NCBI GenBank assembly: GCA_028826165.1
Contig: JAPDFW010000087.1
Coordinates: 248,001 to 312,000 of the forward strand
Direction: 5' to 3'
Origin: Anaeramoeba ignava BMAN
Lineage: Eukaryota > Protista > Anaeramoebae
DNA: 64,000 bases
Position 1 is the first letter of the stretch; each line of letters begins with the position of its first letter. The notes beneath the pieces are model-generated. The model saw only the letters and a list, made by a program, of their open reading frames with translations. It was not told where the DNA came from and ran no database searches. Made by a program: the position numbers and the translations under genes. Shown in pieces: positions 1-64,000 of the stretch.

Positions 1-845
1 ATCCTCTTTTTTATATAAGACAAAAAGAACAGGAACAAATCCATGAGATCTTGAATAATCCTGTTAAATTGGCCTTCTTGAAAAAAGCTCTTGGAATGGA
101 AGAAAAAAATCATAAAAATAATAAATCTTCCAAAAAGAAAAAAAGAAAAAAGAAAAATTTAGATCTTTCAAATAAAAAGAATAAAAATAAAAAGAATAAT
201 AAAAAAGATAAGAAACATTCCCATAAACATTCACACGAAAAGAAAAAAACAAAAGAATTGCAAAAAATTAAAGAAAATCATGAAAAAAATCAAAATCAAA
301 AAATCGCAAATAATCAAAATGAACTTTTAAAAGATCAAAAAAAATCTCATTTAGAATCACAAAAAGAAAAAAATCGCAAACAATCAACTTCACATCATCA
401 TCAACATCATATTTCAACACATAAAATTTACTCAAATAATTTTAATAACGAAAAAAATGAATCAAATCAAAATCATTTCAAAAAACCAAATTTAAATTCA
501 AATTTAAATTCAAAAATTAATTCAAAAATAAATGAAGAAGAAAAACAAAAAAAATTAATAGAAATGCAAAAAAATGCAGAAAAATATGAAAAAGAAAGAG
601 AAAATAGAATTAAAAAACATGAAATTTTAATTCAAAATGAAGAAAAAGAATTAGAAAAAAGAAATAAAAATCCTCAATTTTTAAAGTAAGTTAACAAAAA
701 AAAATTTTAAAATTAAAAATTTAAAATTAAAAATTAAAATTTTTTTTTTATTTTAATTAGAAAAATTTCTAATAAAGTTTATAATAATGATTCTATAACT
801 ATTGAAGACAGAATTATTCGAAATAGAGGATATTTGATGAAATAA
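1..845 (+). CDS. CWC25: Pre-mRNA splicing factor CWC25, 3' part (5' end outside window); exons <1-685 and 761-845
   Basis: The frame is open from the window start and reads (D)PLFYIRQKEQEQIHEILNNPVKL, matching the CWC25 motif DPLFxIRxxE...LNNPVK. The C-terminus is EEEKQKKLIEMQKNA...ERENRIK. A GTAAG(686)..TTAG(760) intron joins in frame to KISNKVYNNDSITIEDRIIRNRGYLMK*, matching the CWC25 tail SLEDRVKRN. Confidence 0.85.
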
Positions 846-1252
846 AAAGATTATTATTTTTTTTTTCTTATTATTATTTTTTTTTTGATGAAAGGAAAAA
901 AATTTTTTTTTAAATTTAAAATAAAAAACAAATTCAATTTAATTTTTAATTTTTATTTTTATTTAATTTTTAATTTTTATTTTTTAATTTAATTTAATTT
1001 TTAATGATCAAAATTCATTTTTTGTTAAAAAATCCCCTTAAAAAAAAAATCAAAAAACCAAATAAAATTTTTTTTTTTAAATTTCTTCTTTTTCATTTTT
1101 TTTTTCTTTTTTTTTCTTTCTTAATTTCAATTTTAATTTTAATTTTAATCTTTTTAAAAGACATTTAAAAATTTTCCGGCACAATAATCATTTTTTTTCT
1201 TTCATTTTTTTTTTTAATAACAACAAAAAAAAATAAAACAAAATAAAATAAA

Positions 1253-4200
1253 ATGGATTCAATTAAAATAAATGACACACTTCAAGATCCACAAGAAACC
1301 AACGAGATTGTGAAAATCTATGAACATCCACGTAATACATATGAGATGTTTGTTAATTCTTTCTTTCAAAAAAATTACAAATCAGGAACAAAAGAACATA
1401 TTTTTACACAAGCACAAGAAATGTGGCGAAAGAAGAAAAAAGACAGTAAATTCATTGAGGAATACATGACAGAAGAAATCCGTAAGCACGAACTTGAGCA
1501 AAAATCAAATGAATTTGAAGAAAAAAAAAGGATCAAAAAAAAAAACAAAATGAAGATCAAAAAAGAATTTGTCACTCAACTTTTTCTCAGATTTGTTCCT
1601 GAAACAAAGATAACCCCCGAAATGATCAAGAATCGGAAAGTTGCCAAATCTCTGGAATCATTTGCTACGCACTGGTCTGATTTCGAATCTCTTCTTTTTA
1701 GTTATAGAGAGGGTCTTAAACGTGAACCTCAAAAGGAAACTGTTTTGTCAAAAAGTATCTCAGCCGTTAAAGAAAAAGAGATTGATATTCAACACTCAAT
1801 CCAACAGATTTGTTTCTATTTTGAGGGGAAATCAAAAAAGAAAAATCGAAAACAGAAAAAGAAATTTTTTCAGGATTTTATTTCTTCAATGCAAAAATTT
1901 TCAACTATTGTTTTGAATGCAAAGAAAAGACTTCGTAAAAGAATTTATCGTCAAAAATTGTGTGAAAAAAAACAGAAACAAAAAGTTGAAGATCATAATA
2001 ACACAAAGGATATTCCAATTATCCAAGAAAATCAAAATCAAAATCAAATTCAAAATCAAAATCAAAATCAAAATCAAAATGAAAATCAAAATCAAAATCA
2101 AAATCAAAATCAAAATCTCAAAATCAAAATCAAAATCAAAATAAAAATCAAAATCAAAATCAAAATCAAAATCAAAATCAAAATCAAAATCAAAATCAAA
2201 ATCAAAATCAAATTCAAATTCAAAATCAAAATCAAAATTTAAATCAAAATCAAAATCAAAATCAAAATATAAATGAAAATTTAAATGAAAATTTTAATGA
2301 AGATTTAAATGAAAATTTTAATGAAAATTTAAATGAAGATTTTAATGAAGATTTTAATGAAGATATTTCAAACAAATTTATAAATCAATTCCAAAACCAA
2401 ATACAAGATCAAAATGGAATAATCGAAATTCAAAATAAAATTCAATTTAACCAAAATATAAACCAATTCAATCAAAATCAATTCAATCAAAATCAATTTA
2501 ATCAATTTAATCAGTTTAATCAATTTAATCAATTTAATCAAATCAAAATAATTCACAACCAAATTCAAATTCAAAATCAAAATATAAATCAAAATATAAA
2601 TCAATTTGAAAATATAAATATAAATCAAAATATAAATCAATTTAATCAAAATCAAATAATTCACAACCAAATTCAAATTCAAAATCAAAATATAAATCAA
2701 AATATAAATCAATTTGAAAATATAAATATAAATCAAAATATAAATCAAAATCAAAATATAAATCAAAATCAAAATATAAATCAAAATCAAAATCAAAATA
2801 TAAATCAAAATCAATTTGAAAATATAAATCAAAATCAAAATATAAATCAAAATCAAAATCAAAATCAAAATATAAATCAATTTGAAAATATAAATCAAAA
2901 TCAAAATATAAATCAATTTGAAAATATAAATCAAAATCAAAATCAATTTGAAAATATAAATCAATTTATAAATTTAAATACAGAAAATTTTCTTCAGAAT
3001 ATATTCAATCACAACTTAAAATATAAAAAAGGCAACCAATATCTCAACAATAAAAATTATTTGGAAAATTGGGATAAATGTGAAATTGTTGGATTTAATA
3101 CATTTTCTTGGGATATTGTTGAAGAAAACTTAATCAATTTAATTAACATAGGAAGAGAACTTTTTCCTTTACCTTTATTTTCATTTTTCAGTTTTGTTCA
3201 AGAAATTCAATTATTTTCACTCATTCCAATTTCATATTTTATCAACAGATTTCAAATTCCAGAAGAATTAATTGATCTTTTTGAATTTCAAGTACTCAAA
3301 ATTTGTCCAATTTTTTCTGTTAGAACTAAACAAAATCGATCTTATTTTCTCAACATTTATAAAGTTGATGAAACACCACTTTTTAATCAAAAAAACATTC
3401 AAAATTTGATCTCAAATTCCAATGTTTATATAGAACCAAAAATTTTTGAAAATTCAAATGAAAAAAATATTGCAATTAAAAATTCAAATAAACACGATTA
3501 CTCAAAAAAATTCCGTCATTTCGCTTTACAAACAATCATCCAAAAATCCATATCTTCATTTTCAAATTTACAATCAATTCATAATTTAGATTTTCTTATA
3601 AATTCACTGGAAATCCCAAATGCACAGATGAACAAAAATGAATTTATTGAAAAGGAAATCATTCAACAACAATTAGAAACAATAGAAGAATCAAAAGATA
3701 TTGAAACAAACAAAGAGGATTTCTATGCAGATTCACAAATCCAAAATCTTCTCGAATTTTCTCAACTGCATAACAATGATTGCATTTTAATTACTTATGG
3801 AAATGTTTTTTCTGTTTCAGTAATTGATTCTAAAAATGACAAAAATTCAAAAAAATCCCATCTTTTTGTGGATCAGCACATTCCTGATTTAGATATTAAT
3901 TATTCTCAATTAGAACATTCAAAATTCCTTTTGTTCATGGAACTTCCTCTTGAGAATTCTTCATTTAATCAAGATCAAAATCAAAATCAAAATCAAATTC
4001 AAAATCAAAATCAAAATTATTATTCTTATCCTTTATATCTTGCTCCTTGCAATATAAATATTTCTCCTCAAACAATAGCAACCAGAATCAATAGTCTCAA
4101 AAAAATCATTTTAAAATCTCAAAAACCTATTGTCAATCTTATTGTTGAATCTGGTGATCCAGAATCGGACCCACATTCTCTTCTTACTTTGTTTTATTTT

Positions 4201-4956
4201 GGTCGTCTTTGGAAACAACTTGATCTTGAATTTCTAAACATAATGTCCTATTTCCAAAAAAATCGACCAGATAATTATCAAAATCAACCAAATCATCACA
4301 ATTTCAAAGATCTTCGTTTAAAATCAAAACTTTTAGAACTTTTTGGTTCTGATCTTTCCTTTCTTTTCAATCAAAAAAATCAAGAAAATTCTGGAAAAAC
4401 AACAAACAACTCTTTTCAAAATAAAGAAAATATAAAAAAGGAAATTTTGGATAATCAACGGCTTTACCACGTGGAGTTTTTTTCAAAAGAGGAACAAACA
4501 AAAAAAGAAATGGCAAATAATATTCCCAGTGAATATGATTTGGTTAAGATGTTTTTGACATTGGGATCTGATGAGATCCATGCTGTTCCTCGATTCGAAC
4601 AGATTCAACAAGAATTTCTATTTTATTTTCAACATATTCATATGAATGAAAGATTTCTTTCGTTTGGAAAATGTAACAATTTTAGTTGTCCTCATTGTGA
4701 AAAAAATGGAGTCAATTCTCAAGCAGGAAAATTTCTTTTGGATCATTTTCATGTTTTAATTCCTTCTTCTTCACAAAATCAATTCCCTCAAACTTATGAT
4801 TCTTTTCAGGAAAAATTAAAACAAAAAGATGAAATTATTCGCTCAAATAATTATTCAACTTGCAAATATTCAAATTGCTTTTATTATTCTTTAAAGGAAG
4901 ATGTTATGCAAAAACATGAAGAATTATTTCATATAAAAAATAAATTTATCAATTAA
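1253..4956 (+). CDS. Large protein derived from an inactive DDE (ISAzo13/IS630-like) transposase, with HMG-like N-terminus and C2H2 C-terminus; split by frameshift(s) in the CAAAAT repeat; paralogue of 37974-41909
   Basis: ORF 1253-2242 and ORF 3061-4956 align with the N- and C-terminal halves of the single ORF 37974-41909. Shared blocks: PRNxYExFxN, KKRLRKRIYRQ, FPLxxxxxS..EI...LIP..YxxxRxQI, KPIVxLIVxSGxPExDPxSLL..xYxGRxWxxLxL, FLSFxKC..CxxC, terminal C..C..Y......HE.xFH. The gap between them is NQ-coding microsatellite with no good GT-AG pair. Confidence 0.7.
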
Positions 4957-5026
4957 GTTTTTTTTTTTTTATTTCAATCTTTTTTTCTTTTTCTTTTTAG
5001 AAAATAAATGTTTTTTCTTTTATCTT

Positions 5027-7855
5027 TTATAATTTAAAAATTTCATTCATTTTCAAATTGATTGAATTCAATAAAAACATTATTTTTTGAGTAATTTTTG
5101 AAGATGAAAATTCTTGTTGAAGTTTTTTTAATTGAGAATTTAAGAAAGAAAGTGATTGAATTGCATTTTGTTTTGTTCCAAACACTGAAAAATCAGGATT
5201 AATATTTGGAATTAGAATTTTAAGCCATTGATAAATAAATAAGAATTGTTTTTGATTAGTTAAAGTTTCAGAAAGTCTGAATAAAAAAAGTGGACGCAAC
5301 GAATTTTCCACAAATTTTGAAATGATTTTTTGTTTTGGTTTGATAAGTTTGCACAATTCAACAAGTAAATACGGTGTTTTTGTTATACAATAAGTAAAAA
5401 CATAAAAGTAATTATTTTTGGAAATCAATAACATCTTCAACTCTTCAGATGTTGATAATTGCAAGTCTTGATTTTTATTGGGAAATCCTTGATTGAACTT
5501 TTGGTTTTTCTGTGAATTTTGGTTCAAAAATTTTTCTGTTTGAGAAATAATATTTTGAAATTGATTTTTTTGGAATTGAAGCGATTCCTGAATAAAAAAA
5601 TCGAGTGAGGATTCAATTTTTGTTTTCATTTCTTGAATTTGTTCTTTTTGCTTTCCATTTATTTCCTGGATTTTGCCAAGAAATTGTTGTTTTATTTTTG
5701 TTTCCATTGTCATCAGAATAATTTTCATTGATTCAAGAAGTTTTGAATGTATTTCATTTTCAAATTGTGTGAATATTTGATTGCTTGTTTCTTGGTCATC
5801 AAAGATTTTGGCAATCAATTTGGAATAAACAAGATTGTAAAAATCTTTTTCATGGAGTAATTGTGTGATCATATATTTATTTATACTTGATATAAATTGT
5901 TCTGAATTGATATAATTATTTGTTATTGTTGCTATTTTTTGGAAAATTGCTTGTTGGAATTTCATACAAATTTGAGTGTAATTTTTATCCAAACATTCTG
6001 CAAAGTATTGAAGTGTTGATTGTGTGATATTTTGGGTGTTTTCTTGAGGAGAAGAAAAGATATTTTGGTTTGGAGTGAGGTTTTGAAGTTTTGAAATGAT
6101 GTTTTTTTCAATATTTTGGAAGATTTGATCATTTTGATTTATATTTTGATTTTGATTTAAATTTTGATTTAAATTTTGATTTTGATTTATTAAATTTTGA
6201 TTATTTAGGTTTTCATTTATTTGATTTTGATTTTGATTTTGATTTTGATTTAAATTTAAATTTTGATTTTCATTTATTTGATTTTTTTGATTTTGTTGGA
6301 AAATTGGCATAACTTTGGAAGGCTCATTTTTTATATTATCATCCACATTTTTTGATTCTGGAGGCTTGGCAAATTTACTCGGAATTCCAGAATCTCCCTG
6401 ATTATTTGATGTTGATTCTTTGGAGAATTGAAACAAAGAAGGGAAATTTGGCTTGAAATTTTTATCATTGAAAAATAAAGAATTCTCTTGGAAATCCAAA
6501 TTCGCATCAGGAAGAGTGGCAACAGGAATAACAAACCAATCGAGTATTTGGGGACTGATACGGTATAATATATGGCTATTTTGATCGTCTGTGGAAAGAA
6601 GACATTGCGATATTGGTGGATCGCAGGAATACTCTTGAAAAGTATCAAATTTTTGAGATTGATGATTTAAATGAAAAACAAAAATCCTTCGGGAAGGTTT
6701 AACAACAAGACAAACAAATGGGGTTCCCGCCGTTGTTGTGACGAGAAATGATTTTGGAGATGAAAAATACTCGGGGTTTTTATGCTGTTTGAATTGCATA
6801 TTTTGCTGGAATATTGTTGCCTGAATTGTAAGTGTTTGCGTTATTTTTTTCAACAAAATATTGTATAAATAAATCTTGGATTCCAAATAATTCCCAACTA
6901 AAACTAGTTCTTGGAAAGTTTGCTGACTTTCGAGTGGGATCAGAAAGTCGATTTGTGATACTAAAGATGAAGTGTTATGAGGATAATCCTTTTCATATTT
7001 ATAAACATCCAAAAATCCAGTTTTTGTTGAAACAAGTATTTCTTCATCATTTTGAATAAAAATCATGTCTGTGATTTTCTCGTGTGAATTCAACTGGAAT
7101 TTCCTCACTGATTTTAAAGCTGAAATTTCCACAAACAATGAAGGTGAGGATTTTAAAGGAGAATTTGATGAAGAAATTTCTTTGCGAATATTTTCGATAT
7201 TTAAAATATAAATTGACTCTTGCTTGTCAATCAACCCAACAATTTGACTATTTCTCTGCATCCATATTACTTTTCTGAAATAATTCTTGCTGATTCTATT
7301 GTCAGATTCGCAAGAAATTGTCAAAATTTTTGAAAAATTAAAATTTCCATCGAAATCAACTTGAAGCATAAATAAAATAAATAAAGAATTTCGATCCAAA
7401 ATTGCAAGAAAGTTTTTATTTTGCGAATCGAATTTGAAATCCTGAATAATTGCTGTTTCTGTTGAATATATTTTATGTTTTTCTTTTGGAAAATTTTTTG
7501 CAATTGAAAAAATCGTATTTTGATTTACTAAATAGCACACAAACGTATTATTTGCTGCAATCCTTGTTCCAAAAGTGCATTCCTTGGAAGTGTTGAGTGG
7601 TTGAGATTTGAGCGGAATCGCCCCGAGCGAGGGTGTCAAAATCACTTCTGGTTGCGTTATTTGGTTGATCTGATTTAATCCTTTTGAAAATCCAAAAACT
7701 TTTTTGTCTGTTTCAGTACTTTTTGGAGAAAGTAAATTCTGGATTCCTAACGGTTTATTGAAGAGTAGTTGATGTGTAAAATCTGTATTCATTGTGTTTG
7801 GTGGGGTTGGGGGAATCTTAAAAGGATTTTTAGAAGAAAAATCTTTTTTACTCAT
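5027..7855 (-). CDS. EDC4: Enhancer of mRNA decapping 4 (EDC4/Ge-1/Varicose)-like: WD40 N-terminus, coiled coil, C-terminal helical domain
   Basis: 942-aa intronless ORF. GTRIAANNTFVCY resembles Ge-1/VCS GRQIAVN..YICY; FRKVIW resembles FRRIIW; FDTFQEYSCDPPI resembles VCS MDYLSEF.VTMPI. The C-terminal LVELCKLIKP...LFLFRLSETL...QWL resembles the Ge-1 C-domain. Confidence 0.7.
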   Translation of the reverse strand: MSKKDFSSKNPFKIPPTPPNTMNTDFTHQLLFNKPLGIQNLLSPKSTETDKKVFGFSKGLNQINQITQPEVILTPSLGAIPLKSQPLNTSKECTFGTRIAANNTFVCYLVNQNTIFSIAKNFPKEKHKIYSTETAIIQDFKFDSQNKNFLAILDRNSLFILFMLQVDFDGNFNFSKILTISCESDNRISKNYFRKVIWMQRNSQIVGLIDKQESIYILNIENIRKEISSSNSPLKSSPSLFVEISALKSVRKFQLNSHEKITDMIFIQNDEEILVSTKTGFLDVYKYEKDYPHNTSSLVSQIDFLIPLESQQTFQELVLVGNYLESKIYLYNILLKKITQTLTIQATIFQQNMQFKQHKNPEYFSSPKSFLVTTTAGTPFVCLVVKPSRRIFVFHLNHQSQKFDTFQEYSCDPPISQCLLSTDDQNSHILYRISPQILDWFVIPVATLPDANLDFQENSLFFNDKNFKPNFPSLFQFSKESTSNNQGDSGIPSKFAKPPESKNVDDNIKNEPSKVMPIFQQNQKNQINENQNLNLNQNQNQNQNQINENLNNQNLINQNQNLNQNLNQNQNINQNDQIFQNIEKNIISKLQNLTPNQNIFSSPQENTQNITQSTLQYFAECLDKNYTQICMKFQQAIFQKIATITNNYINSEQFISSINKYMITQLLHEKDFYNLVYSKLIAKIFDDQETSNQIFTQFENEIHSKLLESMKIILMTMETKIKQQFLGKIQEINGKQKEQIQEMKTKIESSLDFFIQESLQFQKNQFQNIISQTEKFLNQNSQKNQKFNQGFPNKNQDLQLSTSEELKMLLISKNNYFYVFTYCITKTPYLLVELCKLIKPKQKIISKFVENSLRPLFLFRLSETLTNQKQFLFIYQWLKILIPNINPDFSVFGTKQNAIQSLSFLNSQLKKLQQEFSSSKITQKIMFLLNSINLKMNEIFKL

Positions 7856-7973
7856 AATTTAACAAATTGAAAAAAAAAAATTTTTTAATTAAAAAAAAAT
7901 GAATAAAAATAAAAAAGAATAAAAAAATTTTTTTCATTTTTTTCTTTCTTAATTAAAAAAGAAACAAAAATAT

Positions 7974-8852
7974 ATGCAAATTGTTCAATTAATTTCGCAA
8001 TTTCTTCATTCAATTTCTTGTCCCAAAACTGCAAAAATTTTTTTAAAAGAATCAAAATTATTTTCAACTGATAAAATTAAAGAAATTGATTTAAATGAAA
8101 AAGCAAAATTATTTTATAAACAATTAAAAAATGAAATTGGATCAAAAAATGAAGAAAAAATCAAACAAACCAAAAAAAAATCTAAAACAAAAAAAGCAAA
8201 AGAAAATTCCAATTTAAATCAAAATCAAAATCAAAATCAAAATCAAAATCAAAATCAAAACAAAATTGAATCAAATCAACAACTTATTAATTCGAATCAA
8301 AAATTGATTGAATCAAATCAAAAATTAATTGAATCAAATCAAAAATCACTAGATTTAAATGAGAAGGAAATTAAATTAAATCCAAAAAGAATTGATTTGA
8401 TAGAAGAAAAGAATGAAATGAAAGAAAAACCGAAAAAAATTGAATCAAAAGAAGAAAATATTGAAATGAATGAAAAATTAAATGAATTAGAAGAAGAATC
8501 AAATGAATCAAATGAATCAATTGATTTAAAAGAAAAATTAAATGAAACAAAAAAAGAATTTAATCAATTAAGAAAACAAAAGAAACCGAATAAAAAAAAC
8601 CAGAAATCAAGATTTTATCGAGTGAATCCAAATAAACTTCCAAAAATGTCAGATCCAAGATTATTAGATAATAGCTATTTAAATAAAGAAGGTGATGAAT
8701 TTGGATATCAAGCTGCTCAACAATTTCACGGAAGACAAGGTCGAGCTTATCGTCAACAAAAATCAAAGAGAAAAAAGGGTGGTTATAGATCTCAAGGCAA
8801 AATTAGTACTGATGTTCATTCCATAAAACTTGGTTCTGATTCTGATGATTAA
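7974..8852 (+). CDS. SRP40: Nucleolar protein SRP40/Nopp140 (NOLC1)-like: LisH N-terminus plus SRP40_C domain
   Basis: The N-terminus IVQLISQFLHSISCPKTAKIFLKE is LisH-like. The C-terminus RFYRVNP..DPRLLDNSY..GDEFGYQA....GRAYRQQKSKRKKGGYR.QGKIST.VHSIKL matches SRP40_C. Confidence 0.85.
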   Translation: MQIVQLISQFLHSISCPKTAKIFLKESKLFSTDKIKEIDLNEKAKLFYKQLKNEIGSKNEEKIKQTKKKSKTKKAKENSNLNQNQNQNQNQNQNQNKIESNQQLINSNQKLIESNQKLIESNQKSLDLNEKEIKLNPKRIDLIEEKNEMKEKPKKIESKEENIEMNEKLNELEEESNESNESIDLKEKLNETKKEFNQLRKQKKPNKKNQKSRFYRVNPNKLPKMSDPRLLDNSYLNKEGDEFGYQAAQQFHGRQGRAYRQQKSKRKKGGYRSQGKISTDVHSIKLGSDSDD

Positions 8853-9139
8853 TTTCTTCTTCTTCTTCTTCTTCTTTTTTTATAGAACTTAAAACTTTTT
8901 CTTTCTCAAATTTTTCTTTCTTTTTCTTTTTCAAATTTAAAATTTAGAACTTATTTTGATATTCTTTAATTGCAGAAGTTCCCAATAAAATATTAAAAAA
9001 AAAAAATACTATATCAAAAAAAAATGTTAAATTGATTAATCTTTGAATTCTAAAATCCAAAAAAAGAGAGAAATAAATAAAAATAAAAATAAAGAAATAA
9101 AGAAATAAAAATAAAGAAATTAGTAATTAATTTTATAAT

Positions 9140-11610
9140 TAATTTTAATATTTTGATTTAATTTGAATATTTTGATTTAATTTAAATATTTTGTATTTAA
9201 TTTAAATATTTGATTTAATTTAAATATTTTGGATTTAATTTAAATATTTTAATTTAATTTTAATATTTTGATTTAATTTAAATATTTTGTATTTAATTTA
9301 AATATTTTGATTTAATTTAAATATTTTGTATTTAATTTTAATATTTTGATTAAATTTAAATATTTTGTATTTAATTTAAATATTTTGTATTTAATTTAAT
9401 TATTTTGATTTAATTTTAATATTTTGATTTAATTTAAATATTTTGATTTAATTTAAATATTTTGTATTTAATTTAAATATTTTGATTTAATTTAAATATT
9501 TTTGTATTTAATTTTAATATTTTGATTAAATTTAAATATTTTGTATTTAATTTAAATATTTTGATTTAATTTAAATATTTTGATTTAATTTAAATATTTT
9601 GATTAAATTTAATATTTGTATTTAATTTAAATATTTTGTATTTAATTTAAATATTTTGATTTAATTTAAATATTTTGATTTAATTTAATTATTTTGTATT
9701 TAATTTAATATTTTGATTTAATTTGAATATTTTAATTTAATTTAAATATTTTGATTTAATTTAAATATTTTGTATTTAATTTAAATATAATATTTTGATT
9801 TAATTTAATATTTGTTTTAATTTAAATATTTTGTATTTAATTTAAATATTTTGATTTAATTTAAATATTTTGATTTAATTTAAATATTTTGATTTAATTT
9901 GAATATTTTTAATTTAATTTAAAATATTTTGATTTAATTTAATATTTTTGATTTAATTTAATTATTTTGATTTAATTTAAATATTTTGATTTAATTTAAA
10001 TATTTTGATTTAATTTAATATTTTGTTTTAATTTAAATATTTTGATTTAATTTAAATATTTTAATTTAATTTGAATATTTTGAATTAATTTAAATATTAT
10101 ATTTAATTTAAATATTTTAATTTAATTTAAATATTTGATTAAATTTAATATTTTAATTTAAATATTTTGATTTAATTTAATATTTTGATTTAATTTAAAT
10201 ATTTTGATTTAATTTAATTATTTTGTATTTAATTTAATATTTTGATTTAATTTAAATATTTTGATTTAATTTAAATATTTTGATTTAATTTTAAAATTTA
10301 ATTTTAATATTTTGATTTAATTTAATATTTAATTTAAATATTTTGTATTTAATTTAAATATTTTTGTATTTAATTTAAATATTTTGATTTAATTTAATAT
10401 TTTGATTTAATTTAAATATTTTGATTTAATTTAAATATTTTGTATTTAATTTAAATATTTTGATTTAATTTAATATTTTGATTTAATTTAATTATTTTAA
10501 ATATTTTGATTTAATTTAAATATTTTGATTTAATTAAATATTTTGATTTAATTTAAATATTTGTTTAATTTAATATTTTGTTTAATTTAAAGTATTTTGA
10601 TTTGATTTAAATATTTTGATTTAATTTAAATATTTTGATTTAATTTAAATATTTTGATTTAATTTAATTATTTTGATTTAATTTAAATATTTTGATTTAA
10701 TTTAAATATTTTGTATTTAATTTAAATATTTTGATTTAATTTAAATATTTTAATTTAATTTAAAATATTTTAATTTAATTTAAATATTTTGATTTAATTT
10801 GAATATTTGATTTAATTTAAATATTTGATTTAATTTAATTATTTTGATTTAATTTAAATATTATATTTAATTTAATTATTTTTGATTTAATTTAAATATT
10901 TTGTATTTAATTTAAATATTTTGGATTTAATTTAAATATTTGTATTTAATTTAATTATTTTGATTTAATTTAAATATTTTTGATTTAAATATTTTGATTT
11001 AATTTACATATTTTGATTTAATTTAAATTTTTGTATTTAATTTAAATATTTTGATTTAATTTAAATTTTTGTATTTAATTTAAATATTTTGATTTAATTT
11101 AAATATTTTGTATTTAATTTAATTTTGATTTAATTTAATTTGAATATTTTGTATTTAATTTAAATATTTTGATTTAATTTAAATATTTGGATTTAATTTA
11201 ATTATTTTAATTTAATTTAAATATTTTGATTTAATTTAAATATTTTGTATTTAATTTAATTATTTTGTATTTAATTTAATTATTTTGATTTAATTTAATT
11301 ATTTTGTATTTAATTTAATTATTTTGATTTAATTTAAATATTTTGATTTAATTTAAATATTTTGATTTAATTTAAATATTTTGATTTAATTTAATATTTT
11401 GATTTAATTTAAATATTTTGTATTTAATTTAAATATTTTGATTTAATTTAAATATTTTGATTTAATTTAAATATTTTGATTTAATTTAAATATTTGATTT
11501 AATTTAATTATTTTGATTTAATTTAATTATTTTGATTTAATTTGAATATTTTGATTTAATTTAATTATTTTGTATTTAATTTAAATATTTAATTTAATTT
11601 AAATTTTGTA
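9140..11610. repeat. ~2.5-kb degenerate tandem array of a ~19-bp unit (TATTTTGATTTAATTTAAA)
   Basis: Directly visible; lies between the converging 3' ends of SRP40 and the claudin-like gene. Confidence 0.95.
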
Positions 11611-11691
11611 TTCGTAAGTGTTCTTTTATTTATATTTTTATTTGTATTTTTGTTTATATTTATTTTTATTAAATTTCATTCTTGAAAATAA

Positions 11692-12288
11692 TCAACCTTT
11701 TCTATGTAAACGAATAGCAATAATATAAGATAAAATAGACAATAAACCAGTACCAATTGCCAAATATACAGACATAGCAATTTTAATTTCTTTTTGATTA
11801 CTAATTTGAGTATCAATATAAATAGGAAACATAGCATTTTTATCATTAAAGATAATCTTATTAACATTATCAGAAACAACGAGATAAGATATAATAGCAA
11901 TCCAGTAAAAAATTGAAGGTAAAATTGCAAAAAGATAAAAAAACTTTCTGAAGAAAACCAAGAAAGAAAAAACAAAAGCGGCAACAAAAGAAGCAATAAC
12001 GCCGCTTGAAACTTGGTATATTTTTTTCCAATCATTCTTAAATTCTGCGCTGACTCGCGCGTGTGTATCCATAGAACGAAGTGAGTATGTTGAATGTTCT
12101 GTATATATTCCATAATATCCATCAAAATTTATTCGATTTATTCCTATTTTTACATACATGTCTGTTATTTTAATTCCTCCGCTTGTTTGTATTATTCCTC
12201 CTACATGCCATTCCATTAGGCAAAGTGATATAACCCCAATTATGCATGGAAATCCATATGCAATTATTATGGGATATCTTTTATTCAT
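11692..12288 (-). CDS. Four-pass membrane protein, claudin/PMP22-like topology
   Basis: 198-aa ORF. TM1 is followed by W and a long loop (..KIGI..), then two adjacent TMs and a final TM (SVYLAIGTGLLSILSYII) with a short basic tail. The family call rests on topology only. Confidence 0.6.
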   Translation of the reverse strand: MNKRYPIIIAYGFPCIIGVISLCLMEWHVGGIIQTSGGIKITDMYVKIGINRINFDGYYGIYTEHSTYSLRSMDTHARVSAEFKNDWKKIYQVSSGVIASFVAAFVFSFLVFFRKFFYLFAILPSIFYWIAIISYLVVSDNVNKIIFNDKNAMFPIYIDTQISNQKEIKIAMSVYLAIGTGLLSILSYIIAIRLHRKG

Positions 12289-12394
12289 TATTATTTTTTT
12301 TTAAAAATGAAAAATTAAAATAAAATGGAAAAATGAAAAATGAAAAATGTTTCTCAAAAAAAAATTTTTTTTATTTCTTCCACAAAAATTTCAA

Positions 12395-13765
12395 AATCAA
12401 AAATCAATTAATAAATCAAAATCAATTAATAAATCAAAATCAAAATCAATTAATAAATCAAAATCAAAATCAAAATCAAAATCAAAATCAAAATCAAAAT
12501 CAAAATCAAAAATCAAAATCAAAATCAAAATCAAAATCAATTAATAAATTAAAATCAAAATCAAAATCAATTAATAAATCAAAATCAAAATCAATTAATA
12601 AATTAAAATCAAAATCAATTAATAAATCAAAATTAAAATCAATTAATAAATCAAAATCAAAATCAATTAATAAATCAAAATCAATTAATAAATCAAAATC
12701 AAAATCAAAATCAAAATCAAAATCAAAATCAATTAATAAATCAAAATCAATTAATAAATCAAAATCAAAATTAAAATCAAAATCAATTAATAAATCAAAA
12801 TCAAATAATAAATCAAAATCAAAATCAAAATCAATTAATAAATCAAAATCAAAATCAATTAATAAATCAAAATCAATTAATAAATCAAAATCAAAATCAA
12901 AATCAAAATCAAAATCAATTAATAAATCAAATCAAAATCAATTAATAAATCAAAATCAAAATCAAAATCAAAATCAAAATCAAAATCAATTAATAAATCA
13001 AAATCAATTAATAAATCAAAATTAAAATCAAAATCAAAATCAAAATCAAAATCAATTAATAAATCAAAATCAAAATCAAAATCAAAATCAAAATCAAAAT
13101 CAAAATCAAAATCAATTAATAAATCAAAATCAAAATCAAAATCAATTAATAAATCAAAATCAAAATCAAAATCAAAATCAATTAATAAATCAAAATCAAT
13201 TAATAAATTAAAAAATCAAAATGAATTAATAAATTAAAATCAAAATCAAAATCAATTAATAAATCAAAATCAAAATCAAAATCAATTAATAAATCAAAAT
13301 CAAAATCAAAATCAATTAATAAATCAAAATCAAAATCAAAATCAATTAATAAATCAAAATCAAAATCAATTAATAAATCAAAATGAATTAATAAATTAAA
13401 ATCAAAATCAAAATCAATTAATAAATCAAAATCAAAATCAAAATCAAAATCAAAATCAAAATCAAATTCAAATTCAAAATCAAAATCAAAATCAAAATCA
13501 AAATCAAAATCAAAATCAAAATCAAAATTAAAATTAAAATCAAAATTAAAATCAATTAATAAATCAAAATCAAAATCAATTAATAAATCAAAATCAAAAT
13601 CAATTAATAAATCAAAATCAAAATCAATTAATAAATCAAAATTAAAATCAAAATCAATTAATAAATCAAAATAAATTAATAAATTAAAATCAAAATCAAA
13701 ATCAATTAATAAATCAAAATCAAAATCAATTAATAAATCAAAATCAAAATCAATTAATAAATCAA
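12395..13765. repeat. Compound microsatellite (CAAAAT)n interspersed with CAATTAATAAAT
   Basis: Directly visible; lies in the divergent intergenic region between the claudin-like gene and RIO1. Confidence 0.95.
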
Positions 13766-13859
13766 ATCACGTCATTCAAAAAACAATTAAAATTAAAATT
13801 AAAATTAAAAAAATATTTTTTTTTTCATTTTTTTCATTTTTTCATTTTCTTTTAAAATT

Positions 13860-16800
13860 ATGCAAGATTTTTTAATAGAAGAAAAATTTAAACGACAAAT
13901 TCAATCACATCAATCCAAAAAAAATCAAAACCGTGAACAACCAATTCAAAAACTAGACAAATATTTTCACAAAATAAATTTAGCAACCAAAATAAGTCTT
14001 GAAGATGATCTTTCATCATTTTCAACATCAGTAACAAATAGTGCACAAAAAGTACAGAAAAAAATGCAAAACAATCGAAAAAGACAAAAAGATGTTTCAG
14101 ATAGACATACAATTGAGCAAGTAATTGATGGTCGAATAAGAATGATAATTTTTAAATTGCTTAATCAAGCTGTTATTGATGAAATTAATGGTTGTGTTAG
14201 TACTGGTAAAGAAGCTAATGTTTATTATGCTAATTCGGAAAAAAATGGTGAAATTGCTGTCAAAATTTATAAAACTTCTATTCTTATTTTTAAAGATAGA
14301 GATCGGTAAATAAACATAAAACTAAAATTCATATTAAAATTAAAATTCATTTATAAAATTTAAAATCAAAATTAAAATTAAAATTAAAATTAATATTTAA
14401 ATTAAAATTAAAATCAAAATTAAAATTAAAATTAAAATTAAAATTAAAATTCATTTATAAAATTAAAATTAAAATTAAAATCAAATTTAAAATTAAAATT
14501 AAAATCAAAATTAAAATTAAAATTAAAATTAAAATTAAAATTAAAATTTAAAATTAAAATTAAAATTAAAATTAAAATTAAAATTAAAATTAAAATTAAT
14601 ATTAAAGTTAAAATTCAAATTCAAATTAAAATTAAAATTAATATTAAAATTAAAATTAAAATTAAAATTAAAAGTTAAAATTAAAATTAAAATTCATTTA
14701 TAAAATTTAAAATTAAAATTAAAATTAAAATTAAAATTAAAATTAATATTAAAATTAAAATTTAAAATTAAAATTAAAATTAAAATTCATATTAAAATTC
14801 ATTTATAAAAATTTAAAATTAAAAATTAAATTTAAAATCAAAATTAAAATTAAAGTTAAAATTAATATTTAAATTAATATTTAAATTAAAATTTAAAACT
14901 AAATTAAAATTAAAAATAAAATTAAAAATTAAAATTCATTTATAAAAGTTAAAATTAAAAATTAAATTTAAAATTTAAATTAAAATTAAAATTAAAAATT
15001 AAAATTAATATTTAAATTAAAATTTAAAATTAAAATTCATTTATAAAATTAAAATTAAAATTAATATTAAAATTAAAATTAAAATTAAAATTAAAATCAA
15101 ATTTAAAATTAAAGTTAAAATTAAAATTTAAAATTAAAATTAAAATTAAAATTAAAATTAAAATTAAAATTAAAATTAAAATTAAAATTAAAATTAAAAT
15201 TAAAATTAAAATTTAAAATTAAAAATAAAATTAAAATCAAAATTAAAATTAAAATTAAAATTAAATTTAAAATTTATATCAAAATCAAAATTAATATCAA
15301 AATCAAAATTAATATCAAAATTAGATATGTAAGTGGAGAATTTAGATTTAGATCAGGATATTGTAGACATAATCCTCGAAAAATGGTTAGAGTTTGGGCT
15401 GAAAAAGAAATGAGAAATTTACAAAGATTAAATAATGCAGGAATTCCTTCACCTAAACCTATTATTTTAAAAGGGCATGTTCTTCTTATGTCTTTTATTG
15501 GAAAAAATTCAATTCCTGCTCCTCGTTTAAAGGATGCTTTATTAACTCCTCAAAAAGTTAAGAAATGTTATTATCAATGTATTACTTTGATGCGGAAAAT
15601 GTTTTGGGATTGTAAATTAGTTCACGCAGATCTTAGTGAAGTATTTTATTTATTTTTTAAATAAGAATTGAACTTGAAAATTTAAAATTAAGAAATGAAT
15701 TTAAATTTAATTAAGAAATGAATTTAAATTTAAAATTAAATGGATTTAAATTTAATTAAGAAATGGATTGAAATTTAATATTTAGAAATGGATTGAAATT
15801 TAATTAAGAAATGAATTTAAATTTAATTAAGAAATGAATTTAAATTTAAAATTAAGAAATGAATTTAAATTTAATTAAGAAATGAATTTAAATTTAATTA
15901 AGAAAATGAATTCAAATTTAATTAAGAAATGAATTTAAATTCAATTAAGAAATGAATTCAAATTTAATTAAGAAATGAATTTAAATTTAATTAAGAAATG
16001 GATTGAAATTTAATATTTAGAAATGAATTTAAATTTAAAATTAAGAAATGGATTTAAATTTAATTAAGAAATGAATTCAAATTTAATTAAGAAATGAATT
16101 TAAATTTAATTAAGAAATGAATTCAAATTTAATTAAGAAATGAATTTAAATTTAAAATTAAAATTAAAATTAAAATTAAAATTAAAAATTAAAATTAAAA
16201 TTAAAATTAAAATTAAAATTAAAATTAAAATTAAAATTAAAATTAAAATTAAAATTAAAATTAAATTTAAAATTAAAATTAAAATTAAAAATTAAAATCA
16301 AAATTAAAATTAAAATTAAAATCAAAATTAAAATCAAAATTTAAAATTAAAATTAAAATTTATAAATTATAAATTCAAAATATCAAAATTTAAAACAAAA
16401 ATAGTATAATATTTTATATTATAAATCACAATGCTATATTATTGATGTTTCTCAATCTGTTGAACACGATCATCCTAATGCATTAGTTTTCTTACGAAAA
16501 GATTGCACAAACATTACAAATTTTTTTTCTAAAAAAGGAGTTCTTACAATGTCAATAATAGAATTATTTGAATATATAACAGACGTAACAATCACTCAAG
16601 AAAACGAAGAAGATTATCTTCGTTTAATTGAATCAAGAATTACAGAAAAAAATCATCATCTCACTCATGAACAACAAGTTGAACAAGAAGTTTTTAAATC
16701 AGCTTATATTCCTCAAAAATTAGATGATGTTATCAATTTTCGCAGAGATAAAGAAAATGTTCTTAAAGGAAATGCTGATGTATTTTATTATAGCTTTTTA

Positions 16801-17390
16801 TTCAAAATTCAAAGTTTATTCAAAATATTTCTTTTTATTATTTTTTTCTTTTTTTTTAACAAAAATATATATAGATTTATTATCAACAAATTTTGGGAAT
16901 GAAAAAAGATTTAACTGAACCAAATTTATTTCCAGAAATTTTAAGTCAAGAAAATATAAATCAAAATTTAAATGAAAATACAAATGAAAATACAAATGAA
17001 AATATAAATGAAAATATAAATCAAAATACAAATGAAAATATAAATGAAAATGAAAATATAAATCAAAATACAAATGAAAATATAAATCAAAATCAAAATC
17101 AAAATCAAAATCAAAATATAAATGAAAATCAAAATACAAATCAAAATGAAAATGAAAATGAAAATGAAAATGAAAATGAAAATTTAACAAAATTACAAAT
17201 AAATGATCCACAATTTTCTAGAAAAAAACTTAAAGGAGATAAAGAAGAAATTAGAGAAATAAAAAAAGAACATAAAAAGAAAATTAAAAAAGAAAAACAA
17301 GAAAAAAGAAAAATTAAAATTCCAAAAAGTATAAAGAAAAGAAGACAAAGAGTTGTACAAAGAAAAAGAAGAGGAAAAGGAAGGAAATAA
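13860..17390 (+). CDS. RIO1: Serine/threonine kinase RIO1; exons 13860-14305, 15325-15640, 16405-16779, 16875-17390
   Basis: The spliced product has [31 protein letters not shown]|[39 protein letters not shown]|[37 protein letters not shown] and a basic C-tail. All three GT-AG introns keep the frame. Confidence 0.95.
14320..15320. repeat. (TTAAAA)n array filling RIO1 intron 1
   Basis: Directly visible; interrupted by AAATTCATTTATAAAA. Confidence 0.9.
15690..16360. repeat. ~23-bp unit (AAGAAATGAATTTAAATTTAATT) array followed by (TTAAAA)n, in RIO1 intron 2
   Basis: Directly visible. Confidence 0.9.
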
Positions 17391-18760
17391 TTTATAAAAT
17401 AATTAATAAAATAATTAATAAAATAATTAATAAAAATAAAAAATAAAAAATTAAAAATAAAAAATTAAAAAAAAATTAATAAAGTAATTAATAAAATAAT
17501 TAATAAAAAATAAATAAAAAAAATAATTTACAAAATAATTAATAAAATAATTAATAAAATAATTAATAAAACAATTAATAAAATAATTAATAAAATAATA
17601 AATAAAATAATTAATAAAATAATTAATAAAATAATTTATAAAATAATTAATAAAATAATTAATAAAATAATTTATAAAATAATTAATAAAATAATTAATA
17701 AAATAATTAATAAAATAATTTATAAAATAATAAATAAAATAATTTATAAAATAACTTATAAAATAATTAATAAAATAATTAATAAAAATAATTTATAAAA
17801 TAATTTATAAAAATAATTAATAAAATAATTTACAAAAATAATTTACAAAATAATTAATAAAATAATTTATAAAATAATTAATAAAAACAATTTATAAAAT
17901 AATTAATAAAACAATTTATAAAATAATTAATAAAATAATTTATAAAATAATTAATAAAATAATTTATAAAATAATTAATAAAATAAATTATAAAATAATT
18001 TATAAAATAAATTATAAAATAATTTATAAAATAATTAATAAAATAATTAATAAAATAATTTACAAAATAACTAAAATAAAATAATTAATAAAATAATTTA
18101 TAAAATAATTTATAAAATAATTTATAAAATAATTTACAAATAATTAATAAATTAATTAATAAAATAATTTATAAAATAATTAATAAAATAATTAATAAAA
18201 TAATTAATAAAATAATTAATAAAATAATTAATAAAATAATTAATAAAATAATTAATAAAATAATTAATAAAATAATTTATAAAATAATTTATAAAATAAT
18301 TTACAAAATAATTTATAAAATAATTAATAAAATAATTAATAAAATAATTAATAAAATAATTAATAAAATAATTTATAAAATAATTAATAAAATAATTAAT
18401 AAAAATAATTTACAAAATAACTTATAAAATAATTAATAAAATAATTTATAAAATAATTTATAAAATAATTTACAAAATAATTTACAAAAATAATTAATAA
18501 AACAATTTACAAAATAATTTATAAAATAATTTATAAAATAATTAATAAAATAATTAATAAAATAATTAATAAAATAATTAATAAAATAATTAATAAAATA
18601 ATTTATAAAATAACTTATAAAATAATTTATAAAATAACTTATAAAATAAATAATAAAATAATTTACAAAATAATTTATAAAATAATTAATAAAATAATTA
18701 ATAAAACAATTTATAAAATAATTAATAAAATAATAAATAAAATAATTTATAAAATAATTC
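17390..18760. repeat. 12-bp unit (AATAATTAATAA / AATAATTTATAA) tandem array
   Basis: Directly visible; starts at the RIO1 stop codon. Confidence 0.95.
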
Positions 18761-18920
18761 ATTTCAATTCAAAATTTATTAAAAAATTCTTAATTTCAAT
18801 TCAAATCAAATCAATTTAAAAAAAAAATTCATTTCTTATCAAAATAAAATCAAACAAAATAAAAAGAACAAATTGAAAAAAACAAACAATGTTTTTTCTG
18901 ATAAAAAGAAGTAAAACAAA

Positions 18921-20231
18921 TCAATCTTTTTTCTTAATATAAACCATTCTGTTATGGCGATGATTTGTATCATTAACCATTTTCATAGTTTTACTTAAAA
19001 AAGCAGCAATTCCTCTTCTTGTATTTCTCCAATCAGTAGTTTTAACTACTTTATCTTTTGCAATAAATTTATCACTTTGAGTTTTTCCTTTTCTTCCTTT
19101 TGCTGAAACTAAAAGACTTATTACTTCATCTTTTACTTCAACATATTCTGGAATTGCTCCTGTTTTCAAAAATATTGCATATGAATTTTGCGTCCATCCA
19201 ATTAAAAGTGTTGGATCATATAATGCTATTTTATCAAATCGAAACCCAATTTTTGGACATGGTTTTTGTGATAGAAAATTCATTAATTCTTCATATTCAT
19301 AATTTGATTTTCCTTCTTGATTTTGATTTTCATTTTCATTTTGATTTTCATTTTTATTTTCATTTTCATTTTGATTTTGATTTTCATTTTGATTTTGATT
19401 TTGATTTTCATTTTCATTTTCATTTTCATTTTGATTTTGATTTAGATTTTCATTTTTATTTTCATCTTGATTTTGATTTTTGATTTTCTTTTTAATTTTG
19501 AATTTCTTCTTCTTCTTCTTTTGTTTTTCTTTTTGATTTTGATTTTGATTTTGATTTTGATTTTGATTTATTAATTTATTTTGAATTTCATTTTGAATTT
19601 CATTTTGATTTTCATTTTCATTTTGATTTTGATTTTGATTTTGATTTTCATTTTCTAAGTGATTTTCAAAATATTTTTCAAAATATATTTGGTTTTGATA
19701 TTTGATTTGAATTTCATTTTCCTGTTTATTTTGAATTTGATTGTGAATTTGGTTTTGATTTTGACTTGAAATTTGATTTAAATCTTGTTTTTCACCTGAA
19801 ATAAAATTTTGAATTGAATCAAAATCATTGAAATCTTGAGTTGAATTATTATTTGAACTAAGAAATCGAAAACCATTATTATTTTGGGAAATCTGAGTAA
19901 AATCATCAACAATAATATTATTTTGGGGGATTCTATTATTTTCTAAATGGGAATGATTTGTTTGAATTTTTTCTTGAAAATGATTTAAATTATTAAATTG
20001 AGTTTTTTCAAAATTAAGTTGATTTTGAATATTTGAATTTTTTTTTTCATCTTCAAGAATATTTTTATCAGTTTTAATAAAGCAACTTGAATCAAGAGAA
20101 GTATCTAAAAATTCAAGCTGTTTTGAATCTAATCGATTACTAAATAAATGAACTTGTTCTCTTGATTGTCCAATTAATTCTTCATAAAAATCTTCAAGTG
20201 GATTTGAAAAGAAAAAATCAGAATCATCCAT
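18921..20231 (-). CDS. Hypothetical protein: acidic/aromatic N-terminus, NQ/NE linker with poly-K (NLS-like), ~125-aa basic C-terminal domain
   Basis: 436-aa intronless ORF with normal composition in the C-terminal domain (YEELMNFLSQKPCPKIGF...WRNTRRGIAAFLSK). No family recognised. Confidence 0.75.
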   Translation of the reverse strand: MDDSDFFFSNPLEDFYEELIGQSREQVHLFSNRLDSKQLEFLDTSLDSSCFIKTDKNILEDEKKNSNIQNQLNFEKTQFNNLNHFQEKIQTNHSHLENNRIPQNNIIVDDFTQISQNNNGFRFLSSNNNSTQDFNDFDSIQNFISGEKQDLNQISSQNQNQIHNQIQNKQENEIQIKYQNQIYFEKYFENHLENENQNQNQNQNENENQNEIQNEIQNKLINQNQNQNQNQNQKEKQKKKKKKFKIKKKIKNQNQDENKNENLNQNQNENENENENQNQNQNENQNQNENENKNENQNENENQNQEGKSNYEYEELMNFLSQKPCPKIGFRFDKIALYDPTLLIGWTQNSYAIFLKTGAIPEYVEVKDEVISLLVSAKGRKGKTQSDKFIAKDKVVKTTDWRNTRRGIAAFLSKTMKMVNDTNHRHNRMVYIKKKD

Positions 20232-20774
20232 TTAGTTTTTTAGTTTAATTTAATTGTGCGTTTTTATTTATTTTGTTTTTATTTATTATTTATTTTTTTA
20301 TTTTTATTTTTATATTTTTTTTTTCACTTTTGGTTTTTTTTAAAAAGAAATTAAGAAAAAAACGTAAAAAAAAAAAGGAAAATTAAACAAATTTTAAAAG
20401 TAAAAAAAATTATTATTAAAAAGGAAATAGTTCAAAAATTGAGAAAGAAAAAAAAATAAATTTATTTTTAATTATTTTTTTTTTTTTAATTTTTAAAAAA
20501 AGATCTTTTTTTTTTTTTTTATTTTTTAAAACTAAAATTAAAACTAAAAAACCCAAAAACAATTAAAACAAAAAACCAACGAAGCAAAAAAAGTAGAAAA
20601 TAAATAAATAAAAATAAAAATGCGAAAAATTATTTTTTTTCCCTTTTTTTTCGTTTTTCCACATTTTTTTTATTTATAAATTTTAATCAAAAAATCAAAC
20701 TTAAAATTTAAAATCTAAATCATAAATCAAATTCTTAATATAATCTACAAATCAATTTTAAATATCGAAAAAAA

Positions 20775-22140
20775 TATTTAAAATATTTAAAATATTCAAA
20801 ATATTAATTTATTCAAAATATTCAAAATATTCAATATATTCCAAATATTCAATATATTCAAAATATTCAAAAATATCCAAAATATTTTTAATTTATTCAA
20901 TATATTCAATATATTCTAAATATTCAAAATATTCAAAATATTCAAAATATTCAATATATTCAATATATTCAAAATATTTAATATATTCAATTTATTCAAT
21001 ATATTCAATATATCCAATATATTCAATATATTCAATTTATTCAAAATATTCAATATATTCAAAATATTCAATATATTCAATATATTCAAAATATTCAAAA
21101 TATTCAAAATATTCAATATATTCAATATATTCAATATATTCAAAATATTCAATATATTCAAAATATTCAATATATTCAAAATATTCAAAATATTCAATAT
21201 ATTCAAAATATTCAAAATATTCAAAAAAATTCAAAATATCCAAAATATTTAATATATTCAAATATTCAAAATATTCAAAAATATCCAAAATATTTAATAT
21301 ATTCAATTTATTCAATATATTCAATATATTCAATATATTCAATATATTCAAAATATTCAAATATATTTCAAAAATATTCAAAATATTCAATATATTCAAA
21401 ATATTCAAAATATTCAATATTATATTCAAAAATATTCAAAATATTTCAAAATATTCAAATATTCAAAATATTCAATATATTCAATATATTCAATATATTC
21501 AATATATTCAAAAATATTCAAATATATTCAATATATTCAAAATATTCAATATATTCAAAATATTCAAAATATTCAAAATATTCAAAATATTCAATATATT
21601 CAATTTATATTCAAAATATTCAATATATTCAAAATATTCAATATATTCAAAAATATTCAAAATATTCAAAATATTCAAAATATTCAAAATATTCAAAAAA
21701 TATGTTTCAAAATATTCAAAATATTCAATATATTCTTCAATATATTCAATATATTCAATATATTCAATATATTCAATATATTCATTTATTCAAAATATTC
21801 AAAATATTCAATATATTCAATATATTCAATATTCAAAAATATTCAATATATTCAAAATATTCAATATATTCAATATATTCAAAATATTCAATATATTCAA
21901 TATATTCAAAATATTCAATATATTCAATATATTCAAAATATTCAAAATATCCAATATATTCAATATATTCAATTTATTCAAAATATTCAATATATTCAAA
22001 ATATTCAATATATTCAATATATTCAAAATATTCAATATATTCAATATATTCAATTTATTCAAAATATTCAAAATATCCAATATATTCAATATATTCAATA
22101 TATTCAAAATATTCAATATATTCAAAATATTCAAAATAAT
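20775..22140. repeat. 9-bp unit (AATATTCAA / TATATTCAA) tandem array
   Basis: Directly visible. Confidence 0.95.
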
Positions 22141-22304
22141 CAAATCGGAAAAAAAATTTTATTTTTTAAAATTCAAAACAATATCATTTCATTATTATTT
22201 CATTATTATTTCTTTATCATTTCTTTATCATTTCTTTATCATTTCTTTATCATTTAATTATTATTTCTTTATCATTTCTTTACCATTTCTTTATCATTTC
22301 TTTA

Positions 22305-25300
22305 TCATTTCTTAGTAAGCCCTCTTGTTTCAGCTAATTTATGCCTTCTTTTTACAGCATTAATCAATGAAATAATTGATTGAACCCATTTCTCTTTAAT
22401 TTCTGAACTTTCTGCATTAAATGTAACTTTGATATCTTGAATCTCTTGAGTTTTCCTAATTTTTCTACTTTTTTGAATATCTTGAATATCATTCTCAAGA
22501 ACATCATCTTCAAGAACATTTTTTTTATTAAGAACACAAAACAAATTGAAATATCTCTGGCTCTCTTTATTATTTTCCTTTTCTTGATCTTTTTTTGATG
22601 TTGATAATTTGGAAAATTCTTGCACATTTTGGTTTTGAACTTGAAAAGAGGTCTCATCATTGAATAAATTAATCAATTTAGTTTTAAAATTAATGGCAAT
22701 TTTTGATTTAAAATGCAAAATATCATCTTGTCTTTTTGCATTTTTTTTAAACAAATTTGCCCTATTTCTTTTGACTTTGGAGATGATTAAAAGATCATTA
22801 AAAAGAATACAATAGCGTTTTTTGATAGTGATTTTGGAGTGTTTTTTATGAACTTGATTAATGACAGTCATATCATCAACATTATTGCCTTCAAAAACAA
22901 GAAGATCACCATCCAAAATGAATCTTCGAGCCGGCGAACTTGCCAGACTGAATTTTTTATTCTTGAGAATACGGTTGAAACGCAGCACTTTTTCAATGTT
23001 TTCAGAATCCCTTTTGCGTTCGTTAATATAAGTTGCTATTTCTTGTGTTTTTTGCAAAGCGTGATAAAGATTGTTATAATCGGGATGATTTTCTGGTGTA
23101 TTTTCAACCAACTCACGCAAAAGTAGTGAATATCGCGGAATTCTTTGAATTGGCGTGATAAGCAGACTTTCTAGTGAAAGATTGCGGATTTCAGACTTTG
23201 TTTTTGCTTCTTCTAAAAACTTTACGAATTTCATGTTTTTTCCTTTTAGTTCATGAAGTGTAACTATTGATTGATTGTAATTGTTTATATATTGAGTGTA
23301 AATTTTGAAAAAAGGTGTCAATTCAAGGAAAATATCCCCGATTTTTTGCTCAAAATTCCACGGTTTTGGATGGAATCTTTCACGCAATTTGTTCAGAATA
23401 TTCTCGTTGACAACAAGTATATTTTCAATATCAGAAAATATTATCTTGATTTTAGCTTCTTGAATTAATTGAGTTTTTCTTAATGGATATAAATAGTGAT
23501 TTCTTGCGCATTTTAGCATTTCCACATATGCTATTTCTGTATCAAGAATTTCTTGTGAAATGTTCATTCTTTTCTTGATTATCTTTGTTTTTTTTCTTTG
23601 AAGAAACCCTCTTAAACTAGATTGAATTTTAATTGCGTTTTCTCTTCTGACATCTTCTGTTAATTTCTTATTCAAATCTTCGTTATTTAATACTTTTGTT
23701 GAAAGTAATTCCTTTAAAAGTTGATTTTCTTTTTCCGTTGTGATTTTTGCTCTTCTTGATTGATCATAAATTTCCTCAACTTTTTGATTTAGATCTTGAT
23801 AGTTTATTTTGTATTCTTCCATTTCTTTTTTTGTTTTTTGTAATTCTGTTGTTTTGTTCCATATTTCTTTTGAAATGATTTTTTGCATTTCATTTTTGAC
23901 TAAATCTTGTTGATTTTTTGGAATAAAATTCTCAAGAATAAGTGTTATTTTTTCTTCGTTACTAAGATTCTCTTTAATTGGGAAAATTTTTTTGAATTTT
24001 TGTTTTGGTTTTTTGTTTGTTTTGTCATCAAAGTTTGCAAATTCTTTAGCAAAGTCTATTTGGTTTTGATTTTGATTTTGATTTTCATTTTTAATTTGAT
24101 TTTCATTTTGATTTTTATTTTGATTTTCATTTTGATTTTGATTTTGATTTTGATTTTCATTTTGATTTTTAATTTGATTTTCATTTTTAATTTGATTTTC
24201 ATTTTGATTTTCAATTTGATTTTGATTTTCAATTTTAATTTCATTTTGATTTTCATTTTGATTTTCATTTTGATTTTCAATTATATTTGTAAATCCATTT
24301 ATCATTGATAAATTTTGTTGTTTTTTATTCTGAAGTTCTCTTTGCCAAGGTGCAAGATTATCAGGAACAATAGATAAAATTGAATTACTTCTTTTGCGCA
24401 TTTTTAAAGGTGAAATATTACTATCTTTAGATGAACGTTCCAAATTATTTTTAACTAAATCACCAAATGATATTTTATTTTCTTTCATTTGAGCGATTGT
24501 ATCACTTAATATTTTGATTTCCTTTTCTTTTTCACTAACACTTTGTGAAAGTAAACTGTTTTGTGAATTCAAATAATTAAACTTTTGATTTATTTCTTGT
24601 GATTGAAGCCTGAGTAACCGATTCTCTTTTGTTAATTGTCTAATCGTTTTGACATCTTGTGATTTTGTTTTTAATTGTTGTTTCAACTTCTCATTCTCAA
24701 TTTTAATTTGATTTACTTCTTTTTCTACCATTTCTTTTTCTTTTTCTAAATTTCCTATTTTTTCATTCAAATTTTTGTTTTGTGAATTAAGATGTTTAAT
24801 TTCTGATTCATTTTCTTTGATCGAATTTTCTAATTTTTCCGTTCTTTTGTTTTTTGTTTTGAAATTTTCTTTTAATTTTTTATATTTTTGATGTTTGTTT
24901 TGAAGTTTTTGGATTTGTGATAAATATTTTTGTTTTTGGGTTTCCATTTCATTTTGAATTTTTTCTAAATTTTTTTGATTTTCAATTTCTTTTTCTTTTA
25001 GGATTTGAATTTGGGTTTGAATTTCTTTTTGAATTTGATTTTCATTTTTGATTTGGTTTTGAATTTGGCTTTGAATTTCATTTTGATTTTGAATTTCAGT
25101 TTTGATTTCATTTTTAATTTGAATTTCACTTTCAATTTCGTTTTGAATTTCATTTTGAATTTCATTTTTGATTTCATTTTGATTTTCAATTTGATTTTTA
25201 TTTTTATTTTGATTTTCAATTTTATCCAAATTTTGAATTTCATTTTGAATTTTGGTTTCAATTTCCATATGATTATGATTTTGATTTTGATTTTGATTTT

Positions 25301-26252
25301 GATTTTGATTTTGTTCTTGCTTTAGATTTTCAATAGTATTCGAAAGAACTAAAATTTCTTTTAACTTATCTTTAATAACATTTGTTAAATAAGTAATTTT
25401 AAATTCCAATTTTTGACTATGATATTGAGAACTAATTAGTTCTTTTTCAAGATTTTGAATCTTTTTTTCCATTTCTTGATTAATTTTTATAAAATCAGAG
25501 GTATTAATTTCTTTTTTCTTTGTTTTTTTATGAACAATTTTTTTCTGTTCATTTTCTTGATTAATTTTATGATTTTTTTGAATAATTTTATGTTGATTTT
25601 TATTTTGATTTTGATTTTCATTTTTTTGATTTGGATTTTTTTGATTTGGGTTTTGAGAACTTTTTTTTACAAGTTTTTTATATTTAGGTTTGTATTTATT
25701 CGTATTTACATTTTGATTACTTTGAACAACTTTTTTGATTTTTTTTACAGGATGTTTTGAAATTTCATTTGATTTAGAAATTTCATTTGATCTAGAAATT
25801 TCATTTGATTTTGAAACAACTTTTTCTTCTTTAGAAATTATTTTTGCTTTTTTTTTAACATTTTGTTTCTTATTTGCTATATTTTTTTTGCCAAGCGAAA
25901 TTATTTTTTTCTTCCCAAAAAGAATTTCTTGTGTTTCTTTTGGTTTTTGTTTTGGAATAATTTTTGGAAGTTGAGATTTATAAGTTATTTTGCTTGGCGA
26001 ACGTGATCTTATTTTGTTTGAAGGAAGAAAAGATTTTTTTTGCATTTGATTTAATGATTTTTTTAATTTCACTTGTTTTTTTGTTTCTTTTGTTTTTTTG
26101 GGAATTGTTTTTTGTGTATTTTGTTGTGGAATGTTATTTTGTATGTTTTCTGTAAATGTCTGTTGTATAAAATCAAGTCTTTTTCTTTGCTTTTCAATTG
26201 TTTCCATAAGTGAAATGAGTTTTTCTGAATTACTTGTTAAAACTGTGCTCAT
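22305..26252 (-). CDS. Rho guanine nucleotide exchange factor (coiled coil - IQ - DH - PH)
   Basis: 1315-aa ORF. IQ motif IQSSLRGFLQRK. DH motifs EILDTEIAYVEML, IFSDIENIL, FKIYTQYINNY, LESLLITPIQRIPRYSLLLRELVENT, INERKR. PH motifs RRFILDG, RYCILFNDLLII, KEKWVQSI. Confidence 0.93.
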   Translation of the reverse strand: MSTVLTSNSEKLISLMETIEKQRKRLDFIQQTFTENIQNNIPQQNTQKTIPKKTKETKKQVKLKKSLNQMQKKSFLPSNKIRSRSPSKITYKSQLPKIIPKQKPKETQEILFGKKKIISLGKKNIANKKQNVKKKAKIISKEEKVVSKSNEISRSNEISKSNEISKHPVKKIKKVVQSNQNVNTNKYKPKYKKLVKKSSQNPNQKNPNQKNENQNQNKNQHKIIQKNHKINQENEQKKIVHKKTKKKEINTSDFIKINQEMEKKIQNLEKELISSQYHSQKLEFKITYLTNVIKDKLKEILVLSNTIENLKQEQNQNQNQNQNQNHNHMEIETKIQNEIQNLDKIENQNKNKNQIENQNEIKNEIQNEIQNEIESEIQIKNEIKTEIQNQNEIQSQIQNQIKNENQIQKEIQTQIQILKEKEIENQKNLEKIQNEMETQKQKYLSQIQKLQNKHQKYKKLKENFKTKNKRTEKLENSIKENESEIKHLNSQNKNLNEKIGNLEKEKEMVEKEVNQIKIENEKLKQQLKTKSQDVKTIRQLTKENRLLRLQSQEINQKFNYLNSQNSLLSQSVSEKEKEIKILSDTIAQMKENKISFGDLVKNNLERSSKDSNISPLKMRKRSNSILSIVPDNLAPWQRELQNKKQQNLSMINGFTNIIENQNENQNENQNEIKIENQNQIENQNENQIKNENQIKNQNENQNQNQNQNENQNKNQNENQIKNENQNQNQNQIDFAKEFANFDDKTNKKPKQKFKKIFPIKENLSNEEKITLILENFIPKNQQDLVKNEMQKIISKEIWNKTTELQKTKKEMEEYKINYQDLNQKVEEIYDQSRRAKITTEKENQLLKELLSTKVLNNEDLNKKLTEDVRRENAIKIQSSLRGFLQRKKTKIIKKRMNISQEILDTEIAYVEMLKCARNHYLYPLRKTQLIQEAKIKIIFSDIENILVVNENILNKLRERFHPKPWNFEQKIGDIFLELTPFFKIYTQYINNYNQSIVTLHELKGKNMKFVKFLEEAKTKSEIRNLSLESLLITPIQRIPRYSLLLRELVENTPENHPDYNNLYHALQKTQEIATYINERKRDSENIEKVLRFNRILKNKKFSLASSPARRFILDGDLLVFEGNNVDDMTVINQVHKKHSKITIKKRYCILFNDLLIISKVKRNRANLFKKNAKRQDDILHFKSKIAINFKTKLINLFNDETSFQVQNQNVQEFSKLSTSKKDQEKENNKESQRYFNLFCVLNKKNVLEDDVLENDIQDIQKSRKIRKTQEIQDIKVTFNAESSEIKEKWVQSIISLINAVKRRHKLAETRGLTKK

Positions 26253-26676
26253 TTTTTTTTTTTTAAAGAATTAATTTGCGAAAATATAACAAAAAAACCA
26301 ACAAGAAAAGTAAAATTAGCAAAATGAAAAAAATGATTTTAGTTTTTTTACAAGCAAAAAAAAAAAGGAGAAAAAAATGTTTTAATTTCCTAAATTATTA
26401 TTAAAAAGATTAAAAAAAAAATAAAAAGGAAAAATTTCAAAATTAAATTTTTTTTTCTCTTTTTTTTTGATTAATTAATTAATTAAGGAAAATTTTTAAA
26501 AAGAAAAAGAGAAATTTTAAATTAAGTTGTTTTTGTTTCTATTGAAATTAAAGGAAAGAATAGACCTAAAAAATTAAATAAAAAATTTAAATAAAAAATT
26601 TAAATAAAAAAAATTAATTAAAAAAAGTGGAACAAAATATTTTACAAAGATAGTCAAAATTGAAATGAGATAATTA

Positions 26677-29259
26677 TTAGATGGCCTTATAAGTTTGATT
26701 TCTTTTATCTTTTTTAAAACGATGAAAGAACCAACCACCGATAAAAGTAGCAGCGCCAACCAAACTAACAGATAAGAAAACATAACCGCCTTTCAAACCA
26801 GAACTTGATGAAGTAGGAATTGGTGTTTCTGTTGGACATGGTGAAATTGTGGGACATGGAGGCCATGTATAGCATGGTGTTGGTGTTGGTGGAAATGGAT
26901 CAAAATAACATCCATATTGACTTACGAATGTAACTTCCGTTATTGGGGGAGTTGCTGAAATATCCTCATTAATTTCAACAATTTCACCTTAAATATTAAA
27001 TAAATTAAATAATAAATAAATTAAATATTAAATAAATATTAAATGAATATTAAATATTAAATAAATATTAAATAAATATTAAATAAATATTAAATAAATA
27101 TTAAATAAATATTAAATATTAAATAAATATTAAATAATAAATAAATTAAATATTAAATAAATATTAAATAAATATTAAATAAATATTAAATAAATATTAA
27201 ATAAATATTAAATCAATATTAAATCAATATTAAATAAATATTAAATAAATATTAAATAAATATTAAATAAATATTAAATCAATATTAAATCAATATTAAA
27301 TGAATATTAAAAATTATATATTAAATATTAAATAAATTTTAAATATTATATATTAAATATTAAATATTAAATATTAAATAAATATTAATTTTTTCCTACC
27401 AATTCCTGAATCTGGATCACAAATAAAATCATATCTTAAATTGTGTGATGTTTGATTTTGTGGATCTATAAATTGATATTCAAGTGAAATTCCATCATTA
27501 ATATCTGTAGAACCTGTTAAATACATATAAGAAGAATGATTTAAATCGCCAAGTTGATGACAAAATCCAAAGAGATCTAAACGCCAACCAGGAGAAGTAT
27601 TTGGTATACAACACTAATTATAATTATTATTTTACAAATTAAATCAAATTAAATCAAATCAAATCAAATTAAATTAAATTAAATTAAATTAAATTAAATC
27701 AAATCAAATTAAATTAAATTAAATTAAATCAAATTAAATCAAATATTTAAATTAAATTAAATTAAATATTCAAATTAAATCAAATTAAATATTTAAATTA
27801 AATTAAATCAAATTAAATATTTAAAATTAAATCAAAATAATAATAAATTAAATAAAATTAAATATTTAAATTAAATCAAATTAAATATTTAAATTAAATC
27901 AAATTAAATATTTAAATTAAATCAAATTAAATATTTAAATTAAATCAAATTAAATATTTAAATTAAATTAAATCAAATTAAATTAAATTAAATTAAATTA
28001 AATCAAATCAAATCAAATCAAATTAAATTAAATCAAATTAAATTAAATTAAATCAAATTAAACCAAATCAAATTAAATTAAATTAAATTAAATTAAATTA
28101 AATCAAATTAAATATTTAAATCAAATTACAGGACAAGATGGATCTTCATCATAATTTTGGCAAATAGTTAAGAAATAAGTATCGTTTTGAATATAATTAT
28201 AATAATAATATTCGCTTTTCAATTTTGTAAGATCGAAAAATTCATTTCCGAAAATTGTTTTGCATAAAGTTGGATCAGGTGTTGGACTTGGTTCTGGTGA
28301 TGGAGTTGGTTCTAAACAAGAAAGGTATGTTGCAACATTTATTTGAATATAAGGTGGTGTACTCTCAAGATATTCAAATGCTGATATTATTTCAAATGTT
28401 TCTTTTTCATTGCAAAACATGTTATATTGCATAGAACGAATTACATTTTGTGATCCATCTAATATTTCATAAGTAAGATTCACTCCAACTGAAACTACAT
28501 CTGGATCTAATAAATTCAAATCATTTTAAATTTTAATTTTTGATTTTTGATTTTTGAATTAAATATTAAATTGAATTGAATATTAAATTAAATTGAATAT
28601 TGAATTGAATATTAAATTGGATATTGAATTAAATATTAAATTGAATATTGAATTGAATTGAATATTAAATTGAATATTGAATTGAATATTGAATTGAATA
28701 TTAAATTGAATATTGAATTGAATATTGAATTGAATATTAAATTGAATTAAATTGAATATTGAATTGAATATTAAATTAAATTGAATATTAAATTGAATTA
28801 AATTGAATATTAAATTGAATTAAATTGAATATTAAATTAAATATTAAATTGATTTTTGAATTGAATTAAATTGAATTAAATATTGAATTAAATTAAATTG
28901 AATTGAATATTAAATTAAATATTGAATTTTTAATTGAAAATACCAATGTGATTCCAAATTTCACTGTTTGAAAAAGATCCCCAATTAACACAATCAGTTT
29001 GATTATAAGTAATTCCTGTAAAATTATTTGAAGTATTACAACAAGAACATTGATTTGGGGAAATTGAACCTAATGGACCACAAAGATTTATAAAATAACG
29101 AATTTGTTCATCAAGATCATAATATTGATAATTTGAACCAATTTTTTGTGCTGTAGTAAAATTATAAGTATGTGTAGAGGTTTGCCAAACACAAACTTCA
29201 GCAGAAGATAAATGAATAAAAGAAAAAAGAAAAAAGAAAAAGAAAAAATTTTTATTCAT
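26677..29259 (-). CDS. Type I membrane protein with two MRH (mannose-6-phosphate-receptor homology)-like domains, M6PR/ATG27-like; exons 29259-28944, 28506-28130, 27613-27400, 26987-26677
   Basis: Signal peptide, then two repeats of C.....(Y/F)(N/D)(F/L)T....YF(I/L)x(L/I)C...CC...C..xG...G(V/I).LxY....xC(N/D)..C. These are followed by a Pro/Thr stalk, a TM (GGYVFLSVSLVGAATFIGGWFF) and a tail ending YKAI*. All three GT-AG introns are phase-compatible. Confidence 0.75.
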
Positions 29260-29314
29260 TTTTGAAAAATGAAAAATGAAAAATGAAAAATGAAAAATTA
29301 AAAATGAAAAATTA

Positions 29315-30150
29315 AATCAATTTCCAAATTAAATTCAAAATCAATTTCAAAATCAAATATTTAAATCAATTTCCAAATAAATTTCCAAATAAATTTCCAA
29401 ATCAATTTCAAAATAAATTTCAAAATCAATTTCAAAATCAATTTCAAAATCAATTTCTAAATCAATTTCAAAATCAATTTCCAAATCAATTTCCAAAATC
29501 AATTTCCAAATCAATTTCAAAATCAAATATTTAAATCAATTTCCAAATCAATTTCCAAATCAATTTCAAAATCAATTTCAAAATCAATTTCCAAATCAAT
29601 TTCCAAATCAATTTCAAAATCAATTTCAAAATCAATTTCAAAATCAAATATTTAAATCAATTTCAAAATCAATTTCCAAAATCAATTTCAAAATCAATTT
29701 CCAAAATCAATTTCAAAATCAATTTCCAAATCAATTTCAAAATCAATTTCCAAATCAATTTCCAAATCAATTTCAAAATCAAATATTTAAATCAATTTCA
29801 AAATCAATTTCCAAATCAATTTCAAAATCAATTTCAAAATCAAATATTTAAATCAATTTCAAAATCAATTTCCAAATCAATTTCAAAATCAATTTCAAAA
29901 TCAATTTCAAAATCAATTTCAAAATCAATTTCAAAATAAATTTCAAAATCAATTTCAAAATCAATTTCCTAAACCAATTTCCAAATCAATTTCCAAATCA
30001 ATCTCCAAATCAATTTCAAAATCAAATATTTAAATCAATTTCAAAATCAATTTCCAAATCAATTTCAAAATCAATTTCAAAATCAAATATTTAAATCAAT
30101 TTCAAAATCAAAATCAATTTCCAAATTAATTTCAAAATCAATTTCAAAAT
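29315..30150. repeat. 11-bp unit (AAATCAATTTC) tandem array
   Basis: Directly visible; divergent intergenic region. Confidence 0.95.
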
Positions 30151-30274
30151 TAAAATAACAAAAAAATTTAAATAAAAAGTGGAATTTTATTTATTTTTCC
30201 TTTTTTATTTTTTCATTTTTCATTTTTCATTTTTCATTTTTCCTTTTTTCATTTTTCATTTTTGTTCTAAAATT

Positions 30275-33200
30275 ATGAATCGACACAACAGAAGAGGTTT
30301 TAAAAATTCACCAAATCGTAAATTCCGAAACCAAAAGCCGTTTCACAAAGGAAGAAAACAAAGAGATCATTTCAAAAAAATTACAGGAGAAGTTTATTTA
30401 ATGGCTTATGCAGTTTCTAACGTTGTTTCTGATAATGAAGTTCAATTAGAATTTAGAATTCGTAACAAACATTTCCAAACAAAACCTGAAAAATCACATG
30501 GTTCTCAAGTTTTATTTCAGGAAGAATTTAAACAAGAATCTCACATGTTTCAAAATCCTCAAACTGGATTTTATCGAAGAACACCACTTGAAATCAAACT
30601 TTTTGAAGTAACTTTTATTTAAAAATTAAATTAAGAATTTTAATTAAAAAATTCAATTAAAAAATTCAATTAAAAATTTAATTAAAAATTCAATTAAAAA
30701 TTTAATTAAAAATTCAATTAATAATTCAATTAATAATTCATTTAATAATTCATTTAAAAATTTAATTAAAAATTCAATTAAAAATTTAATTAATAATTAA
30801 ATTAATAATTCAATTAATAATTCAATTAATAATTTAATTAAAAATTCATTTAATAATTTAATAAATTCATTTTGAATCTCCTTTTTTTTTTAGGTTACAG
30901 AACCAGTTTTTAATTCTTATGAAGAATATGAAAAGATAAAGAGAATTCAAATTCATAAAAGTAGACCTCGTTTATCATCTGAAGAAATTACTACAAAAAT
31001 TATGGCAGGTTGGAAAAAAATTCAACAAAATGTAATTTTCCGAATTTCCTTTTTTAATTTTAATTTTAATTTTAATTTTAATTTTAATTTTAATTTTAAT
31101 TTTAATTTTAAATTTAATTTTAATTTAAATTTTAATTTTAATTTTAATTTTATTTTTAATTTTAATTTTAATTTTAATTTTAATTTTATTTTTAATTTTA
31201 ATTTTAATTTTAATTTTAATTTTAATTTTAATTTTAATTTTAATTTTAATTTTAATTTTAATTTTAATTTTAATTTTGATTTTTAATTTTAATTTTAATT
31301 TTAATTTTAATTTTAATTTTAAATTTTTAAATTAATTTTAATTTTAATTTAGAAAAAGCCAGCAAAACCAAAACGGAAATTCATTTCAAATGCGAAAATA
31401 GAAATTGGGAATATTTTCACATACCAAAAAGCATTACCAATAGTTGTTAAATTGAAAACGAAAAAACTATTACAACAATCACTTTTTATATTTATTCGAG
31501 GATATCCATCAACTTCTTTACCATTAAGAGAAGATTGGCTTTCAAACGAAATTAGAAGTAGTTTATCGAATTTGAATACAAAAATATTTTCAGAAGGTTC
31601 AATTAATGAATCCAATTTAGAAGACAAGAACGAAAGTGATAGTGATTCTGATGATAGCGATGATAATGATGATGATGGTGACTCTGATAATGATGATGAC
31701 TCTGGTAATGATGGTAATGATAATGGTAATGATAATAGTAATGATAATAGTAATGATAATAGTAATGATAATCAAAGTATTGAATCAAAATTCACCGTTA
31801 AACATGAACCTGAACCTATTGATAGTAACTTCAATTTAATTGAAAATCTTGGAAGACCTGAAGTTATTGAATTAAAACATACAAGAAAACCTAAACCACC
31901 TAAAGTTAATTTATCTTTCAAAAAAACAAATTTCAGATATTTAATTATAAATAATATTTAATTATAATATTTATTTATAATATTTATTTTAATATTTATA
32001 ATATTTATTTATAATATTTATAATATTTATTTAATTATAATATTTATTTATAATATTTATTTATAATATTTATTTTATATATTTATTTATAATATTTATT
32101 TAATATTTATAATATTTATTTATAATATTTATTTATAATATTTATTTATAATATTTATAATATTTATAATATTTATTTATAATATTTATTTTATAATATT
32201 TATTTATTTATAATATTTATAATATTTATTTATTTATAATATTTATTTATATTTATTTTATTTATAATATTTATTTATAATATTTAATTTATAATATTTA
32301 TTTATATATTTATTTATAATATTTATTTATTTATAATATTTATAATATTATTTATAATATTTATAATATATTTATTTTGTTTTAATATTTATTTATAATA
32401 TTTATAATATTTATTTATAATATTTATAATATTTATAATTTTTTATAATATTTTATTTATAATATTTATTTATAATATTTTATTTATATTATTAATAATT
32501 TATAATATTTATTATATTTATAATATTTATTTATAATATTTATTTAATATTTATAATATTTATTTATAATATTTATTTTTAATATTTTTTATAATTTATT
32601 TTAATATTTATTTATAATGTTATTTATTTATTTGTTTATATTTTTTTTTATAATATTTTTAATATTTTATTATAATATTTATTTATAATATTTATTTATA
32701 ATATTTATTTATAATATTTATTTATAATATTTATAATATTTATTTATAATAATATTTATTTATAATATTTATTTATAATATTTATTATTTTATTTATAAT
32801 ATTTATTTTAATATTTTATAATATTTATTTATTTATAATAATTTTTTAATTATTATTTATATTAATTTTTATAATATTTTATATTTATTTTTTATATATT
32901 TATTTATAATATTTATATAATATTTATAATATTTATTTTATTTATTTTTTATAATATTTAATATTTATTTAATATTTATTTATTTATTTATTATAATATT
33001 ATAAATTTTATAATATTTATTTTTTATTACATTTATATTTTATTTATTTTATAATTTTATTTTATAATTTTATTTTATATTTAATTTTTGTTTATAATAT
33101 TTTATTTATAATATTTATTTATAATAAATATTTATTTATAATATTTATTTTATAATATTTATAATTATTTATAATATTTATTTATAATATTTATTTATAA

Positions 33201-33755
33201 TATTTAATTATAATATTTATAATAATTATTTATAATAATTATATAATATATTTATAATTTTTAATTTTATAATATTTATTTTATATTATTTTTTATTTTA
33301 ATATTTATTTATAATATTTATAATAATATTTATTATAATATTTATAATATTTTTATATAATATTTATAATATTTATTTATAATATTTAATTATAATATTT
33401 ATTATATTTATTTATATAATATTTATAATATTTATTTATAATATTTATTTATAATATTTATTTATAATAATATTTATAATATTTATTTATATAATATTTA
33501 TTTAATATTTATTAGGATGATCAAGAAAGAAAATTTTTAGAGAAAATTAAAAAATTAAAATCTCAAAATAGGTCATTAAAGAATAAGGTTTCTGAATTAG
33601 AAGAATTACTTTCAAAACAAACACCAACACAAATACCAACACAAATATCAACACCAACACCAATACCAGACTATTCCGATAAAAATAACACTAATGAAGC
33701 AGAAGAAGCTTTACTTCGAGTTGTTTCTTTAATCAAACAATTTGAAAAAGCTTAA
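30275..33755 (+). CDS. NT-C2 (EEIG1/EHBP1-type) domain protein with acidic linker and C-terminal coiled coil; exons 30275-30607, 30894-31031, 31353-31904, 33516-33755
   Basis: The four exons join in phase 0. The pattern FQTK....VLFQEEF....MF......Y....LEIKLFEV...KRKFISNAKIEIG resembles NT-C2. A D/N-rich tract is followed by the coiled coil EKIKKLKSQNRSLKNKVSELEELL. The third donor (GTTAAT) is the least certain. Confidence 0.6.
31940..33510. repeat. Degenerate ~13-bp (TATTTATAATATT) array filling the third intron of the NT-C2 gene
   Basis: Directly visible; almost pure A/T. Confidence 0.9.
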
Positions 33756-34436
33756 TTTCAAAACAAAACAAATTTAATCATTTCAAATTTAATTCTAAAT
33801 TCAATTTTAAATCTAATTCCTTTATTTGGATCTTTATTCAAAACAACTTTTAAATTCATTTCAACATTTTTCCAAAATTTTTCCTTAATTTTTTTTTCCC
33901 TTTCAAAAAACAGTTTATTTTTTTTTTTTTTGATCTCAATTTTCGCAATTTTTTTTTTAATAAAAAAATCCACTTATTTTAATTTAATTTTTGAATTAAA
34001 TTTTAATTATAAATTAATAAGAAATTTAATTTAAACTAAATTATTATTTTTTGATCTAAATTTAATTTAATTTAATTTAATTTAATTTAATTTAATTTAA
34101 TTTAATTTAATATAAATCTTTTTTTCTTTTTTCTTTTTCTTTTAATTTAAATAAAAAAAAAAATTCAAAATTACTAAAAAATGACTACATTTTGCCTTCA
34201 AAAAAAAAATAAAAAAAATTTGATCTTTTTTTAATTTTTTTTTTTCTTATTTAAATTTTAAATTAATTTAAATTAAAAAAATAATAAAATTCACTTTTTG
34301 TTCTTCTCTTTTAAATTTCTTTTTTTTTTTTAATTTTTATCATTTTTTTCACTTTTCAAATCCTTTTTAAATTTAAAAAAAATCCCCATTCCAAAAACAA
34401 AAAAAAAACAATTTATAATTTAAATTATAAATTAAA

Positions 34437-37084
34437 ATGAGTTTTCTATTTGATAATTATTTTTTTGATAATTTTAATGATTATGGAGATCCTTTTGCAG
34501 ATGATACTGAAATCAATTTCCTTTTTGATTCAAATAATTTTGATTTTACAGAAAACTCAGTTTTACCAGAAATTCAACCATTTTCTAAATTTGAGTAAAA
34601 AATTAAATTTATTACTTCAATTTTAATAATAATTTTAATAATAAATTTAATAATAAATTTAATAATAAATTTAATAATAATTTTAATAATAATTTTAATA
34701 ATAATTTTAATAATAATTTTAATAATAATTTTAATAATAAATTTATTTATAATTTTAATAATAATTTTAATAATAATTTTAATAATAAATATAATAATAA
34801 TTTTAATAATAAATTTTAATAATAAATTTAATAATAATTTTAATAATAAATTTAATAATAATTTTAATAATAAATTTTAATAATAAATTTAATAATAATT
34901 TTAATAATAAATTTAATAATAAATTTAATAATAAATTTAATAATAATTTTAATAATAAATTTAATAATAAATTTAATAATAAATTTAATAATAAATTTAA
35001 TAATAAATTTAATAATAATTTTAATAATAAATTTAATAATAAATTTAATAATAAATTTAATAATAATTTTAATAATAATTTTAATAATAATTTTAATAAT
35101 AAATTTAATAATATAAATTTAATAATAATAAATTTAATAATAAATTTAATAATAATTTTAATAATAAATTTAATAACAAATAATTTTTAATAATAAATTT
35201 AATAATAATTTTAATAATAAATATAATAATAATTTTAATAATAAATTTAATAATAAATTTAATAATAAATTTAATAATAAATTTAATAATAAATTTAATA
35301 ATCATTTGAAATTTTTAGATCAAAACAAAATACTCAAAATTTATTAAAATGTAATGAAAAAAAGATACCTTCACAAAGTGTTCATCAACAACAACAACAA
35401 CAAGATAATCAACAAAGTTTTCAATCAATAAAAGCACTTCAATCTAATGAATCAAAAAATGAATCAAATGAATCGAATCAATTAAAAAATGAATTAAATA
35501 ATCAATTAAATAATCAATCAAATAATTTTCAAGCTAAATTACCACGAAGAAACAAAAAAACAAAATCACAAGATTTGCAACTTCCAAATACTCATCTAAA
35601 AAGACAAAGAAAAACAAGCAAAAAAAAAAACAACAAAAAAAAAAGCAAAAAAAATAGTGAAGGAAAACAAAATAAAACAGAAAGACCATATCTATTACAA
35701 TATGCAGGTAAATTTGGCATTCGAAGACTTCAACCTTTTTGGGATTTACTCACAAAACGAATTGAGAAACAAAAGGAATCTGAACTGGCAAATCAAGAAA
35801 CAATGGAAAAAAAGCAAAAAAAACGGACTCGATTTGTAAAATCCAAAGAAGCAGCAAAACACTTCTCAGAGATTGAATGGCATGAAGAGGAGATTGAAAT
35901 GCTCAAGCACTTTGTTGTTCCATTTGGTCGTGACTGGAAAAAACTCTCATCTTTAATGGGGAAATATAAAGAGTCCAACACAAATAAAGATGCTTTATTA
36001 CAGAAAAAGAGTTGATGTTTTTTCAACTGCACTTGGACTTGATGAACGCAATAAAGAACCAAATACTCCAGCTGAAGACGATTTGGATCCCAGCAAAAAC
36101 ATCATGAAAAAAAGAATCCAAGATACAGAAACAATCACAGTTATTCCAAAAAGCAAGTATCGTGATCACGCAATTGATCACAAAAAAAATTCGACAAAAC
36201 AAAATAAAATAGAAAATGACAAGCAGAAATCTCTAAAGGATTTGACACTAAAATTGACAACTAGCAGATCTACATTGCCTCATTCAGTGAGCCTTGAGAA
36301 TATAAGGTTTCTTCTTGGAACTTCAAAACCCCCTGCTTTTCCATCACGCAATTTATCTTTTCCTTTGAGATCGCCACCTTTTGTTGCGCCAAACGAATCC
36401 ATCGAAGCTGCACAGTCTCTTCTTTCAAAAATGCCAAAAATTAATGTAACGGATTTGAAGGAATGGTCGTCTTTTTTTGATAAGGTCTCTTTGCTTGGCC
36501 AAGATGAACCTGACTTAAATCTCCTTGTTTTCTCTCAAAATCCTAGTCTTGATTTTGATCAATTAAAAATTGCCGAACCTCATGTTTTTTATGCTGATTA
36601 TCCTTCAATTTTTGGAGACAATTTCGATTATTCTGAAATGGAAAAAAAAATCGAAGAAATTCGCAATTCAAAAATGGATCCAAAAGAAACCCATTTTGTT
36701 CCTAATTTTGTTGCTGTTTTACTTGCTTTGAATAATGCAATCAATCTTACTTTAAGAGAAGCTTCTAATTTTCCCGAAATAATTTTTCAAACCGTTTTGA
36801 AAAGATCTGAATTCGATCCGGAATTAACTTCTTTAACTGATGAAAGTGTTGGATCTCTTAAACTGTTTTTGGCTTGGCTTGAATTGAGATTGCAAGTTAG
36901 AAATGTTCTTCAAATTCATGCTGAAAAAATTAGTCTTGAACATATTCAAAATAATCAAGAATGTGATGATTTAAATGAAATTTTAGTTAGAATGAGTAAT
37001 TTGTCAAATGAAATGAGTACTTTTAAGAAAATGTTATTGAGGATTGCAACAGAATTATTCATTTCTTATATAACAACAATTTAA
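34437..37084 (+). CDS. SANT/Myb-domain protein; exons 34437-34594 and 35319-37084, with a 1-nt frameshift near 35958-35964
   Basis: Intron GTAAAA(34595)..TTAG(35318) joins in frame to ORF 35575-36015. The SANT motif WHEEEIEMLKHFVVPFGRDWKKLSSLMG continues as NIKSPTQIKMLYYRKR in the frame of ORF 35990-37084 if one base of GGGGAAA is removed. Confidence 0.7.
34620..35302. repeat. 12-bp unit (TTTAATAATAAA/T) array filling the SANT gene intron
   Basis: Directly visible. Confidence 0.9.
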
Positions 37085-37973
37085 ACAAATATAAATTTAA
37101 ACAAATACAAATTTAATTAAATACAAATTTAATTAAAACGGATATAAATAAGATCGAATTGGATTATTTTGATCACAATAAGAATAACAGCAAAGAAAAA
37201 CACTTAAATTTACTTTTAAATTTACTTTCAAATTTACTTTTAAATTTACTTTCAAATTTACTGATCTTTCTTTTCTTCTTTTTTTTTTGATTTAATTTGT
37301 TCCATTTGTTACTTTTTCTTTCTTTCTTTTTTTTTTTAAAATAGACTCATTTCTTTTTGTAATTGGTTTTTTTTTTCTTTTTGAAAATTTAAAAAAAAAA
37401 TGGATAATAAAAATCTTAATGAGTTAAATTTAAATTTTTTATTTTAAAAAGAAAGGTTTTTTTTTTTGCTATAAAAGTTTGGGGTGTATTAAAGAAAAAG
37501 AGATCAGAAGAAGGAAATTTAAAAAAAAACAATTAAAACTTAAAGTTAAAAATTAAAAAAAATTTTTTATTAATTATTTTTATATTTTAAGATTTATTTT
37601 TTATTTTATTTTTAATTTTAATTTTATTTTATTTTTGATAGGTAAATTTGCCTTTTAAATTTTTTATTAACCAATTATACCCCTTAAAAAACAAAAAAAA
37701 ACAAATTAAAAAATTAATTAAAAATGTTTATTTTTTTGATCATTTTAATTTTTTTTATTTAAATTTTTTTTTTTTTTTAAAATAATATTATTCATTTTTT
37801 CTTTCTTTCTTTCTTTAATCTTTTCCTTTTTTCTTTTTTACTTTTTAATTTTCTTTTTTTTTTTTCTTTTACATTTTAATCCCTTTCAAATAAAAATTCT
37901 TTTTTTTTTTTTAAAATAAATAATTTTTCAAAAAACAAAAAACAAAACAAAAAACATACTAATTAAATTTTTA

Positions 37974-40900
37974 ATGACAGAACAAAAGGATCTTATTTAC
38001 AAATCACCAAGAAATATTTATGAAAAATATATCAACATTTATTTTATAAAACATATTCATCAAGGTGAAAAATTTTATATTTTTGGAAAGGCTCAAAAAA
38101 GTTGGAATAAACACAAAAATAATAAGAAATTTGTTGAAAATTTTATTCGAAAAAATTCCTCAAAATTTCTAAATGAAAAACTAAATGAAAAACTAAATGA
38201 AAAATCAAATGAAAAATCAAATGAAAAATCAAATGAAAAATTAAATGAAAATTTAAATGAAAATTTAAATGAAAATTCAAATGAAAAATTAAATGAAAAT
38301 TCAAATGAAAAATCAAATGAAAATTTAAATGAAAAATCAAATGAAAATCTAAATGAAAATTTAAAATTTTCTCATTTACCCAAATTCAATTCAATCCAAA
38401 TTCAAAAAAAACAAATCCAATGCCAACAACAACAAAATCATCTTCCTCAATTTATTTCCGAGTTTCTTCCAGGATTTGATTTTGAGAATATGCTAAAATC
38501 ACGTAAAAAGGATTTTTATGTTCTTCAAAATGTTGCTAAACAATGGTGTACTTATATTCAATTAAAAAATGAATATTCAAACAATTTAATTCGAACAGCA
38601 AGACATCGTTCAATACTTGCCCAAAGTATTAAACAAGTCGAAGAAAAAGCAAGTGATCTGAAAGTAAAATTATATGGAAGTCGGCATTTATTTTCTTCAT
38701 CTCCAATTAAAGATGAATTTAGTCAAGAAAACGAACAAAATCAAATTAATGAACAAAATCAAATTGATCAAATTAATAAAGAAAATCAAATTAATCAAAT
38801 TAATGAACAAAGTCAAATTAATCAAATTAATCAAATTAATGAAGAAAATCAAATCAATGAAGAAAATCAAGAAAATAATTTAAATGAGGATCAAATTAAT
38901 GAAGAAAATCATTCAAATGAAAATATAAAATGTACATGTAAATTCTGCATTACAAAATTCCTTAATAATATCTTTACAGAATTTAATGATTTCGTATCAT
39001 TGATTCTGACTTCTAAAAAAAGACTCAGAAAAAGAATTTATAGACAAAGAGCACTAGCAAAAAAACATGCGAAAAGAAAAGAGTTACAAGAAAAAGAACA
39101 AAACTCAACCAAGAAAACAAAGACCCAAAAATCACCCAAAATGAAACTAGAAGAAAAACAAGAAAAAAATGAAGAGGAGCATTCTGTTCAATCCGAATCA
39201 TGCAGTTTAGGATGTTGTCACAACAAACCAGAAAATAGACAGACAAAAAATGCACAAATGCAAAACAGACAAAAACAAAAAGATGAATCTGTAAATGAAG
39301 AAAGCAACGAATCAACAAAATGTCGTTGTGGTTGTCGATGCGGTGATAATTTCCAACAACTTTCACATTTACAATCACTAATTCAAAATACGGCTCAAGC
39401 TCTCCAATCACAACAGATGTATTTTTTCCCACAATATCCAATAGCAAACCCTTCTTTTTATCAACCGTTTTTTAATTCTGTTCAAGATCCTGTTACTTTT
39501 CTTTGTTTCAATTTGTGTTATTGGGATGAAGTCGAATACCAATTAATCTCAAAAATGAATTCGGGAAAAGGAACGTTTCCTTTATCAATTGATTTACTAT
39601 CAAACCTAATCTGCGAAATAAAGGATGCTGACTTGATTCCACTTGATTATATTGCCCAGAGATATCAAATTTCTCAAGAGTTTTTAAGCAGCTTGGAATC
39701 ACAAATTGCTCTAAATTTCCCAGTTATTTTGGTTAAGAAAAATAACAAATCGTTGTTTGTCAATATCCATAAAATTATGCAAGGAAATGTTTTGATTGAT
39801 TTGATTAATTTTTGCAATATTTCTTTATCTTCAGAAATTTATCAAGATATCCAAAATCATCTTGAACAAAAATTCCACCAAAAAATCCAAAAACAAGCAT
39901 TTCAAAATGGAAATTATTTGCCAGCTCAAAATTCACATCAATGCAGTCATGCAATGGATTATGAACTAAGATATTTTCTTCAAACAGAAATAATCCAAAG
40001 ACCTTCTTTTCTTTCAAAATTGCCGCCAAATGTGGGGAATTTACTTCAAAATATCAATAATCATTCAAAAAACATGATTCAAAGTGAAAAAAAATCTGAT
40101 TCTTTGGAAGCATATTCTCCTCTCACTTCAATTACTGTGCAAAACTCATTACCCAATCAGTCTATTGCTGTGAAATTAAAGCATCCTGATTTTTTTTATT
40201 GTCATACTTTGGTTCAATATTTGTCTGAAATGAGTTCTCTTTATCCCGAAGAATGTGCAATGATTTCTTTTGGAAATTTGAATACAATTCATGTTGATGG
40301 ATTATCTCCTTTAGGATCAAATTTACGAATTATAGATTTCTTTGAGAATCAAACAAATCCATTTTTCCAAATGCCAACAAGAAACCCTATTTATGAACAA
40401 TCAATGAAATTTGGAAATGCAAATGAATGGATAGAAGGGAATTATTATAATGGAGTAAATAAGGAGAATTATGAGGAGAATTATGGAGAAGTTTCATTGA
40501 ATCAAAATCATTTAAATCAAAATCAATTAAATCAAAATCATTTAAATCAAAATCAATTAAATCAAAATCAATTAAATCAAAATCATTTAAATCAAAATCA
40601 TTTAAATCAAAATCATTTAAATCAAAATCATTTAAATCAAAATCATTTAAATCAAAATCATTTAAATCAAAATCAATTAAATCAACATTTAAATCAAAAT
40701 CAATTAAATCAAAATCAATTGAATCAAAATCAATTAAATCAAAATCAATTAAATCAAAATCAATTAAATCAAAATCATTTGAATCAAAAACAAAAATCCC
40801 CAAATTTTACTCTCACATCAACAGGATACATGCTTCTCAAAAAAACAAATCCTCAACAATTCTACTTTGATGCTTTGGGAAGAAAACATTTACAAACTCC

Positions 40901-41909
40901 AAAATCAATATCAAACACAGTAATTTCAAGAGCAACAAAAAATAAATCACCAACTGCAGAATCATTTGCAAACGATTTATTCGAAATTCTCCAAAATAAC
41001 AACAAACCAATTGTTTCGCTAATTGTGGATAGCGGAAATCCTGAAACAGATCCTGCTTCATTGCTCGCGACAATATATTACGGAAGAATTTGGAGAGATC
41101 TTAATCTTGATATGCTAAATGTTGCTTGTCACACCCCAGACTCAAATAAATACAACTACATCAATGATTTAAGGAAAAATTTCGAAAATCAAATCCATCA
41201 ATTAAAATATCAAACATTTTTTGCAAACCAAAAACTATCTGAATTTTTCCATCAACAAGACCCTTCTCAAAAAAACTTTGATTTGCAAGAAAAAAACATT
41301 TCAGACCAATTATTAAATAAAATTGATGAATTTTGGAAAAATCAAAAATTCAATAACGAAAAAATCAACACAAAAATCAACGAAACAATCAGTGAAAAAA
41401 TTAATCAAGGATTTTATCATGATTATAAATTGATTCAAAGATTCCTATCAGCACCGCTTAGTGTGATTCAAAACGATCCAACTCTTTTAAATCTTCATAA
41501 AGAAATTGCATTTTTATTAAAACATGTTGATCGCAAGTTCCATTTCCTTTCATTTACAAAATGTTTCAGAAATAAATGCGAATTTTGTCAACAAAATGAA
41601 TTCCGTTCAAAAAATATTTCTTCTCTCTTAGAAAAGAATGATTTCCGAGTTTTTTTACCTATAACTTCAGGAAATCATCCTGGTCATTATTGCACCTTTT
41701 TGGAAGCAGCAGAAAAAAAAACTCATCAAGTCACTGATTTTTGTCTTCCTTCACTTTCTCAAAAAGAATACGTTCAACATTTCTTTTGTAGAGCTTTACA
41801 AAGATGTAGATATTTTTCTTTAAATCAAGATGATTTGGAAAGACATGAAAAAGTTTTTCATAAGCCTAATCCTCATAATAAAGATGCTCCTTTCGTTTGT
41901 TGTATGTGA
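37974..41909 (+). CDS. 1311-aa protein derived from an inactive ISAzo13/IS630-like DDE transposase, with HMG-like N-terminus, Cys-rich inserts and C-terminal C2H2 finger; paralogue of 1253-4956
   Basis: Intact intronless ORF. HPDFFY...AMISFGNLNTIHVDG resembles ISAzo13 HPDRDAQF...PVISVDTKKKELVG. LIVDSG resembles LITADGG. VACHTPDSNKYNYIND resembles VCHFPPGTSKWNKIEH. The C-terminus is CRALQRCRYFSLNQDDLERHEKVFH. Confidence 0.75.
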   Translation: MTEQKDLIYKSPRNIYEKYINIYFIKHIHQGEKFYIFGKAQKSWNKHKNNKKFVENFIRKNSSKFLNEKLNEKLNEKSNEKSNEKSNEKLNENLNENLNENSNEKLNENSNEKSNENLNEKSNENLNENLKFSHLPKFNSIQIQKKQIQCQQQQNHLPQFISEFLPGFDFENMLKSRKKDFYVLQNVAKQWCTYIQLKNEYSNNLIRTARHRSILAQSIKQVEEKASDLKVKLYGSRHLFSSSPIKDEFSQENEQNQINEQNQIDQINKENQINQINEQSQINQINQINEENQINEENQENNLNEDQINEENHSNENIKCTCKFCITKFLNNIFTEFNDFVSLILTSKKRLRKRIYRQRALAKKHAKRKELQEKEQNSTKKTKTQKSPKMKLEEKQEKNEEEHSVQSESCSLGCCHNKPENRQTKNAQMQNRQKQKDESVNEESNESTKCRCGCRCGDNFQQLSHLQSLIQNTAQALQSQQMYFFPQYPIANPSFYQPFFNSVQDPVTFLCFNLCYWDEVEYQLISKMNSGKGTFPLSIDLLSNLICEIKDADLIPLDYIAQRYQISQEFLSSLESQIALNFPVILVKKNNKSLFVNIHKIMQGNVLIDLINFCNISLSSEIYQDIQNHLEQKFHQKIQKQAFQNGNYLPAQNSHQCSHAMDYELRYFLQTEIIQRPSFLSKLPPNVGNLLQNINNHSKNMIQSEKKSDSLEAYSPLTSITVQNSLPNQSIAVKLKHPDFFYCHTLVQYLSEMSSLYPEECAMISFGNLNTIHVDGLSPLGSNLRIIDFFENQTNPFFQMPTRNPIYEQSMKFGNANEWIEGNYYNGVNKENYEENYGEVSLNQNHLNQNQLNQNHLNQNQLNQNQLNQNHLNQNHLNQNHLNQNHLNQNHLNQNHLNQNQLNQHLNQNQLNQNQLNQNQLNQNQLNQNQLNQNHLNQKQKSPNFTLTSTGYMLLKKTNPQQFYFDALGRKHLQTPKSISNTVISRATKNKSPTAESFANDLFEILQNNNKPIVSLIVDSGNPETDPASLLATIYYGRIWRDLNLDMLNVACHTPDSNKYNYINDLRKNFENQIHQLKYQTFFANQKLSEFFHQQDPSQKNFDLQEKNISDQLLNKIDEFWKNQKFNNEKINTKINETISEKINQGFYHDYKLIQRFLSAPLSVIQNDPTLLNLHKEIAFLLKHVDRKFHFLSFTKCFRNKCEFCQQNEFRSKNISSLLEKNDFRVFLPITSGNHPGHYCTFLEAAEKKTHQVTDFCLPSLSQKEYVQHFFCRALQRCRYFSLNQDDLERHEKVFHKPNPHNKDAPFVCCM

Positions 41910-42079
41910 AAATGGGTTGCTTTATTCTTTATATCTTTTTTCCGTTTTTTTTTTTTCTTGCATTGTTTTTTTCCGTTTTTTTTTAGTTGTCTTTTTTTTT
42001 TCTTATTGAAAAATTTTTTCAAAAAAGAAAAAAAAGATCAAGACCAATAAGATAAAATCAAAAAAAAAAATATAATTAA

Positions 42080-42520
42080 TTTCTTTTTTTTTTGAATAAT
42101 CAATTCAATAGGAAAAATAAAATTAATTTATTATTTTATTAAATTTAAAATGAATAAAAAGGAAAATTAAATTATTAAATTTAAAATGAATAAAATTAAA
42201 ATTATATTTGTTCCACTTTTTTTTAAATAATAAAATTAATAGGAAAAATAAAATTAATTTATTAATTTATTAAATTTAAAATGAATAAAATTAAAATTAT
42301 TATTTGTTAATTAAAAAGAATAAAAAGGAAAATTATTTATTCCACTTTTTTTTGAATAATAAAATTAATAGGAAAAAAAAAATAAAATAAATTTATTAAA
42401 TTTAAAATGAAATAAAAAAGGAAAAAAATCGTTTGATCGATCAATTAATTTTAAAATAAATAAAAAAGGAAAAAAGGAAAAAAGGAAAGCAATTATCTAT
42501 TCCACTTTTTTTTGAATAAA
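42080..42520. repeat. Degenerate ~130-160-bp tandem repeat (3-4 copies) containing TTCCACTTTTTTT
   Basis: Recurring blocks ATAGGAAAAATAAAATTAATTTATT, TTAAATTTAAAATGAATAAAA and TTCCACTTTTTTTGAATAA (42211, 42340, 42500). Confidence 0.7.
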
Positions 42521-42769
42521 AAATAAATTAATTTTAATTTCAATTTATTAATTTTAAAAATAATTAAAAAAAGGAAAAAAAAAACAAAGAATTAAGAAAG
42601 ACACCTTTATTTTTTTTGTAATAAAAGAAGACATCTTTATTTTTTTTTTTGTTTTGTTTGTCTTTTTTTTTTTACTTTTTAAAAAAAATTTTTTTTTCAT
42701 TTTTTTTTTCATTTTTTTTATAAATTTTTGTTTATGATTTTGATATTTTAAAACAAAAATTTTCCTTCA

Positions 42770-45700
42770 ATGATTAATGGAAATGAAAAAGAAAATGAAA
42801 AAGAAAATGAAAAAGGAAAACAAAAAGGAAAAGGAAACGAACAAGAAAAAGGAAAAGAAACACAAAAGCAGACAGAAAATAAAAGTGGAAAAGAACAACA
42901 AAAACAAAAACAAATTGAAATTGAAATTGAAATTGAAATTCCAAAAGAAAAAAAGAAAAAGAAAAAGAAAAAGAAAAAGAAATTGAAAAAGAAAATGCAA
43001 AAGAAAATGAAATTGAAAATGAAAATGAAATTGAAAATGAAAAAGAAAATGAAAAAGAAAATGAAATTGAAAAAGAAATTGAAAAAGAAATGAAAAAGAA
43101 AATGAAAAAGAAAATGAAAAAGAAATTGAAAAAGAAAATGAAATCGAAATTGAAAAACAACCTGAAAAAAGACCAAGAACAAGCAGAATGCAAACTCGAA
43201 GAAAAACAAGAAGTTTGCAAATAAAAAAAAAGAAAACCGTTTTAAATTCAAAAATTCTATCAAATGAATTGTTCAAAAAAATAATTAAATTTTCAAAAGG
43301 AAAAGAAAAACTGAAATTAACAAAAATTAATGAAGGAGAAAAAATTTTTTCAATTAGAGATTTCTATCAAAAATGCAAAGATTATCAAAACATACTGATT
43401 GTGATACAAATAAATGAAAAGCAAATCATAGGGGGATACAGTCGAGTTGGATGGAAAGGATTAGGTGGAATTGAAATTGAAGATAATGGATCTTTTTTGT
43501 TTCTTTTTGAACTTGAAAAAAAACCAAAACCAGAAAATATATTTTATGCCCATCACATTTACGATTCAAAGCAGGCTGGTCCTTTTATAGCAACACAAGA
43601 CAATTCCGTTTATATGGATATTAATCCTTCTTTTGTGAAAACTTCTCCTCTTTTTGGCGGTTATCAATTTAGTCAAGTTGATCTATCTGTTTCTCATTTA
43701 ATCAATAAATACGAAGTTTTTTCTTTGGGTGATTATGCTGATCAACTTATTATTCCTAGATTCAATTCAAATACTTCTGATACTCAAAATATTGTTCTCA
43801 AAAATGATTCTTTTGGTTCGCTACTTTATATTTCAAATGGGATTGAATTAATTAATTTAGTTAAAATGCCTTTTGTTATTGGATATGATGAATCGGTAAA
43901 TTTAGTGCTTCATGATCAAGGAATAAATGAAAAAGTAGTAGAAATTTCAGTAGAATTTGATCAAAATAAAGTAAGAATTGAAATGAATAAATTCAAAATA
44001 ATTAAAGAATAAATTCAAAATAATTAAAGAATAAATTCAAAATAATTAAAAAATAAATTCAAAATAATTAAAAAATAATTAAAAAATAAATTCAAAATAA
44101 ATTCAAAATAATTAGAATAAAACCTTATATGCCAAATTTTTATCAAAAAGAAGAAATGTTTTTGGTATTGGCAAAATGAATGTAAATGAAAAAAAGCAGC
44201 TATACAAAGGATCAGAATTTCTTGTTGAAGGTCTTTTAATACATAGATTTATTTATTTACCAAAAGGTTATTTAAATGATACCATTAAAGAAAATTCAGG
44301 ATATTTCCAACAAAAAGAAAATTTAAATCAAGAAATACCTAATGAACTAGGAGATAAAAATATCTCAATGACTTTTGATAATACCTCAACGAATCTTCAA
44401 AATAGCCAATCGAATATGAAAACTTCAATGAATTTTATAAATAATCCTATGGTTATTACAAAAAAATCAATGGATATCCAAATCAATCAAACGAATAATC
44501 AAAATATTCAAACTATTCAAAATAACCAGAGCAAAACAATTTTTGATCCACAAATAACACAACAAATAATTAATTCAGTTCCTAAAAATTTACAAAATTT
44601 CTTTTATGTTCCTGAGGATATTCAACTCAACCAAAAAAGAACCGAAAATTCACACTTTAAAAATTTACTTGAAGTTGTATTAGAATCAATAAAAGCACAA
44701 ATTGAGCTCCATCAAAATACAGGAGATAATCGAGTCAAAGAAAGCGTTTCAAACTCCAAAATCTTAGCCTTAGTTGGTGAAGGCAGAACAGAAGCACTCC
44801 AAATAGAACTCGCTATGAATTGCGCGAAAATTTTGGATGCAAATTTTTTCCTTTTCGATCCATCAAAATTTGGATTGTATTCATTGCATAAACGAAGAAG
44901 TAAAAACATGACCCATATTGAAAGAGAGATCCAAATATTATCAACACTTCTTCCCGAAACAGATATGAGAAAAATACGTCAAGAACTTATGAAAGTTATA
45001 CCCCTTACACACGAAAACATTCACATTGGAAAAACTGTCAGATTATTAAAGGATATCCACAATCAGTCTCGCAACGAGATGATGATTTTCCCGCGTTCAG
45101 GAAGCGTTGGGAAAATTGTGGCTATTTTGGATGATAAGAAAGATCTTTTTGTTGTCAAACTCGATGACTATGCATCTAAAGGAAGTGATATTGGAGGATT
45201 GTGTCCTCAAAAAGATGGTTTTGTTGTCAGGCTCAATGAAATTGCAGAACCAGAAAACACAAATTCCGTGTTTAGTTATATATCATCAAAAATTGAGGAA
45301 ATGGCCGAGAATTCTATGTCAAGAAAATTGATGATTTTCGTCAGAAATGCTGAAAAATGCATTGATTTCCCACAGAAATATCTGGAAGAGTGGAAGGACT
45401 TTCTTCACAGTTTGGCTCAAAAAAATACCATTTTACTCGGAAGTATTTCATCAACCTCTCTTTTTGAGGAATTTTCTCATAATGATTTTTCTCAAAACAC
45501 AAAGAACACACAAAACCAAGACACAAACAATAAACTTTTGGGAAATCAAGCGAAAATTATTCAACAGCCATCAAATACAAGTGAAAAACTATCCAAAAAC
45601 TTATCAAAACAAATGGATCTTGATCCGCGCAATCCGGAGTATAAAAGCCAGAGCAAAATAATTGTTTCTTCAATGTCAGATCTTGAATCCATCGAGGCAA

Positions 45701-48110
45701 AATCGAAACGAATGTCACGGTATTCGCAAACGTTCCATAAGGCGTTTATGACAACACAAGATAGTTATCCCCTTTTGAAACAGGATATGTCCAAATCTCG
45801 CAACAGCAGCATAGTGATGGATCTACGAAACGCGCAGAAATCGCGAATCAGAAAAATTGAATGTTCAGAAATTGACAAAATTTTTCCGTTGAGAATTTTG
45901 CTTTCACATACAGATGATACTAACAATATCGAAAACTATACAGAGTTAATTGATGACTATTCCAAAAATAGGATCATCTCTCGAAACTTAATTTCCCTTG
46001 GGTTCTGTTTGTATGCCCATAATATTACATTCGAATTCACTTGGCCTGAGATTTGTGAGAAACGTGAAGATATTTCTGCAAAATATGAAAATGTTTTTAA
46101 GTATATTCTCAAGCATCCTGATATCAAGCAAGTTGTTCTTTTTTCGATTCTTTCCAAGATTGGATCAAAAAACAATATTAAAGAGCAAAATGGTGTTGTC
46201 CAAAAAATCGAAAACACTGACAAAAAAGAAATTATCACTCAAGATGATCTTCTTTCTGGATATGAAATGTTTGAGGCCATATTCAAAACAACTTCAACTA
46301 GCGCTCCAAATACTATTCCTCTTGAAAATGAATTCGAGAAAAAATTGCTTTCAGAAGTCATTCCTCCAGACAGAACTGGTGTTTCTTTTCAAAATATTGG
46401 TGCTCTTGAAAATGTTAAGCAACTTCTTTCTGAACTTGTTATTTATCCCTTAACAATGCCAAATCTTTTTAAACGTGGGAATCTTTTACGACCTTGCAAA
46501 GTAATTATTTATAAATATTTTTAAAAATTATTTACAAATATTTAATTTTGAAAATTATTTACAAATATTTAATTTTAAAAATTTATTTACAAATATTTAA
46601 TTTTAAAAATTATTTACAAATATTTAATTTTAAAAATTATTTATAAATATTTAATTTAAAAATTTATTTACAAATATTTAATTTTAAAAATTATTTATAA
46701 ATATTTAAATTTTAAAAATTTATTTATAAATATTTAATCTTAAAATTATATTTACAAATATTTAATTTTAAAAATTATTTACAAATATTTAATCTTAAAA
46801 ATTTATTTACAAATATTTAATTTTGAAAATTATTTATAAATATTTAATTTTAAAATTTATTTACAAATATTTAATTTTAAAAATTTATTTACAAATATTT
46901 GATTTTAAAATTTATTTACAAATATTTAATTTTGAAAATTTATTTACAAATATTTAATTTTAAAATTAGGGAATTCTTCTTTATGGTCCTCCTGGAACTG
47001 GAAAAGTAATTTAATTTTTTTATTATTTATTAAAATTTTCTATTATTTATAAATTTTTCTATTATTAAATAGACAATGTTAGCAAAAGCAGTAGCAACAG
47101 AAACAAAAGCAAATTTCCTCAATGTTTCAATGAGTTCAATTAGTTCTAAATGGTTTGGAGAAGGAGAAAAATATGCAAAATCTGTTTTTACATTAGCAAG
47201 AAAATTGTCTCCCTGTATCATCTTCATAGATGAAGTTGATGCTGTTTTAAGTAAAAGAGAAAAAAATGAACATGAAGCAACTCGAAGAATTAAAAATACT
47301 GTAAAAAATTAAAATTAAAAATTAAAATTAAAATTAAAATTTGAATTAAAACTAAATCGGATAAAAATTAAAAATTAAAAATTAAAATTTGAATTAAAAC
47401 TAAATCGGATAAAAATTAAAATTAAAAATAAAATTAAAATTTAAAATAAAAATTAAAACTAAATCGGATAAAAATTAAAATTTAAAATTTAAAATTAGTT
47501 CATGGAAATGTGGGATGGATTAACAACTAATGAATTTGAAAGAGTACTCGTTCTTGCAGCAACAAATCGACCATTTGATTTAGATCCAGCAGTATTACGA
47601 AGATTTTCTCGAAAAATATTTGTAGATTTCCCAGATGTAAAAAATCGGGAAAAAATTTTAAGAGTGATTCTTGCACCTGAAGATATTGAAGATTCATTTG
47701 ATTATCCAAGTTTGGCATCAAAAACAGAAAATTATACAGGTTCAGATTTAAAAAATCTTTGCATAACTGCTGCTTATCAACCTATTAGGGAACTTCTTTT
47801 CAATGAGAATCAAAATAGAACACAAGAATTTATTCAACAAAATGATAAACAAGAAATCGAATTAGTTTTTAGTGACCAAAAAATTACTCTCCCTAAAAGT
47901 TTAATTGTCAAATTCTTTAATCAACTCAAACAAAAGAATGATCCAAAAAATCAAATTAAATTAAGACAACTTTGTTTCAATGATTTTCTTTTAGCTATGA
48001 AGGAAGTTACACCAAGTTTATCTCCTGATTCAAATTCAATATTAGCTTTAAGAAAATGGAATAAAATGGCTGGTGATTCTGCGGAGAAACTTGTTAATTA
48101 CTACATTTGA
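42770..48110 (+). CDS. MSP1/ATAD1-related (plant-type long form) AAA+ ATPase with N-terminal TLDc and FHA-like domains; exons ~42770-43970, 44116-46500, 46970-47005, 47073-47300, 47499-48110
   Basis: TLDc: FYQKCKD..NILIVIQ....IIGGYSRVGW...D.GSFLF. FHA-like: FVIGYDESVNLVLHDQGIN. Degenerate first AAA with GSDIGGLC..DGF. Then NEFEKKLLSEVIPP..GVSF.NIGALENVKQ.L.ELV, Walker A GILLYGPPGTGK|T, pore loop SKWFGEGEK, Walker B IIFIDEVD and SRH LAATNRPFDLD.AVLRR. The 5' EK/NE repeat carries frameshifts, so the start is tentative. Confidence 0.9.
46505..46965. repeat. ~27-bp unit (TATTTACAAATATTTAATTTTAAAAAT) array in AAA intron 2
   Basis: Directly visible. Confidence 0.9.
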
Positions 48111-48405
48111 TTTTCTTAAATTCAAATTTTCTTTAGATTCGAATTTCCTTGATTCAAATTTTCTTTGATTCAAATTTTCTTAAATTCAAATTTTCTTTGA
48201 TTCAAATTTTCTTAAATTCAAATTTTCTTTGATCCAAATTTCCTTAATTCACAAGATTTCTTAAATTCAAATTTTCTTTGATTCAAATTTTCTTAAATTC
48301 AAATTTTCTTAAATTCAAATTTTCTTAAATTCAAATTTCTTTTGATTCAAATTTTCTTAAATTCAAATTTTCTTAAATTCAAATTTTCTTAAATTCAAAA
48401 TTTTC
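48110..48405. repeat. ~17-18-bp unit (TTCTTAAATTCAAATTT) array starting at the AAA stop codon
   Basis: Directly visible. Confidence 0.85.
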
Positions 48406-48616
48406 TTTCTTTTTCTTTCTTTTTCTTTCTTTTTCTTTCTTTTTCATTTCCTTTTTCTTTTTCATTTCCTTTTTCATTTCCTTTTTCATTTCAATTTCAA
48501 TTTCAATTTCAATTTCAATTTCAATAAATTTCGTTCTTTTCTTTCAATTTTTTTTCTAAAACAAAAAATCATTTTTCTCAATTCAAAAACAAAAAATTAA
48601 AAATTAAAACACAAAC

Positions 48617-51250
48617 ATGAAAGTTACGAAAATCATAATAATATTAAGCATAATAATTTTAGTAAAAGGACAATTTCGACGAGTGAACTTACATTTAGTA
48701 AACAAATTAGAATTTTCAAAAAATCAATGGACAAATTCACGTCGAACACCAACGGTTCCACAGTTAAACTGCCTACCAAGATTTGGGAATGCAGGATGCC
48801 CTTTAGAAATGATTCCAGATAAAGTCGAGTGTGTTAATGATGGTGTTGATTCTTATGGAGAAGTTGCTTGGTTATGTTCTGCTGAACTTGATGATAGAGT
48901 TGCTTTTTCAGCTATTGGTGTGGAATGTGAAGGTTTTGATTTTCCTGGTGATAAATTTGTTTTGGAAAAAAGTTGTGCTTTAACTTTTGGTCTTGATTGG
49001 GTAATTTTTAATTAAAATTAAAATTAAAATTAAAATTAAAATTAAAATTCATTTATAAAATTAAAATTAAAATTAAAATTAAAATTTAAATTAAAATTAA
49101 AATTAAAATTAAAATTAATATTAAAATTAAAATTAAAATTAAAATTAAAATTTAAAATTAAAATTAAAATTAAAATCAAAATTAAAATTAAAATTAAAAT
49201 TAAAATTATAATTAATATTAATATTAAAATTAAAATTAAAATTAAAATAAAATTAAAATTCAAAATTAAAATTAAAATTAAAATTAAAATTAAAATTAAA
49301 ATTAAAATTAAAATTAAAATTAAAATTAAAAATAAAATTAAAATTAAAATTAAAATTAATATTAAAATTTAAATTAAAATTAAAATTAAAATTAAAATTA
49401 AAATTAAAATTAAAATTAATATTAAAATTAAAATTAAATTAAATTTAAAATTAAAATTAAAATTAAAATTAAAATTAAAATTAAAATTTAAATTAAAATT
49501 CATTTATAAAATTAAAATTAAAAATTAAAATTAAAATTAAAATTAAAAATTAAAATTAAAATTAAAATTAAAATCAAAATTAAAATTAAAATAAAAATTC
49601 ATTTATAAAATTATAATTAAAATAAAAATTAAAATTAAAATTAAAATTCATTTATAAAATTAAAATTAAAATTAATATTAAAATTAAAATTAAAATTAAA
49701 ATTAAAATTAAAATTAAAATTAAAATTAAAATTAAAATTAAAATTAAAATTAAAATTAAAATTAAAATTAAAATTAAAATTAAAATTAAAAATTAAAATT
49801 AAAATTAAAATTAAAATTAAAATTAAAATTAAAATTTAAAATTAAAAATTAAAATTAAAATTATAATTAAAATTTAAAGACAGAAGCTATGAATTTATAT
49901 GGAGCAGTAGAAGATCAATCAGCATTTTATCTTGAACCAGGAAAAGTGATGCATTTTTACTCTAATCAGTATACACAATCGAAGCGAACAAAACAAATAC
50001 CTCAATTAAATTGTTATGGAGGGAATGCAGGATGTCCAAATGAATTTTTACCTGATTCTGCTTCATGCAAAGTAACAGGATATGATTCTGAACACAATAA
50101 CTTTCTTTGGGATTGTAGCGCTGTTCTCAATGAAAATTTGGATCTTGGTAACTCTTTTGTTTCTTGTGAAGGATTTCGTGGTCCAAATGATCATTATATC
50201 CTTAAAGGAAGCTGTGGTTTTTTCTATGAATTGAATTATTTTGATGTATTATCTCTCTTTACAGATTTATATTTATATTTATATTGATATTTATATTTAT
50301 ATTTATATTTATATTTATATTTATATTTATATTTATATTTATATTTATATTTATATTTATATTTATATTTATATTTATATTTATATTTATATTTATATTT
50401 ATATTTATATTTATATTTATATTTGGATAGATTTATATTTATATTTATATTTATAGATTTTATTTATATTTAGATTTATATTTATATTTATATTTAGATT
50501 TATATTTAGATTTATATTTATATTTAGATTTATATTTAGATTTATATTTATATTGATATTTATATTTATATTTATATTTATATTTATATTTATATTTATA
50601 TTTATATTTATATTTTTTATTTATATTTATAGCAAAATACACAATTACTCCATAAAATCTCAGCATTAAAATTCAATGCAAACACAAAAACACAACCAAA
50701 AAAAGAACGGCAACAACAACAATTACAATGCAAAGGATATTGTCCCAAATCCGATATTCCAACAGAAATAACATGTTATAATTTAAATCATCAAACAGAA
50801 GAAAAAAGAGAATCCAACTGGTATTGTGAAGGAAACGGAAATCCACTTTATGTTATTGATAACCCCAAAATAACATGCGAAAAAATTGGCACTTCTTTTT
50901 CTTTTCTCCCTTCTTGCTTTCTTGAATATGATTTTGTTCAATTCAATCCAGATGTCAAAATTCCCAACTTTGGTTATCATAGACAAAGAATAAATCAAAA
51001 TAATCCCCCAAATCAAAGTTCTCAAAATGTCTCATTTTTCGTTATTCTTGTTATTATTATTGTTTTAATTGCTTGTTGTTGTTCGTTTGCAAGAAAATCT
51101 TCAAACTCAAAAAAAGATCTAAACTCAAGTTCTCCTTCTTATACACCTTTACCAAATGATGACCAAAATGATCAAAATGTTGTTTCTCATTCTGAAGCAA
51201 AAACTTTTAATCGAGAAGAAATTCCTCATCAAAAGAAAAACTCAAGTTAG
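48617..51250 (+). CDS. SARAF: SARAF (TMEM66)-like protein with three tandem luminal SARAF domains, one TM and a short tail; exons 48617-49000, 49880-50245, 50633-51250
   Basis: Signal peptide. Exon 1 has [45 protein letters not shown] and exon 2 has [44 protein letters not shown]; both match SARAF TTSRR..IPQLKCVGG.AGC..WEC..VSCEGY....D.YVLRGSC. Exon 3 has [27 protein letters not shown], then [19 protein letters not shown]. Both introns are phase 0. Confidence 0.88.
49010..49875. repeat. (TTAAAA)n array filling SARAF intron 1
   Basis: Directly visible. Confidence 0.9.
50265..50630. repeat. (TTTATA)n array filling SARAF intron 2
   Basis: Directly visible. Confidence 0.9.
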
Positions 51251-51456
51251 AGTTACAACAATAAGAAAGTGAACAATCCAATTTATTCAATTTTTTTTTT
51301 TGCTTTTTTTTCAATTTCCCAAAATCTCAAATTTAATTAATTAATTAATTAATAAAAGCAATTTAAGTTAATTTAAAAAAAAAAGTTTTGAAAAAATATA
51401 ATTTTCATTTTTATTCTCCTTTTCTTCTTTTTATTATTTGATTTATTTTATTTAAA

Positions 51457-52118
51457 ATGAGTTCAGGTTTTTAATTTAATTTTTATTGGTTTTTAAATTT
51501 TAAATTTTAAATTTAAATTTAAATTTTTAAATTTTAAATTAGATTTTTGGTGTGTTTTTGGTTGCTCAACATTAGTTTGTGCAGCTGTTGTTGTTCCTTC
51601 TCTTTCTGTTGCTTCTTTAGATAAGGATTTAGTAAACAAAATAAAAAAAGCAAAAAAATTTTTTGTTTTTATATTTATTTAAAAAAATAAAAAAATCTAA
51701 ATTATAAAAAAACAGGATTGTCCTCAAAATCTTTGGACTTGGATTATAATTTGCAATATCTTTTTAATACTTTTAACTATTATTCCTCCACTCCTTTTAT
51801 TGGGTTTTTCTGATCATTTATATGTTTCATTTATTGGAACTTTTTTTATTTCAAGTTTTCTTTTAATTTGGTCAATTATTGGATTTGTTTGGGCTTCAAA
51901 AAATGGAGTTGTAAAAGAATAAAAGAAAATAAAAGAAAATATTTAATTTATATTTAATTTAATTTTAATAAAAAAAATAGAAAAATGAATGTGGAAGACT
52001 TTTTGGAATAACAATTGCAGATGGAGTAATTTCTCTTGTTTTTTCTTCTTTACTTTCATTTTGTTTTTTTTTCATTGCTGCTTGTTTGGGTCCTGGAATG
52101 TCTGGTCTTGGTCATTAA
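51457..52118 (+). CDS. Small 4-TM protein, copy 1 (TMEM272 / RING-E3 TM-module-like); exons 51457-51466, 51543-51631, 51716-51910, 51981-52118
   Basis: Not in the ORF track. Spliced product: MSSDFWCVFGCSTLVCAAVVVPSLSVASLDKDL-DCPQNLWTWIIICNIFLILLTIIPPLLLLGFSDHLYVSFIGTFFISSFLLIWSIIGFVWASKNGV-KNECGRLFGITIADGVISLVFSSLLSFCFFFIAACLGPGMSGLGH*. All splice sites and the frame are conserved in copy 2. Confidence 0.75.
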
Positions 52119-52310
52119 AAAATAATTTTACTTTTTTTTTAAATCAAAAAAAAAAGTGGAACAAAATTAATTTATTCCTTTTTTCTTTAAATTCGAAATT
52201 AATTAATAAAAGCAATTTAAGTTAATTTAAAAAAAAAGTTTTAAAAGAAATATAATTTTCATTTTTATTCTCCTTTTCTTCTTTTTATTATTTGATTTAT
52301 TTTATTTAAA

Positions 52311-52959
52311 ATGAGTTCAGGTTTTTAATTTAATTTTTATTGGTTTTTAAATTTTGATTTTAAATTTAAATTTAAATTTTTAAATTTTAAATTAGATTTT
52401 TGGTGTGTTTTTGGTTGCTCAACATTAATTTGTGCAGCTGTTGTTGTTCCTTCTCTTTCTGTTGCTTCTTTAGATAAGGATTTAGTAAACAAAATAAAAA
52501 AAAAGCAAAAAAATTTTTTGTTTTTATCTTTATTTAAAAAAATAAAAAAATCTAAATTATAAAAAAACAGGATTGTCCTCAAAATCTTTGGATTTGGATT
52601 ATAATTTGCAATATCTTTTTAATACTTTTAACTTATATCCCTCTCTTCCTTTTTTTTGCTTATAAAAATAAACAAATTATTCCATTTATTGGAGCTTTTT
52701 TTATTTCAAGTTTTCTTTTAATTTGGTCAATTATTGGATTTGTTTGGGCTTCAAAAAATGGAGTTGTAAAAGAATAAAAGAAAATGAAAGAAAATATTTA
52801 ATTTAAATTTTAATTTAATTTTAATAAAAAAAATAGAAAAATGAATGTGGAAGACTTTTTGGAATAACAATTGCAGATGGAGTAATTTCTCTTGTTTTTT
52901 CTTCTTTGCTTTCTTTTTTTTCATTTCTTTATTATATGTGTTTAAATCCTACTGCATAA
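52311..52959 (+). CDS. Small 4-TM protein, copy 2 (tandem duplicate); exons 52311-52320, 52396-52484, 52571-52765, 52837-52959
   Basis: Same exon structure as copy 1 at an offset of ~854 bp; ends ...SLLSFFSFLYYMCLNPTA*. Confidence 0.75.
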
Positions 52960-53232
52960 GATCTTAGTCATTAAAAATTAAATTAAATTATTTTTAAATT
53001 TATTTTTATTTTTATTTAATCAAAAAAAAGTGGAACAAAAAAAAATTTTTTTTGCTTTTTTTTTTTCAATTTAAAGTTTTTTTTATTCATCAAAAACTCA
53101 AAATAAAAGAAAATAAAATTAAAGAAAATAAAATGAAAAGAAAATAAAATTAAATTGTAATAAATTTTAACAAGAAAAAATCAAAATAAAAAATAAAGAA
53201 AGAAAGAATTTATTTTGATTATCTTTTTTTTT

Positions 53233-56200
53233 TTAACTTCTCCAATATTGAGCCCATTGATGAATTGTTTCAACAACGATAGGAAAAAGAGCACGAACTG
53301 ATTGGTCAATAACATCCGAAATAAATTCTGAAGCTTCTTTCTCACTAAGATCTAATCTAAATTTTTCTTGAACCTTAAATCAAAATTAAAATTAAAATTT
53401 ATTTATAAAATTAAATTTAAAATTAAAATTAAAATAAAATTAAAATTTAAAATCGGATAAAAAATTAAAATTAAAATCGGATAAAAAATTAAAATTAAAA
53501 TTAAAATTAAAATAAAATTAAAATTAAAATCAAAATTAAAATTTAAAACAACAATTAAAATTTAAAATTTAAAATCGGATAAAAAAATAATTACTTTAAG
53601 AATACAACCAACTGAATCTCTTGCTAAATCAGGTAAATTACAATCAATCATAAGTGAAAGTAAATTGATAATTAAATGAGCGGATTTTCTTAGAGTATTA
53701 TAAGCTGAAATAGATAAAATTTTAAAATATTGATAATGTGAACTTCTCATTCCCATCATTGCATCAATCATTTCTTTACATACTTTCATTGGAGGTGGAT
53801 ATGGTTTAGGATCATTTCCAAGAATATAACCAAAATCAATATGTAAAAATCTTCCATCTGGTGCAATTAATAAATTATCAAAATGCCGATCTCCAATACC
53901 AAGTAAGAAAGTAATTACAGAATAACCAGCTTATATATTTATTTTGAATTAAATATTTTGAATTAAATATTTTGAATTAAATATTTTGAATTAAATTGAA
54001 TTAAATATTTTGAATTAAATATTTTGAATTAAATTATTTTGAATTAAATATATTTTGGATTAAATTAAATATTTTGAATTAAATATTTTGAATTAAATTG
54101 AATTAAATATTTAGGATTAAATATTTTGAATTAATATATTTAGAATTAAATATTTTGGATTAAATTATTTTTGGATTAAATATTTTGAATTAAATATTTT
54201 GAATTAAATTAAATATATTTTGGATTAATTATTTTGAATTAAATTGAATTAAATATTTTAAGTTAAATAAATATTTTGAATTAAATATTTTGAATTATAT
54301 ATTTTGAATTAAATTATTTTGAATTAAATATTTTGAATTAATTATTTTGAATTAAATTAAATATATTTTGAATTAAATATTTTTGAATTAAATATTTTGA
54401 ATTAAATTAAATTAAATATATTTTGAATTAAATATTTTGAATTGAATATTTTGAATTAAATATATTTTGGATTAAATTAAATATTTTGGATTAAATTAAA
54501 TTAAATATTTTGAATTAAATTGAATTAAATATTTTGAATTAAATAAATATTTTGAATTAAATTAAATTAAATATATATTTTGAATTAAATATCTTTAATT
54601 ACCACAAGATTTGACATAATTATTCATTAATGTTGGACTAAATCCAAAACCAGAGCCATCATCTGGACTAATACTTCTAAAATATTCAGAAATTTTTCCA
54701 TATTTTGCCAAAATAAAAGATAAAGGTTTTGCATTTACAAATTCAACAATTCCAGATTTTTGGCTTGTTGGCAGAACTTTATAAGGAGTTAATTTAAGAT
54801 CAAGATTTTCTTTTTTCAATAAATTATCCATTAAAGTGATTAATTGAATTACCAAGTTATCTTGTCTTGTATCATCACCAGATTTGAAAATGATTTTATA
54901 ATTTGAATTTGAAAGTGTTTGAAAAGATATTTTAATCGGATTTAGTGCGCTTTTATAAATATGAAGCTCATCAACTAATATTGAATTTACAATAATCATT
55001 GGATCAACTGGTAAAGGCAAATCTTCGAAATTTGCCAAATGATTAAATTGTTCTCCTTTTTCAAATTGATTTTTTAAAAACACTATTTTCTTTTCACGTG
55101 ATTTTTTCATTGAAGAAATTTTTTCAATCATTTCAATAAGATTTTGAACTAAAAATTCTTGGCGCTCAATAACTGATAATATTTCTTTTCCTAATGGAGA
55201 TTCCAAGCATTGTTTAACAAATTCTTGTTGTATATTTGCGAAAATTTGGAAATTTTTATCATTTCTTTCTACCCAAACATACCAATAGAAATAATTAGCA
55301 AATAGTTTATTTTTTTTTGCTTTGTTTATTAAAAATTGAACAAGTGGAGATTGGTGTGATTCTTCATATCTCATTCCTTGAACAAGTTGTAATAGGTAAA
55401 AGATCAATTCCTGTTGGATATATTTATTTATTGAATTGATTTGGATATATTTATTTATTTGAATATTTTTGAATTGAATATATTTATTTATTGATTTGAA
55501 TATTTATTTATTGATTTGAATATATTTATTTTTGATTTGAATATTTATTTATTGATTTGAATTGATTTGAATATATTTGAATTGATTTGAATATATTTAT
55601 TTTTGATTTGAATATTTATTTATTGATTTGAATATTTATTTATTGATTTGAATATATTTATTTATTGAATTGAATATATTTATTTTTGATTTGAATATTT
55701 TTGATTTGAATATTTTTGAATTGATTTGAATATTTATTTATTGATTTGAATATATTTATTTATTTATTTGAATATATTTATTTATTTATTTGAATATATT
55801 TATTTATTGATTTGAATATTTTTGAATTGATTTGAATATTTATTTATTGATTTGAATTGATTTGAATTGAATATTTATTTATTGATTTGAATATATTTAT
55901 TTTTGATTTGGATATTTATTTGAATATATTTATTGATTTGAATTTATTTATTATTGATTTGAATATTTATTTATTTTTGATTTGAATATTTATTTATTTT
56001 TGATTTGAATATATATTTATTTATTGATTTGAATATATATTTATTTATTGATTTGAATATATATTTATTTATTGATTTGGATATTTATTGATTTGAATAT
56101 TTTTACATCATCTGGTAATTCGCTTAATTTATTAACTGCAAATTCTCTTATTTTTGTATCAGTAAAGTTTTTAGATAATAATTCAAGAATTGTTACAACA

Positions 56201-58732
56201 TCAATTGTTTCCCATTCTTCTATCATTTTTTCCATTTCTTTTCTTTCCATTTCATTTTCTAAAACTGTTGATAAAATAAATTTTGGAAGAGCTTTACTGT
56301 GATATTTAATAGTTTTTCGATAATGAAAAATTAAATCACGTTCGGATTCAGATAAATTTTTAACTGGTGGATATAAAATAATAGACTATTTTTTGAATTT
56401 TAAATATATTTTGAATTTAAATATTTTTTTTGAATTTAAATATTTTTTTGAGTTTAAATATTTATTTTGAATTTAAATATTTATTTTGAATTTAAATATA
56501 TTTTGAATTTAAATATTTATTTTGAATTTAAATATATTTTGAATTTAAATATTTATTTTGAATTTAAATATATTTTGAATTTAAATATTTTTGAATTTAA
56601 ATATTTTTTTGAATTTTAAATATATTTTTAAACATACTTGAAGTTGTTTGAATTCTGAAAATGTTGGTGGTTCACTTGGTTCTGTAACATCTCTTGAATA
56701 TTTTGGTACAATATCATTTTCTTGATTATCTTTTTCAATATTATCAGGATTTCCTGATTTAATAGATTCAACAATTTTAGAATAATTCTCCATTTCAACA
56801 TGAAAAATTTGAGTTGGAACTCTTTTTGCTTGTTTTCTAGTCATCCTTTTTTTTGAAGTATTTGGTCTTCTATTAACTGTTGATTGAGTTCTTTGATTTT
56901 TTTTAAATTTTCGAAGCCCTGAAACAACTAAATTTGGATTTAAAGTGGAGTATTTTGACATGTTTAATTGTTTTTTATTTTGTATTAAATTAGTTCTTGT
57001 TTCATTTGTTTCATTTGTTTCATTTATTTGATTTGTTTCATTTATTTCATTTATTTCCGTTGTTTCAATTGTTTCAGTTGTTTCAATTGTTTCATTTATT
57101 TCCGTTGTTTCAATTGTTTCAGTTGTTTCACTTATTTCAATTTTTGAAGGCATTGGATATTTTTCTTTATTAATTGATGGTCTTCTTTTTTGATTTTTTT
57201 TACCAAGTTTTGGTGATTTAATAAATTTTATTGATTTTTCAATTTTTGGTGAACTTTTTTCTTGATAAAAACTATTGTCAACTTGTTTAATAATTTTTAA
57301 ATTTAAAATTTCAAGTTCATTTTCATTATTTTGATTTTGATTTTCAAATTGATTTTGATTTTGATTTTGATTTTGATTTTGATTTTGATTTTGATTTTGA
57401 TTTTGATTTTGATTTTGATTTTGATTTTGATTTTGATTTTCAATTTGATTTTGATTTTCAACTATATTTTCAATTATATTTTCATTTTCTGTTGGAACTG
57501 ATTTTGATTGATTTTTATCTTTATTTCTTTTTGGATTAGATTTAATTTTTATTGGTAGTGTTTTATTTTCAAGATTATTTCCAGATTTATGATGTTGAAA
57601 TTTATTTTGTAATTCGGATTGCAAATCATTTTTACTTTTAATTTGAAATTTATTCTTATTTTTAAGTTCAAGTTTGTTTTGTTTTTCAATTCTTTTTTGA
57701 TTTTTAATTTCTAGTTTTTTTTGGTTTTTAAGTTGAATTTGTTTTTGTTTTTCCAATTTTTTTTGATTTTTAAGTTCAAGTTTTTTTTGTTTTTCAATTT
57801 CATTTTGTTTTTGTTTTTCAGTTTCAATTTGTTTTTGTTTTTCAATTTCAATTTGTTTCTGTTTTTCAATTTCAATTTGTTTTTGTTTTTCAATTTCAAT
57901 TTGTTTTTGTTTTTCAATTTCAATTTTGTTTTTGTTTTTCAATTTCAATTTGTTTTTGTTTTTCAATTTCAATTTGTTTTTGTTTTTCAATTTCAATTTG
58001 TTTTTGTTTTTCAATTTCAATTTGTTTTTGTTTTTCAATTTCAATTTGTTTTTGTTTTTCAATTTCAAGTTGTTTTGTTTTTCAATTTCAATTTGTTTTT
58101 GTTTTTCAATTTCAATTTGTTTTTGTTTTTCAATTTCAATTTGTTTTGTTTTTCAATTTCAATTTGTTTTAATTTTTTTGTTTTTGAATTGTTTCAAGTT
58201 CAATTTCAATTTGTTTTTGTTTTTCAATTTCAATTTGTTTTTGTTTTTCAATTTCATTTTGTTTCTGTTTTTCAATTTCAAATTGCTTTTGTTTTTCAAT
58301 TTCAATTTGTTTCTGTTTTTCAATTTCAATTTCAAGTTGTTTTTGTTTTTCAATTTCAATTTGTTTTTGTTGATGTTTTTCATTTGTTATTAATTCACTA
58401 AATCTTGGTTTTGAATTGTTTTTTATTTTGTTTTTTTGAATGTGTTTTTCATTTATAGATTTATATTGAGGTGGATCTTTTTTTCTTGAAATTGGAGCAC
58501 TTTGACGTTCAATTTTTGATTTAGAATTTGAATTTGAATCATTTTCTTGATTTTTTTCTTTCTGATTTGGAACTGGAAGTGAATAATAACAATTTGATTT
58601 GTTTTTTTCTTCCTTTTTTGTATTATTTTGTTCTTGTTGAAGAAAATCTTTTCTTTGAACTGGATTTGAAGAGAAAAGTTTTCTTTGACCACTTTTTGGT
58701 TTAGGTTTTTTAAAAGTTAAATGTGTGCTCAT
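53233..58732 (-). CDS. VPS34: Class III phosphatidylinositol 3-kinase Vps34 with a low-complexity N-terminus and no C2 domain; exons 58732-56638 (frameshifted in repeat), 56385-56107, 55410-54603, 53929-53595, 53373-53233
   Basis: Helical domain [34 protein letters not shown]....[19 protein letters not shown]. Kinase motifs [33 protein letters not shown]|[52 protein letters not shown]. All four GT-AG introns are phase-compatible. Confidence 0.92.
53935..54595. repeat. ~14-bp unit (TTTTGAATTAAATA) array in a Vps34 intron
   Basis: Directly visible. Confidence 0.9.
55420..56100. repeat. ~20-bp unit (TTGATTTGAATATTTATTTA) array in a Vps34 intron
   Basis: Directly visible. Confidence 0.9.
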
Positions 58733-58789
58733 TTTTATTTAAAAAAAAAAAGAAGAATAAAAAAATGAAAAAAATGAAAAATGAAAAAT

Positions 58790-59175
58790 GAAAATTAAAT
58801 TAAATTGAATTTGGAAAATGAAAATTAAATTGAATTTTTTTTTCAATTTAGAAAATAAAAATTAAATTAAATTGAATTAAATTAAATTAAATTTGGAAAA
58901 TTAAAATTAAATTAAATTGAATTAAATTGAATTTGGAAAATGAAAATTAAATTAAATTAAATTGAAATTGAATTTGGAAAATTAAAATTGAATTAAATTA
59001 AATTAAATTAAATTAAATTGAATTTGGAAAATGAAAATTAAATTAAATTAAATTAAATTGAATTTGGAAAATGAAAATTAAATTAAATTAAATTGAATTT
59101 GGAAAATGAAAATTAAATTAAATTAAATTGAATTTGGAAAATGAAAATTGAATTGAAATTAAATTGGATTTGGAA
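58790..59175. repeat. AAATT-based repeat with a GAATTTGGAAAATG core, between the H2A stop and the Vps34 start
   Basis: Directly visible. Confidence 0.85.
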
Positions 59176-59263
59176 AGTTTTTTTATTTTTTGTTGATTAA
59201 AATCGAATTAAGAAAAAGAAAAGAAAAAAACAAAAAAAAAATTATTTCTTCATTTGATTTAAA

Positions 59264-59719
59264 TTATTTCTTTTTTGGTAAAACAGGAAGAGCTCTTGGA
59301 ATAATACCACCACCATGAATAGTAACACCATTTAAAAATTTATTTAATTCCCTATCACTTTTAATTGCTAAATGAATATGTCTTGGAACAACTCTTTGTT
59401 TTCCATGATCAATAGCAGCATTTCCAGCTAATTCAAGTACTTCTGCTGTTAAATATTCAAGAACTGCTGCTAAATAAACTGGTGCTCCTGCTCCAACTCT
59501 ATTTGCAAATTTTCCTTCTCTTAAATGTCTATGAATTCTTCCAACTGGGAATTCTAATCCTGCTTTAATTGATCTTGAAACTCCTTTTCCTTTCTTTTTT
59601 GGTTTATCTCCTTGTTTTGTTCCTTTCTTTTTTTTACTTTTACTTTTATCTGGTGATAAATATTCTTTTGCTTCTTCTGCAGTTTGTTGCATTGTTGATT
59701 TTTTTGATGGTTTTGACAT
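59264..59719 (-). CDS. H2A: Histone H2A (variant with extended Lys-rich N-terminal tail)
   Basis: [76 protein letters not shown]. Confidence 0.97.
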
Positions 59720-59891
59720 TATTAATTAATTAATAATAAAAATAATTAAAAATAAAAAAAAAAATAAAAAAAAAAAATTTTAATTTATTTTTCTTTTATA
59801 AAAATATTAATTCTCTATTATCCAATAATTTTTGATTTTTTATTTCTTTTTAAATCCAATATTATCCAATAATTTTTGATTTTTGATTTTC

Positions 59892-62800
59892 AATAATTTA
59901 ATCAAAATATTTAATAATAATTAATTAATATTTAATTTGGAAATTAATATAAAATTATAAATATAAATAAAATATAAATAAATAATAAATTAATTATTAA
60001 TTAAATAATGAAATAAAATTAATTAAAATATTTAATTAATAATTTAATCAAAATATTTAATAATAATTAATTAATATTTAATTTGGAAATTAATATAAAA
60101 TTATAAATATAAATAAAATATAAATAAATAATAAATTAAATTATTAATTAAATAATGAAATAAAATTAATTAAAATATTTAATTAATAATTTAATCAAAA
60201 TATTTAATAATAATTAATTAATATTTAATTTAGAAATTAATATAAAATTATAAATATAAATAAAATATAAATAAATAATAAATTAAATATTAATTAAATA
60301 ATGAAATAAAATTAATTCAAAATATTTAATTAATAATTTAATCAAAATATTTAATAATAATTAATTAATATTTAATTTGGAAATTAATATAAAATTATAA
60401 ATAAAATAAAATATAAATAAATAATAAATTAAATATTAATTAAATAATGAAATAAAATTAATTAAAATATTTAATTAATAATTTAATCAAAATATTTAAT
60501 AATAATTAATTAATATTTAATTTAGAAATTAATATAAAATTATAAATATAAATAAAATATAAATAAATAATAAATTAAATATTAATTAAATAATGAAATA
60601 AAATTAATCAAAATATTTAATTAATAATTTAATCAAAATATTTAATAATAATTAATTAATATTTAATTTAGAAATTAATATAAAATTATAAATATAAATA
60701 AAATATAAATAAATAATAAATCAATTATTAATTAAATAATGAAATAAAATTAATTAAAATATTTAATTAATAATTTAATCAAAATATTTAATAATAATTA
60801 ATTAATATTTAATTTGAAATTAATATAAAATTATAAATATAAATAAAATATAAATAAATAATAAATTAAATATTAATTAAATAATGAAATAAAATTAATT
60901 AAAATATTTAATTAATAATTTAATCAAAATATTTAAATAATAATTAATTAATATTTAATTTAGAAATTAATATAAAATTATAATTATAAATAAAATATAA
61001 ATAAATAATAAATTAATTATTAATTAAATAATGAAATAAAATTAATCAAAATATTTAATTAATAATTTAATCAAAATATTTAATAATAATTAATTAATAT
61101 TTAATTTAGAAATTAATATAAAATTATAAATATAAATAAAATATAAATACAAATAAATTAAACATTAATTAAATAATGAAATAAAATTAATCAAAATATT
61201 TAATTAATAATTTAATCAAAATATTTAATAATAATTAATTAATATTTAATTTAGAAATTAATATAAAATTATAATTATAAATAAAATATAAATAAATAAT
61301 AAATTAAATATTAATTAAATAAAGAAATAAAATTAATTAAAATATTTAATTAATAATTTAATCAAAATATTTAAATAATAATTAATTAATATTTAATTTG
61401 GAAATTAATATAAAATTATAAATATAAATAAAATATAAATAAATAATAAATTAAATATTAATTAAATAATGAAATAAAAATTAATTAAAATATTTAATTA
61501 ATAATTTAATCAAAATATTTAATAATAATTAATTAATATTTAATTTAGAAATTAATATAAAATTATAATTATAAATAAAATATAAATAAATAATAAATTA
61601 AATATTAATTAAATAATGAAATAAAATTAATTAAAATATTTAATTAATAATTTAATCAAAATATTTAATAATAATTAATTAATATTTAATTTAGAAATTA
61701 ATATAAAATTATAAATATAAATAAAATATAAATAAATAATAAATTAAATTATTAATTAAATAATGAAATAAAATTGATCAAAATATTTAATTAATAATTT
61801 AATCAAAATATTTAATAATAATTAATTTATATTTAATTTAGAAATTAATATAAAATTATAAATATAAATAAAATATAAATAAATAATAAATTAATTATTA
61901 ATTAAATAATGAAATAAAATTAATTAAAATATTTAATTAATAATTTAATCAAAATATTTAATAATAATTAATTTAATATTTAATTTAAAATTAATATAAA
62001 ATTATAAATATAAATAAAATATAAATACAAATAAATTAAATATTAATTAAATAATGAAATAAAATTAATTAAAATATTTAATTAATAATTTAATCAAAAT
62101 ATTTAATAATAATTAATTAATATTTAATTTGGAAATTAATATAAAATTATAAATATAAATAAAATTATAAATAAATAATAAATTAATTATTAATTAAATA
62201 ATGAAATAAAATTAATTAAAATATTTAATTAATAATTTAATCAAAATATTTAATAATAATTAATTAATATTTAATTTAGAAATTAATATAAAATTATAAT
62301 TATAAATAAAATATAAATAAATAATAAATTAATTATTAATTAAATAATGAAATAAAATTAATTAAAATATTTAATTAATAATTTAATCAAAATATTTAAT
62401 AATAATTAATTAATATTTAATTTGGAAATTAATATAAAATTATAAATATAAAATAAATTATAAATAAATAATAAATTAATTATTAATTAAATAATGAAAT
62501 AAAATTGATCAAAATATTTAATTAATAATTTAATCAAAATATTTAATAATAATTAATTAATATTTAATTTAAAAATTAATATAAAATTATAAATATAAAT
62601 AAAATATAAATAAATAATAAATTAATTATTAATTAAATAATGAAATAAAATTAATCAAAATATTTAATTAATAATTTAATCAAAATATTTAATAATAATT
62701 AATTAATATTTAATTTAGAAATTAATATAAAATTATAAATAAAAATAAATTATAAATAAATAATAAATCAAATATTAATTAAATAATGAAATAAAATTAA

Positions 62801-64000
62801 TTAAAATATTTAATTAATAATTTAATCAAAATATTAAATAATAATTAATTAATATTTAATTTACAAATTAATATAAAATTATAAATATAAATAAAATATA
62901 AATAAATAATAAATTAAATATTAATTAAATAATGAAATAAAATTGATCAAAATATTTAATTAATAATTTAATCAAAAATATTAAATAATAATTAATTAAT
63001 ATTTAATTTGGAAATTAATATAAAATTATAAATAAAAATAAAATATAAATAAATAATAAATTAAATATTAATTAATTAATGAAATAAAATTAATTAAAAT
63101 ATTTAATTAATAATTTAATCAAAATATTTAATAATAATTAATTAATATTTAATTTGGAAATTAATATAAAATTATAAATATAAATAAAATATAAATAAAT
63201 AATAAATTAATTATTAATTAAATAATGAAATAAAATTGATTAAAATATTTAATTAATAATTTAATCAAAAATATTTAATAATAATTAATTAATATTTAAT
63301 TTAGAAATTAATATAAAATTATAATTATAAATAAAATATAAATAAATAATAAATTAAATATTAATTAAATAAAGAAATAAAATTAATTAAAATATTTAAT
63401 TAATAATTTAATCAAAATATTAAATAATAATTAATTAATATTTAATTTGGAAATTAATATAAAATTATAAATATAAATAAATTATAAATAAATAATAAAT
63501 TAAATATTAATTAAATAATGAAATAAAAATAATTAAAATATTTAATTAATAATTTAATCAAAATATTAAATAATAATTAATTAATATTTAATTTAGAAAT
63601 TAATATAAAATTATAATTATAAATAAAATATAAATAAATAATAAATTAAATATTAATTAAATAAAGAAATAAAATTAATTAAAATATTTAATTAATAATT
63701 TAATCAAAATATTAAATAATAATTAATTAATATTTAATTTAAAAATTAATATAAAATTATAAATATAAATAAAATATAAATAAATAATAAATTAATTATT
63801 AATTAAATAATGAAATAAAATTGATCAAAATATTTAATTAATAATTTAATCAAAATATTTAATAATAATTAATTAATATTTAATTTACAAATTAATATAA
63901 AATTATAAATATAAATAAAATATAAATAAATAATAAATTAATTATTAATTAAATAATGAAATAAAATTATTAAAATATTTAATTAATTATTTAATCAAAA
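59892..64000. repeat. Satellite array with a ~146-bp unit, ~28 copies, running off the window end
   Basis: The landmark C in AATTTAATCAAAATAT falls at 59903, 60049, 60196, 60343, 60488, 60634, 60780, 60925 (spacing 145-147). Units are near-identical and almost pure A/T. Confidence 0.95.

Follow-up and report, generated by a model that had tools for sequence, protein, structure and literature searches.

A probable transposase-derived host gene with a lost catalytic triad in Anaeramoeba ignava

Does the long open reading frame at 37974-41909 (+) of the Anaeramoeba ignava window (the whole stretch of 64,000 nucleotides that was analysed) encode a working transposase, the remains of one, or a host protein built upon one? 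The locus is one uninterrupted ORF of 1311 aa, running from ATG to TGA. About 8.6% of random codons are stops at 26% G+C, so an open frame of 1311 codons lies far beyond chance. The initial annotation had proposed a domesticated, catalytically dead ISAzo13/IS630-type transposase carrying three motif blocks in order, and all three lie where it had placed them. (i) The HPDFFY block begins at 40182 and leads into the ISFG block, with G767 at 40272-40274. (ii) The LIVDSGNPE block carries D1019 at 41028-41030. (iii) The YNYIND block carries N1064 at 41163-41165, 45 residues from D1019. The features of the locus are as follows.

37974..41909, + strand: whole gene, an intact 1311-aa ORF from ATG to TGA
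37995..38153, + strand: N-terminal conserved domain PRNxYExFVN...AQKxW (residues ~8-60), from family comparison
38170-38365, + strand: 12-nt x 16 repeat array (NEK/LNE tract), in frame
38725-38883, + strand: 9/27-nt repeat array (NQI tract), in frame
38931..39053, + strand: residues 320-360, CxCxxC and then the basic motif KKRLRKRIYRQR, from paralogue comparison
39513..39806, + strand: winged-helix-like domain (residues ~514-611), from predicted structure
40182..40463, + strand: RNase H-like core, first part, with G767 on strand beta1 at the site of the relatives' first catalytic Asp
40500-40789, + strand: 15-nt x 19.5 repeat (NQNHL tract) inside the RNase H-like core, in frame
40806..41303, + strand: RNase H-like core, second part, with D1019 after beta4 and N1064 on the helix of the relatives' Glu
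41523..41588, + strand: His-Cys3 zinc cluster (H1184, C1197, C1202, C1205), from family alignment
41787..41861, + strand: C-terminal C2H2-like finger (C1272, C1278, H1291, H1296), from family alignment
1253..4956, + strand: diverged paralogue 36 kb upstream, two frames, ~29% identical, triad G / E / H

The repeat tracts that the first reading had seen in the linkers were located as three in-frame arrays, whose periods are all multiples of 3. A HetL pentapeptide match of the 1311-aa protein arises from the NQNHL repeat and was set aside.

Homology and predicted fold

Direct searches with the protein are silent. The 1311-aa protein and eight pieces of it, compared with Pfam and NCBIfam, gave nothing relevant, and PF07592 (the ISAzo13 transposase, DDE_Tnp_ISAZ013) was absent even at E <= 10. 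The PF07592 profile had no match in the six frames of the whole A. ignava genome. Neither phmmer comparison of the protein with PDB sequences nor word-indexed protein searches with the C-terminal region, alone or in full-length context, produced a match, and the exact 1311-aa ORF is absent from the protein collection searched. A profile of 8-9 diverged paralogues reaches 879 proteins at E <= 1e-3, of which 416 also pass E <= 1e-10; DDE-intact PF07592-matching proteins are recovered with E-values of 1e-60 and beyond. The core alignment comprises 134 sequences, 17 of them from Anaeramoeba. PF07592 is matched by 34 of these 134 and is the only recurrent family; the best of the relatives, P0006, reaches 31.1 bits where the cut-off is 26.9. 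As PF07592 is silent on the 1311-aa protein, ISAzo13 membership rests on transitive and structural evidence: the assignment made at the outset stands by way of the relatives and the fold, and falls short of a direct PF07592 match of the protein itself.

An RNase H-like fold had been set beforehand as the test of a transposase origin, and such a fold is present in the predicted structure. The AF2 model of the core region (pLDDT 74.9, pTM 0.73) places G767 on beta1, D1019 directly past beta4 and N1064 on the next helix. Structural matches were obtained by an all-against-all structural search and an atlas search. The best PDB matches of the core are Mos1 (Z 8.6 over 165 residues) and Metnase (Z 8.3); retroviral integrases follow at Z 7-8, and every one of the top 30 rows is an RNase H-like structure. 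Bacterial PF07592 models align with the core over 225 residues at an rmsd of 3.0, with a TM score of 0.76 as given in the row. Foldseek against the PDB found no significant match for either the core model or the winged-helix model. Z scores are middling, reaching 8.6 for the core and at most 5.6 for the winged helix.

A transposase origin, as first proposed, is thus borne out by a family profile that reaches PF07592-matching relatives and by a fold that resembles Tc1/mariner and ISAzo13 models. Profile homology and modelled structure support the descent of this gene from the ISAzo13/TP36-Zator lineage of DDE cut-and-paste transposases, in the IS630-Tc1-mariner group. Zator, the eukaryotic name of this lineage, designates the eukaryotic counterpart of bacterial ISAzo13/TP36 (PMC5718144, PMC7386202).

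Catalytic residues and DNA-binding modules

The triad of the 1311-aa protein reads G767 / D1019 / N1064. The first alignment and an independent MAFFT alignment give the same picture, in keeping with the earlier reading of D1 changed to G, E changed to N and D2 kept. Outside Anaeramoeba the positions are well preserved: D1 is Asp in 48/49, D2 is Asp in 104/118 and E is Glu in 131/134, and 42 of 48 relatives have the full DDE. Within Anaeramoeba (17 proteins, two species) D1 is never Asp (0/16), E is almost never Glu (0/16), and D2 is kept in nine of the 17 clade members. Judged from these residues, the protein presumably no longer cuts or joins DNA.

Several modules flank the core. The winged-helix-like domain, which also occurs in DDE-intact relatives, is modelled at pLDDT 84, and its top structural matches are all winged helices. 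The basic motif is invariant in all eight A. ignava paralogues examined and probably acts as a nuclear localisation signal or as a helix that binds nucleic acid. The CxxxxCxxC cluster and terminal finger, described at first as retained, both appear in the family alignment. Of the 17 Anaeramoeba proteins, 16-17 retain the His-Cys3 cluster, which is nearly invariant family-wide. The finger columns are conserved in most relatives. Finger spacing is C1272-x5-C1278-x12-H1291-x4-H1296, compared with a canonical C-x2-4-C-x12-H-x3-5-H; Pfam C2H2 models gave no match for the 1311-aa protein and one relative below cut-off.

The N-terminal domain is common to all paralogues and to two relatives outside Anaeramoeba. 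Its existence as a conserved domain agrees with the initial annotation, and its identity as an HMG box is the weaker part of that description. The domain has no Pfam match to the HMG box (PF00505), none of the 43 HMG boxes detected in the A. ignava genome is a family N-terminus, and a language-model atlas search with the domain gave no useful match. The TFAM HMG box matches it at full length, weakly (E 0.32), and an hhalign comparison with 20 A. ignava HMG boxes yields P 0.0029 and a probability of 10.6%. These comparisons lend slight support to a domain that might be HMG-box-like.

Paralogues, mobility and constraint

At least nine family loci occur in A. ignava, with identities of 25-53% and open frames of 648-1697 aa. 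The nearest paralogue of the 1311-aa protein is 53% identical to it at the protein level. The upstream paralogue in the window consists of frames 1253-2242 and 3061-4956 with hexamer repeats between them. The genome-wide count of copies returned nine diverged loci; no near-identical copy and no intact family member was found in the A. ignava genome, where a DDE-intact query met only the nine known loci. An inverted-repeat search of the ORF flanks found no terminal inverted repeats, as had been noted by eye, and only ~72% inverted matches of A/T-rich low-complexity DNA. The DDE-intact relative of Ptychodera flava sits within another gene, and a search 2 kb to each side of the relative's gene met no terminal repeats.

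The Anaeramoeba clade (at least 17 proteins, two species) is monophyletic with an SH-aLRT of 100, and the tree resolves no clear one-to-one orthologue pairs across the two species. Paralogue C86 is present in a transcriptome-derived protein set. The comparison of dN/dS in related species, proposed with the first reading, gave 0.35 and 0.36 between A. flamelloides strains, significantly below 1 (p ~1e-4), which marks purifying selection on these relatives; values of ~0.35 denote moderate constraint and were measured on A. flamelloides family members, not on the 1311-aa gene. A comparison of the 1311-aa gene with C35, its nearest paralogue, yields a ratio of 0.3 at a saturated dS of 1.4. The term domesticated follows from three observations taken together: intact diverged paralogues, loss of the triad across the clade and a dN/dS of ~0.35 in the sister species.

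Interpretation and comparison with known systems

The best explanation, which is probably correct, is a host gene that arose from an ISAzo13/Zator transposase, has a dead triad and works in the nucleus as a regulator that binds DNA or chromatin. The ancestral layout of N-terminal helical domain, winged helix, RNase H-like core, His-Cys3 cluster and C2H2-like finger has been kept. The basic KKRLRKRIYRQR motif would take the protein to the nucleus, where DNA would be bound by the winged helix, the zinc modules and possibly the HMG-like domain. The dead core would serve as a scaffold or dimerisation surface. This function is what we infer for the protein, and it resembles that of other families of transcription factors derived from transposases.

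A transposase-derived host gene with a job other than DNA-binding gene regulation is unlikely, though origin, dead triad and constraint fit it equally. Candidate jobs are transposon repression or guarding, CENP-B-like binding of repeats or centromeres, RNA binding and a purely scaffolding role among proteins. A very A/T-rich satellite in the same window, at 60-64 kb, speaks for it; however, no intact transposon of the family remains in the genome to be repressed, and at least nine diverged paralogues per species resemble a diversified family of factors rather than a single housekeeping binder.

Much less probable is a set of old inactive transposon copies without host function that have not yet decayed. 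The missing catalytic residues, the repeat tracts within coding sequence and the lack of clear one-to-one orthologues would suit such relics. Yet nine copies stay open (648-1697 aa at 25-53% identity) in DNA in which about one codon in 12 would be a stop, the zinc ligands and basic motif do not vary as the catalytic residues do, every repeat tract is in frame, and dN/dS, at 0.35, is significantly below 1.

It is highly improbable that the protein is a still-active transposase or recombinase with a non-canonical site made of D1019 and acidic neighbours, for instance D775 or D1065. D2 survives in just over half of the clade (9/17), and in the 1311-aa protein an Asp adjoins the former Glu position; but D1 and E are lost across the clade, no alternative acidic residue is conserved among paralogues, and there are neither terminal repeats nor recent copies, the nearest paralogue being 53% identical. 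Chance motif likeness in a protein not derived from a transposase, for which the missing direct Pfam match could be cited, is effectively refuted by profile E-values of 1e-60 and beyond to DDE-intact PF07592-matching proteins and by a fold that agrees with ISAzo13 models and Mos1.

The host gene of transposase origin set out above would apparently be the first reported domestication from the ISAzo13/Zator transposon group. The earlier description of an undescribed host family holds within the libraries searched, and the claim is limited to those libraries. A wider proposal, held tentatively and with somewhat less than even confidence, is that in Anaeramoebae one Zator-type transposase may have given rise to an expanded set of regulators, specific to the lineage, that bind particular DNA sequences, each species having at least nine such genes. 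If true, this would be the first host gene family known from the Zator superfamily, and protists would have a counterpart of plant FAR1/FHY3. New DNA-binding proteins have arisen repeatedly from captured transposases, and those known come from few superfamilies, mostly in animals, plants and fungi. With the present case, the ISAzo13/Zator lineage and an anaerobic protist that branches deeply would join them. It offers a clean pattern across a whole clade, with catalytic residues lost and zinc ligands and basic motif kept. In addition, it sets right misleading names that databases give to family members, and supplies a defined set of candidate regulators for the poorly studied Anaeramoeba lineage.

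Among known systems, ISAzo13/TP36 (PF07592) shares the block order DxKxK on beta1, DxGxxx after beta4 and (C/Y)xxPxxSxxNxIE. Unlike it, the A. ignava gene is eukaryotic, single-copy and without terminal repeats, has lost D1 and E, and adds N-terminal, winged-helix and zinc modules as well as long repeat tracts. The A. ignava protein shares with Zator the homology to TP36/ISAzo13, by transitive profile homology and by fold, and DDE-intact eukaryotic relatives such as the Ptychodera flava protein fit Zator by description; a Zator transposon differs from the A. ignava gene, whose triad is dead and which lacks terminal repeats and recent copies. SETMAR/Metnase and Mos1 (Tc1/mariner) provide the best solved-structure matches of the core (Z 8.3-8.6), and SETMAR is likewise a transposase captured as a host gene. 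Their identity to the core is only 6-11%, however, and SETMAR belongs to a different superfamily, still has part of its catalytic function and carries a fused SET domain. Parallels in kind are FHY3/FAR1 (MULE-derived) and CENP-B/pogo-derived proteins, transposases that have lost catalysis and now serve the host by binding DNA. The transposon superfamilies from which they stem are unrelated to that of the A. ignava gene, and their function is demonstrated, whereas that of the A. ignava gene is proposed. FAR1/FHY3 has also grown into a multi-gene family (PMC13306707, PMC4231638).

Reading frame and transposase origin

This gene is a single uninterrupted frame of 1311 codons, running from ATG to TGA. 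Mean G+C of the window is about 20%. Given this base composition a stop is expected at about 1 in 12 random codons, so that a frame of such length is not due to chance. (Positions 60001-64000 of the window have a G+C of just 2.6%.) The intact ORF and three motif blocks described in the initial annotation are confirmed, with the blocks where it had placed them:

37974-41909, + strand: ORF of 1311 codons
40182, + strand: start of the HPDFFY block
40272, + strand: G767, in the ISFG block
41028, + strand: D1019, in the LIVDSGNPE block
41163, + strand: N1064, in the YNYIND block

The repeat tracts noticed in the linkers are three in-gene arrays with periods of 12, 9/27 and 15 nt, each a multiple of three. 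In the predicted model the NQNHL repeat forms an insertion within the RNase H-like core.

Pfam and NCBIfam return nothing relevant for the whole protein or eight pieces of it. PF07592 (DDE_Tnp_ISAZ013) finds no match in six frames of the whole genome, and two word-indexed protein searches with this protein gave none. A profile of eight paralogues, searched exhaustively against proteins, matches 879 at E <= 1e-3 and 416 at E <= 1e-10, including at least nine from A. flamelloides, one from Ptychodera flava and many metagenomic ones. PF07592 is matched by 34 of the core sequences aligned (134, of which 17 are from Anaeramoeba), and no other family recurs among them. One relative exceeds the PF07592 cut-off (31.1 versus 26.9 bits) over the segment from D2 to E, the second and third catalytic positions. 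Together with the RNase H-like fold of the model, these PF07592 matches bear out the transposase origin first suggested: this gene descends from an ISAzo13-type transposase. The bacterial ISAzo13/TP36 group has been paired with the eukaryotic superfamily Zator and placed inside or next to the IS630-Tc1-mariner group (PMC5718144, PMC7386202). We infer the Zator name for this lineage.

Product names of family members in NCBI (P0001, P0151, P0004, P0005, P0007, P0009, P0090, P0152 and P0153) bear no relation to one another and disagree with the fold: a-type inclusion protein, cyp63, heat shock protein, JmjC demethylase, Nop52, pyk3 kinase and snm1. They probably came via low-complexity matches. 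The DDE-intact Ptychodera flava relative (L048:4001-6312) sits antisense within a spermine synthase gene; a search up to 2 kb either side of it gave no terminal repeats.

Loss of catalytic residues in a conserved core

Relatives outside Anaeramoeba carry the motifs SCDDKNKvnVG, DNGPDW and YAPGxSxxNPIEHxW. Residues at the triad were counted by hmmalign to the family profile, with 17 Anaeramoeba proteins (8 A. ignava, 9 A. flamelloides).

Catalytic triad in relatives and in this gene
D1: Asp in 48/49 non-Anaeramoeba, 0/16 Anaeramoeba; G767 in this gene
D2: Asp in 104/118 non-Anaeramoeba, 9/17 Anaeramoeba; D1019 in this gene
E: Glu in 131/134 non-Anaeramoeba, 0/16 Anaeramoeba (one Asp); N1064 in this gene
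Full DDE triad: 42/48 non-Anaeramoeba, none in Anaeramoeba; G / D / N in this gene

An independent MAFFT alignment gives the same pattern, so that the proposed change of D1 to G and of E to N, with D2 kept, holds in both (G767, D1019, N1064). In the MAFFT alignment H1184, C1197, C1202 and C1205 are kept in 16-17 of the 17 Anaeramoeba proteins and in about 105-110 of the other relatives; the three cysteines are the CxxxxCxxC cluster already listed as retained. Two of three catalytic residues have thus been lost across the Anaeramoeba clade while the zinc ligands were retained, which makes the loss selective.

Residues 726-1311, folded with the MAFFT alignment, give a core model with pLDDT 74.9 and pTM 0.73. 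Foldseek against the PDB found no significant match to it. In a structural search against representatives the Mos1 catalytic domain comes top (Z 8.6 over 165 residues); next are Metnase (Z 8.3), the integrases of retroviruses and foamy viruses (Z 7-8) and Sleeping Beauty (Z 6.8), with IstA, TnsB, Hermes and PIWI domains below. The Z values are individually middling; the weight rests on the uniform theme, as all of the first 30 rows are RNase H-like proteins. Fold matches in the atlas include eukaryotic clusters (rotifers and arthropods) named 'C2H2-type domain-containing', as well as bacterial clusters with PF07592 in 100% of members. The best bacterial PF07592 match aligns over 225 residues at rmsd 3.0, and its TM, normalised to the bacterial model, is 0.76. 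The prediction thus places an RNase H-like core in the C-terminal part. In this model G767 is on strand 1, D1019 directly follows strand 4 and N1064 is in the helix that comes after strand 5, the canonical D, D and E places.

Putative DNA-binding and nuclear-entry modules

A model of residues 502-740 (20 sequences) has pLDDT 84, exceeding 94 over most of its first 100 residues. Structural matches of residues ~514-611 are winged-helix domains only (ribosomal S25e, Fur/PerR, TFIIIC, SelB, ORC, and the MarR and ArsR families), with low scores (Z at most 5.6, Foldseek E at least 0.19). DDE-intact relatives carry the domain too; it is therefore probably the ancestral DNA-binding domain.

The basic helix KKRLRKRIYRQ, earlier called retained, belongs to a motif, AKKRLRKR[IV]YRQR (window 39015-39053), that does not vary among the eight A. 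ignava paralogues examined. It is found in A. flamelloides and at L021, L022 and L024-L027, paralogues otherwise 25-50% identical, and was not seen in non-Anaeramoeba relatives.

The N-terminal ~60 residues had been read as HMG-box-like. The domain is conserved in all paralogues and occurs in two non-Anaeramoeba relatives, one of which, P0067, lay outside the profile-building set and matches its profile at E 1.7e-7. The HMG likeness is weak. The domain has no Pfam match, and the family N-termini are absent from the 43 HMG boxes found in the genome by PF00505. The TFAM box aligns over its full length at E 0.32, and an hhalign comparison with 20 A. ignava boxes yields P 0.0029 and a probability of 10.6%. 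The 43 genomic matches (e.g. C60:1358708-1359890, C56:40140-40861 and C107:87780-88519) are often paired, 400-1000 bp apart. Nearly all stop at profile position 48 with the frame meeting GT, suggesting a shared intron position.

Copy number, constraint and proposed role

The A. ignava assembly (Metamonada, Anaeramoebidae; 42.8 Mb, 147 contigs) was searched in six frames, using the protein's two conserved halves as queries. This genome-wide count yields nine diverged loci: this gene, the contig-35 paralogue nearest to it (53% identical over the C-terminal part), an upstream paralogue and six more. Paralogue identities are 25-53%, with open frames of 648-1697 aa. No recent copy of this gene is among the nine, and a DDE-intact relative as query returns the same loci, none of them intact. 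The upstream paralogue, 36 kb away in the window (1253-2242 and 3061-4956), consists of two reading frames parted by a hexamer repeat of ~820 bp (2242-3061); the break may reflect an intron, a shift of frame or misassembly of the repeat.

The initial annotation saw no terminal inverted repeats, and the flanks of the ORF indeed hold only A/T-rich low-complexity inverted matches of ~72%. In the tree the Anaeramoeba proteins are monophyletic (SH-aLRT 100), with the contig-35 paralogue as sister of this gene (support 98); branches are long and deeper relations lack resolution. A dN/dS comparison gives 0.35 and 0.36 for two A. flamelloides orthologue pairs from different strains, other members of the family (dS 0.03-0.04), with a significant synonymous excess (binomial p 1.9e-4 and 1e-4). 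Between this gene and its nearest paralogue dN/dS is ~0.3, with dS saturated at 1.4. Another paralogue, C86, is present in a transcriptome-derived protein set. This gene is single-copy and under constraint, the dN/dS significance coming from its A. flamelloides relatives.

The protein presumably no longer cuts DNA. Its basic motif would take it into the nucleus, where DNA may be bound through the winged helix and zinc modules, perhaps also the N-terminal domain, with the dead RNase H-like core as scaffold. Such a combination would make it a regulator or chromatin protein; it might instead be a transposon repressor, a repeat binder or a scaffold. Full-text searches of a limited library turned up neither a host gene described as derived from Zator or ISAzo13 nor, in papers on Anaeramoeba, any mention of such transposases. 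The capture of dead transposases is well known, and what is new here is the source superfamily and the lineage. Other captured transposases likewise became regulators or chromatin proteins, as proposed for this gene.
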